The translations under genes were made by a program, and so were the position numbers. This document shows, in pieces, positions 1-64,000 of a stretch of DNA of 64,000 nucleotides. The stretch comes from Adineta vaga (lineage: Eukaryota > Animalia > Rotifera): contig CP075495.1 in NCBI GenBank assembly GCA_021613535.1, positions 6,262,001 to 6,326,000 of the forward strand, read 5' to 3'. The notes under the pieces were generated by a model. The model was not told the DNA's origin. It searched no databases and was given only the letters and a program-made list of their open reading frames with translations. Position 1 is the first letter of the stretch. Each line of letters starts with the position of its first letter.

Positions 1-35
1 GATTGATTGAATTAAAATACATTTCAATCTTCTAG

Positions 36-2276
36 CATGAAATTATATTTCCAGTGACAATTGAACCTGAAATGTGCAATACAATTCCAAATATTTGTGA
101 ATTTTATCGTCCTATACGTAAATATATTTATTCGATTTTATTTGATAATGATACGATTATACGCGAACAAGTTTATAATAGCGAACATGGATCTTATTTA
201 ACTGAAGTATTATGTGAACAATTATCATTAAAACATACGATTGAACAACTTTGGTTTGGTACAAGTCCGGATGAAGATCGACAAATACGAATGAAAACAT
301 TTTTACAATCATTATCTTATTGTGATTTACCAAAGATTTATTCCATTGCTCATGATTATCTTCTTTTTACTTGTATATTACGTTATATCTATATGGAATT
401 CTTTCGTTATTCATCAACATCAGCTATTTTACATACGTATGAACTGATTGCATTTATTTCTCAAGCTGTTCTTATTACAGAATTACAACCAAAACCATTA
501 ATGAATTTACAATCAACAAATTTTTTAAATCAATATGATCATATACAAATCACAAATTATGAAACTCGACCAATTCAATTAGCACATCTATTTATGCGAG
601 GTTTAGAAACAGTTCTCTTTGCAAATGAAGTATGTGGTGCACCAATTCATCCGAAATATTCTTGTCCATCACATTTTTTCAATGGAAAATTATTTCATCA
701 AAAATATGTACAAGCACAATATTATCAACAAAATCAAGATTTAGTAATGATATTATGTGATGGAAATGTGAGGGAAAGAGCTTGTTTACATTTTTGAATT
801 GTATTAAAAACAATACTTATCGTCGTCTTTTTTTAGGCACATTGTGCTCAAATTGTCTCATATTTACTCGATATCGTACTCGATCGAGCACCGGATGATA
901 CTATTCATCATACTCCCATGCAACAGCAACAGTATCAGCATCCTATAGTTCCACAACAACATCAACAGCAACGGGTTACAAAAAATCAAACTCGACAAAC
1001 TCTTCTAGCAAATTCAATACGTCCGCCTATGCGTACGAATGTTAAACAGTTGATAACAAATAATGGTTATAATCAACAACAAACACCTGTTACAAATTAT
1101 CGTTCACAACAGCAACAACAACAACAACCACCACCACTACCGGTGAAACAAGCTGGTCAAATGAGAAATGGCGGAATAAAAAAAATTAATAACGGTAATT
1201 TATACTTCTTTTTCTCAAAACTACTTTTGAAATTAAATGAATCGTTTTATAATCTCTATTTTAGCTACACCATTCAATACAAAAACTCATCAACAATCAA
1301 GAAAATTTCATCCTCGTACACCAACAAATATGAACTTTGTTAATCAATCACAGCAAAATTCATTCCCTGTTGAGCAATGGACTACTTCTACACCATCTGC
1401 AATGCCTTCTAATCATTTACCCATGCAAACTCAACATCATCAATCTCATGCAATCAACAATATACCATCCATGCCTCTTCAACATCAACAATCACTCAAT
1501 AATAAGTAAGAAATGATCTTTACATATATTTCATCTCATCGATTCTGGTGTAGAATAACTAATACATTTGATAATTTAGTTATATTAATCCTCTTGATGA
1601 ACAATTTGTGCATCTTCAAATTCATCCATCAACTATTATGACGACACCAACACCAATGCCATATCCTCATCCAACTGCAATGCTCAATCCTCATATACCA
1701 ATGACTCCATACAATCATCTTCAACATCAACCTGTATATACTATTCCTAATGGACCATTATTCTATCAATCATCACCTTCAACAGCACTTACTTCATTTC
1801 AACCACCTCTAACAACACCTTACCATCCTCCTCCACCTCCTCCTCCTCATCCAATGTTACCCGGTCATCCACCACATGCACCAGTGGCCTCCCAACGAAC
1901 AGTTAATTTTACTACAATAGTTCCAACGAATAATAATATAAATAATTATTCCCAACAATCTCAACGTCTTTCTCCAACATCAATTCAAAGTCAAGAAATG
2001 AATATTCAGGAATTACAACAACGTATGATTGAACAACAAAAACATCAGCCAACACCGATAGCAATTCATCGACAAATGAATCGAATGATTACCAATGATT
2101 ATGCTCCGTAAGTGCATGAATGTTTCTGTCTCTTCAAATCAAAATTTTCTTATTTTCTTGTTTTTAGCTATGATATTCATCAATCAATATCAAATAATGG
2201 TATGCCAATGTCCATGCAATCATGCCATCATCCGTCCATGTTTATCGAATATCAGCAACGACTTCATGGTCATTAA
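36..2276 (+). CDS. FAM120-family protein, 3' part (multi-exon, 5' end outside window), Q/P/H-rich tail
   Basis: Motifs RPIRKYIYSILF and AHLFMRGLETVLFANEVCGAP..FFNGKLFHQKY resemble FAM120A/B/C. Acceptor at 35/36; GT-AG introns link ORFs 54, 918, 1237 and 1608; last exon 2168-2276 ends TAA. Confidence 0.75.
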
Positions 2277-2585
2277 AAAGCAACAATATCAACAGCAACA
2301 AAAAACGTTTTACTTATTTAACAGTGTGTGAAATATTCTTTAAAAAAAACAACCCAATATTCTTAATGATGATTTTCTAGTTAGATATGTAAATTCATAG
2401 ATTAGGCATGCTGGTGTGATATGCTCACACACGCTAAAAATATTCAGATTTTCTTTTCTTTTTTCAATACATTTTTTTTCTAGTGCTGTTTATTGAAAGA
2501 AAGCCATTCGAGATTTATTCTATATGACGTTAAATAATAAAGGAGTTTCAAAAATCGTCTATGCATTCATTTGTATGTTTTTAAG

Positions 2586-3840
2586 ATGATCTATTTATTT
2601 TTAACGCGTTCAATAACTTGGCCATTGAATATATTTGGATTGAATAACAATCAAAAGCAAATTTCAATTCTGGATGATGAATATCAGAAGAAAAAGAATC
2701 TTGATGAATCACCGCCATTAATTTCGAATAGAGATCTTCAAACGCAAAGTAATTTGTCGAAAAATATGGATGAAACAAAATCATTAATTGAAACAGATAA
2801 AATTTCCACTCTTCCATCACCGAAAGTTCTATCAATCTTAGGAAAACATTATTTGACGAGAGAAGATCTGGAAAATTTAATACAAGCCAGATTTAAACAA
2901 GAAACACCGCGTGATCGTGTAGAACGATTTCTTTGGAAAGAGTAAGAATTATAGTTTTTTTATTCTTTTGAATCTTTTTCAAACATTTTACTGAGATTAA
3001 AACATTGTGTTTTAGTGAATTAGGTAAATATCCAATCTATGCAAGTCATAAAGATTGGCAATGTTGTGCTGTTGCTGTAAGTCTTGGTTGTGTATTTGGA
3101 TACAATCGTAAAGAAGAAATGAAACCTGTTTATATACGACAAACATCTATGCTAAAATTTCAAGATCGTCTAACGGCTGAGGTGAGGAGGTGAGCTATGC
3201 TCTATTAACCAAAGTTTATATATGTTTCTTTTCATATTATTCTAGAGAGCTTATCGACAATTTAATGTAGTTATGTTCATGAAAGAAACTTATAGAGTTG
3301 CATTTCTTATTCTTTTTATTACGGAAACAATTATGTGAGCGTTCTTCTACGATGAAATGAAAACATAATTATATGATTGATTGTAGGACCAGTCAATCTG
3401 CGATTCAAGCGTATCGAAATAAATCAACGATATACGATTGTATACCGGGTGCTGCACTCGTTGGATTTTCATTCAAAATGTTTCATAGTCCATTGGCAGC
3501 AGTTGTCTCCACGATACAAGGTGGTGTAATGGGGTAAATATTTTCAACACACTTATGAAATGGACGATTTTTATATTTCGTTTGTAGTTTTCTCTATGGT
3601 TTTATTCATAATGTTGCTTGTCGATTAATCAATCGTACTTATGAAGATTTACATTATGAACAAGTAATGCGATGGATTCTACATCGAGAGTAAGATTGAA
3701 TTAGATCTTCTTTTCTTTATTCGATGAGAATTTAATTTAGAAATGCCGAATTATGGAGTGCTAATCTAGATGAATTACCACCGGATTATGTTCCACCCGG
3801 ACCCGAACGAACATGGGGTCTTGGATGGTTTAAAACATAG
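2586..3840 (+). CDS. Tim17/22/23-family membrane protein, TIMMDC1-like (complex I assembly factor), multi-exon
   Basis: Spliced product contains DRVERFLWKE..SLGCVFGY..AIQAYRNKSTIYDCIPGAALVGFSFKM..QGGVMGFLYG with Gly-rich TM helices; canonical short introns; stop TAG at 3838-3840. Confidence 0.6.
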
Positions 3841-3985
3841 AGTGATGTTTTCATGTTTTTGTTTTTATTTATGTAACAAATATATTCGATTTGTTATGAT
3901 AAAATTTCTATATATAAAACCATTAAAAAAATTATATAAATTTTAGATTATTCTTTTCAATTGAACTTTACTTACAAAAACTGTC

Positions 3986-5278
3986 ATGCACTATTTCAAT
4001 GATTATCTTGAATGTAAAACTATGATATATATTTATTTATCAAATGAAAAATGTTCTTGTTCTTCTGATTTAATTTAGTACTTGAACCATTACGTGAAAT
4101 AATGAGAGAAAAACTTACCTTAATGCGTGAAAAAGATCTAAAATTACAAGTCGAATTTACTCAATTAGAAGATGATTTTTCCGGATTTTTGAATAACTAT
4201 CGTCTTTATCAAAAACAATCATCGCTTTCACCAACAAAATCAAAAATTCAAACACGTCCTTCAACAACAACTCCGAACGATCAATCATCTCAATTAACAT
4301 CCGAACAATTAGCTGCTCAACAGCAAAAACAAATGGAATACGATAAACTTATTGAAAGACATGAACAATTACTTGAAATGACAGCATCAAAAGTTGCTCT
4401 TGCGAATGATTCACATGAGTTTGTCGAGCGATATCATAAAAAACTTGAGAATGATTTACATAAATTTAAAATGGAACTTGAAGCGGATTATTCCGGTTTA
4501 ACAGAAATATTAGAACGACGTAAGAATCAATACAAAAAAGATAGTTTCTTTTTACTTTCACAACACTTCACTTTTAGGTTTTGCTAATGAAGCCTATAAT
4601 GAATATGATGACAAATTATATGAGAATGGTAAAAAAAACTGTGCTATAGAAAAAGTACAATAATAAGAGTTTTTGCCTTTATATTCTACTATAGGTATTC
4701 TCGATCCATCGTCACTACTATATGCAGAACCGTTGTTTGATCCATTTGATGATTTAGCCTCATCAAAATCTCTAACAGATGATTATAATGATCAGTTGTC
4801 GTTAAATTATTTATCATCGATGAATCGTAAATCACAACAACGTCTTCATTCATCGATTTCAGCTCGAGGTCGAAAACGTTTACAAAGTGCTACATCAATA
4901 AATCATACTGATAAACGTAAACGAAATGTTCTCAATGATTCTCAACATGATAACGATGAATTATCTATAAATCATTATTTGAATTTAAAAAGTTCATCAT
5001 TTGATGATGATAGTTGTGCCGATATTGATCCAACAAATGTTTTATTAAATTTAAATGAAAAAACAACAGGCACGACTGATGAACGTCGATATTGTTTTTG
5101 TAATCAAATTAGTTATGGTGATATGATTGCATGTGATAATTCCGCATGTCGTCGAGAATGGTTTCATTATACATGTGTAGGAATTGTTACACCTCCGAAA
5201 GGAAAATGGTTTTGTATTGAATGTAGTCAGTTATCGCAGCAGCAGCAACAACAACAACAACAAAATATTCATAAATAA
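3986..5278 (+). CDS. ING3: Inhibitor of growth protein (ING N-terminal domain + PHD finger), ING3 type
   Basis: MHYFNDYLE start; [19 protein letters not shown] (ING3-type motif); C-terminal [44 protein letters not shown]. Confidence 0.88.
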
Positions 5279-5809
5279 ACTAGTCATATGATTTCTTTTT
5301 TGTGTTGTTTGTTATTCATGTTTGTATATAAAAATCTATGCATTTATCGATTCAGACCATTAAATTGAAATTAACGGAAAATCATCTACGATATTCTCTA
5401 TAATTGAAGATAATAAGCTGATAGATAAACATTGTTTCGCATTGACATGAAAGTTGCAATTGATTTGTACGTGAAATAGAGAACACAATTTGTTTGATTG
5501 TTCAGTGCAGTACTTGGATATTACATCTTATAATTTTGACAAGTTCGATAGATGTCGTATTTGGAGAAATACATTTTTTCTAGAAAAATTTCCAATTTTC
5601 ATTATTTATATAAAATAAAAAATATTATGTTAGAGATGTTTAATAGAGATGAAAAATATTTCATATATAATCCCATCAGTTGCCATGGAAAGTTCAATAA
5701 TGAACGTTGGTATGTCCGATCGAAACAATAATATAAAAAAGAACCCTTCACTATCACTAACACATGAATGATTAACCAAATTGTGGAATAATCATCATTT
5801 CATTTCTTC

Positions 5810-8800
5810 ATGGAAGACGACAATCTCATTCTTCTTCTGAATACAACTAAATCAGAATCGACGACTCCAATTCAACAAAAACGTGAACCATTAGTAGAAA
5901 TAGCAGAAAATGATGATCATGATTCCGTTGTCACTATGACATGTTTGAATGATCGCATTCCATCAGTACCACCAAATAGTTCTAAACGTCATTTTGATGA
6001 CATTAAATTGATTCGACCGTCATCAGCCACAAGTCAAAGTTCACGTTCAAAACGACAAGAAAAAGTTATTAACTATGCACCTCATTTAACATCGGGTGGA
6101 AATCGAAATTCAACCGATAATTTAATTCAATCTTCTATTGATGTTACTTTATCATCCAATTCATCTCGTGATGAATTGCAACATAATCAACGGCAACAAC
6201 AACGACCGCCTATACTTCCTGAAGAAGAACTTGCTATTGTTACTATTGTTGGTGTTGAAGATAATGGAGAACGAGAAAATGAAAATTCGATTGATATGAG
6301 TAAGTGATTCTAATATAGTCTATATAGAATCAGTTCAAAGAAAAAATTCTTTTAGATGATCTATTATCAACTCCCTATACTCCATCACAACCAGTAGTTC
6401 CATCTCAAGTTCATTCAACTCCTGATGTTCAAATTTCACGTTTCGATAAAGATCCGACCACATCTAAAGCTGCTTTTGCTCGTTCTCAATTAGCTAAACG
6501 TTTTTCCATCAATCAAGCTCAACAACGGCATATTCCTATTCAATCACTTTCAAATACTACCAACAATGATTGTCCATCAACAAATGATCAACAACAAACA
6601 GCTACATCTCTTGCTGCAACATTGGCTGCTTCGGTAGCTGTTTCAGTTGCTCAACCGTTTCTTAAATTACAAAATGAATTGGAACAGAAAATGAATACTG
6701 TTTTAGATCAAATTCATCAACAACAACAAAGAGCGCATACTAGTGGAGTTGTTGTTCCTGTGACAACAGTACAACAACCAAATGAATCAAATAACTTACT
6801 TAATGATTGTGTTGATACACGAATGAAATATATGGAAAAAGTACAAGTACAACAACACCATATGTTGAAACAACTTGTCGGTCTTGTACAAACAACAAAA
6901 CCAAAATCGAAATCACCTGTTTATGAACATAGAACAGCTCAATTAGAATCCGATTCACCACAACGTCATTTTCTTGATACACTTGTTGGAACATCATCTC
7001 CACCTGTTCGTCTAACGAAATCACATAAAAAACATCAGACACACAAGAAAACAAGTATATCGCCATCATCATCATCACCAAATAAACGTCCAAGTCGTGT
7101 CACCGGTACTAATGCACGTACAGGTAAAAGTCGATCGCCAGTTACATTCAAAAAACCACCACCGAACAATCGTTTCAATGTTGAATCATCATTATTACCA
7201 TATGGTTGTTCAGTTTGTGATCGATCACGGTCACGTTCTCGATCACGTTCACCAGCAAAAGGTCTTTCACCTGATTCATCCTATCCTCGTCCATACGTTC
7301 CAGTTCCTCGACCACCATCAATAATGTCCGATGGGTTTATTCCATCTTCAACTACATTGATAACTGGCAATGCCTTGCATGATGCATATCCACCATTTGA
7401 TAGATATTTAAATAATTCTATGCCACCTTCACCACTTCAACCTAAACCAACTCGACCAATAAATGATAATCTTGATTTACATGAACGTATAAAACAAATT
7501 GATGAAGCTAAACAATTATTAGATGAAAACTATTTTACATTGCAAAGACGTAAACATGATGTTACTGCTCTAGAATCTACAACCAATGAATCATTACGTG
7601 TGCAACGTCTTGTCGAACAATGTGTAAAGCAAGTAACACGACAAGTACGTGAAGAGGTTCAACAAAAACTTGAACAAGATGAAATACAAAATGAACAGCC
7701 AAAATTAAAACAAATCACGAGAACAAAGAAAAAACCGACATCAAGTACACAATTAGCTTTTGAACGTCATTCAACATCTCGTGCAGGTCAACAAACAAAT
7801 TCAACAGTTGATTCGACAACATCAGGAAAACCGTACAGTGATGTCTTCATGGAAGCAGTTTATGGACGCTCATTGTATCAAAAAATTAAAAAAGAAGGTA
7901 AACAACCATATTTTAAATTAAAAAATAAAACCGTTCAACAACCGAAACAACCAAAACAGATCGAACAAATACCTGTTCGAGATACTGGTTTAGTAAGTAT
8001 ATGGAATTCTTCATTTTGTTTTGAAAATAATTGAATCTAATTTATAGAAACCTTCACCACGTACAATCGTTCCTCCTCGTCGTATTACGGAACAACCAAC
8101 AATAATACATGCTCCTGTTCCTCCTCCACCTCAACCTGTCTATGAACCAAAATATTACACTCGTCCAGATGGCGTGATTCTTCTTGGTCCACCACAAATT
8201 CGTGATACACGTACTTTTCAACCAACATATATGCCATCTACAACTAAATTAACACCGCATGTTTTACCAAGTGTTGATGTTGATCCATCAGCAACAAAGG
8301 TTCGTTTTGGTAATAGAACTGAATCGATTAGATTTGGCTTAGATGATAATGAAAATGATGAAGATGAAGATGACGATGATGGGCATGGTATTGAAATTCC
8401 TGGTTATCACGGATCCCGAGATGATCATCAACAATCATATGATGGTCCAAAATTTCCTCCAACAATTCCTCATGATGCAGGTTATTGTAATCGACAATAT
8501 GATACACTACAATCAGGTGCAATCGATTGGTTAGAACAAGAATTAATTGCTCGTTTTATGAGTCAATTACAAAACCAACAAACAACTATATCCGTTCGAC
8601 AACATCATGATGTAGTTAGTGCACGTTCATCGACAAGTACAAGTAGCGATGATCGAAGTATCCATGATCGGTTACTTGATTTACTTGGTCGCGATGGCTT
8701 TCAATTATTTATTGATATGGGACAACCAATCGATCAAGATTTAATTCAAGCATTGACACGTGAAGTACTTGAAGAACGTATTACACAAATGATTGGCTTT

Positions 8801-9941
8801 CGATCACCAAGAGAAAGTATTCATGTTGTACAACCACCACCTGCTCCTCCTCCGCGTACAATAACACCAACAACGACAACATCCATACCTGACCATCATC
8901 ATCAGCACCAACAGCATTATCAATGGCCACAAGATACTAGTGTACCAACACCACAACCAACTCCACCACATTCACCACCACCTCCGACCCAACGTCCACG
9001 AGTTGTAACACCCGAAATCACAGGTAAAAATACTCTCAATTTGAATGAATTAAAATATTTTAGAAAATATTTTTCTATCAAATAATTTAGCTCAAGAACT
9101 GTCATCCGAAAGTGAACCGACTACACCACGTTCAGTTACACCACGCGAAGATACTGATCGTCCTCTACCAACTGTATTTCATCATAGTATTGGTACACCG
9201 GAGCCAAGTGATAGTCCATCACCACCGTCGACTCCACGTATACCACAACCACCCATTATTCTACCTCCTCGAATACCAACGCCGCCACCAGTTATTGAAA
9301 AACGTGATGCAAGCACAATGGCAACTATGGAACTTCCTCCACCTCCGCCTCCTGTTATTATTCCCACGCCACCACCACCACCACGACGACAACCTTCACC
9401 ACCAAAACCAAGAACACCTTCGCCAGTATCATCAACATCGTCTTCATCATCATCATCATCAGCAAGTTCAACTAGTTTATCAACATTTTCCATTCCATAT
9501 TCGCCCACCGATAGTTCATTGAGCGATCATCGATGGTTTGATCACAGAAGTGAAGGTGAAGTTGATTTACTTTCTCGCGAACGTCCACAAACTGATCTTA
9601 TTATGAGACAAGTACAACGCATATTGGATGAACGACGTCGTTATTCTTCGGTTACACCAGTTGGTATGAGTTCAATTACACCTCCATTTTCTCCAGCTGG
9701 TGGTACTCATACATTATCTATTGGTGAAGTTCCTCCTCAATTTCCAGGTTCAACTCCTTTTCAACAAACCGACAATGGACATACAACTCCATCAGGATCT
9801 GATGAAAGCAATAATTCGGGTAAAAGTGAAGGCGAAGTAACTTCAAGTATGATGATGATGCATCAACAACCACAATCGATACATATTAAGTATCGTAAAC
9901 CATCTCAGGGTTTTCTAGGAAAAAAAAATAATCGAAAATAA
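5810..9941 (+). CDS. TALPID3/KIAA0586-like centriolar/ciliogenesis protein, multi-exon; 3' end uncertain
   Basis: AASVAVSVAQPFLKLQNELEQKMN, WLEQELIARF, QLFIDMGQPIDQDLIQALTREVLEE and repeated SEGE motifs match blocks I recall from TALPID3; Pro-rich VPTPQPTPP segments. Confidence 0.65.
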
Positions 9942-10264
9942 ACTTTATTTACTTTTTTTAATATTATACATACCTTTGCACACAAATGATTTTCAACGCG
10001 TAGTATTTCTTATTATTAATATTCATATGCTTATAGACTGGGAGAAACTTGTGTCTTGTTCAAAAAATATTCATTTAGAATGGTTTTCTTTCTAAAATAA
10101 AAGAACTTTTCTTTTTTTTTCACACAAGATTTTAAGTTCGATTGGTCAATAATTTTTGGAATTGAATCTTATACATAAATTAATCATTTATTAATTCAAT
10201 TGAAATCTATACTGAATATATATATATATATAAAGAAAAAATTCTATTTTTTGACTATTCTTTA

Positions 10265-11465
10265 TCATTCATTATCATTGATATATTTGATTGTTGCATC
10301 GGCATTCCCATGTTTTGCTTTATGTGTATCAAATAAACGTCTTAGTGCATCCATATATTGTCCATGATATTTATCAATAATTTCCGGAGTAAGTTGATTA
10401 ACATCTAATTTCGGTAGTTCAATAGGTTCCCCGACATACGTATCAATAGTATGACGATTTGGCATAAATCCAATAGCATATTGAAATATACCACGTCCTT
10501 TAAAGAATGGCGTTGCATAACCTAAACGTTTTTGTATTTTTATTTGCATTTGTCGTAGTTTTGAACCAAATGGATTAGCCATTTGATCATAGAGATCATT
10601 TTCACCGAAAGAAAAAACGGGAACAAGACTTGCACCATTTACTAAACCTATTTTAACAAAACCTTTCCGATTTTTCAAGGTTAAAATATATTCATTTGAT
10701 GGCCGAGCATCTAAGGATTCTTTTGCACCACCTAAAACTAGCATAATACTATTTCCATAGCTTTTTTCTAAAATATAATTGCACGATTCTTTTGAAGCAT
10801 CACAGAGACCCATCATAGATAGATATATTCCATAAAATGGTATACGAAAGTTCACTTTTAAAGTCAGTAAACGAAGATTAATACCAGGAAATTTGTTTTC
10901 GAATCCTGTTGCTTCAGTAGCAAAATTACAGAAAGCACCTAATGAAATAATTCCATGTGGATGATAGCCAAATATATATGGACGATCAGCTGGTAAATCG
11001 CATGTTTTATGTAAATGAATGGGAAAATAATCTAAAGAAATAATACTAATTCATATCAAAGAAAGACAGCATGTTTTTTTCTCTACCCGCAAACCATTTC
11101 CACCAAGCTAATCGTCGAAGCCATTGTTGCTTGAAACCACCTTCTTGAGGAAATTTTTGAAAAAATCCCATCCATGTTAAATATACGATAAATGTACCGA
11201 CAACATACCAATTACGACTACGAAGAAGAAATAAGGATATACAAAGACATGTCCATGGCAGAAGAAACCAAACAAGTATTGTTAGAGTTTGTCGCCGACG
11301 ATATAGAGGAATATTTAATGGAGCAAATGTACGATTTACAGGTGATGGTGGTGCAATTATCATTGATTCAATAGCTAATTTTTCCTCTGGTGTTAACTCA
11401 GATTTTTCATTGTCAGACTCGTAAACTGGAGCCGATGACGTAGAGGGTATTACTTCTTCTGTCAT
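10265..11465 (-). CDS. Diacylglycerol/monoacylglycerol acyltransferase (DGAT2/MOGAT family); intron 11032-11086
   Basis: FAPLNIPLYRRRQT, DYFP, YIFGYHPHG, GGAKESL, RKGFVK and LVPVFSFGENDLY motifs. Confidence 0.92.
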
Positions 11466-12324
11466 GATTACACGCAATGAATGATATGAATAAATCAAAT
11501 GGACTATCTTTTTATATTCTACTTATCTTTTTATCAATTCTAATAGCTATCAAAAGAAATTATATAACCTTTTGTCTTTCGCTAAAAATAATCGTAGAAT
11601 GACCCTTGATATCAACACTGTGGCTTTTGTGAAAGTGTGTATTTAAAAAAACTACATAAGCGTGTTTTATTTGATAAGTTGAATTTTTTTTCTAGACTAT
11701 GGACTTTAAAAACTAATACAATGACTTTAAACTATAAAGGTGAAATACATGAATCATAAGTGAAAGTGTATTTCTTTTTCGTTCTCTTTCTTTCATTCTA
11801 TAGTCAATAGATTGTATACTCTTTATTTCGCAACGTGAGAAAAAAAAACAAGAATACAAAAGTTTCGACTGCAAAATAAAGACTACGTGTCAAAGAAATC
11901 TATTTTATATGATAAAATCAACGAATTTACTTGTTCTAGCTTCCTATATGATCGATAAAGATAGTTGTTTATAGTTCCTATATGTATATATATATATATA
12001 TCTGAGTAAAAGAAAAAGATGAATATATAATTGAATCTCAAAGTTTTTCTACCATTGAAATATTTTAATCCAAGATAAATAAAACTATAAACAAAACTTA
12101 TGATTATCGATATCGGCGAGCGTCACTATTGAATTTGATTTTATCATCTATTTTTCCATGTATCGCATGGTTGTCAACCCTTGATTATTAGTGATGGACA
12201 GAATAAAAAGAAAAGTGCGTACAGAAAATACAAGCATATATCGACAGAAACGGTAAGTGCGTACTAAATCAATCGGAAGGTCGAACATTAAATGCGTACA
12301 TAATAATAACAGATAAATGTATCG

Positions 12325-14756
12325 ATGATGGCAAAGAAGTTTGATCTGTTAATCGCTGAACTTTCAACATTTCCTTCAAATGATACCAATTTACAAGAAA
12401 TAACACGTATTTTTGTAAAACAAAATGCTGAATTAGAATCATCATTTATTTCTACATCATATCAAACAATACTGACTCTTGAACATTGGACATGGCAAAT
12501 GTTAAGCGTGAATTCTCCTCAATGGTTCCAAGAATCAACTTATTTAGATTTCTTTTATACATATGCATTATTTAATAAGAATTTAATTTTTCATTATGAC
12601 AATATTGATGCAAATATGAAAGCTTCTCTTATCATTCCTGATACAATTGAATGGATTACTGGTATATTTGAACAATTAAAAAATATCAATGATGAAAATA
12701 GTTTATATATAAGCATAGTTAGTATGTGGTTTGATAATCTTTCTTCATTTCTATTTGATAATCCTGAATATGAAACATCTGTTATTGTTAGTCATATCAA
12801 TCGATATATAGCACGTAATTATATTATGACTGATCAATATAAATATTATTTATCTCAACTTTCTCAATCATCAATATCGCAATCAATTTTTACAGCTAAA
12901 CAATTATTTTATATTAAAACATGTTCATTTTCTTTAGGTTCATATTTATTTGCTAAAACTCAAGATTTTATCTATACTGCCGAAGAAATAATTCGTCATT
13001 TTGGTTTCGATTACAAACAAATTCTTATTCTTCATACGTATACAATTGAATCATGGAGTTCTTCTCTACTGACTTGTATTACTCATTTACTTACTTTTTT
13101 TGTCTCTTGTTGTTGGTGGGGAGGAAAGAAAGGTTCACAAGTAAGAGTTGTCTTTAACAATGAAACAAGTGCTTGTGAATATATCGATGCACTTATTCGT
13201 ATTATTGAATATGAACCATTCCGACAATATCTTTCACCCCAACGATCAAATAATCAGACTATACTTCTCGATACAACTATGTTTTCACTTATTAATATTT
13301 CACAAAATCAAGAACTCATTTGGTTTTTACGTTCAAAATCTTCGTTACCAGATACATTAATAACAATTACTGAAACATCTGCATATGATAAAATTTGTTT
13401 ATGTATATATAGTGCTCTTGCTGAAATTTTAACCGATAAACGTTTGAAAGAATTAAAAATACCTGATTGTGCAAGTATTTATTTCTTCGATATTCTTGAA
13501 CATGTTTGGAATCATCCATTAAAAAAATATAAACAAATACCAATTGATTATATATTGAGAAGTAAGTATAACTTAATATTTATTTAGAATTTTTGATCAA
13601 TCGATGGGTATTTATTTTAGCTTTCATTAGTTTATCAAAAATCGATGCTATTCAACAGAAAACAGCAGATACTAATAAAGTTCCACTTTTGATTGAAATG
13701 TGTGATAAATATCCAGTTGTATTTGATATTTTATGGGCACTTTCATTTAATTGTGATATTCAACAGCAATTACGTTGTAATACATCATTTATGACAAGAT
13801 TAAATCATCTACCGAAGGAATACAATAATGAGCAAATGAGAAAAATTATACAAGGAATCTTATGGAATCTAGAATCTACTCACAAAGATCGAACAATATC
13901 GGATATAAATAATGAAAAAACCTTTGATATAATGATTAGTTATTCGCATAAGGATGAAATCATTTGTCGAAGAATATATGAAGAATTAATTAAAAATGGT
14001 TATCGTGTATGGATTGATTTTGATCAATTACATGGCAATGTCATGGATGCTATGGCACAAGCTATTGAAAGATCGAATAAAATTGTAATCTGTATGAGTG
14101 AAGAATATCGACGAAGTAATTATTGTCGAGCAGAAGCACATTATGCATTTCAACGACAATTAAAAATGGTACCTATTCTTTTGGAAGAACATTATCAACC
14201 GGATGGTTGGTTAGTGTTTTTAGTGGGTCAATTATTTTATATTGATTTTACTAAATATGAATTTTTACAAGCTCTAGAAATGTTAAACAAGGAACTGAAA
14301 GCTCCAATTATTACTGATATTGGATTATTACGTATTTGTTCGAGAGAAGATAATGATACTATGCTTTCAGTATCACCCTCAACTCTATCAAAAGTATCTC
14401 CATTATCAATACTTCCAGAGAATATACTCGAATGGAATTCTACACATGTACAAGATTGGATGATTAGTCATGGTTTATTGCAACTGAATCGATTATTTGT
14501 CAATTTTGATGGACAAAGTTTAGTATATATGTATGAATTTATTGAGAAACTTGATTCTAAACAAGTTATATCGTTATTACAAGAAGATTCTCTTCGACAA
14601 ACCAATGAAAATGTATCATTGGTTGAATTGTCTTATTTTCGATCTCTTATGAAACAACAAGCACAACCTTTGATATCTTCCATTACTCCTCGACGTACGA
14701 GACTTAATCTAAATAGATGGAAACAAAACCATTTTGTATGTTGTCAAATAATGTAA
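12325..14756 (+). CDS. TIR-domain protein, copy 1: helical/ARM-like N-terminus, TIR_2, SAM-like domain, C-terminal CaaX (CQIM); intron 13562-13620
   Basis: FDIMISYSHKD..GYRVWID..MAQAIERS..SNYCRAEAHYA (TIR_2); ILEWNSTHVQDWM (SAM-like); phase-1 GT-AG intron joins ORFs 12325 and 13593. Confidence 0.85.
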
Positions 14757-15073
14757 TATACATATCCATTGTTATGGAATACTAATCTTTTGAAATGAAA
14801 AATACAACGAATAAATTGTTTCTATTTGAAATAAGATCACCGTTCACTTTTCACATCTACTCAAGATTCTTAACAAAACTTCTATTGTTGAGAATAATAA
14901 TGCAGTAGGCAGTGTTCTATCTATATTGTCCTCATTCTCGTTAAGTCATTGTTATCAACAAGAGGAAAGAGAAAAAAAAGCATCCATTACTGTTTGCTAA
15001 TATTGTATTGTGCATAATGATAATCAATCAAAAAATACTTTACGTTATACATCGCATTCGTATCTTTCAACCA

Positions 15074-17469
15074 ATGACAGACAATATCGAAGACCTTGTT
15101 ATTCATTTGTCTTCAAGTACCTTAACGGATGATAATTTTGATGCAATAATAAACTTCCTTCAAAATGTTGATATCAAGTCTCTCGTGGAATTCATTTCGA
15201 ATAATTTCAATGCATTACTTATACTCGAAAACTGGGCATGGAAAATACTTAGTGAAGATTCTTCTCAATGGATTAACCAATCAAAATATATTGAATTATT
15301 GAATACTCTAGCTTTATTCAATAAGAATTTTATATTTAATTCAAATGAAATGGATTCCGAGAAAAAAGTGTTTTTACTTCTTCCTCAATCAAAAGATATT
15401 ATCACATGTATATTTGAACAACTGGAAAAATGCAATGATGATGATGATGATCCATATTTTGTTATAATTAGTCTTTGGTTAAATAATTTCTCATATTTTA
15501 TGTATGAAGATGTTCAATACCTGATGTCATCGATAGTTATCGATTTGGAATATTCTATTTGTTATAAATATATTATGACAGAACAATATAAAATCTATTT
15601 AACTGAATTACAACAATTCAATTTCAGTTCTAAACAATTATTTTATTTACAAACATGTTCATTTTCAGTAAGTTCCTATCTTTTCTGCAAAAATCAAAAG
15701 ATGCCTTTTACTGGTGAAGAAATTCTTCGTTATTTTTCGAAAGAATATCTCGACTTAATTCAACAATATAGTTTTACTGTTCAATCATGGAGTCCAAAAT
15801 TACTTTCTTGTATTACACAAATAATTAATTTCATTCGTGCATGTTGTTGGTGGAGTGGTGATGATAAAGAAAAATGTATTAAAATAATTCTACCAACAAA
15901 AGATATATCACATACGCATATTCAATCATTAATTCGTATACTTAATTATAAACCATTTCATCAAGAAATACAAGTACAACGATCGAATGATGAAACTATT
16001 CTAATTGATTCTATTATAAATTTCTTAATGGCTATATCCGAAACTTATGATATAGTTTGTTTTATGCGTACAGAAACGAAATTAATTGAAATTCTTTTAC
16101 CATTAGCTGAAACATCCAAATATAATCGAATTAGTCTATGTGCATATGAAATATTAGGTGAACTTTTATCGGATGAACATATAAAGGAATTAAAAATAAC
16201 AAGTAATCTATGTGAATATTTTTTCTATATGCTTGAAAATGCTTGGAATCATCCAGCACAAAATTTTCAACGAACATCCGTTGCACAATTACTTCGAGGT
16301 AAGACTAAATTTATTTGAATTTTATTTTTTGATATTCGACATTGTTTTCTCGAGGATTTTTGAATTTGGCAAAAAATGATTCTATACAACAGAAAACAGC
16401 GGATACAAATCGAGTAACACTTTTGATCGAAATGTGTGATCAATATTCTATCGTATTTGATATTCTATGGGCATTATCATTCAATCATGATATTCAACAT
16501 CAATTACGTTCAGATCGAAAATTAATGTTGAAATTAACACATTTAAAACAAGAATTGAACAATGCTCAAATGCGTAAAATAACTCATGGAATTTTATGGA
16601 ATTTAGAAACGATGCATGAAGATCATGCAATAGCAGAAAATGATGATAAAATTATGTTCGATATTATGATAAGTTATTCACATAAAGATAAACATTTATG
16701 TAAACAAATCTATGATGAATTAATTAAAAGTGGTTATCGTGTATGGATTGATTTTGATCAATTACATGGCAATGTCATGGATGCTATGGCACAAGCTATT
16801 GAAAGATCGAATAAAATTGTAATCTGTATGAGTGAACAATATCGACGAAGTAATTATTGTCGAGCAGAAGCACATTATGCATTTCAACGACAGTTACCAA
16901 TTATTCCAATTCTTCTAGAAAAGCATTATAAACCAGATGGATGGCTTTTATTTCTCATTGGACAATTGTTATACGTTGATTTTACTAAATATGAATTTTC
17001 ACAAGCAATAAAAATGTTATTCAAAGAATTGGAAGCTCCTGTTCTACAAGATCATAATGTTATAGTTGTTGAATCAGTAGATACAACAAATATTGTTATG
17101 GAGAATACATCAATGCCAATATCACTGACTGTATCAGATAATATTCTTGACTGGACTGAAACTGATGTTCAAAATTGGTTAGTTGAACATAATCTTGTAC
17201 AAATGTCTCGTCTGCTATCTGATTATAATGGTTCAAATTTAAAGTATTTGAATAGATATTTATCAACCATTGAGCCTCAACAGATTTTGAAACTACTTCA
17301 AGATGATTCACTTCAACGAACGAATCGAAATTTATCATTAATTGAATTAGCTCGTTTTCAAAATCTTCTCGATCAACAACTTTCGAAATTAGAAACTTCT
17401 GAAAACAAACCGAAGCAAAACAATCATCGATCTAAATCATGTCGTCGTCGAGATTGTAATATCTTGTGA
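15074..17469 (+). CDS. TIR-domain protein, copy 2 (tandem paralog), C-terminal CaaX (CNIL); intron 16299-16354
   Basis: Colinear with copy 1, same intron position and phase, same TIR and SAM-like motifs. Confidence 0.85.
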
Positions 17470-17631
17470 ATATAATTTTCATTTTCTGAAGAAGAAACAT
17501 TTTATACTACGGAGACTGATTGCGTATTCTCATGTGCTTTCCTATTTGATTGAAAAACAAAGAAATTGTAAGAAGATCTAAAGTATTTCTAAATATTTTT
17601 TTTATTATATAAAGAGAATAAAAGAAGAAAT

Positions 17632-18987
17632 TCACAATTGTTGTGTAGAATTTCCATTCCATGTACGTTTGTCTTCATCATCACTATCATCTTGGGTATT
17701 ATGGAATCGACGAATTGTTGATTTACTCGTTGAATCTGTCTTGAAATTTTCTGGTTTCGTTACTTTTCGTTCATTTGTATTTGATGGTCTTGGTGATGGT
17801 CTTGTTTGTTCCGATTGTTGAGTACGATTACCAAATAATTTTGCAAAAATAAATTGATAAATTAAATTAAATTGCATCATAAACCATGCAAAAAGTAATG
17901 GAATTGATTGAAAAATATTAGTTGAATTAACAGTTGATGAAGGACTATTGACATTTCCACGACTCAGAACAAGTAAAACAGCTGTTGGAACAAGTTCTAA
18001 GTCTTTCAATGTATTTGGATCATCTATTGTTAATGTAACGCGTGTATGCGTTGTTCGCAGTGTATAGGAACCATTTTTATATTGATCAGTGGGTAATGTT
18101 TCATTTAAATATGCATAAACATCTTTCATATGAGCATCAAGTGGAAAATCTTCGGTGAAAAATGATCCATCAGTTAAACGAAATTGTAAACGTGAACGTG
18201 TATAGTTAACTTTTGGTATTTGAATATCAGCAGTTGTGATTTTGTTTTTTGGTTGTTCCGATGGAGATGCCTGTTCTCCTTCATATTTTCGACGTTTTTC
18301 TTCACGATCTTGTTGGATTTGTGCTTTAAGTTTTTCTTGTAATTTCTGTTGTTCAAGACGATCACGTCGAATTTCTTCAGCTTGTTTACGTAAAAGTTCT
18401 TCATCTTTCTTTTGTTTTTCTAATTGCATTTGTTGTCCAAGACGACGACGATTGATTTCATCATCTTTCTCTTTGTCTTTTGCTTCTTCTTCACGTTTAT
18501 CATGAAGTTCTTTAAGACGTGCACGTGCTTCAGCAACCTATAATATCATCAAATCTATTTATGCAAAAGTCTTTATAAAAACAAGTACTTTTTCTTCAAC
18601 TGTTTTTGTTCCTTGTACTACTGTTTCTTGTTTTGGTTCACTTATATTCAAAGCATCTTCTATAATATTTTGTAATTTACTGGAATCTTCTACAGTTTGA
18701 TCGACTACTTTGAATACTTGACCATTTTGACCATTGATAAAATAGATCGTTGGATATGTTTCTACTTTATATATTGCTGTAAACTGATTACAACTTTCTG
18801 TCCCTTTGTCTAAACGTAAGACAACCATTTTGGATGTATTATTTATTTGTGTCCATACATCTGACCAGACTTTATTCAAAGTTTGCGATTGTTCGGAATC
18901 ATCACGAACATAAACAACAAAAAGAGCTTGACGTGATTTTGCTTCACGGACAGCATCAACAACAGCACCTGAATACCACGGTTCCAT
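17632..18987 (-). CDS. UBXN4: UBX domain-containing protein 4 (erasin); intron 18538-18588
   Basis: N-terminal thioredoxin-like/UAS region, coiled coil, UBX domain (SRLQFRLTDGS..DLELVPTAVL), hydrophobic hairpin, diagnostic C-terminus TWNGNSTQQL. Confidence 0.9.
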
Positions 18988-20329
18988 TTAATCTAAAAAA
19001 TAAAATAACAGCGGCAGTTATAGAATAAGATGACGTGTCAACTGTTAAAACGATTCACTTCTCATCACTTGAATTTTCATAGAAAGACAAGAAGGAAGGT
19101 GTCAGCAAATTGTAACGCTAGTTTACTCAAGTTAAGGCACCAATAGGAATATAACTTGATCAAATAATTAAATGATGATAGATTAAAATACATATACTAT
19201 ATAAATAACTTTTCAAGTGATATTACAAAACATGTAAATCATTAACAGCGACTATTTCGCAGTTGATCCTAATGAATGACGAAAGAGTCGCTACAATCAA
19301 CGTGTACAGATTAAAGTCACAGCAATGTTTTGGTCGAAAACGAAACATGTAGTTTCTTCTTTTGATTGCGAATGTGAACTGTATGTTAAATATCTTGATG
19401 AATCGGCGAAAACACAATCACTTTGTGACGCTTTTCAAGTCTAAAGCAGAGGAAAAAGCTGATTCTATCCGAAAATATATTCAGCGGAATGTATTTTAAT
19501 TCGAAACGTCTGAAAAGATTCTTCGAATGAATGACATGTATTGACAATAATATTATCAACGGAACAATTTATTCTGCATTACAACATGCTCTGTTTAATC
19601 ATTACGGGTTTATCCAATATAGCATACATGTCATACTCTGTTTGAACACAGTATGTTCACATTTTTTATTAATACTTATCATAGTCTTTTCATATTATTA
19701 TATAACAACAACAACCTTTTTTAGTCTTTTGTTAAGTTTTATTCCGTCGGAATAAGACAATCTTTCAATTTACATCACTAAAAAAGACCCTTTTTGGAAT
19801 GTCATTTGACATGATTTGTATAGCATTATTGTATTTAACTATATTGACTAGATCAAGATAAGTATAGTTTGTTCAAATTTTCGCTTTCAAAAACGCTTAA
19901 AAACAATTCATTTCTTTTGCAACTATGAAAAGAAAAGTCATATTGCATGCTAGAATAACAACAACGCACATCGTATGTATGTTCTACAAATTTTTGTATT
20001 TACCTTTTTTATGCATCTCTGAGAAACTTCTTTCTATTTTCACTTCCCCTAAAGTAGTAAATATGTAAATAATCAAATTAAAGAAAAAGAGGATTTCGGA
20101 TTTTATGCTTTCTTATGATCATAACACAATGTCATTATGAAGAGTACGAGATAAAAACAGGAGAAAAACAAATGCGTCAATACTTCTTTGTCAATAAACG
20201 TGTTTGTTTTTTCGATTGCTAATACGTTCGACTGATGTTATACAAATATTTTGTCGTGAATAAGATAAGTATCGGGAAAAAAAAAGTTGCAACATACACT
20301 TTTTAGCATACACGTGAATAAAAAGTTAT

Positions 20330-22030
20330 ATGAGTGGCTTGACGAAAAGCGATAGTGCACCTTCACAATCTATTTCTGATCGTGCAAATGACTATAGGCA
20401 ACAACGAGTAATTTTAATTTATAGTTTTTTCATCAAACTTGTTCATCTATATAGGAGACGCTTGTGCCTACCGAGGATAGTTGGCGAAAACTTCTCCAAG
20501 AAGGTGGAATCAAAGCGGTATTACAGAAAAAGAAAGAACTTGATGATCAATGGAGAAAACAACCGGTATTAATCGCAGTCATCGGTCAAACTGGGAGTGG
20601 AAAATCAACGCTCATCCGTCGTCTGCTTGGATATCAACCCGATGATTTAGATGGGCCAACTATTGGTGAAAGTATTGGAGAATGTACAAAAGAAGCTAAA
20701 GAATATTTGAAAGCAGATACTGGTCTCGTTTATATTGATTTACCTGGTGTTGGAAGTACAACTGCTGCATTTGCTTTCAACACATCGACAGATCAAGACG
20801 CATATTTCAAACGTTTTAAGCTAGAAAAAATTGATTATTTTCTTCTTTTGTCTCAGAACAAATTCAATGAACAAGAGAAGTTATTAGCTGAATATATAAA
20901 AAAAAAGCTCAATAAAAAATTTAGTTTTATACAAACTAAAATGGATCAATTACGAGGTGAATTTGGCAATAAAAAAATTGAAAGACATCAAGGCTTTCAA
21001 GCCGTTAAAGACATGATTCGTGAAGATATAAAAAAACAACTTGATCTTGACAGTGCAGAAAGAATCTTTCTCATATCCAATGATGTTATCGAAGTCGAAA
21101 GAAATGGACAACAACGATAGATATACGATTCAAAAGTAGACTATGAATTTGATCTCTTGATAAAACAAATTCAAGATGACATGCGAGCTGAAGGTGCATC
21201 ATCTCAGAGGTAAGGAATTTATCGGTATGTCATATTACATGTTACGAATAATGTAAGAACATACATTTTTTCCAAGTCTTAATTTGAGATAAAGAAAGTG
21301 TATTGCTTGTTGGAATTCAGAAGTATCGTAACTATTCTTTAATTGATAAAAGAAGAGAGAACTCTGATTATGTTTTCGAATATATAATCAGTAAGTTCAT
21401 TCCAGTTCTATCTTTTCCTAGGGTATGATAGAAGAGAAATCGCTCTCTATATGCCACTTGCAGACGTTTGTTTTTGTAGACAATCGTTCGATTTGATAAA
21501 TTTTTCGTGCTAGTGACGAATCTGGGAAACCAAATTTAATTAGTGATGTGGCAAACGCATTTATATTATCTACTGATACTATCTGTGAAAGTGTTGTACG
21601 GGGAAAAGCTGAAGTTCTTCGAAATCAAAGGTGGAGTTGGGCATCGCTTTCGGGAATCATTGGTCTAATACCAATACCAGGTGTATCGTTAACGTGTGAT
21701 GCAGCTATTATTGTCGAAAATGCTGTTAAATACTTCAAGATATTTAATCTCAATCCAAGGGATTATCTTGGTGATGGATCAAATATTGCTAAATTTCAGC
21801 AATTAATAAAGATAATGTGCACAAGTTTAGCACCGCGTGCCATAGCGAGTATAGCCGTAGTAGTTGGAGCTAGTGCAACTGAAGAAGGTCTCAAAATGAT
21901 ACCTGTTATTGGCACTGCTATTGGGATGGTTTTAGGTTCAGGAGTATCTTTTACAACAACATGTGTCATACTGGGGCATTTAATCGACTTTTGTGAGATG
22001 GAAGCACTCAAAAATATAAAGTCCACCTAA
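20330..22030 (+). pseudogene. Immunity-related GTPase (IRG/IIGP p47-like) with in-frame TAG at 21118-21120; introns 20408-20454 and 21210-21513
   Basis: IAVIGQTGSGKST (G1), DLPG (G3), TKMD (G4), IFLISN..DYEFD, C-terminal IPIPGVSLTCD and IPVIG. The frame continues past the stop into a valid splice donor. Confidence 0.7.
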
Positions 22031-22753
22031 ACTATTTTATGAGTTACTGATGCCGATTTCTAACATTATTTTTTTATTCAAAATATTTGCTGGTGAAATT
22101 ATTTAAGTTTCTTTGTTTACTCTTTACTAATAAATACTAATACCATGAAAGATCGAATAGTTTGATAAAACGATAGATAATTGAAAAACACAAAATAGTC
22201 AGATCTAAAAAAGCATAAGTATCAAAGCTTCTCGAAGAATAATCTTTTCAAAATAAACATTGTCATTAACAGTATTTTATTTGTGCTTCTGATCCTAATA
22301 TCAACTGAGTTATATCTATCGTTGTATTCCATTTTTTTTAAACGATCGATTTAGTACTAAATTCCAATTTGACTCATCTATTTAATAAATAATGGTAACT
22401 ACATTTATCGGTAAGAATTTTTTTTATTATAAAATTGAATTCTAGTATAGAAAGTGGAATGATTAATAATGCGCTTATTTGCACAAATGAGTCAAATTAA
22501 TAAACAAACATATTTGTAATATACAAAAAGAACGAAGTGAAAAAAAGCTCTACATATCATTCTACTAAAAAACATTTGCTAATATATCAGTACAAAAAAA
22601 ACGAAGACAAAAAGATGAGCAATAAGTAAGTAGCAACTATATAAAATTCATATTATATAAAGTAGAGATTCACGTAATTTGATGGAATGCATTAAGATGA
22701 TCAAAATTGAATACTATATACACGCATATTGATGAGTAAGAAGAACGTGTAGA

Positions 22754-23493
22754 TTAAATATTAAACTTCCATTGCCAAAATAGAAGACTAATACCAAATA
22801 AAATGATCATATCTGAAAATTGTTGATTGGTACTTCTGTTACATCCATCTTTATTATCACATTGACAATACCACATTTTGGTTTTCCATGTGCCTAACGA
22901 ACGAACAAATCAATGATAGATAAAAAAAATAGTAAGTAGAATGTCAAATTGTCCTTTCTCTCATGTTTGGATATTTATAGTGAAACATTTTATCTCATTA
23001 CATACTTTTGTTTCACATTACTTCGTAAGATTCTTCATTACTCATAGTGAAAACTGATTTCAAATACACTTACCAACGCGTTCAATACAATCACGACCTT
23101 GCTTTCGACTAACACGACCACGTAAGGCACATCCACGCATATAATATCTTGTTCCATCTCCAACTTGACAATGAAAAAAAAAGCATCATCGACATAGATA
23201 TGGAATTCCACTAGCATTCTTTCTTTTTTATCTTACTTTCCCACATATACTTTCGACACATTGTTGCATTACCCATACCAACTTGTGAGCAATCTTTTAA
23301 AAACATTGTATCATTTTGAAATGGATCGCGACATTTTCGATCAGGTTCTTTACAAACATAACATTTGATTGACACAACTAAACAACTCAATTTGATTATA
23401 AAAGCAAACTGACTAACTCAGATTATTTTTCTCACCTGAGAGCGCATAAAAAGCAAGAATAACGAATGAACAATAAAATATTAGATATTTCAT
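22754..23493 (-). CDS. Ly6/three-finger (quiver/sleepless-like) protein with signal peptide and GPI-type tail; ~4 exons; not in ORF track
   Basis: Manual splicing gives MKYLIFYCSFVILAFYALS/VVSIKCYVCKEPDRKCRDPF..CRK../..YMRGCALRG..DCIERV/GTWKTKMWYCQCDNKDGCN plus a hydrophobic C-terminus. The exon 2/3 junction is uncertain. Confidence 0.78.
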
Positions 23494-23908
23494 TTTTTTT
23501 CCTTCGCCGTGATAGATAAACTCTCTTCTTTCTAGGAAAAAAAATTCACCTAAATAAATACCAATAAACAACAGAGAATTCTTTTATCCAATTGAAATCT
23601 TTCGAATGACCTCTATCTAAAGTAAATGTTCGTCGTCGAAGAACAGAATAGAATAAAAAAAAAAGGAACACAATCTTGACTCACAGCATGTTTCAAAAAG
23701 AGAAATTTATCATTTATGAACTTTTTTTCTTTCAAAAAATCTTTCTTTTAAAATAGAACTTCATTTTTTTAGTGTTTGTGTTTTGGCTCACTAACATCAA
23801 TCAATTCATTCAACCGTTCAATATTCAATTAACACTCACCATCTTTAAACGATCTTTATCAACTCAGATTGAGATAAGACAACAGAAAAATAATAAAAAA
23901 GAGTCGCT

Positions 23909-24654
23909 ATGTATCGTCATCTTTTTCATCATTTTACACTATTGGCTAAGAAAACAACATCTATCTCTTTCCAACATGTTGCATATTTAACAACAAACCA
24001 CTATTCATTTCCAGCAATAGCAAAGCCAGCACCTCATTTTAAAGGTCAAGCGGTAGTCAATGGACATTTTAAAGACATTCAATTATCAGACTATAAAGGA
24101 AAATATGTTGTGCTATTCTTCTATCCATTAGACTTTACATTTGTTTGTCCAACGGAACTTATCGCTTTCAATGAACGTTTAGAAGAATTTCGTCAATTAA
24201 ATACACAAGTAATTGGTTGTAGTACTGATTCCATACATAGTCATCTTGGTAATTTCAAAGTGATAAAAAGAATGAATAAAAATTATGTCTTCCTTTTATA
24301 GCTTGGATTAATACATCAAGAAAACAAGGTGGTCTTGGTGAACTTAAATACCCATTATTAAGTGATTTTTCCAAAGATATTGCAAAAAACTACGGTGTTT
24401 TGATTGACGATAATGGTGGGATTGCTTTACGTGGCTTATTTATTATCGATAAAAATCATATATTACGACAAATAACAATCAATGATTTGCCAGTCGGTCG
24501 ATCAGTCGACGAAACTCTTCGTCTCGTAAAAGCTTTTCAATATGTTGAAGAACATGGTGAAGTATGCCCCGCAGATTGGAATGAAAAATCCAATCCCAAT
24601 ACGATAAAACCTGATCCAGTAAAATCTCAAGAATACTTTCAAAAACAAGATTAG
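23909..24654 (+). CDS. PRDX3: Typical 2-Cys peroxiredoxin with mitochondrial-type presequence; intron 24249-24301
   Basis: [38 protein letters not shown] and YF motifs; basic, acid-free N-terminal extension. Confidence 0.88.
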
Positions 24655-24799
24655 TTTGAGAAATAAAAGAAGAATCTTTTGTTACATCTATTTTTCTTTT
24701 TGGTTAAAATATGTTTAGTATTTTGTTTTCCAGATATCTATTTTATATTTATATATTCGTTTGCATATTATCATTAAAAATCAAAACTAAATCAATAAT

Positions 24800-25856
<1,057 letters not shown>

Positions 25857-26479
25857 TTCATCACTCATATTCAACGAACAGTGTTTCTTTTTTCGTGATG
25901 TTTTCTTTTTTTGTTCGAACTATATTCGTATCAAAAATTGAGACAATAGAAACACATCGATGACTTTTTTCGTCCATAAAAACAGATTTTTCTTTTAATG
26001 ACATGTGCTTGTAACTTCTTTTTTTTCAAATGCATATGTTCTAGTTTCAATTAGTACTTATCACCCACCAATATTCGTTTGCGTGTTTATGTACATATAT
26101 ATATTTAATCATCTTGTTAAAGTGCAACTGTATGATGAATTTGGCATTATTTTCTTTCTTCTTCTAAATGCCTAGATTGGTGCTCTCCTTTGTTCGTTGC
26201 TATTAGAAAAAATATTGCGATTATTCTTGTTATTGTTGTTGTTCTTCTAATCCTTTTCTTTTTTCGTCTTGTCTTCTCCTGTTTTTAGTGATCACAAACA
26301 AAACAAAAAAAAACAAAATAATAATAATAATAATACAATAAATTATCAATCAACAGAAACGAAAAGATGTCAGATTTTATCTATTTCATACATCTAAAAG
26401 TGAACAAATGTCAGACATTTACAGAAAAGTTTCTTTTTCTCATTCAAATAATCAAAATAAAAAGATTACTGTTGCCAGT

Positions 26480-28143
26480 ATGCCATACGAATCGCATGCT
26501 ATTTCTTTTGAACTTAATCCACATCTGCTTGAAGCATCTTATTCAATTTACATTTATCTGTAAGAATTATTATTTTATATCACCCATATATAAAGAAATT
26601 AGTTCATCTTTCATCAGGATTCTTTATCTTTACGATTGTTTCTCTCTTGAGAAAAGATTTTTCATATAGTAATAAAAATATAAAATAATTAGAAGATGTA
26701 ATATAGAACTGATCCCTTGTTTATAACTAATATCTAAGAAATCGATAGTGCAGAGAAGGAAAAACAAATAATAAAAAGCTTACGACACTCGGTATTCCCA
26801 GGCGGTCACCCATCCAAGTACTAACCGAGCCCGACGTTGCTTAACTTCAGTGATCGGACGAGAACTGGTGTATTCAACGTGGTATGGCCGTAAGCGAATA
26901 TTATCACTTCTAACTGTTCTTATAAACTTAACTTTAAAAAAATTATATATGACATTGACTTACTAATTTTAGGTATGATGCATCGTCTTATCTGGAACTA
27001 AAATATCAGTATGCTGCCGAAATACCACGAGATCTCATTGAATTGCATAAAGGAAAAAATATGTGGGTCGAAATAACTAGTCGAGATCTTGATCTAATTC
27101 GTGATGTTTTAATTTATTTTGATGCTCATTCATTTGCTATTGATGATATTCCAATAGAAGATCAACGGATGAAAATATCAATATTAAATGAAGATATTTA
27201 TCTTTTACTTGATTTGATCTATTTAAATAATACAAATCATATTATTGAACAACAAAAAATGACTTTTTATTTAATAGAAAATACTTTGATTACTATAGAA
27301 CAATATGGTACACATGATCTATTTTCAGTAATTAAACGTCGTTTAGCTAAAAAGACAACCCAATCAAAAGGTCTTCTGAAAAAAATGAAAATAGATTATT
27401 TATTCTATTGTTTACTTAATGTTCTTATCGAAAATTATGTTATTGTCTTAGATTCTATTTTACACGAAACGGAACTGATTGATAAACATTTGATGTTTTC
27501 AACTAAACCAAAAGCTGATATTATGACTGTTGATATATTAAAATTAATGTTTCATATCAAGCATGATTTACTCCATTTTAAAATTGTTTGTGCACCATTG
27601 AAAGATATTATGATCAAACTTCAGAAAACTCGAGAAACAGTTGTTCCGAAACGACAACGACCAGCATTACGTCAATGTCGACGACGATTAAAACGACGTT
27701 TACGATTAGTTATCGGTCACAATCACAATTGTGCATACATGGCACCACCAACATCTCCAATCAGTACTAACAATGATGACGATGAATATGCAGTTGATGA
27801 TGGTCTCTTAGTCTTCAATGATTATATTTATAAATATTTCAAACGTCTACTTGATCATACAGTTGAATTAAATGATATGATCGATTCATCTGCAGATACT
27901 ATAACATCATTGATTGATTTCTATATGATTCTAAATGGAGAACTGAGTAATGATACAATTCAAACTTTAACTGTAATGTCATGTATTTTTATGCCTTTAA
28001 ATTTTCTATCCAGTCTTAGTTCGATGAACTTTGATCATATGCCACAAATACCAATGCGTTTTGGATATTATGGACAGTTGGGATTTATGGTAGTTATTGC
28101 GTTTGTAATGACTATGTATTTTAAAATCAAAAAGTTAATTTAA
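26480..28143 (+). CDS. CorA-family (bacterial-type) divalent cation transporter; exon 1 26480-26559, intron 26560-26972, exon 2 26973-28143
   Basis: MWVEI..DQRMK..DYLFYCLLNVLIENY..LLDH..NDTIQTLTVMSCIFMPLNFLSSLSSMNFDHMPQIPMRFGY with two C-terminal TM helices. The phase-2 GTAAG..TTTTAG intron joins the two exons in frame. Confidence 0.85.
26777..26895 (-). rRNA. 5S rRNA gene, copy 1 (intronic, antisense to CorA)
   Basis: 119-nt GCTTACGGCCATACC..GATC..AGTTAAGC..AGTACTTGGATGGGTGACCGCCTGGGAATACC..GTAAGCT followed by a T-run Pol III terminator. Confidence 0.98.
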
Positions 28144-28312
28144 CCTTTAATTAAATAGAATTTCTCGGTTGTTTTGTACCTAAGAAGATAATTTATAGAA
28201 TATTGAAAAGAATCGATCATAACATGTGATACTGTAACACTTTCTTTTATTTGAAATGATATTTTAAAACTATAGAACATCTATAATTATAAGAAGAAGA
28301 AAAATAATAAAA

Positions 28313-28431
28313 AGCTTACGACACTCGGTATTCCCAGGCGGTCACCCATCCAAGTACTAACCGAGCCCGACGTTGCTTAACTTCAGTGATCGGACGAGAA
28401 CTGGTGTATTCAACGTGGTATGGCCGTAAGC
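28313..28431 (-). rRNA. 5S rRNA gene, copy 2
   Basis: Identical to copy 1, with T-run terminator. Confidence 0.98.
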
Positions 28432-28508
28432 GAATATTATCAATTCTAACTCTTCTTTTAAACTTAACTTTAAAAAAATAATATATGACATTGACTTGCT
28501 AATTTTAG

Positions 28509-28617
28509 GTATCATGCATGGTCTTATCTGGAACTGAAATACCACGAGATCTCATTGAATTGCATAAAGGAAAAAATATGTGGGTCGAAATAACTAGTCG
28601 AGATCTCGATCTAATTC
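28509..28617 (+). pseudogene. Truncated duplicate of the 5' part of CorA exon 2, with a 19-bp deletion
   Basis: Matches 26973-27100; the preceding intron end and acceptor (28432-28508) are also duplicated; similarity ends abruptly at 28617. Confidence 0.9.
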
Positions 28618-29006
28618 TGATTATATTTGAATTCTAATAGGTTTTGTTAAAATAACTCGATTGAATTGAAAATATTTCGAAAATAATTAAATAAACGAAA
28701 TTTTGAAGATGTGAGACGATTTTTTTGAATTTATTATTTATAATGAAATAATGAAATAAAGCTTTCAATCATCGCCGTTCATCATCAGTATACACCACCA
28801 GCAAATATAATAACTATTTGAAATCGAAGATTAAAATATGATTAGATTTTAATTCTAATAGGTTTTGTTAAAATAACTGGAATAAATTCAAAAAATTGTC
28901 TCAAATCCTGAATTTTTCCTTAATTTAATTATTTTCGAAATATTTTCAATTCAATCGAGGTATTTTAACAAAACCTATTAGAATTAAAATCTAATCATAT
29001 TTTAGT
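28618..29006. mobile_element. Foldback/MITE-like element with nested inverted repeats
   Basis: 28618-28692 is the near-exact reverse complement of ~28923-28997; an internal direct copy lies at ~28832-28878; a second IR pair lies at 28712-28735 / ~28881-28903. Confidence 0.7.
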
Positions 29007-29170
29007 CAAGTGATAAAAATGTGGTAGAGATGATACTTTTTGAAGGATAGACATAATAATGTTGGCATTTGCACCGGAAAAACTAAGTGATTCGAGACGA
29101 TCAAATGCGGAATCAATTGTGATGGATGAGAGAAAATGATTGTTTTTATGTGAAACCAATAAACAGAAGG

Positions 29171-29410
29171 ACCCACGCCAAACGATACGGTCCGAATACG
29201 GCCTTTACGGTATCAAAATGGACCGTATACTGACCGTAATACCGGGCACAGTAATACGATCCGTTTAGAACCTGTACATAGCCGTATAATAGCCGTTTTG
29301 GACCAGAATACAGTGTGTTTACGATGCCGTAAAACTGTGCCCGTGATTACAGGACGAAACGGTTTATTTTTGGCCGTAAAGCTACCGTTTTGTCACGGTT
29401 TACATTCGGA
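29171..29410. repeat. ACGG/CCGT-motif-rich repeat, probably a subterminal region of a non-autonomous DNA transposon
   Basis: GC-elevated tract with many TACGG/CCGTA-like motifs in both orientations, starting ACCC. Confidence 0.5.
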
Positions 29411-29736
29411 AGACGCATAAATTTGTCTTGTTTCTCTAAATCAGTAAATCTAATTCTGAGTAAAAGATGTGATGAAGTAATTAATTCATGAAAACGTTGA
29501 TTAAGATTGTAAAATGGTTGATAGATATCACAACCATCGAGATAATGAAAAATATCATAAAATATATCATTCGAAAAATTTTCTGTTTCTAATTTTCCAT
29601 TTATTGGAATTAAATCATTTTCATCTTCATTATCATCAATAAATGTTTTTATAATCCCTAAAACTAAAAATAAAATTCTTTAAATTTACTTTCTTGTCTT
29701 TTTACTTCTTGTGTAATATAAAATATTAATCTTGAA

Positions 29737-30570
29737 TAGTGGCGTAGCCACCAAGGGGGAGGGGAGCACGGGGGGTACTGCTCTCCCTGTAAATGGTTTT
29801 GCCCCCTGTAAAATTTCATCGAAAAACGGTTTTTTTACGATAATTTGCTACGAAATGTTATTTTTGTAGGTTTTTTATTCACTTTTGCTGATTAGAAGAC
29901 AAACGAACGAAAAAATGACTGTCCTTCAAATGAAAGCACCATTTCTTATCTGAAATAAATCGCAGAACTGAAAGAAACAAGGCAAAAATATTTGTATAAT
30001 TTTATCCAGATGTGTATTCACGACTGTACAACTATTTGAGAGTAATTCATATATTTTGAATAATAATTCTAATACATATCAGATTATTTAGTAGCTCATT
30101 TCATTAAGAATACAATATAAATGAAAAGAAACTACTGTGATAATAAAGAGTAGAATAAAAAACTGTAAATTAAGCTGGTTCAATTAAAACGCCGTTATGT
30201 TGGTAAACTTCTCAAAAATATCAAATTGGCTCATTTTCATTTAGTACTTCTGTGCATTCTACTACATGTTTTCATATGCTTCGTTTCATTACTGTGACGA
30301 AAATATCCCTACGGGGTATCAGGGGGAGAGGCGTTAAGGGTAGTACCTTCCTCTGCTTTCAAAAATTTCAAGTGATATTTTCCTCTCATTTTTGGAGGAA
30401 ATCTCTCAAAGTTGGTTCATTTTTTATCGAAAATCTCTGTATTTTTCACGCATTTTACTAGAAAAGTTCGCTCGAAATATCACCTTTTAAGAGAGTATGG
30501 CTGAAATTTTTCCTCATTTTGAAAAATACCCATCCCCTCTGTTTTCGCCTCTTCGCATCGCGCTGGGGGC
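29737..30570. mobile_element. DNA transposon remnant(s) with a hAT-like terminus; boundaries uncertain
   Basis: TAGTGGCGTAGCCA followed by G-runs and GCCCCC resembles the CAGTGGCGTAGC-type terminus. No matching right TIR found. A second GC-rich patch lies at 30310-30570. Confidence 0.35.
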
Positions 30571-30987
30571 AATGACATTTACCATCAGCAAATGAATAAA
30601 AAGGAACTAAAAAGAATTTATTTAATTTTCCAATCTGTAAGAAGAAGAAGAGTAAAACTTACGAAAACTTTTATCGAAAAGAGCAATAAATGATAATCTC
30701 GGAACTTTAGCTAAAGCACGAACATGCCATGAAAATGATTTTAGAAATTGCCCATTTAAACAATTCCAAAGATTAACTAAAGTTTTATGACAAACAAGAA
30801 TTTGATCAAATTATGAATGAATATATTCCACAGTATTCTTTCGATCATAATGAGTAAAACAACGTGAATATTCATAACGAGATTCATCATTTTTATCATC
30901 AATTGTATCAATTCATACAGTTAACAAATGTTCAAATGAACAACATAAATTAATTTGATCAGATGTTGTTGATAGTTTATAATAAGA

Positions 30988-31562
30988 CTAGCGGAGATAC
31001 CCGCTGCAAACAGGATACAATTTACGTTTTCCATCTACAACAGTTCTCTTCTCAGCACCCACCGGAACTCTCCGTTTGTATTTACCCGTCGTGTATCAAA
31101 AAATCCTCACACCCTCCTTTCCCGATCTGCATTAGCTAGTGTAATCCTTCAAGTCGTCACTCAGCGCGCGTTACCTGTCTTCCACACGTCTTTCTCATCC
31201 GCACTGAGGTCCCTCCTATATCCCTTTTCGCGTCAGCCACCAGATCTTTTTTTCAGAACTTTTCGTGTCTCTTCATTAGTTCCTTCCTACTGGTCTTGTC
31301 TCGCTATGTATACTACATACAGTTCTGTTTCTTTTAAATCCACTCCTACTGTCCCGCTGCAACTCCCACCCTTCGTTAGATCTGTCTATTCTCAGACGCT
31401 CGCTGCAAGTCATTCTCTAGTTTATAACCTTCACTTCGACTCCATACAGTTAGAGTAGTCATTTCACTCCAGATTCAGTTTTTCTGGAGAACCCAGCCCA
31501 GGCATTGCAGTTGTCCATCTGGGATACAGACACCCACACCCACCCTCATTGTTAAAATAAGA
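30988..31562 (-). mobile_element. Non-autonomous Helitron (575 bp)
   Basis: Minus strand starts A|TCTTATTTTAAC..GTGTCTGT and ends AGCGGgtatctCCGCTAG|T: 5' TC, 3' CTAG, terminal hairpin, A/T target site, no TSD, sharp GC contrast with the flanks. Confidence 0.72.
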
Positions 31563-32058
31563 TTAATGTTAAAAAATACGACGTAGATTGTTTTTTATTA
31601 TATAAACGTAAATCGAGGGGATTTATTAATCGTTATAACGAGGTTTGAATAAATAAACTTTTTTGTTCTTCATCTCTATCCTTAGAAACATCGAGTAAAA
31701 TGAATGACATATTTGTTTTATATCTCATTTTAGTTATTAAAACTATAAAGATGTCAGATCAATGTTTATCTTCATAGAGTGAAACAAATTCTATGACACC
31801 ACCAATGCGTCAAATTACTACGAATATTTCATCAAATTATTTGAGTTCAAATGAACAAATATATCGAAATAGAAATTTCTCCTATTCAATTGATTCATTA
31901 AAAAAACTTCTTTTAAGCTACTATGCTGCATCCATATATTCGTAAGGAAAATCTTTCAATTTAAATTATTTTTTGTTTACTACATAAAATTCGTTATTTT
32001 ATTAGTATGACAACAAAACAAAAATTTTCTTTTCTCTACTAGAAGATTTGATTGTTTT

Positions 32059-33799
32059 TCAAAACGTCGATCGATCAATTATTTTCGCATTTGGAAAATA
32101 TTCTTTGCAAGAATTAAAACATTTTTGTTCGCCATATAAATATAATTTATCAACTTTTGCACAATTAACTCGTGTACTTTCTCGCGTAAAATTGTGTATT
32201 ATTCGTTGCAAAGATTCATACTTCATATAAAGACCGATATTTTTTGATAGATTTGTCTTTATATCGAATAGAAATTCTTCCATATAATCATCATGAACAT
32301 CGCCGAAATGAAATACGTTAAGAGAAGAATATTGAATAAAAGATAAATTTCCGTCGTTATCATTTGATTGTTTACGACATTGTGGTTTCTTATTGTTTAC
32401 ACATAGTATTTCCATGAATGGAAACGATTTTTGAATTCGAAGAAAAAATTCATGTTCAAAAGGTTTTTCATCAAATAATGACACTATACGAACATAATTA
32501 TAAATTCCACCTGGAAATTTATTTGTAATATCACTGTAATATGTCATTTGAGATGGATATGAATATATATGATGTAGAACTTTGTTTTTTTCTGGAAAGT
32601 AATCAACATAAGAAATGATACTATCAGTTTCGAAATCATTCACTGCTCGTTGTTCAATGTTTTCTGTTGATGACAAATTGGATTTCATTACACTGGATAA
32701 ATGCGAAGTAATAGAAAATTGAAAGTCGGTTAATGTTTTCATAGGATTGAGAATATTTGTCTTCAGATGATTTCTATCGATAAATGTTGTTTCGCTATCG
32801 ACCACAATATATAAGTCGAGTCGTTCAAGTTTTGACATTCGAGAGAGAAGTGGAAGAATTGTTTCATTGTAACGAGACGTCATTAATTTACATGAAAGAG
32901 AAAAATACTTTAAATTCGGTAAATCATCCTAAAACAAAACAAGCGTTTATTATCGAAAGAGAGATTTGTTGGATAAAACTAACTTCAGTTACATTTTCGT
33001 CTGGACAAAAAAGATTAATATTAAGTAAATCAATAATAAGTGTATGAAGCTGATGGAAACGACCATCGAGAAGATAAAGACAATCATCAAAAGCTTGTAC
33101 ATTGAGTTTCAAAATTAAAATTGTTTCTGAACGAAAACTAAGAATTAGTGAATCATCAAAATTTATTCGAACACGATCTCTGTACGATGATTCATGTAAT
33201 ATTAAACACTTTAATTTCATGAATAATGGAAAGATATATTCAAATATATTTGCTACTAATGATAACATCTCAAGATAATCTTCATCTCGATAACATGTAA
33301 GACTAAGTACTTCAACTTGATTTTTGAATATTCCAACTGAAAGTATTTCATCTAAACATATAAAATAACAAAAAATTCTTTCAATAGTAGATAAATTGAA
33401 CATTCTCTCACCTGTAAAAAGATTTCGAATTGATTCTTCATCAACATTGTAAAGTTCAAGAGATCGTAAATTAGGATAATGAGCAGTATGTAAAATACTT
33501 TTCATTGATGTTGATTCAACAGCCAACAATTGAATTTTATCATGAATTTCAGGTAGAATATGTAAACAAAATCAATTATGTGTTGCACTATCCGAAAGTA
33601 GATTGATAAAACGATCTTCTGATCGTTTAACAAGACGTAAACGATGTGTAAAAATTGAATCCCGAATTATTTGATTTAGTCGTTGATTAACACCTTGTAA
33701 CGAATAATATATATCAAAATTCGGTAAGTTTTTCAAAATAATCAAAAGTAGTTCATCAGGTAAATCATTTAATCCAATACGTGAATAATCCATATTCAT
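32059..33799 (-). pseudogene. F-box protein with LRR-like C-terminus; in-frame TGA at 33572-33574
   Basis: LNDLPDELLLIILKNL (F-box); the frame reads ATHN*FCLHILPEIHDKI straight into ORF 32924-33529; downstream exons look intact. Confidence 0.75.
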
Positions 33800-34157
33800 T
33801 TAGATCTGATTGAATGAAAATATGATCGATATATTTATATATTCGATTTGACAGATACATTGTTCGTCAATAAAAACAATAATGCGCTGCTTTCCTATAG
33901 ACAAAATTGACCAATGAATAAGGTCGAAAACAGACAGAGAAGTGAATTATCGTTAAATCGTCTAAAAAGATGATTTAAATTTAAGTGATAAAACACAATC
34001 GTATTGAACGATTCAACTTTCACTTAAATTCATTTTTCTATGTGTTTTGGGCCTAAGCATCTAATTGAAAGAAAATGATTAAGTTATTTCTTCTCTCATT
34101 TATTCAATAATTTCAATGAGAAGAAAATTTCTTTCCTTCATTTTTTAACCAAATGTA

Positions 34158-34404
34158 AAAGGGGGTGGTCGAAATTCATCAGTTTTTCCTGACGCTAAAA
34201 ATACCATAAAATGAAAGTACTCGATGAGTACATCACTAATTTCACATTCATTTCTTCAGATCTTGTTCCTTATTATAGCTGTTTTCTCGTGTTCTATGTG
34301 CCATTTTGATTTTGACTTAGATTCAAGGTAATCACTCTTGAGTACTTTCATTTTATAGTATTTTTAGCATGGTGAAACACTGATGATTTTTCGACCAACC
34401 CTTT
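34158..34404. mobile_element. MITE with ~70-bp imperfect terminal inverted repeats
   Basis: AAAGGGGGTGGTCGAAATTCATCAG..ATGAAAGTACTC is mirrored by GAGTACTTTCAT..CTGATGATTTTTCGACCAACCCTTT. Confidence 0.75.
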
Positions 34405-34460
34405 GCTTTGGTATTTGGTAAACGAATATGTTTCTTGACATTTATTTTGATTGTCCTATA

Positions 34461-36359
34461 GGAGTAGTTCTTGATGCTGAATAATACATGTTTATTATGG
34501 GATTTAATAATCATCGTATAGTCGGATCAGGGTCCAATGTATTTCGATTTATAGTGAGATTTTCAGGTTTAATTGGTTCAGTATCTGATCAATTAAGCAA
34601 CCCACGAAATTGTAGTTATGACTCTCATGAAAATAGCTTCGTTGTTGATAAAACAAATAAACGAATTCAAAAATTTCTACTCATTACAAATGCTTGTAAT
34701 AAGTTTTGTTGAAGAAAAAATGCATTTTATATTTATTCCTCATTTAACTTTTATGATTTTTATTGAATTATATGAACATATTTCAAGCAAAATAATTGTC
34801 TTTCTTTCACAAATGATTTAACAACATCAACCAGTAATCTTTGTATATCAGACATACATCTCAAATTTTATTCTTGTTTCTTTTTCTTAGATGAAACTTC
34901 ATTCAGTAATATTTCAACATTCGTTCAATCTACTTCTCCATTTAATTCAATAAGTATCTTGCAACAAACTACTAATACATTTGTCTATACTACAACTGTT
35001 TTCTAATAAGATACATCAAAATCTGAACAAAGCACAACAACAACAACAATTGAACAAATTTCAACAATATCTGAACAGAATACAATCATATCACTATCAC
35101 AACAAATCAGTATATTGATATAGTCCAGAAAAAAGTTTTTTTTCTAAATTGATTTGTTTCATTCTAATCAAGTTAATCAATCATTGAATATATTCATATC
35201 ATCAACATGTCCAAATCCAACAGATATGGATATTTATTGTAATATATCAAATAGACCATGTCAATATAATTATAAAATATGTCAAAAAGATACTTGTTGG
35301 AATGATGGTAAGAATATATAATGCTTTTTGTTTCTAAAAATAATATACTTAATTTCTTTTTCTAAAGGTTTATGTAAATCAGGTTGGGAAGGTATTTATT
35401 GTCAAAAAAAAGATTTTTGTCAAAATAATGGTATTTGTATTTCATTATATCTCAATTATACTTGTTAATGCCTTAGTGGTAGTTATTCTGGGCATTTTTG
35501 TGAAATAACTGATGCTAAAACAGTCATTGCTACTGTCGTAACGAAATCATTTGCATATATTTCAATTATATCATTAATAAACCAAGACAAGTTGATTCTG
35601 GTAATCATCTATTATTTTCATTAATTGTTTCAATATTAATAATAATTATATCAACAATTAAATTTTGGTTATTAATTGGTTCAATAAATAGTCGATCTTT
35701 TCTTTATTTTAATTGTATTTTAATTGATGTTATTCTTCGAATTGTTTTATCATCACGTGAATGGTTAAATGCATGTGTAGCCTCTGAAAGAACGATAAGT
35801 GTCATCAAAGGTGCCATATTTGATAAAAACAAAAGTAAACAAATATCTAAATGGATAATTGTAAGTATATTTATTTTTACAATTCTGACACATTCATGAT
35901 CCAATTCATCGTCAATTAATTGATGATTTTGATCTGGATGAACATCGAATATGGTGTTTTGTTAAATACTCATCATCTATTAATGTATACAATTCATTTA
36001 TAACTCTTTTTCATTTTCTTATGCCTTTTTTAATTAATATTATATCTGCTCTTTGGATTGTTATTAAAATAACTTATAATCGTAGTAATATAAAAATAGA
36101 TCAAACATTTCAACAACATCGACATATTTTAATTGCACCATATGTCTTAATATTATTAACATTACCACGTCTAATTATAACATTTATAAGTGGTTGTATG
36201 AGATCAGCACGTAAACCATGGTTGCATCTTCTTTGTTATTTTATTTCATTTATTCCATCCATGTTAACATTTATTGTTTTTGTATTACCATCAACAAATT
36301 ACAAAAATGAATTTGATCGCGTTGTTCAAAAAACAATTAAAATATTTTGTAGTCAATAA
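34461..36359 (+). pseudogene. Decayed NHL-repeat / Ser-Thr stalk / EGF / 7TM (rhodopsin-like GPCR) gene
   Basis: NHL-like NNHRIV..QLSNP..FVVDKTNKRIQKF; EGF-like GWEGIYCQ..CQNNGIC..YSGHFCE; TM segments WLNACVASERT..HFLMPFLINIIS..FIVFVLPS; several stops and frameshifts. Confidence 0.65.
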
Positions 36360-36897
36360 ATAAACTTTTACAAACGTGCATTAATTGATATGCTTGCTTA
36401 AGTCTATTTTCTGTTGTTACTTTTAAAAAAACTTACAGTACGCATCTGTTTGTTTTCTTAATTCCTATTTCGTTTGCTTGTATGCTTGCTTAGTGTTGTC
36501 AAGTGTTTACGAATAATTAATTTCGATTTATTATACTCAATGTTAAAAACATACATCATTATCCAATCAATCTAAAATTTTCATGAATAGAGATCATTTA
36601 ATTATTGACTTACCTGCATTTTAGTTCGAAATGATGATAGAATAAATGACATATTTGACAAACATATTATATTGTAATGGATATATATATGTTGTGACTA
36701 ATCAAAGTGAAATATTAACTAACTCAGTTTTCAATAAAAATAGTAACCATTGAACAGATTTTCGATCACACAAATGCTTAGAATATGAGTAAAAGATAGA
36801 CATCTTTCCCTACGAGTGAGATGACTTGATTCTTTGTAATGAATAGTATGAAGAAAGTATACATCTTTTTAAATGTTTATTTATTAACATAAAAAAA

Positions 36898-37256
36898 AGT
36901 TATTTTTCTAATGTTCTTTTTCTTCAACTATGGATAAAATGTCCGGAAAATCGTCCACATGAATGTCAGTATTGACATGACTAAAGTTATCAGACTTATT
37001 ATCTTTGATTTCGTCCAATTGATCTTCCCAATCAGATCTGTCTAGTGGTAAAGAGAAAAAATGTTAATATATGTACAGTTTGTTCAGGTGCATTACAAAG
37101 CTTACCATTTATAACATTTAATACGTAATGAGCTTCTGTAATTGCTGCATTATCAATTGAACGTAAATAAATTCTATCAGGATAGCGTGATAATCTAAAC
37201 CGAATATAAACAAATAATCCTTCAGCACGTGGATCGTCGTCTTTCAAATCACTCAT
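36898..37256 (-). CDS. Fragment of an unknown protein-coding gene (possibly a pseudogene)
   Basis: Protein-like ORF 37032-37256 plus a second-frame continuation (DRSDWEDQLDEIKD..EEKRTLEK*); no family recognised. Confidence 0.3.
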
Positions 37257-37307
37257 TAGTACATATGGTAAATACTACATACAATGGTCTATTATATTTC
37301 AATCTGA

Positions 37308-37841
37308 ATTTAGAGAAAAAAAAGACTTTATTTCGAACCGAAAGTAAGGAATTAAGGGGACTAAAAAGGGTCTAAGGGAACTAAGGGGTCTAACGACGCT
37401 GCGAAACTTATAAAATGACTTCGTTGTTATTTTATGATGATCGGCAGTGTGTATAGGTCCACTCTTCATAGTCAGAGTCTAAGCAGCTATTTTCATCGAA
37501 GAAAAAATGGTTCAATACGAATGAGAATGAAATTTCTTATACGAGGAAATTAGAATGTATATGAATTTACGAAAGTTTTTTTTAGTAAAGCCTTCAAATT
37601 TATCGATGACGTTGTTATATTCTGTTGAAAACTACAAGTTTTGTCGGTCCCCTTAGGTCCCTTAGTTTCTGTAATTATCTGGAAGTTAAAATAATTACAA
37701 GGGTGATGAGGGTCGTATCTGATTGAAGGTGAATTTATTAGTTTTAATTCAAAAGACTATTCTCAGGAAAGTTAATGTTTCTTAGTATATTCATTGTGAA
37801 AGATGTTGATTTGTTAGTTCCCTTAATTCTCGCTCTAAATA
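37308..37841. mobile_element. Foldback-like MITE with short CTAAGGG subrepeats
   Basis: ~10-bp TAAGGG(G/A)xC repeats at 37345-37395; inverted copies at ~37646-37670 and 37814-37830; ends ATTTAGAG / CTCTAAAT. Confidence 0.5.
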
Positions 37842-38246
37842 TATGTACAAGGGTCGATTATTTTCCAAAATTCAATTTGAAATATAAAAGACCATAGACT
37901 CAAAATGAAAAGGAGAATGAAGCCTATACTGGAAATGACGTGTTCATGCCAATTTTTTAAGAGCTTTTTAGGAAGGAAAATAAATACGGATGATGCATTT
38001 TTGAGGAATATCAACCGATCAGTTCCTTGAATCTATCTAACAGTACTTGTTTTTCCTTTTCTCTTGCAATCAATGATTTTATGATACTTAGAAAGAATGA
38101 AAAGATGAAAAACACTTTTAAAAGTCTTTTATGTATAAAGTTTGGTTGGATCCGGATTCGGCCAGGTTCCGCTTTGTGGGTTTGCTGAGCACTCTTATCA
38201 TTCTTTCAGAAAAGGGTCAGCGAATCCAAAGGATGAGCGTTACTTG

Positions 38247-38473
38247 TGGTGATTATTGCGTTTGTAATGACTATTTATTTTAAAATCAAAAAGTTACTTT
38301 AATCTTTAATTAAATAGAATTTCTCGGTTGTTTCGTACCTAAGAAGATAATTTATAGAATATATTAAAAAGAATCAATCATAACATGTGATACTGTAACA
38401 CTTTCTTTTATTTGAAATGATATTTTAAAACTATAGAACATCTATAATTATAAGAAGAAGAAAAATAATAAAA
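38247..38473 (+). pseudogene. Duplicate of the CorA 3' end and downstream spacer
   Basis: Near-identical to 28088-28312 and runs directly into 5S copy 3. Confidence 0.9.
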
Positions 38474-38592
38474 AGCTTACGACACTCGGTATTCCCAGGC
38501 GGTCACCCATCCAAGTACTAACCGAGCCCGACGTTGCTTAACTTCAGTGATCGGACGAGAACTGGTGTATTCAACGTGGTATGGCCGTAAGC
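38474..38592 (-). rRNA. 5S rRNA gene, copy 3
   Basis: Identical to copy 1. Confidence 0.98.
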
Positions 38593-38931
38593 ATACACCA
38601 CATTACTATTTGTTAGTTTTGACCATATCATACATAGATATATATCAGTTCTCCATTAGTGTCAATTTTGAAATGAAAATTAGTGACATTTGATAATCAT
38701 CAGAAAAGAAGCGTCAAGTAATGACTGTGAAATGCAATCACCTCATGATTGTTTAATATTCATTCTGTCCTATATTATTAATTCTGGTATATGCTTTTCG
38801 ACTAAACTGCAGTTTCGTCGTTTGAAAGAACTTTTATCATGGGAAAAACTAAGATTAAGATTTAAATCTAAATAAAAAGGTAATATCGCGCCAGAAGACT
38901 TTGATAGTAAGAAGAAAAAATAATAATAAAA

Positions 38932-39050
38932 AGCTTACGACACTCGGTATTCCCAGGCGGTCACCCATCCAAGTACTAACCGAGCCCGACGTTGCTTAAC
39001 TTCAGTGATCGGACGAGAACTGGTGTATTCAACGTGGTATGGCCGTAAGC
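38932..39050 (-). rRNA. 5S rRNA gene, copy 4
   Basis: Identical to copy 1; different flanks. Confidence 0.98.
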
Positions 39051-39579
39051 ATTTATCACTATTGTCATACTAGACTTTAAAGCTTACTTTCAAATATGTT
39101 TTTTTTTAAACCATGCTTATATATGTCATTTATTTTGAGATTATTATAATGAAGCAAGCAAATAGGTTTTGGTTTTTAATGAAGTTTATTGAAAAGAGAG
39201 AGCGACTACCTATGTTACAAGACAAGCAGATGATGGAGAAAATGATTTATGTTTACATTGAAGAAGAAGAAAAAAACTTATTTTACGAATGGAATGAGAA
39301 TAAAAAAAAGAACGTACATATAAATGCGTTCATGTTTAGAACATGCTGGAATAAGAAAACGCGATTTTTCAGATAATGAATATCAACGAAAAGAAAAAGG
39401 TTAAATCTAACTACGAATAATGTTAACAAAAAGAGATCGTGAATATCTCTTAAATTATTAACATCTTCATAATACATAAATTGAGAAGATACAAGAGAAA
39501 GAAAAAAAAGACCATTTTTCTCACGGGACAAAGACAACTGATAAATAAGTTCAGAAACAAAATCCAAGTGTTGGTTGAA

Positions 39580-42500
39580 TTAAATAACTATATTTTTATT
39601 TTTCTTTGACCATACTTGAGTTTCACACAATTCAACAGCCTAAAATTTAAATGAAAGACACATAGATAAAGTCGTTAGAATAGACAATAAAATATTTACA
39701 TTGCATAAAATAGCATTTTGACGACTTGTACACCAGTAGTTCATGCCGTATATACATTTTCCATAAGTTGTTGGTTTTGATGTTGAAACTGGAGGAGTTG
39801 ATTGACGATGAGTTGATGTTTGTAATGGAGAATTAGTTTTACATATACCAATACTCTGACAAGCAACTTTTGGATCAACGTCACTAGAGATCATTTGAAT
39901 AAGATATTGCCCATATTGATCAATAAAATCATCACATTGTTTCTTTAAATTAATGAAAGAAAAGGAATCACATGATTTTTTTAACGTAGCCATAATTTCT
40001 TCTTCAGTTTGATTAAGAGTGATATAATGTTTCATACGTGAAACAACATATTGACAAATTGTACATGAAAGTTCAGGCTGTTTTTCTGGTAAATGTACAT
40101 AATCATGGTTTGGATAGGTTACTGGTGTTGGCTTTTTTGTTATTTTCTCTGTTGGTAATGAAACTTGACACATTCCAAGATAACGACAAATTGTATCTGG
40201 ATCAGCCATTTCAGCAATTAACTCAGCAAGAACTGGTCCATAAGTTTTAACAAATTCTACACACTGAGCACGTTCTTTACCTATAGATCAGAAAAATAAC
40301 TTATGTAAATTCTTTCATATGACGATAAACAAAACTTACTTGGTAAGATGGTACACACTTTTTCTAGAGCAGCTTCAACTGCTGCTTCAGATTTGTTGGT
40401 CTTTAAAACCGCATCTAGATATGAAACAACATAATGACATAATGTACATTGTGGAGTATCATCTAAATTTTTGGTAAGTATCCGTTTAATTTCATCATCT
40501 TTTTCTAATGTTTCATGAATGATTACTGGTGCGCTTGTACTAGTTTCATCCTTTTCTGTTTGACAAATAGTTAATTGTTTACAGAAATTATTACCCAAAT
40601 GAAGTTCTAATTTTCGAATATGTGGTCGAAATAGTTGAACCAACATTTGACATTGTGACATTTGTTCAGTTGATAGATGTGAACAAACAGTGGATAATGC
40701 ATTTTCAAGCGATTTATCACTTGAATCACGTTTTAATGCAAAATTAATATATGTTGAAACATAATCACAGACACCACATGATGCTTGATTAGCTTTGGTA
40801 ACATGTGATAATTCTACTTTCATTTCTTTCGTACATAGATTAAGTTTTTGACAGATGGTTTTAGTATCGAAATGACCGATGAGTGTTGCAATGATTGATG
40901 GACCATAATTATCAATTAATTCATGACACTGTTTTTTAAGTGTTGCTGGCATTTGATTGCAAACTTTTTGAAGACTTTGTTCAATTTCATCTTCTGTCGA
41001 TTGTTGATGAATATAACTTTCAAGAATATGCATGACATATTCACAGAGAATACAAGTTGAATTGGAATCATTGACTACTTCTGGTTCAGGTTGTTTTGGT
41101 AGAACAACAACGGATGTATGTGGTAAATGTTGTTCCAATGTTTGCTGATCATTTTCAATTGAATGAGTAAAAGCATATAAAGCTTCTTCACAAGATTGTT
41201 GAAAAACACCCATATTTGCACATAAAGTTGAAACATTGCAAAAACCAAGACGAGTACAAATTTGTTTAGCATCAATACCATCAATACATGAATCATATTG
41301 TGTTTCTGTATCTTTCCAATATTTACGACATTGATCTTTTGATGGACAATAATCACAAGCACGAATAAATACTGAGATAACATTATCAACAGCACCCTTT
41401 GCACATTCTTTCTTTTGATTAACTTGATCGACACAACATTGACATTTATCTTGACTACATTTATCTAAATAGAACACACAAACAATTAGTGAAATGTTAT
41501 TGGCTTTTTCATTCTATTGAATGAATTGACTTACTAAGATTTGAAGCAGTGAAGAAATTCGTTGTTTTCTTTTCACCAATTTGCATTAAATCTTTAATGT
41601 TATAGTTAATTTTGATTGTTTCAATTTGTTTTCTATTGCCACGGATCATTTGTTTACATAATGATTCAAATGGTCCAAGTGTTGAACAAACACTTTTATC
41701 CAATTCATCTTCTAAAAACTTTTCAAATTTATCGAAATCCATCTCATTTGTTGTTGAACAAAAGCCAATGGCAGTACATGTTTGTTTTGGATCAAATTGT
41801 TTCACAGATTCTTCAAATGAAGTTCGGATTTGTTTTACAAATACTTGACATTGTTGACCAGCAAAACGTTGACAAAGATCATCAAAATAGGTAGCTACAC
41901 GATCAATACCACGTAAAATACCATCTTTTCGTTGTTGTAAACGTTCTACACAGGTTGTACATTTATCTGTTCCAATAGTATTATGCGATGAAGCACAGAG
42001 ATGAATATTTTGACAGAATTGTGCTGGATCAATATTATTCAAATACGATTTAAGATTATCAAATCGTCGATTGTAATAATCACGGCATTGATCTTTTACT
42101 GAACAACGTTCACATGTACGAAGAAGTACATCACGAATAGATTCCTAAAGAAAACTATATTGAGATAGTCAGATCGTATGAAAGGAGTCTTACTAAAGTA
42201 TTAATCCAGAAATCTTTCGATGATTGAACTGCATTTTTACACGACTGACAAACATCAGCATGAACATCGGTAGACATTTGTTCACGTAAATCATCATCAA
42301 TTAATTTTGGATTATTAGTTAACATAGCCATATAAGCATATGCATGACGATGACTATTTGATGATGCAATTAAATGTTCACACATAGGTCTCAATTGGCC
42401 ATACTGGAAGCAAACATCACTTGCTAAACTAGCTTCTAAACGTTGATCTAAAGCTTCAATTGATGAACCAGTATGATGATTGGAATTTATCAATAAACGT

Positions 42501-45500
42501 GAAAGATATCCGGTCGTTTGGGATGATCGTTCAGCTTGGCAATAACCATATCGTTGACAATATGTTTGAGAATTGAATTTATTTAATTGATTTAACGATT
42601 GATCTTGTGCTTTTTGTACCATTGAACGGCAATCATCATCATTACATAGAGACAGAAGTGATTCTGTAACTTCATTCATGGCTGTTTGAAATTGTTTTTG
42701 TCGAGAATTCAAACGATTTGTACAACATTGACACTTATCGCCATCGATTTTACACTGGAACAAAAAAAAATGTTTTTTTAGTTTTTAAATATTTAAATAT
42801 GAATAAAATCATTACTTCTTGTTGTTGAATAGGACAAAAGCCCATTCGTTTACAGTACGTTGTGGGAATAAATTCATCAACTTTAGATTTCATTCGATCA
42901 CAAACACGATTGAACCATGAAACACAATAATCTTTCGTTAAACTCCAATCGCATGTTGCTAAAAATCCACTTCGTAATGTTTCCTAAAATAAAAACAAAA
43001 AGAAATAAATCAATCGTTTTCTATTGTTAAATTATATTTCTCTAAAAAAATGACTTACAATCATGTTTAAATCATAATTCTTCTTTGTTGTATAAAATTG
43101 AACACAACAATCACATTTATCTTTGCAATTATCAACATTTACTGATGGTCTACAATTAGATGATTGATCAAGTTCACATAATTCTTGTTCAATCTGTCCA
43201 TTTTCATTAAAGATTGATTTAAATAAAGCTTCCATTCGTGCATTATTTTCATCCGATTCAACTAATTGTTTGCATAACTTATCAAATGGACTATTTGATG
43301 AACAAATTGCATTGGCCAATGATTGACGTGAAGTACAGAGTGTTTCTGTATTTAATCGTGTAAGTTTTTCATTGACATCTAATGTTGAACGGTCAATGAT
43401 CGAATAACAATCTTTATTCCACTACAAATAAAGAAATAATAAAGAAATTTGAATAAGATTTATTTTTACTGGAATATATTCGCAGAGGGATTTGAGATTT
43501 TTATTAATTGTTGTTATGGATGAAAGAAGAAATTGTTTTTTCGATTCCATTCGTGATTGACATTGTGATAATGTATCAATCTATAAAGAGAAGCGATTGT
43601 TTATTATTATTAGAGAAGTATAGAAAATAATAAACTTACTACAATAGGCGATGCTGAACAATGAGTCAATAGTTGACAAACTCGTTTAGAATTCTGCAAA
43701 ATAAATAAATATTAAACAACTTTCAATTTATTTCAAGAATGAACTTACGAATTGTGAAGTTAATTTATTGACATTTGCATCTAATCGTGCTGTTGTTTCC
43801 GAACACTACAAGAGAAACATCAATATTCAACTTCTCTGTTATTGAAATTACTAAAATACTATACCTTGCCAGATCCTGGCATACGTTGACATAAAGTTTT
43901 AATACTTTCCACCATTCCTCGCTACATAAAAGAACGAAAAGTATGTACATTATTCAAATGATTTATATATTCTGTACCAAAAATGTAGCAACTTGTACTT
44001 CATGAATTTCAATCTTATCCATACAACATTCACATTTATCATTACACTAAAAGACAACAAATAATGATATCAAAACGCAATCCATTATCAATTGAAACAT
44101 ACATTTTCAAATGCTGAATTTGATGCACAAATACCCATTGTTATACAAGCTTTCTTTGGATCGATATCTTTGGAGATCATAGCAAGAAGTGCTGGACCTT
44201 CAGTATCCATTGTTTTCTTACACTAAAATAAGTATTTTGAAAATTCATTCTATTAGTCAAATAAAACTACATACTAATTCGGATAATGATCCAAGTTTGG
44301 AACAAATTTCATTTTTGATATATTCAATGATTTCCTTCTAAAAACAAGACACAAACAAATATGACAATCTTGTTTTCATCAAACATTTGCAAAGGTAAAA
44401 AATCTTTAAATAATCTTCAGATATATGTTTTCACTGGTCCAATCTACCTCTGTTGCATTTCTTGTCAATGCTTTTTTAATCGTATCAAAAGCCAATTTGC
44501 ATAAAGTACAATTGAAAGTATCACTCTTTAGAGATAATGCAAACTAACAAGGAAATTGAACATTTACACAATTAACAATCTATACTTACACTAAGAACAT
44601 TATCTGTTGGATTGATTTCTGTTGGTTTGGTGTTGTCTGCAGTTGATTGATCACAGAATTTCAAATCAATGCAGATCTGTTTTGGATCCTAAAAAAAGGT
44701 GCATGGTTTCATTTTTATCCTGATTATAATCGAAATTCACATACCAATGATCGAACGAAATTGACTAATGCATCTAATGATTCATCAACAGTTTTGATAC
44801 ACTATAATAAACAACAAAACCGCAATGATTCAATAAACAAAAGAATTATTCAGAATTCATACTTCGTCTTTTTGTGGTAGTTGTTCACAAAGATGATGAA
44901 GAAACTCGGTTGAATGATTCTAAGATAAATGAAAGTGTATTGTATTTAACTAGTAGAAAAAAGTGCCGCTCAATTCACTTACCACAAGTTTTTCCGCAAT
45001 ATGTTTTCGTCGTGTAAAATCATCGACACATCGTTGACATTTATTTTTATCCTATTCAACAACAATCAGTTTCAATTTTATAATTATTAGAGAAATCTTA
45101 CATCATCAATAGCCAAATTATCAAGTAATGACATTCTTTTAGGACAAATGCCAAACATACGACAAAGATCATTACCTTCCTATAAAATAAACTGATCCCA
45201 TATCTGTCTTAATCAACGAATAGAACATACCATATCACTGAAAAGAGCTTGTGCAAAATGTGTACCATCTTTTTCAATCAATGCATTGCACTAGAATCAA
45301 ATATTTATAGGAAACAAAATCATTTGAATAAAATTACGTACAACATCTTTAAATGATCCAAGATGTTCACACATATTTTCTTTGAGAAATGAATCCATTT
45401 CATCCTACAAGAATATTTTCGTTGATGAAAAACAATTCTTCAGTTTCTTTCTTAATCATTTACTTTTTTAATTGAACTTGTTTTGGAAACAACATCATTG

Positions 45501-47725
45501 ATACACACATGGAAATGAGTACAAAGTAACATTGCTTTCTAAAAAAAGAACCATATTATCAAAACAAAGTCTTGTCCCAAATTCTATTTCTTACAGTTCC
45601 ACATTTAATATTATCAATTAAATCTTGTCCTTTTGTTTCAATTATTTCTTTACAATTTTTCTTTGCTAAACCAGTTAAACGTGCACAAACTTGTTCATCA
45701 ATATAAAGAAGCACTTTATCCTATAAAGAAATTATATGAAAGATTTCTAAACAAATACTTCGCTTCTTACATTAGTATGTTTTGCATCAAGCATATATTT
45801 AGCTGTTGTTATAACAAATGTACATAGTTCACAATGTACATCGGGAAGTGCCTATACAAACAAAAATGAATATCAAAACAAGATTCCATCCAAATCTCTT
45901 ACTTGAAGAGCGGAATGATCCGTAAAATCACCAACATAATCGCAAACTTTTGATAATTCCTACAAAGTATCATATTTTTTTCTAATAATTAAGATTATTT
46001 TCGTTTATTTCTTACAATATTACTAGCAACATGTCCATGAATATCAATACCATGTTTTTCAACTAAATTTTCGCACTAAATAAATGAATTTTAATTTCCA
46101 AAAATTGTTTATGAATGATTTTATTTCTTACTTTTTCTACGAGTTCTGTTGTTGATAATTTTTGACAATCATCTTTCAAAAATGATTGAATATCATCTCG
46201 ATTTTTATGTTGATTATTATGAAGTTCATATGTAGCACGAACAAGAACATTACATAACATTTTTGATTGTTCATCAATCGGTACTGATTTTGGTTCATCT
46301 TTATCAAATGTAATGATTTTCTTTTCTTCGGGTTGTTCAGCATCAATTGTTACACGTGTAGTAACTGTAGCTTCTTTACACATATGTGATAAATGACAAA
46401 TAACACCAGGATCCTAAATTATTTTCAATAGAAATTGATGCAATTTTGTTTTCAAATACTTACGATGTTTGTTTTAATTAAGACAAGAATTTCTTTAGCA
46501 TATTGACTCATTCTTTGTACACACTAAAGTAATAATTAAATAGAAAATAAAGAAGGATAATATGATCTAATTTACTTCATCGATGGATTCCTTTGTTGGT
46601 AACATTGAGCAAGCACCAGATAACCATTTTTCAACATCAATCTGAATAAAAACATTTGGTGAGTATAAATTAAGATTTCGAGAGAGTCTTTTGACTATGA
46701 AGGAAATATTGTAGAAATTCAAGAACGAAGAAAGGGATAGAATAACATCTGATTTACATACTTCTGTTTGATTATCTTCAATGATAGAACGTAATTTTTG
46801 TACGGTGAATTCACAATATTGACATATGTTATCGTTTGGTTTCTTTTGAATACCTTGTTGAGACCAAACTTTATTTGTACAATGTTCCATTGAACTACAT
46901 TCACGAGAATTGCTCAATGATGAACACCAATAAGATGGACCCCAAGTACATCGTTTTTGTCCAAGAGGCACTGAAAATAAAAATCAATATTTCTTTATAT
47001 AAAAACATAACATCATATATGACATTTACTTGGCTTTTCAGTCGTTGATGTTTCAGATTTTGGTTCAACCGAACAAATATCCATCAAATGACATAATGTA
47101 GCATAACGCTAAAAAGAATACAGATGTTTAATTAAGATATATTGTTTTGAATAAATATATCTACTTTATTTTTCATTAAAGCAGCAATTGAAGTGCCATA
47201 TTTTTCAATAACATTAATACACTGAAAAAGAGATAGAAGAAAATAAGCTATAGTAAATTTATTTCTATTTACTTTTGATGATACAGTCGATAAAGGAAAC
47301 AATTCACATCCTTTAACTAATGATGATTTGATTAAATTCTGCAAAGAAAGAAGAAAAAACTTGTATTGTTAATTGATATTTAAAAATATAAATAACTAAC
47401 CTCATCATTAGCTAAATGTTGAATGCCTTTATGAGTATTTTCAAGAATCTTTTGACACCATTCACAATTAGTTGTTGCATCAACAGTTGTATGTTTCGAA
47501 TCATAACGCCATACAGTATCAGTACAATGACGTAGTGCACCACAGTCTTCTGCTGTTTGAAATGATTTACACCAATATTCTGGACCACCAGCACAACTTT
47601 GTTTATACGCAGTTGTTAAATAAAGTATTAAAGCTAAAGGTAAAGACACTTTTTTGTTAACTTTGATTGTTTATATTGATGAACAACTTACCAAATAAAT
47701 AAGTGACGAAAACGGCTTTCGCCAT
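39580..47725 (-). CDS. Giant prosaposin-like protein A (signal peptide, 3 saposin A-type and ~18 saposin B-type domains; many exons)
   Basis: SapA motifs CAGGPEYWC..HCTDTVW, CTWGPSYWC..HCTNKVW and CIYGMNYWC..CETQVW; repeated CxxC..C..C..YG..P..C..L..C; domain count by eye. Confidence 0.88.
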
Positions 47726-49125
47726 GATGCGACACTATATAATCAAAAGTGAGAAAAAATGAACGAATTTATCTGAAAAATAAATTCAATATGATAATTT
47801 ACTGATCGATATAACATATTTAGATAACCTGTACACCTGAGATAATATACAGTATATGAAATATTACTCAATCTTTACAATTCATGATAACAGGTGCTCC
47901 TTGCCGTATGATCTATGACATGCAAGATAATGATGAAGAGTTTCAAGCATTTATTATTATTATCTATCGGATAGGAATGGACGTAACAAAGATGATAAGA
48001 AAACGCGTTAAAATGACATATACCTGTATTTGTAGACGATGGCAACCCCTTTTTCTATATGATTTTGTTACGGATGAAAGAACAGTGTTGCTTACCAGTA
48101 AGTAATACAATGACTAAGACAGAAAAAAAAGCAAAAAGTACATTTCTTTTCTCTAAATATAACACCTCTGTTACTCTGACTAAGATTAGTTCGAAATTTG
48201 ATGCAGAAAAAAAGCAATCATTATTTTTTGAAGGAAAAAGAAATGATCAATAATAATAAGAAAGAAAGAATATAAGAATGAAAAACAAAGAACGTAGTAA
48301 TTGTAGTGACAACTATATAGCAACTGCTGATTTGATGAGTCATTCTTTGAAAAAGTATATTCGAGAAGAAAAATCTTTCTCGTAAAATCAAACTCATACA
48401 TGAATATATCTTTTATTTTATTTTATTTATTTATTTATTCCATGAAGAATATAAAGAAAACTATCAAATATAGTAAAATAGAGGTCGCTAGTGTGTAGTT
48501 ATTAATATATCCAAATGATTTTTGCCTTCTACTATATTCACTTACTTGATAAAAAGTAAAGAATAATAAAATAATCAAGTAATCTTAGATTATATTATTG
48601 CTCTTGTTTCTCGAGAAGCAATGTGACTATATATGTGCCTGTCTTGCACCTGTTTCGATTTGTTTTATTGTTATAAAGAAAATACTATTCACTGATTGAA
48701 TAGAAAAAAACAACAGAATCAAAGAATGAGAAGAGAGAATGTGAAAAGAATATTCGTAACGAAAAAAAATCAAGAAGATAAATGTATTTTTCGTCTCTGT
48801 TTCACATACACTGACAATCATTTGCCCACTTTTTCTTGTTAGAACAGGCTATTTAGTTAACTCGATATGATAATTAGTCATTTGTTGTATTAAATTACAC
48901 ATATATTATAACACCCTCAAGTCTTTGAAAAAACCTGTTTATGATTTGTTTCATTTTATGTAATATTTATTTATAAGTAATAGAACGCAAAAACAAACTA
49001 AAAATGCGAAACGATCACTGCAAATAATATTCAATTCAAGCTAATAACCTTCAACATCATTAATATAAGTTCATAAGTATATCTGAATAAAATTTTACAA
49101 AATACGTGAATTGCGTTCACTTCGA

Positions 49126-50170
49126 TTATTTCATACGGATTGGTCTCAAGAAATAGAAGACAAATAATGAGATGAAAAAGTAACCAACAATTGCTACTAG
49201 TGCAATAAATTGAATTCGTCTTGCGCCATTTGTTACACGTTTAGTGATGAATTCCGGCATTTCACATAGGTATATGGCAACTAAAATTCCCATTAATGCA
49301 CCACCACCATGTGCTGCATGATCAATACGACCAGAAAAATCTACATCAAGAAAAACGCTCATTACAAAATATGGTATAACTAAAAGCATGATGAGAAATT
49401 GTATAATTTTATCTTGTAAATTTTTTATAGTAAAAATTCGTAATGTATTATCGATAATACAAAAGAATAAGAGACCATAGACAGCACCAGATGCTCCAAC
49501 AGATACTAAAATGAAAAGAAGACATTGTTTTAGCAATCCTTCAATATGAAAAATTCTACACACCAGTTTCGGGTCTAACCAATGCACTCATAACATTTCC
49601 ACTGAAACCAAATAAAATATAACATATTGCGAATGTTTTCGTGCCATATTTCACTTCTATTAGAGAACCAGCTAACGCTTGATATACAAGATTATTTAAA
49701 AGATGTGTGACACCACCGTGTAAAAACATGGGTGTAAAAAATCGATAGATTTGATAGGGAAAAAGAAATGCATGGCATCTAGATTTTAATCCAGAGTTAA
49801 ACGAATCTCGTTGTGCTTTAGTGGACAGTGCTTTCATACATGGTGCGTACTTGCCGCCCATTTTGATCCATGTATCTGATTTTAGATCGGTTCCTCCTTG
49901 GACAATATACATAATAATAAGCATGATAAGATCGAATACTCCAACACCAACGGTAAATAAGGGACGATGTTTTTGACCCGATGATGATGTTATATGAGTT
50001 GTAGGTTCGTTTCTATCAAGTTCCATGATTACATCTCCATTAAATGTATATGTTCGAGATGCATATGGTGGGACAGATGTATTTGAAGTTGTATTTGATG
50101 TCGAGGGCTTCATGGATGATTCAAATCCATCTCTTATCTTTGTCCACATTGTCTTTGTAAACGTTGACAT
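49126..50170 (-). CDS. Rhomboid intramembrane serine protease; intron 49506-49563
   Basis: YRFFTPMFLHGGVTHLLNN, catalytic VGASG and DHAAHGGG. Confidence 0.9.
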
Positions 50171-50826
50171 TTTTATTTGATCTTGTCTAAAAAAAAGAAA
50201 GAAAAATAGAATCTTTTTTATGATTATTACACTTCTGTTTTGTCCTAATACGAATCACACGATTAAGATAAAAGAATGACTGCAAAGAAAAATCTCATAA
50301 AATAATATGAGAAACGTGATTCTTTAATGTTATATATATATATATATATATTTTTATAAATTATCTTTGTCTAGGTTTCATTTAATGTCTCTACGAATGA
50401 GTATATCATCTGTGAGTATACTCGAAAATAAAATGTTGACTTTAATAAGTTTAAGTCGATTTCTTCGTTCTTTTATCTCGCATGAGTACTTCCAATTTAA
50501 ATAATGAGATGAGAGTTATCAGACTTTTAATAGGAAAAGAAGAGTTTGTATTACAAGAGATTTCACATGAAAAAGAGAATAATAATAGTAAGATAAAGAA
50601 GGAATGAGTATACCAAAATCAACACCAGTTTCTGTTTTCATAGATCATATATACGAAAACATATGGCATTGTAAAGCGAGAATAGTTTGAGATAGATAGA
50701 GAGAGAGAGAATGAATAGAAGCGAAATATGTTTGAAAAAGAAATAAAAAAAAAGAAAAAAACTAAATGTCTTCATGTTGTATATCTATGGACAAATGATT
50801 AGAAATGAATAGTTTTTTTGTTTTTC

Positions 50827-53800
50827 TTAAACCGGTATACGAGCATATTGGTGATTAGAATACATAATGGGTTTTGTTTCTTGTGATGGAAGTACTTGAC
50901 ACATTCCAAGATAACGACAAACTAATCGTGGATCAGCTAATTCAGTGATTAAATCAGCAAGAACTGGTCCATATGTTTTAATGAATTCACCACATTTAGG
51001 ACGTTCTTTTCCTATGAAAATCAAAATTGTCTCTCATGTTTAGCAACTTCTTATCTTACTTGGTAAAATTGAACAAACTCTTGCTAATGCAGCTTCAACT
51101 GCCGCTTCAGATTTGTTATTCTTCAAAACAGCATCCAAATATGAAACCACATAATGACATAACGTACATTGTGGTGTGCTATCCAAATTGTTAAGTGTGA
51201 CATGTTTTAATTCTTCATCATCGAAATCATTTTGTGATTCGTAAGTATGAAGATGAACTGCTGGTTTTAATTCAGCCATAGGTGTTTGACAGAGTGCTAA
51301 TTGTTTGCAAAAATTATTTCCAAGTTGAAGATTTACCTTTCGCATATGTGGTCGAAATAATTCTACAATTGTTTGACATGCTGCATGATGTTCAGTTGAT
51401 AAATGTGAACAAACAGTAGATAATGCACGTTCAAGTGATCGATCACTTGAATCACGTTTTAATGCAAAATTAATATATGTTGAAATATAATCACAGACAC
51501 CACATGATGCTTGATTAGCTTTGGTAATGTGTGATAATTCTACTTTCATTTGTTTTGTACATAGATTAAGTTTTTGACAAATTGTTGTAGGATCAAAATG
51601 ACTGAGAAGTGTTGCAACAATCGATGGACCATAGTTATTGATCATTTCATGACATTGAACTCGGAGTGAAGCAGGCATTTGATTGCAAACTTTTTGAAGA
51701 CTTTGTTCAATCTCTTGTTCAGTTGAATCTTGACGAATGTAATTTGAAACAGTGTTCATGACATATTCACAGAGAATACAAGTTGAATTGGAATCATTAA
51801 CTTCATCTGATTCTGATTCTTCAGATAAATTGTTTATTGATGGAAATGAAATTTCTTCGGCAGTTTTTAAATTATTTGTTGAACAAAGACGAATACTTTT
51901 ACAGAAATCATCGGCATCAATATTTGCAAGGTAAGCTTTAATACCATCAAATCGTCGATTGTAATATTCACGGCATTCATCTTTTGATGGACAATAATCA
52001 CATGTACGAAGTAATACATCACGAACGGAATCCTACAGAAATCGAGTAAATTCAAAATTTGAAGAAAAAAGAAGTTCAATTCTTCTTACTAAAGAATTAG
52101 CCCAAAAATCTTTTGTTGATTGTACTGCATTTTTACATGATTGACAAACATCAGCATTGACCTTTGTACTCAAATGTTCACGTAAATCTTCATCGATTAA
52201 AGTTGGATTATTAGTTAATAATGACAAATAAACATAAGCATAACGGCGACTATCAACTGAAGTCATTAAATGTTCACAGATAGTTTTTGAATGACCAAAT
52301 TCTGAACATATATCATGAGCTTGTAAACGTTCTTCGAGTATTTTTGTTTGATGTTGAGCAAGACTTCTTAATCGTAATAAAGTTGTACTTGGTTCGAATG
52401 CATTCTCTGATAGGCAATAACCTAAATGTTGACAGACTTTTTGTGTATTGAGATTATCAATCTTAGTCAATAATTCTTGTTGTGTGAATTGAACACGTGA
52501 ACGACAATTATTATCCGAACAGAATGAAAGAAGATCTTTTGTTATTCCATTAACGGTTGTACGAAAACGATTTTGACGACTATTGAGTTCAGTTTGACAA
52601 GTTCCACATTGTTCATCAGTTGTTATAATCTAAGAAACAAAATTTCTGAACTGAAGAAAAATGAAAATGATAATTAATGTCTTTTACTTCAGATGACGAA
52701 CATAAACTTAACATTTGACAAATGCGTTTTGAATCCTATAGAGAAAAATCAGAGCATAATATTCTTTGCACTCACATAGTTTCTTGTGTTTACTTACAAA
52801 TTTTGCAACAGTTTTATCAACGTTAGATTCAAAGATATCAGCTAAACGAAGACACTAAAACAATAGGATTATTAGATGTTTTTCTATTCATTAATAACTT
52901 TACTGTATCACGACCAGGAACATGATCACACATTACACGTGTACTTGCAACAATTGTTCGCTATAAAACAATCATAATAGATATATTCATCTATCTAACG
53001 ATTTCTTGTCTAATTTTTACCATGAATTTCTCTAATTGTTTTTGATAGATTTCAACTTTATTTATACAACATTGACATTTATCTTGACACTAAAATTCGA
53101 GAAAAAGAAAACAATCATCCATCTTATCCAATATTGTATCATAGAAACTTACATTTGTCATTGCAGAACTGGATGGACATACATCAAGTACGGTACATAT
53201 TTGATGTGGATCCATCTTTTTAGCAATAATATTCATAAGATTTAATCCTTCAGTTTCTGCCAATTCAATGCACTAAAGAGATTTACAATAGGAAAAACGT
53301 TTCAATATCTTTTCTGAAATCATACCAATGTTGATAATGAACCAAGTCGATGGCAAACATCATCCTTCAAATATTCAACAATTTCTTCCTATGAAAATAA
53401 ATACAATGTATTAATTTATAGAATAGAAATAATAACGAAGAGCTATCAAATCCAATTTAAATCTTACATTAATCACATTATCTGATGGAATAGTTTCAAT
53501 TAATTGAATTGCGTTTAAAGATTTTTGATCACACATATTTAATTGAACACAGATAGCTCTTGGATCCTAACGAGTAATCTTTTTAAATAAAAGTTTAAAA
53601 ATCAAATTTTCCCTTACTAATGATCGTATAAATGTCACGAGGTCATTGAGTGAATCATCAACAGATTTAATACACTAAATAAGAAATAAATTTGATATCA
53701 AAACAAAGCATGAGCTCTATTTCAATAAAACATACATCATCTTTTTCAGGTAATTGTTCGCAAAGATGATGAAGAAATTCTGATGAACGATTCTAAATAT

Positions 53801-55852
53801 TAGTTTGAAAATCATCAGAAAACATAATCAAAATAATACATACTACAAGTCTTTCAGCAATATGTTTTCGTCGAGTAAAATCTTTAACACAACGTTTACA
53901 TTTGCTTGGATCCTATAGATACAAAATAATACTTTTCAAGCAAATAACCAACTATGTAATCATACATCTTTTAAAGCCAAATCATTAAGTAATGGTGATT
54001 TCTTTGGACATAATCCAAACATATGACATAATTCATTGCCTTCCTATTAAAAGAGAATCAATTTGTTACTCATCAAATCTTAGTCATTGTCAACATACTA
54101 TTTCATTAGTAAGGATTTGTAAAAGACGTGTACCATCTTTTTCGATCAATGCTTCACACTAGTAAAGAAAAGAATAGATCTCAACAATCAGATTGTATTT
54201 CTATTTTAATTCGTACTGCGCTTTGAAGAGAACCAAGTTGACCACATAAATTCTTTGTGAGAAAAGAATGCATTTCGTCCTAGTAAAAAAGTTGAAAAAA
54301 ATAAACTTCAATAATTATTCTTCACTCTTTTCTTACTTTTTGAATGGGACTTGTTGTATCAACAATATCTTTATGACAAAGTTGAAGTTGAGTACAGAGA
54401 AGTATTGGTTGCTATAATAGTTAGCGATAGAAAAAAAAGGAAATTATCCATTGCATTCTTGTTACTTACTGTTCCACTTTGAAGATTACGAATAAATTCT
54501 CGTCCATTGTTATCGATCATTTCTTTGCATTTCTTCTTTGTTGTACCAGTTAAACGTGAACAGACTTGTTCATCAATATAAAGAAGAACTTTATCCTATA
54601 AACAAGAAAAAGACATAAAACATATTCATCCGATTGAATTCTTTCTTACTTCTGTATGTTCAGCATCGAGCATTTGTTTTGCCATTGCCAAAACAAATGT
54701 ACATAATTCACAACGTACTGGTGGTTTAGACTAAATAAAATATTTTACATTATTTTTCATTTTTAGATGTATAAAATTATCATACTTGGAAAGCAGAACT
54801 ATCAAGATAATCACATATTTGCGATAATTCCTACGTGAAATAATGGAAATTTTTGTTTTCAATTTTCATTTGAAAAAAAAAATACAAACCACATTACTAG
54901 CAACATGTGCATAAATTTCATTGCCATGTCGTTCAACTAAATTTTCACACTGCAAGAAAGAAGGAAAATATTTCGTTTGTCTACTTTTCTGAACTGATTT
55001 CTTCTTACTTTTTCTGAAAGTTGTGATGTAGGCAATTGATGACAATCATTTTTCAAAAATGTTTGAATATCCATTCGTGTTTTTCCTTGTTTAACATGTA
55101 ATTCGTTTGTAGCACGAACGATAACATTACATAACATTTGTGATTGTTCATCGACATTTGTTTTTACTGTATTTTCATTTTGTTCAGTCATTTTACTAGG
55201 ACAAATATCCATTAAATGGCATAATGTATTATAACGCTAAAAACGAAAGAAAATAGCAAGATAGATTTCATCAATTGATAAGAATTCAAAATTTACTTTA
55301 TTCTTCATTAATGAAAGAACTGTTGTTTGATGATTTTCAATTGTCGATTTGCACTAAATTGTAAATTTACTTCAATATAAATATGAAATGAAATTTCTAC
55401 AACAAACTTTAGTTGAAATATCTTCTAATGGCAATAATTGACATCCATTGATTAATGTTGATGTTATTAAATCCTACAGAAAAACAACATATTTCATTTC
55501 AATTTCTCTCTCATCAAAAATCTCAAGGACAAACTTCATGATGAACGATATTTTCAACAGCTTTATGAGTATTTTCAAGAATCTTTTGACACCATTCACA
55601 TTTGGTTGATGAATCAATATTTGTATATTTTTCATCATAACGCCATACAGTATCAGTACAATGATGTAGTGCACCACAATCTTGAGCGTTTTGAAATGAT
55701 TTACACCAATATTCTGGACCAACTGCACAATCTTGTTTGTGTGCAGCTGTTAAATAAATTGTTAAAGCTAAAAGAGAAGCGTAATTTCTTAAATTGAATT
55801 CATTAATGAACTACGTACCGATAAAATACGTGACAAAAACGGCTTTCGCCAT
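50827..55852 (-). CDS. Prosaposin-like protein B (paralog of A with fewer domains)
   Basis: Same MAKAVFVTY start, N-terminal SapA (CAVGPEYWC), colinear SapB exons, stop at 50827. Confidence 0.87.
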
Positions 55853-56336
55853 GATGCCACAAAGAATGTAAATAAAAGAAAATAAATCTAAAAATAAACG
55901 AAATCAGTCTTTAAAAATCTTTCACACTGACGAATATTATCTTCGATATAACAACAATCGATCGAATGTCTGACTTACTATTTCTGCACAGTGCACTAAC
56001 TATTTCTTTAACATTATTTACATCGTACCGTGCACATTTATATAGTAATATGAAGAAGAAAACAAGTCCGACGGTAGCAATGCGGACGAAAGATATATGT
56101 AAGATTAAAAGAATAGAAAGAAAATCAAAGAAAAAGAAAAAATAGAAATGAATATTATATAGAATCATACCAAAACACAGGAATCTATTGATTTTTATTC
56201 ATTTTAAAAATAAAAATATAAAAAGTCGGACAGATGTGTTCAAGCACAGAAAAACAATAAAAAACTGATTGAGTCTGACACATTCAAACGAAAAAATGAA
56301 GAAAAGAAAATATTGCACCGTAAATTAAACAGCACC

Positions 56337-59300
56337 TTATTTATCACAGAGGCCAAGCGCTTGACAAACAGCTTTTGGATCACCATATTGAACAAGAAGT
56401 TTGATTAAATCACCGCCATAGAGATGTACTAGAGTTTTACATTCAGCTTGTAATTTTGCTTCAGGTATAACTTTACAAGCTTTATTTAAAGCTTCTTCAA
56501 ATTTTGTTTCAGTTGTATTTGACTGAACAATAGCATCAAGATAATTCACAACATATTGGCATAAAGTGCATGGTACTGTTCGAAGTTTATTTTTTTTTAT
56601 TGCTGGAATTTGAATAAATTTTTTGCCAGATTTTGGACATAAATCTAAGAATTCACAGACAGTGTTTGGATCATCAAGTTCAGCAATAAGTTCAACGAGA
56701 ATAGGTGAATATGTACGAACAAATACATCACATTTATCATGATAAGATGCTGGTAAAATTGAACAAACAAATTCTAATGCTTTTTCAAATTCGTGTTCGG
56801 TAGTATTAGCTACGATCAAAAGATCAACGTATGAAATAATATATTTGCAAAGAGTACATTCATTTCCATCTTTGACTTTTTTAATTGATTCAACGATTTT
56901 GTCTAAGTAAAAGAAAAAAGTGATTTTCTACTTTTTGATTTTGTAAAATACAAAAACTAAGACTTACGAGGAATTGATTCAGATGCTTGTGTTCCATTAT
57001 GACACATTTTCAAAGCATTACAAACTAATTCTGGTGTGCCATATTTAGCAATTAATTGAACAAGAATTGGTCCATATACATCGACGAATGTGACACATCC
57101 TGTTTTGATTGCTGGTGGTAAGATTCCACAAACTTTTTCAAGAGCAGCTTCGATCGCCGCTTCAGATTTGTTGTTTTGAATGACAGCATCGACGTAACTA
57201 ACGACATATTTGCATAGTGAACATTGAGCTGAATTTATCGATGATTTTGTTATTTGAGTAGCTTTCGCTATATGAAAAATCCGAATAATTTCCAATGAAA
57301 AATCTATCAAATTACTTACAGAATGTCATTTCTTCTGTTCCATTGTGACACATTTTCAAAGCATTACATACAAGATCAGGTGTACCATATTTAGCAATTA
57401 ATTGAGCGAGAATTGGTCCATATGTATCGACGAATGTAACACATCCTGTTTTGATTGCTGGTGGTAAAATGCCACAGACTTTTTCAAGAGCAGCTTCGAT
57501 CGCAGCTTCAGATTTGTTGTTTTGAATGACAGCATCGACGTAACTAACGACATATTTGCATAGTGAACATTGAGCTGAATTTATCGATGATTTTGTTATT
57601 TGAGTAGCTTTAGCTATATGAAAAATCCGAATAATTTCCAATGAAAAATCTATCAAATTACTTACAGAATGTCATTTCTTCTGTTCCATTGTGACACATT
57701 TTCAAAGCATTACATACTAAGATCAGGTGTACCATATTTAGCAATTAATTGAGCGAGAATTGGTCCATATGTATCGACGAATGTAACACATCCTGTTTTG
57801 ATTGCTGGTGGTAAAATGCCACAGACTTTTTCAAGAGCAGCTTCGATCGCAGCTTCAGATTTGTTGTTTTGAATGACAGCATCGACGTAACTAACGACAT
57901 ATTTGCATAATGAACATTGAGCTGAAGTAACTTTTGATTTTACAGCTGACTTAAGTTTACGGCCAACATTCTCTATAAAGATGAAGTTATCATAACATTT
58001 TCAACTGACTTTTCTTTTACTTACTGATAGTTGGACGAACAGATTCAGTTCCATTATGACATAGTTGCAATGCATTACAAACTAATTCGGGTGTACCATA
58101 TTTTTGAATAAGTTGAACAAGAACTGGACCATATGTGACAACAAATTGATCACATTTACCTTTTAATGCAGCTGGTAAGATTGTACAGACTTTTTCGAGT
58201 GCTGCTTCAATGGCGGCTTCAGATTTATTATTTTGAATGATAGTATCAATATAACCAACAACATATTTGCATAATGAACATTCCAATGAGTTGACGGCTG
58301 GTTGTTTTTTCTTTAACATTTGCGTAAGACCGCTGAGCACTAGAAAAGAAAAAAACTATTAATATCGACGAAATAATCTATTCAATGTTCAATTTACATG
58401 GTGTCATTTCTTCTGTTCCATTATGACACATTTTCAAAGCATTACAAACAAGATCAGGTGTACCATATTTAGCAATTAATTGCGCGAGAAGTGGACCATA
58501 TGTATCGACGAATGTAACACATCCTGTTTTGATTGCTGGTGGTAAGATTCCACAGACTTTTTCAAGAGCAGCTTCGATCGCAGCTTCAGATTTGTTGTTT
58601 TGAATGACAGCATCGACGTAACTAACGACATATTTGCATAATGAACATTGAGCTGAATTTATCGATGATTTTGTTATTTGAGTAGCTTTAGCTATATGAA
58701 AAATCCGAATAATTTCCAATGAAAAATCTATCAAATTACTTACAGAATGTCATTTCTTCTGTTCCATTGTGACACATTTTCAAAGCATTACATACAAGAT
58801 CAGGTGTACCATATTTAGCAATTAATTGAGCGAGAAGTGGACCATATGTATCGACGAATGTAACACAACCTGCTTTAATTGCTGGTGGTAAAATGCCACA
58901 GACTTTTTCGAGTGCTGCTTCAATGGCGGCTTCAGATTTGTTGGTTTGAATAACAGCATCAACATAACTAACGACATATTTGCATAATGAACATTGAGCT
59001 GAATTTATCGATGATGGTTTGATGTTGAATACTTGCTTGATATCAACTAGAAATGAAAAACTCTATTATTTGGTAAGAGAAAGAAATGCTATTCTTACGA
59101 GGCATTGTTGTTTGTGTTCCATTGCTACATACTTTGATGAAATCACAAATTTGTTGAGCTGTTTCATTTTTCGAAAAAAGAAAAGCAATGATTGGTCCAT
59201 ATTTGTGAACAAACGCTGTACAATTGTCTTTGAGTGGTCCTGGGATTAAGTTACAGACTTTATCTAGAGCAGCTTCAACGGCTGCTGCAGATTTGTTATC

Positions 59301-60866
59301 TTTCGTAGCAGTTTCGATATAACCAATAACATATTTACAAATTATACATGGAATAGTACCCAATGATGATTTTTCTAATTTCATCATTGCAACATGTTCA
59401 ACTAAATAACAAACAGAATAAATAAAAATATAATGAAGAAAACCGACTTACTGGATGTAAGTGTTTGCGTTCCGTTGTGACACATTTTCAAAGCATTACA
59501 AACAAGATCAGGTGTACCATATTTAGCAATTAATTGAGCGAGAAGTGGACCATATGTATCGACGAATGAAATACACTCTGCTTTGATTGCTGATGGTAAA
59601 ATGCCACAGACTTTTTCGAGTGCCGCTTCAATGGCGGCTTCAGATTTATTGGTTTGAACAACAGCATCAACATAACTAACGACATATTTGCATAACGAAC
59701 ATTGAGCTGATTGGATTGATGATTCAATAGGTTGTTCAAGTGGTTGAATGATCTCATTTTCATCGTAACATAATGGTAATTGTGAACAAAAATTTGGTTT
59801 ATATAGACGAGCAAGAATTTCACATTGTTGTTTAAGATTATTTTCAGGTGAAAAATGTTTGCAAACATTTTCAATTGGACGATTAGCTGATAAATATGTT
59901 GAAATATAATCACAAAGGCCACACATTTGTGCATTTGGTTTAGTTAAAAAGGCGACATTTTGTGATTTTGCACAGATTTTGAGTAATTCACATACTTTAG
60001 CAGGATCAAATTCACGGACAAGAAGAGCAATCAAATCAACACCATATGCTTCGACGAATGATTTACATTCATCACGTAAGACCGATGGCATTTCATTACA
60101 GATTCCTTCGAGAATATGAGCAAGTTCCTGAGCTGATGTATTAGCACTGGCAAATGTTTGAAGAATATGAACAATGAATTCACAAAGAACACATGTTTGA
60201 TTTGATTTAAGATTATTAAATGTTGGTTTAGGAATAGCAACATTGGATGTATCGTGTCCTTGAATGATCGAGCAAATTTTATTAAGTTCCTATTAAAATA
60301 AAACCTGAATATAGAAATCGAGAATTTCATTCAGAAAAACTTACCGTGCCACTTGTAATATGACGAAGAATATCTGCAAGATAAATATCGACAGCCATTT
60401 GACACTATTATAATGGAATATTAATAAAAGAAAGAAATGAATATTATCTTACTTGTTGAATAAGATTGTTTTGATCTGGTAATTTAGTACAATCTTGACG
60501 AAGATATTCTTTGATTGAATCAATATTGATTGAGTTACCAGAAAGAAGTTCACTTGATGCATGAACAAGAACATTACATAACATATGAGCTGTTTCACTA
60601 GTTGTACTGGTTTTTTTACTGTTATCTTTTCCTTGCCATACTGTTTGTTGGCAATGTTCAACTGCATCACAGTCTTTTGCTGTCGATGCATCACGACACC
60701 AATATTCTGGACCTTTAACACAATCAAGTGAATAGGCCCAAGAACCAGTGGTGATTGATAAAAACACTAAACAAAATTAAAAAATTCTTGTTGTTTCCTC
60801 CGCATAGGCACACCTAAAAACAAGCTCCTCTATTCACTTACCACACAAGAGAGTTAAAAGTTTCAT
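56337..60866 (-). CDS. Prosaposin-like protein C (1 SapA + ~13 SapB) with tandemly amplified exons; one exon copy frameshifted
   Basis: MKLLTLLC signal peptide, CVKGPEYWC SapA, repeated SAQCSLCKYVVSYVDAVIQNNKSEAAIEAALEKVC exons. Confidence 0.87.
56957..59047 (-). repeat. Tandem ~345-360 bp intron+exon repeats, each encoding one saposin B domain
   Basis: Near-identical units at ~56957, 57312, 57657, 58378 and 58736, including identical intron sequence; a diverged unit at 58017. Confidence 0.92.
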
Positions 60867-61309
60867 GTTAGCAATTCGTTGTTGTTGTTGTATCTCTAAA
60901 AATGATGAAATGAAAATATATATCTGTATATATAACACACTGCTTACATACGAAAAATCTTTATTTATCAGATGATAAATAAAAGAGATAATAGATAACT
61001 GCGACATATTCACAATAAGAAAAAGAAATATGTAAGTTTTTTTTTTATTCGATTCGTTAATATTTCGAATAAAGCAGGTCAGGAATGACGATAAAACGAC
61101 TCTTCATATCAGTTAGATAGATTAAAATAAATACTGCAACTTATGGAAACGTTTCGTAAGAATGACACATAATATTTTCGATTTAAATCGACAGAAATAT
61201 CGAAAAACTTAAAACTTCGCAAATTATGAAAATCTTCGAGAAAGTGAAAAGATAAATATCCAAAAATAATTTTTTTCATTCTTACGAATACGACTATCTA
61301 CAACGATGA

Positions 61310-61332
61310 TGAGATGAGATGAGATGAGATGA
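61310..61332. repeat. (GAGAT)n microsatellite
   Basis: Direct reading. Confidence 0.8.
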
Positions 61333-61951
61333 TGGTTGGTTGATTGATAGATAAATGTATTCAAATGAATCATCTTTCTATGTAGTTAGTATTAATGTCG
61401 TATGAAATAAATGTCCTATAAAAATTAAATGACCTATATAAAAAAAATTTGCACTTTACACAAATATGCTCTAAAATTGACCTTAATTTATATGATAGAA
61501 TAGATGTCGCTTCATGACGTCTATGTATTTAGAGAAAGCGATCGATGTTATCTTTCATTGAAACAAACTCATATACCAAAAAAATGATATAATAGACGAC
61601 TTCATTTTTTGTTTGGTTATTTGGTCAAGTAAAAACAAGGTGTGCAAAGATCTCCATTGTTATCTTATCTACGCCATTTGAAGAACATGTTGAATAGAAA
61701 CTAATACACAGTCTAAAGTGCTTCGCGAAATACAAAAATTTTATTTTTCTTTGTCCTATTATCACACAATTCATCAACAAGAATTCTACCTGCACCGGTT
61801 TCATAATCTCGAACTCAAAGAATGATACTAGCAATGATGATTTTTTTTTCATAGACTTATTTCATCATTTAGTACGAACTATTTTATATTTGCTATAATT
61901 CTATTTATTATTTCAAAGATAAAACTTTAATACAACAAAAGAAAAAAACCT

Positions 61952-63443
61952 CTATATACAGAGACAAAAAAAATAACTCATTGATAATAATGATATTGTT
62001 GTAAGAAAAGATAATGTTAATGTTGAACTTTTACTAACGCCTAAAAACCGATTACGTCGTGTACACATAGTTCCATTACAACAACCAACCGTATTTGTTG
62101 GTGTACAAGCAAAACCAAATTGACTAATACATGTATTTGTACATTGCTCAGCAGTACCACATACTGATGTTGTATAATGGATACTTGAGCCGCATTGACA
62201 TCGACATGTTGGAATATAACCTGTACAATCACTTCCACAACAACCTTGAGTATTAACTACATTACATTGAGCAACAGATTGTAAACATGCTTGAACACAT
62301 TGTTGTGGTGAACCGCAAGATATTGCTAACGTTGTATATTGATGGTTACCACACATACAAGAACAAGAAGGAAATGAATTAAGACAATCCACACCAAGCA
62401 AGCTTGAGTATTATCTTGTGTACAAGCACCATATGAATTTAAACAAGTTTCTAAACATGTTCGACCACTTTGACAAGGAACTGATGTTGTTGTTGTAAAA
62501 TCTGCACCACATCTACATGAACATGTTGGAACAAAAGATGAGCATGATGCACCACAACAACCTTGTGTTTGACCAGCTGTACAATCACCATACGTCTATA
62601 GACAAATACAAATTTCAATCAGAGATGATTTTTAAATATACGTTTTATGAGATTTACTTACTGTCATACATGTACTAATACATCCTTCTGGACTAGTACA
62701 TTTTGGTGATGGATAGTAACTATTTCCTAGACATGTACAGGCACATGCATTTGAAATTGCTTGTGAATAAGATTGACAATCTTGTCCACAACAAGCTTGC
62801 GTAGTTGTTGCTGTACATGCTTGAGGAAAATTGCTTAAACATCGTGTTAAACATGATTGTGATGATACACATGTATCGATTGGATTTACAAATTGTTGAC
62901 CTGCACAATTGCATGTACAAACTCGAGTTTCTAATGATTGTGTTTGAAAATATTGACACGATGTTCCACAACAACCGTATGTATTCACAATTGTACATTG
63001 CCCCGGATACATTTGTAAACAGTATGCTACACATGTTTGTGCTGTGAGACATGTTGTTGGCGGTCCAAAAGACATGTCTCCACATGAACAAGTGCATGAA
63101 CTTGCTCGACCAGTATTGATATTATTTTGAAATAATTGAACATTAGGCATATTGCCACCCATATAATCAGGATTAAATGCATAATACGGATCAACAAGAT
63201 TACTACCAAGTGTCTGTCGTTGTTGAGCACGTTGTTTTGGATTGATATCACTGTTTTGTGATGATGCTTCTTTTCCCTCTGTAAAATAGAGAAGAGTTTT
63301 TTTTTGTTTTTACGTGCTTCGCAGTCATATTTTGTATTTACATATGATTTCAATAATCATGTGAAATACATAAATCTATATGTAATTTAATCATTACCTG
63401 TTAAACAAGTGACAACAAATACAATAGTGTAATGATAAGACAT
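61952..63443 (-). CDS. Secreted/GPI-type protein with six ~52-aa 10-cysteine repeats; apparent 1-bp frameshift near 62397
   Basis: Signal-like first exon, repeats CxCxC-x10/11-C-x5-C-x3-C-x6/7-C-x7-CC-x3/4-C, hydrophobic C-terminus; the start may instead be 63461. Confidence 0.7.
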
Positions 63444-63687
63444 AAGCTCATTGTTGATCATTGATCAGAGACATTATCGATTTCAAAATGTAAATACTGT
63501 CCTTGTATGAAACACGATCACGAATTGTATAGTTTATTATGCTCGGTCTTATTCTTATACTGGCTCTCTTTCGTTCTTTCACTCTCCTCTACGACTTGTG
63601 CAAGGTAGTCAAATAGAAAAATACAGTGAATCTAATCATAATTTTCATCATTTCAATCCAATGTCTCGTTACTTTTGTCACACATAT

Positions 63688-63712
63688 CGAGAGAGAGAGA
63701 GAGAGAGAGAGA
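63688..63712. repeat. (GA)n microsatellite
   Basis: Direct reading. Confidence 0.85.
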
Positions 63713-64000
63713 AGGCGACCAACCAACTGAATAAAACTTATTTCGCTTAGAGAGTTTTAGTAAAAATGTACAACACTAGAGTCAGGGAGAACGCAAGAGA
63801 GAAAAAGAAACGAGTGGACATTATAAGGTAAAAAATTAACATTGAACATACAGTTACTATTTCATATGTATTGATTATATATGTATAGATTTGAACAGTG
63901 AACATACAGACGTCGCATAGGACACGAGAATTATTTGTGGTGTGACACATAAAATGTCTAAGAACAGTCTACTATTCACTGGTGACCGCAAAGAAAAGAG

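What the first reader, a model, noticed from the sequence alone, without database searches (positions are those of the whole stretch)
26480..28143. 5S rRNA gene nested antisense in the intron of a bacterial-type CorA gene
Seen: an 80-nt ATG exon (26480-26559) ends CT|GTAAG and splices in phase to TTTTAG|G at 26973, giving ..SIYIYL-YDASSY.., where CorA proteins have a beta-strand ending in Y-D. The 413-nt intron is far longer than the local ~55-nt norm and holds a complete 5S gene with its terminator. Known: animals normally carry the Mrs2 branch of CorA, and bdelloids acquire foreign genes that later gain introns. Inference: a horizontally acquired Mg2+/divalent transporter became interleaved with a Pol III 5S locus, so Pol II and Pol III transcribe it in opposite directions, possibly coupling metal transport with ribosome biogenesis.
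Basis: partly seen in the sequence, partly recalled or inferred. Interest (0 to 1): 0.85.

Follow-up and report, generated by a model that had tools for sequence, protein, structure and literature searches.

The report
5S gene inside CorA intron
In the rotifer Adineta vaga an intact 5S ribosomal RNA gene lies backwards inside the only intron of a bacterial-type CorA channel gene, an arrangement shared by most bdelloid rotifers examined and therefore old, though nothing yet shows that either gene regulates the other.

Summary
The window is Adineta vaga chromosome 2. A full-length 5S rRNA gene (26777-26895, minus strand, 115.8 bits, T-run terminator) lies between an 80-nt ATG exon (26480-26559) and a 1171-nt CorA exon (26973-28143). 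The flanking GTAAG and TTTTAG|G splice signals join the exons in phase.

The support is therefore comparative:
- The same 80-nt exon, splice sites and phase occur in seven loci from six other bdelloid genomes.
- A 119/119-identical minus-strand 5S sits 63-82 nt upstream of exon 2 in ten loci from nine other genomes (A. ricciae, three Rotaria, four environmental).
- A. steineri has a 78-nt intron without the 5S, and Didymodactylos has no intron at that site.
- The exon junction falls inside the first beta-strand of CorA.
- No conserved ATG exists in exon 2.

The protein is bacterial-type CorA, not Mrs2, is under purifying selection, and has S-M-N instead of G-M-N at the pore. More 5S copies follow the gene and probably drove a 1536-bp tandem duplication.

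The proposed coupling to ribosome biogenesis has no support. The first-stage scan also noted an intronic 5S elsewhere in this genome (s1-484752).

The parts
26406..26417 (+). Conserved element AAATGTCAGACA about 70 nt upstream of the start codon. It is part of the palindrome AAATGTC-A-GACATTT. Candidate transcription start or 5'UTR element of the CorA gene.
   Evidence: AAATGTCAG.CA is invariant across five taxa in alignment A1. It is not enriched in the window: 3 matches against 2.9 expected. Its function is inferred only.
26480..26559 (+). CorA exon 1, 80 nt, encoding MPYESHAISFELNPHLLEASYSIYIY plus the first two bases of a Leu codon.
   Evidence: An 80-nt exon running ATGCC...CT|GTAAG is present in seven loci from six other bdelloid genomes. 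Its pairwise identity is 0.71 against 0.60 for shuffled partners, the same as the first 80 nt of exon 2. Annotated orthologues P0004 and P0013 include it. Residues 21-27 of P0013 align with beta-strand 1 of T. maritima CorA.
26560..26972 (+). Intron 1, the only intron: 413 nt, GTAAGA...TTTTAG, phase 2.
   Evidence: Splice signals and phase are conserved while length ranges from 78 to about 660 nt across taxa. The 5' part of the intron is no more alike between taxa than shuffled sequence, 0.44 against 0.42. No spliced reads could be examined.
26777..26895 (-). 5S rRNA gene copy A, nested antisense in the intron. Its T-run terminator occupies 26772-26776.
   Evidence: RF00001 at 115.8 bits over model positions 1-120. 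It is 119/119 identical to 30 of 30 other A. vaga copies and to the copies upstream of exon 2 in Rotaria, A. ricciae and environmental bdelloids (local script).
26896..26972 (.). A 77-nt stretch used on both strands. It is the upstream region of the 5S, with a TATA-like TTTATAAGA at -31 to -23 (window 26918-26926, minus strand). It is also the 3' end of the CorA intron, with TTACTAAT and TTTTAG.
   Evidence: The spacing between the 5S start and the 3' splice site is 63-82 nt in all ten other loci that carry the 5S. An AT-rich element lies near -30 in six taxa. Both roles are inferred from sequence.
26973..28143 (+). CorA exon 2: 389 codons plus the last base of the split Leu codon, ending at the TAA stop.
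   Evidence: PF01544 at E 2.7e-30. T. maritima CorA at 4.5e-34. Intact orthologous ORFs of 385-389 codons in eight taxa, with dN/dS 0.10-0.45.
28021..28029 (+). Pore-loop motif S-M-N in place of the CorA hallmark G-M-N.
   Evidence: The motif scan found SSMNF or SAMNF throughout this clade. Other A. vaga paralogues and all bacterial hits checked keep YGMNF.
28297..28617 (+). Tandem duplicate, offset 1536 nt. It holds 5S copy B (28313-28431, minus strand), the 3' end of the intron, and the first roughly 145 nt of exon 2 with a 19-nt deletion. This is a truncated second CorA copy.
   Evidence: Repeat families D1 (96% identity) and D3 (99%), the 5S match, and alignment A2.
28613..29002 (.). A palindromic element of about 390 nt, foldback or MITE-like, at the breakpoint where the duplicated CorA fragment ends.
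   Evidence: Inverted repeat I1: 113-nt arms, 88% complementary.
38244..38592 (+). The rest of the second copy: the last roughly 60 nt of the CorA coding sequence, its 3' flank, and 5S copy C (38474-38592, minus strand).
   Evidence: Repeat family D2 at 94% identity, the sequence itself, and the 5S match.
38932..39050 (-). 5S copy D, the last member of the local minus-strand 5S cluster, lying before the saposin gene (39640-41477, minus strand).
   Evidence: 5S match and Pfam saposin domains. The same Grb2-like, CorA, 5S, saposin order occurs in A. steineri and the environmental loci L046 and L052.

Best explanation
This is a real and old nested-gene arrangement in bdelloid rotifers.

A two-exon gene for a bacterial-type CorA-family channel is transcribed by Pol II on the plus strand. 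Its single phase-2 intron holds a complete, apparently functional Pol III 5S rRNA gene on the minus strand. The main CorA exon lies inside a small minus-strand 5S cluster, with one copy in the intron and one to three copies after the stop codon.

The intron interrupts what was once a continuous CorA reading frame, inside the first beta-strand. The 5S has been in it since before Adineta and Rotaria diverged, and A. steineri removed it by an internal deletion. The last 63-82 nt of the intron serve two roles: upstream region of the 5S on one strand, and branch site and acceptor region of the intron on the other.

In A. vaga the identical 5S copies flanking exon 2 probably acted as direct repeats for an unequal exchange. 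That produced the 1536-bp tandem duplicate, whose CorA part was later truncated and split by about 9.6 kb of other DNA.

Status of each step:
- Shown: the gene identities, orientation, coordinates, conservation and duplication.
- Inferred from comparative evidence: cis-splicing across the 5S.
- Inferred, untested: activity of the intronic 5S, the unequal-exchange mechanism, and my reading that the co-residence is largely neutral (5S kept for its own sake, CorA tolerating it, with at most some head-on Pol III/Pol II interference).
For: Identity of the parts:
- Genome identified as A. vaga through P0001, with six contigs totalling 100.8 Mb.
- 5S at 115.8 bits, full length.
- CorA Pfam match at 2.7e-30.

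Exon 1 and the intron:
- The 80-nt exon, GTAAG donor, AG|GTAYGA acceptor and phase are conserved in A. steineri, R. magnacalcarata, R. sordida, Rotaria sp. Silwood1 and two environmental bdelloids.
- Exon 1 is as conserved as the start of exon 2, while the 5' part of the intron is at background.
- Independent annotations of A. steineri and R. magnacalcarata use the same splice model.
- The phmmer alignment of P0013 to T. maritima CorA runs without a gap across the junction: YSIHIYL|YDETTY against FEIEVMNYSIEEF.
- The 28 codons between the acceptor and Met30 are conserved as protein but hold no in-frame ATG. Met30 is Ile, Val or Thr in four orthologues, so the start codon must come from an upstream exon.

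Age of the arrangement:
- A minus-strand 5S lies 63-82 nt upstream of exon 2 in ten loci from nine other genomes.
- On the tree, A. steineri is nested within Adineta (support 97/96) and D. carnosus is sister to all, so a single loss explains the pattern.
- The intronic 5S is identical to 30 of 30 other genomic copies and identical across genera.

The host gene and its surroundings:
- dN/dS 0.10-0.45.
- Synteny Prx, Grb2-like, CorA, 5S, saposin.
- Tandem duplication.
Against:
- The NCBI model for this locus (P0001) starts at 27058, downstream of the 5S, and omits exon 1. That model also replaces the second transmembrane helix with a translation of antisense 5S copy B, so it is unreliable.
- Exon 1 is short and only 44-67% identical at the protein level between taxa, without a strong third-position bias.
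- Rotifers use spliced-leader trans-splicing (PMC1925144), so the acceptor at 26972/26973 could in principle take a leader.
- The identical 5S copies could be kept uniform by gene conversion rather than by use of this particular copy.
Confidence: 0.75

Rival explanations
1. Regulatory coupling. Head-on Pol III transcription of the intronic 5S acts as a roadblock to Pol II on the CorA gene, as the antisense MIR does in intron 1 of mammalian Polr3e. CorA output would then fall when 5S synthesis is high. The arrangement would be conserved because it links divalent-cation uptake to ribosome production.
For: - An antisense Pol III unit in the first intron is conserved in nine other genomes, with nearly fixed spacing to the acceptor.
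- The Polr3e/MIR precedent shows that such a unit can lower host expression (PMC5358760).
- Mg2+ is the main counter-ion of ribosomes (established knowledge).
Against: - All instances descend from one ancestor, so shared orientation and spacing count as one observation, not ten.
- A. steineri lost the 5S from the intron yet keeps an intact CorA.
- The pore motif is S-M-N, not G-M-N, so Mg2+ selectivity is doubtful.
- Another A. vaga 5S appears to sit in the intron of an unrelated gene in sense orientation (note s1-484752). This suggests that intron residence is simply where dispersed 5S copies survive in a compact genome.
- There are no expression or occupancy data.
Confidence: 0.12
2. The 5S is upstream of the gene, not inside it. 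In A. vaga, transcription of CorA starts between the 5S and 27058, and translation starts at Met 27058 as in the NCBI model. The upstream 80-nt ORF is then a relic or a separate small ORF.
For: The NCBI model I4U23_007745 (P0001) begins at MWVE, position 27058. An ATG exists there in A. vaga and R. magnacalcarata.
Against: - Only 77 nt separate the 5S start from the acceptor, and 162 nt separate it from that ATG.
- The Met is not conserved: Ile in A. ricciae and A. steineri, Val in R. sordida, Thr in L046.
- The 28 codons before it are conserved as protein and align to CorA beta-strands.
- Exon 1, its ATG and both splice sites are conserved.
- The same NCBI model is demonstrably wrong at its 3' end.
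Confidence: 0.08
3. Trans-splicing. The acceptor at 26972/26973 receives the rotifer spliced leader, so the mature mRNA never includes exon 1, and the 5S lies in a discarded outron.
For: Spliced-leader trans-splicing exists in rotifers, bdelloids included (PMC1925144). The acceptor TTTTAG|G is strong.
Against: A leader would have to supply an in-frame ATG for the 28 conserved codons. A conserved 80-nt ORF with its own ATG and a conserved GTAAG donor in the right phase would then go unexplained.
Confidence: 0.05

Closest known systems
Antisense MIR (a Pol III unit) in the first intron of mammalian Polr3e (Yeganeh et al. 2017, PMC5358760)
   Same: A Pol III transcription unit is nested antisense in the first intron of a Pol II gene and is conserved across a whole animal clade. 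It offers a ready mechanism, head-on transcriptional interference.
   Different: Here the nested unit is a bona fide, full-length 5S rRNA gene identical to the genome's other copies, not a SINE relic. The host is a CorA channel, not a Pol III subunit. Pol III occupancy and any effect on the host are untested.
tRNA genes nested in introns of protein-coding genes, as in nematodes, flies and mammals (established knowledge; not searched here)
   Same: Short Pol III genes with internal promoters are tolerated inside Pol II introns in either orientation, usually with no demonstrated regulatory role.
   Different: 5S genes are classically found in tandem arrays or linked to rDNA, spliced-leader or histone repeats. 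My three library searches on 5S organisation found no report of an intronic 5S gene, conserved or not.
Thermotoga maritima CorA (PDB 4EEB, 3JCF, 2BBJ), the prokaryotic CorA Mg2+/Co2+ channel
   Same: It is the best solved relative at E 4.5e-34. The alignment covers the N-terminal alpha/beta domain, the stalk helix, both transmembrane helices and the MPEL-like loop (MPQIP). Lengths are similar apart from one insertion.
   Different: Identity is about 30%. The protein has a basic-then-acidic insertion of about 60 residues in the stalk (roughly residues 224-285 of the exon 2 translation). Gly of G-M-N is replaced by Ser. It is encoded by a spliced animal gene.
Dispersed 5S rRNA genes, for example the scattered and dicistronic tRNA-5S genes of Yarrowia lipolytica (PMC2566860)
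   Same: The 5S genes are not in one tandem array. They are spread over all chromosomes as single copies and small clusters: at least 47 copies on six A. vaga chromosomes.
   Different: The bdelloid copies have their own T-run terminator and an AT-rich element near -30 and are not fused to tRNAs. At least this copy lies inside a protein-coding gene.

Membership tests
5S rRNA gene (Rfam RF00001) | Covariance-model score above the gathering threshold over the full model | tested here: met
   115.8 bits against a gathering score of 38, model positions 1-120, E 7.6e-25.
5S rRNA gene (Rfam RF00001) | Pol III terminator (a run of four or more T) directly after the 3' end | tested here: met
   The gene ends GCTTTTT on the 5S strand (window 26772-26776). 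The same is true in the five other taxa tabulated.
5S rRNA gene (Rfam RF00001) | The sequence is that of the functional genomic copies rather than a decayed pseudogene | tested here: met
   119/119 identical to 30 of 30 other A. vaga copies and to the copies upstream of exon 2 in Rotaria, A. ricciae and environmental bdelloids. Homogenisation by gene conversion cannot be excluded.
5S rRNA gene (Rfam RF00001) | Transcribed by Pol III from this particular copy | not testable with these tools
Spliceosomal intron joining exon 1 to exon 2 | GT-AG boundaries with conserved position and phase across orthologues | tested here: met
   GTAAG...AG|GTAYGA (CAG|C in A. ricciae), phase 2, with exon 1 at 80 nt in seven loci from six other genomes.
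Spliceosomal intron joining exon 1 to exon 2 | Spliced transcripts across the junction | not testable with these tools
CorA / MIT superfamily (Pfam PF01544, the '2-TM-GxN' proteins) | Pfam CorA domain above its cut-off | tested here: met
   106.2 bits against a cut-off of 27, E 2.7e-30.
CorA / MIT superfamily (Pfam PF01544, the '2-TM-GxN' proteins) | Two C-terminal transmembrane helices joined by a short acidic loop (MPEL-like) | tested here: met
   Residues 286-387 align with T. maritima CorA residues 227-328, covering TM1, the loop (MPQIP against MPEL) and TM2.
CorA / MIT superfamily (Pfam PF01544, the '2-TM-GxN' proteins) | G-M-N (GxN) signature at the end of TM1 | tested here: not met
   The motif is S-M-N at 28021-28029. 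The clade has S or A at this position throughout, while other A. vaga paralogues and all bacterial hits checked have YGMNF. The gene is homologous to CorA, but canonical Mg2+ channel function is not assured.
CorA / MIT superfamily (Pfam PF01544, the '2-TM-GxN' proteins) | Divalent-cation transport | not testable with these tools
   This needs complementation or flux assays.
Mrs2 (metazoan mitochondrial branch, Pfam PF22099) | Match to the MRS2-like model or to solved Mrs2 structures | tested here: not met
   At E<=0.1 only PF01544 matched. No Mrs2 chain matched at E<=1 in the PDB search. A. vaga has a separate MRS2-like gene at C2:15449234-15450022.
Horizontally acquired bacterial gene | Closest relatives outside the clade are bacterial, and no vertical metazoan relatives exist | tested here: inconclusive
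   Every named hit closer than about 35% identity is a bdelloid. The nearest named non-rotifer hits are Bacteroidota CorA: Sporocytophaga, Formosa and a Bacteroidales MAG.
Pol III roadblock of a host gene (Polr3e/MIR type) | Antisense Pol III unit in the first intron, conserved across a clade | tested here: met
Pol III roadblock of a host gene (Polr3e/MIR type) | Pol III occupancy, and a change in host expression when the unit is removed | not testable with these tools
   No ChIP or expression data are available. A. steineri, which lost the 5S, offers a natural comparison.

The most novel reading that the evidence does not exclude
The intron did not merely receive a 5S gene. It was created when a piece of 5S-bearing DNA landed inside the continuous reading frame of a horizontally acquired, originally intronless CorA gene, and it was rescued by splicing. 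Since then, head-on Pol III transcription (and perhaps pairing of the antisense-5S intron RNA with 5S rRNA) has tuned the expression of a non-canonical S-M-N cation channel to 5S output.

The evidence does not exclude this:
- Didymodactylos has an uninterrupted frame at this site and an intron elsewhere.
- Every intron-bearing lineage except A. steineri carries the 5S.
- The 5' end of the short A. steineri intron resembles that of A. vaga, as expected for an internal deletion.
Probability: 0.1. Interest if true: 0.75.

Novelty: new member of a known kind. Interest (0 to 1): 0.5.

Why it matters
- It shows that a genuine 5S rRNA gene, not a SINE or a tRNA, can sit inside a spliceosomal intron of a protein-coding gene and stay there through the divergence of bdelloid families. 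This adds 5S to the list of Pol III genes nested in Pol II genes.
- It provides a natural experiment on Pol II/Pol III collision: A. steineri has lost the nested gene, while its congeners keep it.
- It documents how bdelloid 5S genes are organised: many identical copies dispersed as singles and small clusters. It also shows how they can drive local duplication.
- The 5S copies derail the reference annotation of this gene at both ends. Similar errors are likely wherever 5S copies touch genes in bdelloid assemblies.
- The host gene is unusual in its own right. It belongs to a bdelloid-wide clade of bacterial-type CorA with Ser or Ala in place of the supposedly invariant Gly of G-M-N.

Tried and rejected
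- **Read evidence.** The look-up of sequencing runs on exon 2 listed 16 runs. The whole-copy identity count was a local string comparison.
- **Joined spliced model.** Exons were searched separately, and natural full-length orthologues (P0004, P0013) stood in for it.
- **Metagenome scan.** It returned only one locus, L055. No cDNA-like contig with the exons already joined was found there or among the protein hits.
- **Literature.** Searches for 5S organisation in bdelloids, for intronic or nested 5S genes, and for CorA in rotifers found nothing relevant apart from the Polr3e/MIR paper. The 'CorA' hit in PMC11258130 was Corallococcus.
- **How common intronic 5S is in A. vaga.** Pfam scans of open segments beside 13 other 5S loci were mostly blank: one kinase domain in L030 and one EI24/CysZ ORF in L011. 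A crude scan for splice signals was not decisive. Only L003 looks clearly intronic.
- **Conserved upstream element.** The AAATGTCAG.CA element is not a common motif in the window, so I could not show it to be a general core-promoter element.
- **5S next to CorA paralogues.** None of the 47 scored 5S positions lies beside a paralogue. Only 47 of about 1030 candidates were scored, so this is weak evidence.
Full report
**What the window is.** The exon 2 ORF is 100% identical to the NCBI protein 'I4U23_007745 [Adineta vaga]'. The assembly has six contigs totalling 100.8 Mb, and the window is C2:6262001-6326000.

**The observation.**
- ATG at 26480.
- An 80-nt open stretch ending ...ATTTATCT|GTAAGA at 26559/26560.
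- TTTTAG|G at 26972/26973.
- An open frame from there to the TAA at 28141-28143.

The two bases CT plus the G form a Leu codon, so the join is in phase and reads ...SYSIYIYL-YDASSYLELKY.... Rfam finds a full-length 5S rRNA gene at 26777-26895 on the minus strand (115.8 bits against a gathering score of 38). On its own strand it ends GCTTTTT, a Pol III T-run. Pfam CorA matches the exon 2 ORF at E 2.7e-30.

**Read evidence could not be obtained.** I searched for runs with exon 2 alone. I then asked read laying for window:26200-28296. From that point I did the following:
- I screened later loci inside local scripts with a 66-nt marker taken from 26830-26895.
- I made the whole-copy identity count by local string comparison.
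Exons were searched by reference, and natural full-length orthologues were used instead.

**Is exon 1 real?** The comparative evidence is strong.
- The annotated orthologues of A. steineri (P0004) and Rotaria magnacalcarata (P0013) begin MPLELNATSLELTSHVNESTYSIHIYLYDE... and MPYQADKISFQLAPRFSDSSYSIHIYLYDE... The A. vaga exon encodes MPYESHAISFELNPHLLEASYSIYIYL.
- In genomic DNA, an 80-nt exon running ATGCC...CT|GTAAG followed by an acceptor AG|GTAYGA in the same phase is present in seven loci from six other genomes. These are A. steineri, R. magnacalcarata, R. sordida, Rotaria sp. Silwood1 and two environmental bdelloids.
- Exon length is invariant, while the intron ranges from 78 to about 660 nt.
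- Exon 1 is as conserved as the first 80 nt of exon 2 (0.71 and 0.70 mean identity against 0.60 for shuffled partners). The 5' part of the intron is at background (0.44 against 0.42).
- The phmmer alignment of P0013 to Thermotoga maritima CorA starts at residue 21 and runs without a gap across the junction: YSIHIYL|YDETTYMEFK against FEIEVMNYSIEEFREFK. The intron therefore splits the first beta-strand of the CorA N-terminal domain.
- The 28 codons between the acceptor and the first in-frame ATG of exon 2 (27058) are conserved as protein.
- That Met is Ile in A. ricciae and A. steineri, Val in R. sordida and Thr in L046. Exon 2 therefore has no conserved start codon of its own.
- An element AAATGTCAG.CA about 70 nt upstream of the ATG is invariant in five taxa. 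It may mark the transcription start. It is not a common motif in the window.

**The NCBI model is unreliable.** The NCBI model for this A. vaga gene (P0001) starts at 27058 and omits exon 1. It also splices 28089 to 28276 and ends in 35 residues of which the last 22 are a translation of antisense 5S copy B. This discards the conserved second transmembrane helix. I take both ends of that model to be artefacts caused by the 5S copies.

**How old is the nested 5S?** A minus-strand 5S sits 63-82 nt upstream of exon 2 in ten loci from nine other genomes:

| Locus | Source |
|---|---|
| L045 | R. magnacalcarata (intron 414 nt) |
| L047, L048 | R. sordida (one assembly shows two tandem copies in the intron) |
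| L054 | Rotaria sp. Silwood1 |
| L051 | A. ricciae (exon 1 is off the short contig) |
| L046, L052, L053, L055 | environmental contigs |

- A. steineri has the same intron at only 78 nt without a 5S. Its first 20 or so bases resemble the A. vaga intron, as expected after an internal deletion. It keeps a diverged 5S (5 mismatches) after the stop codon.
- The Didymodactylos carnosus homologue has an uninterrupted frame at this site and a GT-AG intron elsewhere.
- On a CorA tree, A. steineri is nested inside Adineta (support 97/96), Rotaria forms its own clade (97/97) and D. carnosus is sister to all.
- The simplest history is one origin before the Adineta-Rotaria split and one loss in A. steineri.
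- Every copy upstream of exon 2 in the other genomes checked is 119/119 identical to the A. vaga copy and to 30 of 30 other A. vaga 5S genes. The surrounding intron is saturated with substitutions. The nested copy is thus under the same constraint, or homogenisation, as all other 5S genes.

**The wider locus.**
- Gene order (peroxiredoxin, Grb2-like SH3-SH2-SH3, CorA, 5S copies, saposin) is shared among A. vaga, A. steineri, Rotaria and the environmental contigs.
- One to three further 5S copies follow the CorA stop codon in A. vaga, R. magnacalcarata, Silwood1 and L046. The large exon effectively lies inside a small 5S cluster.
- In A. vaga the segment from the 5S to the start of exon 2 recurs 1536 nt downstream at 96-99% identity with a 19-nt deletion (28297-28617).
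- The CorA 3' end plus flank plus 5S recurs at 38244-38592.
- This agrees with the first-stage note s1-484788: a tandem 5S+CorA duplicate whose CorA part is truncated and split by about 9.6 kb. A palindromic element of about 390 nt sits exactly at the breakpoint.
- Unequal exchange between the identical flanking 5S copies is the obvious mechanism, but it is inferred.

**The host gene.**
- Its best solved relatives are T. maritima CorA chains (4.5e-34). No Mrs2, Alr1 or ZntB chain reaches E<=1.
- Only PF01544 matches, and A. vaga has a separate MRS2-like gene. 'Bacterial-type CorA, not Mrs2' is supported.
- All named hits closer than about 35% identity are bdelloid. The nearest named outsiders are Bacteroidota CorA at about 30% identity.
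- Horizontal origin is plausible and fits the lineage-specific introns, but I did not build a tree with broad eukaryote sampling.
- The gene is intact in eight taxa, with dN/dS 0.10-0.45.
- Unexpectedly, the G-M-N hallmark is S-M-N here (28021-28029) and S or A throughout this clade. Other A. vaga CorA paralogues and the bacterial hits keep YGMNF. The transported ion is therefore uncertain.

**How it most likely works.**
- Pol II transcribes the CorA unit from upstream of 26480, through the antisense 5S, and the 413-nt intron is removed.
- Pol III transcribes the 5S in the opposite direction from its internal promoter. It is probably helped by the AT-rich element near -30 that lies in the last 77 nt of the intron. 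That short stretch is therefore constrained on both strands, which would explain its nearly fixed length.
- Head-on encounters of the two polymerases are expected, and the Polr3e/MIR case shows they can lower host expression (PMC5358760).
- Nothing here shows that the interference is used.
  - The ten conserved instances are one evolutionary event.
  - A. steineri dispensed with the 5S.
  - A. vaga has at least 47 dispersed identical 5S copies.
  - At least one other copy (L003) is bracketed by AAG|GTAAAG and TTTTTTTGTAG|G between two open segments, in sense orientation. This echoes the first-stage note s1-484752.
- My reading is that introns are simply one place where dispersed 5S genes persist in this compact genome. 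The link to ribosome biogenesis remains speculation.

**Verdict.** The structural interpretation is well supported by comparative data but still lacks transcript proof. The functional interpretation is unsupported. I found no published description of a 5S rRNA gene in an intron in the searches I ran. It is a new example of the known class of Pol III genes nested in Pol II introns, with three useful side results:
- the non-canonical pore motif;
- the 5S-mediated duplication;
- the derailed reference annotation.

Noticed in passing
L003:1380-1760 (G000:C1:9358241-9361359): Another solitary 5S lies between two same-strand open segments (1638-2423 and 1239-1469, minus strand). AAG|GTAAAG lies 24 nt before its start, and TTTTTTTGTAG|G lies about 70 nt after its T-run. 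This is probably a second intronic 5S in A. vaga, here in sense orientation. The host segments have no Pfam match.
   Followed up: partly
window 27058-28380: The NCBI model I4U23_007745 has CDS 27058-28089 plus 28276-28380. It lacks exon 1 and 28 conserved codons. It also replaces the second transmembrane helix with 35 residues whose last 22 are a translation of antisense 5S copy B. Both ends of the model appear to be derailed by 5S genes.
   Followed up: yes
window 28021-28029: The pore signature is S-M-N instead of G-M-N. The whole bdelloid clade has Ser or Ala at the 'invariant' Gly, and the paralogue at C5:15639026 has S-T-N. Other A. vaga CorA paralogues (C6:10377472, C3:6337080) and the bacterial relatives keep YGMNF.
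   Followed up: partly
window 28613-29002: A palindromic element of about 390 nt (113-nt arms, 88% complementary) that looks like a foldback or MITE. It sits exactly where the duplicated CorA fragment breaks off. A related 69-nt repeat lies at 28829-28897.
   Followed up: no
window 26406-26420: The palindrome AAATGTCAGACATTT lies about 70 nt upstream of the CorA start codon. Its core, AAATGTCAG.CA, is invariant in five bdelloid taxa, including a GC-richer one. Its function is unknown (transcription start or 5'UTR element?).
   Followed up: partly
G000, all six contigs: At least 47 5S genes were scored, out of about 1030 rough candidates, and all scored 115.8 bits. They occur as singles and as small tandem clusters with periods of about 315-570 nt (for example 11 copies at C4:3796431-3800838 with a period of about 430). 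Thirty of the 30 checked are 119/119 identical, and identical to Rotaria copies.
   Followed up: partly
L044:7530-7648 (A. steineri): The only 5S left at the A. steineri CorA locus, 213 nt after the stop codon, has 5 mismatches to the otherwise invariant bdelloid 5S and scores 100.6 bits. It may be a decaying copy.
   Followed up: no
L011:1756-2703 (G000:C2:15823675-15826793): An EI24/CysZ-family ORF (Pfam E 1e-21) begins about 137 nt downstream of a solitary 5S on the same strand. This is another tight pairing of a 5S with a gene.
   Followed up: no
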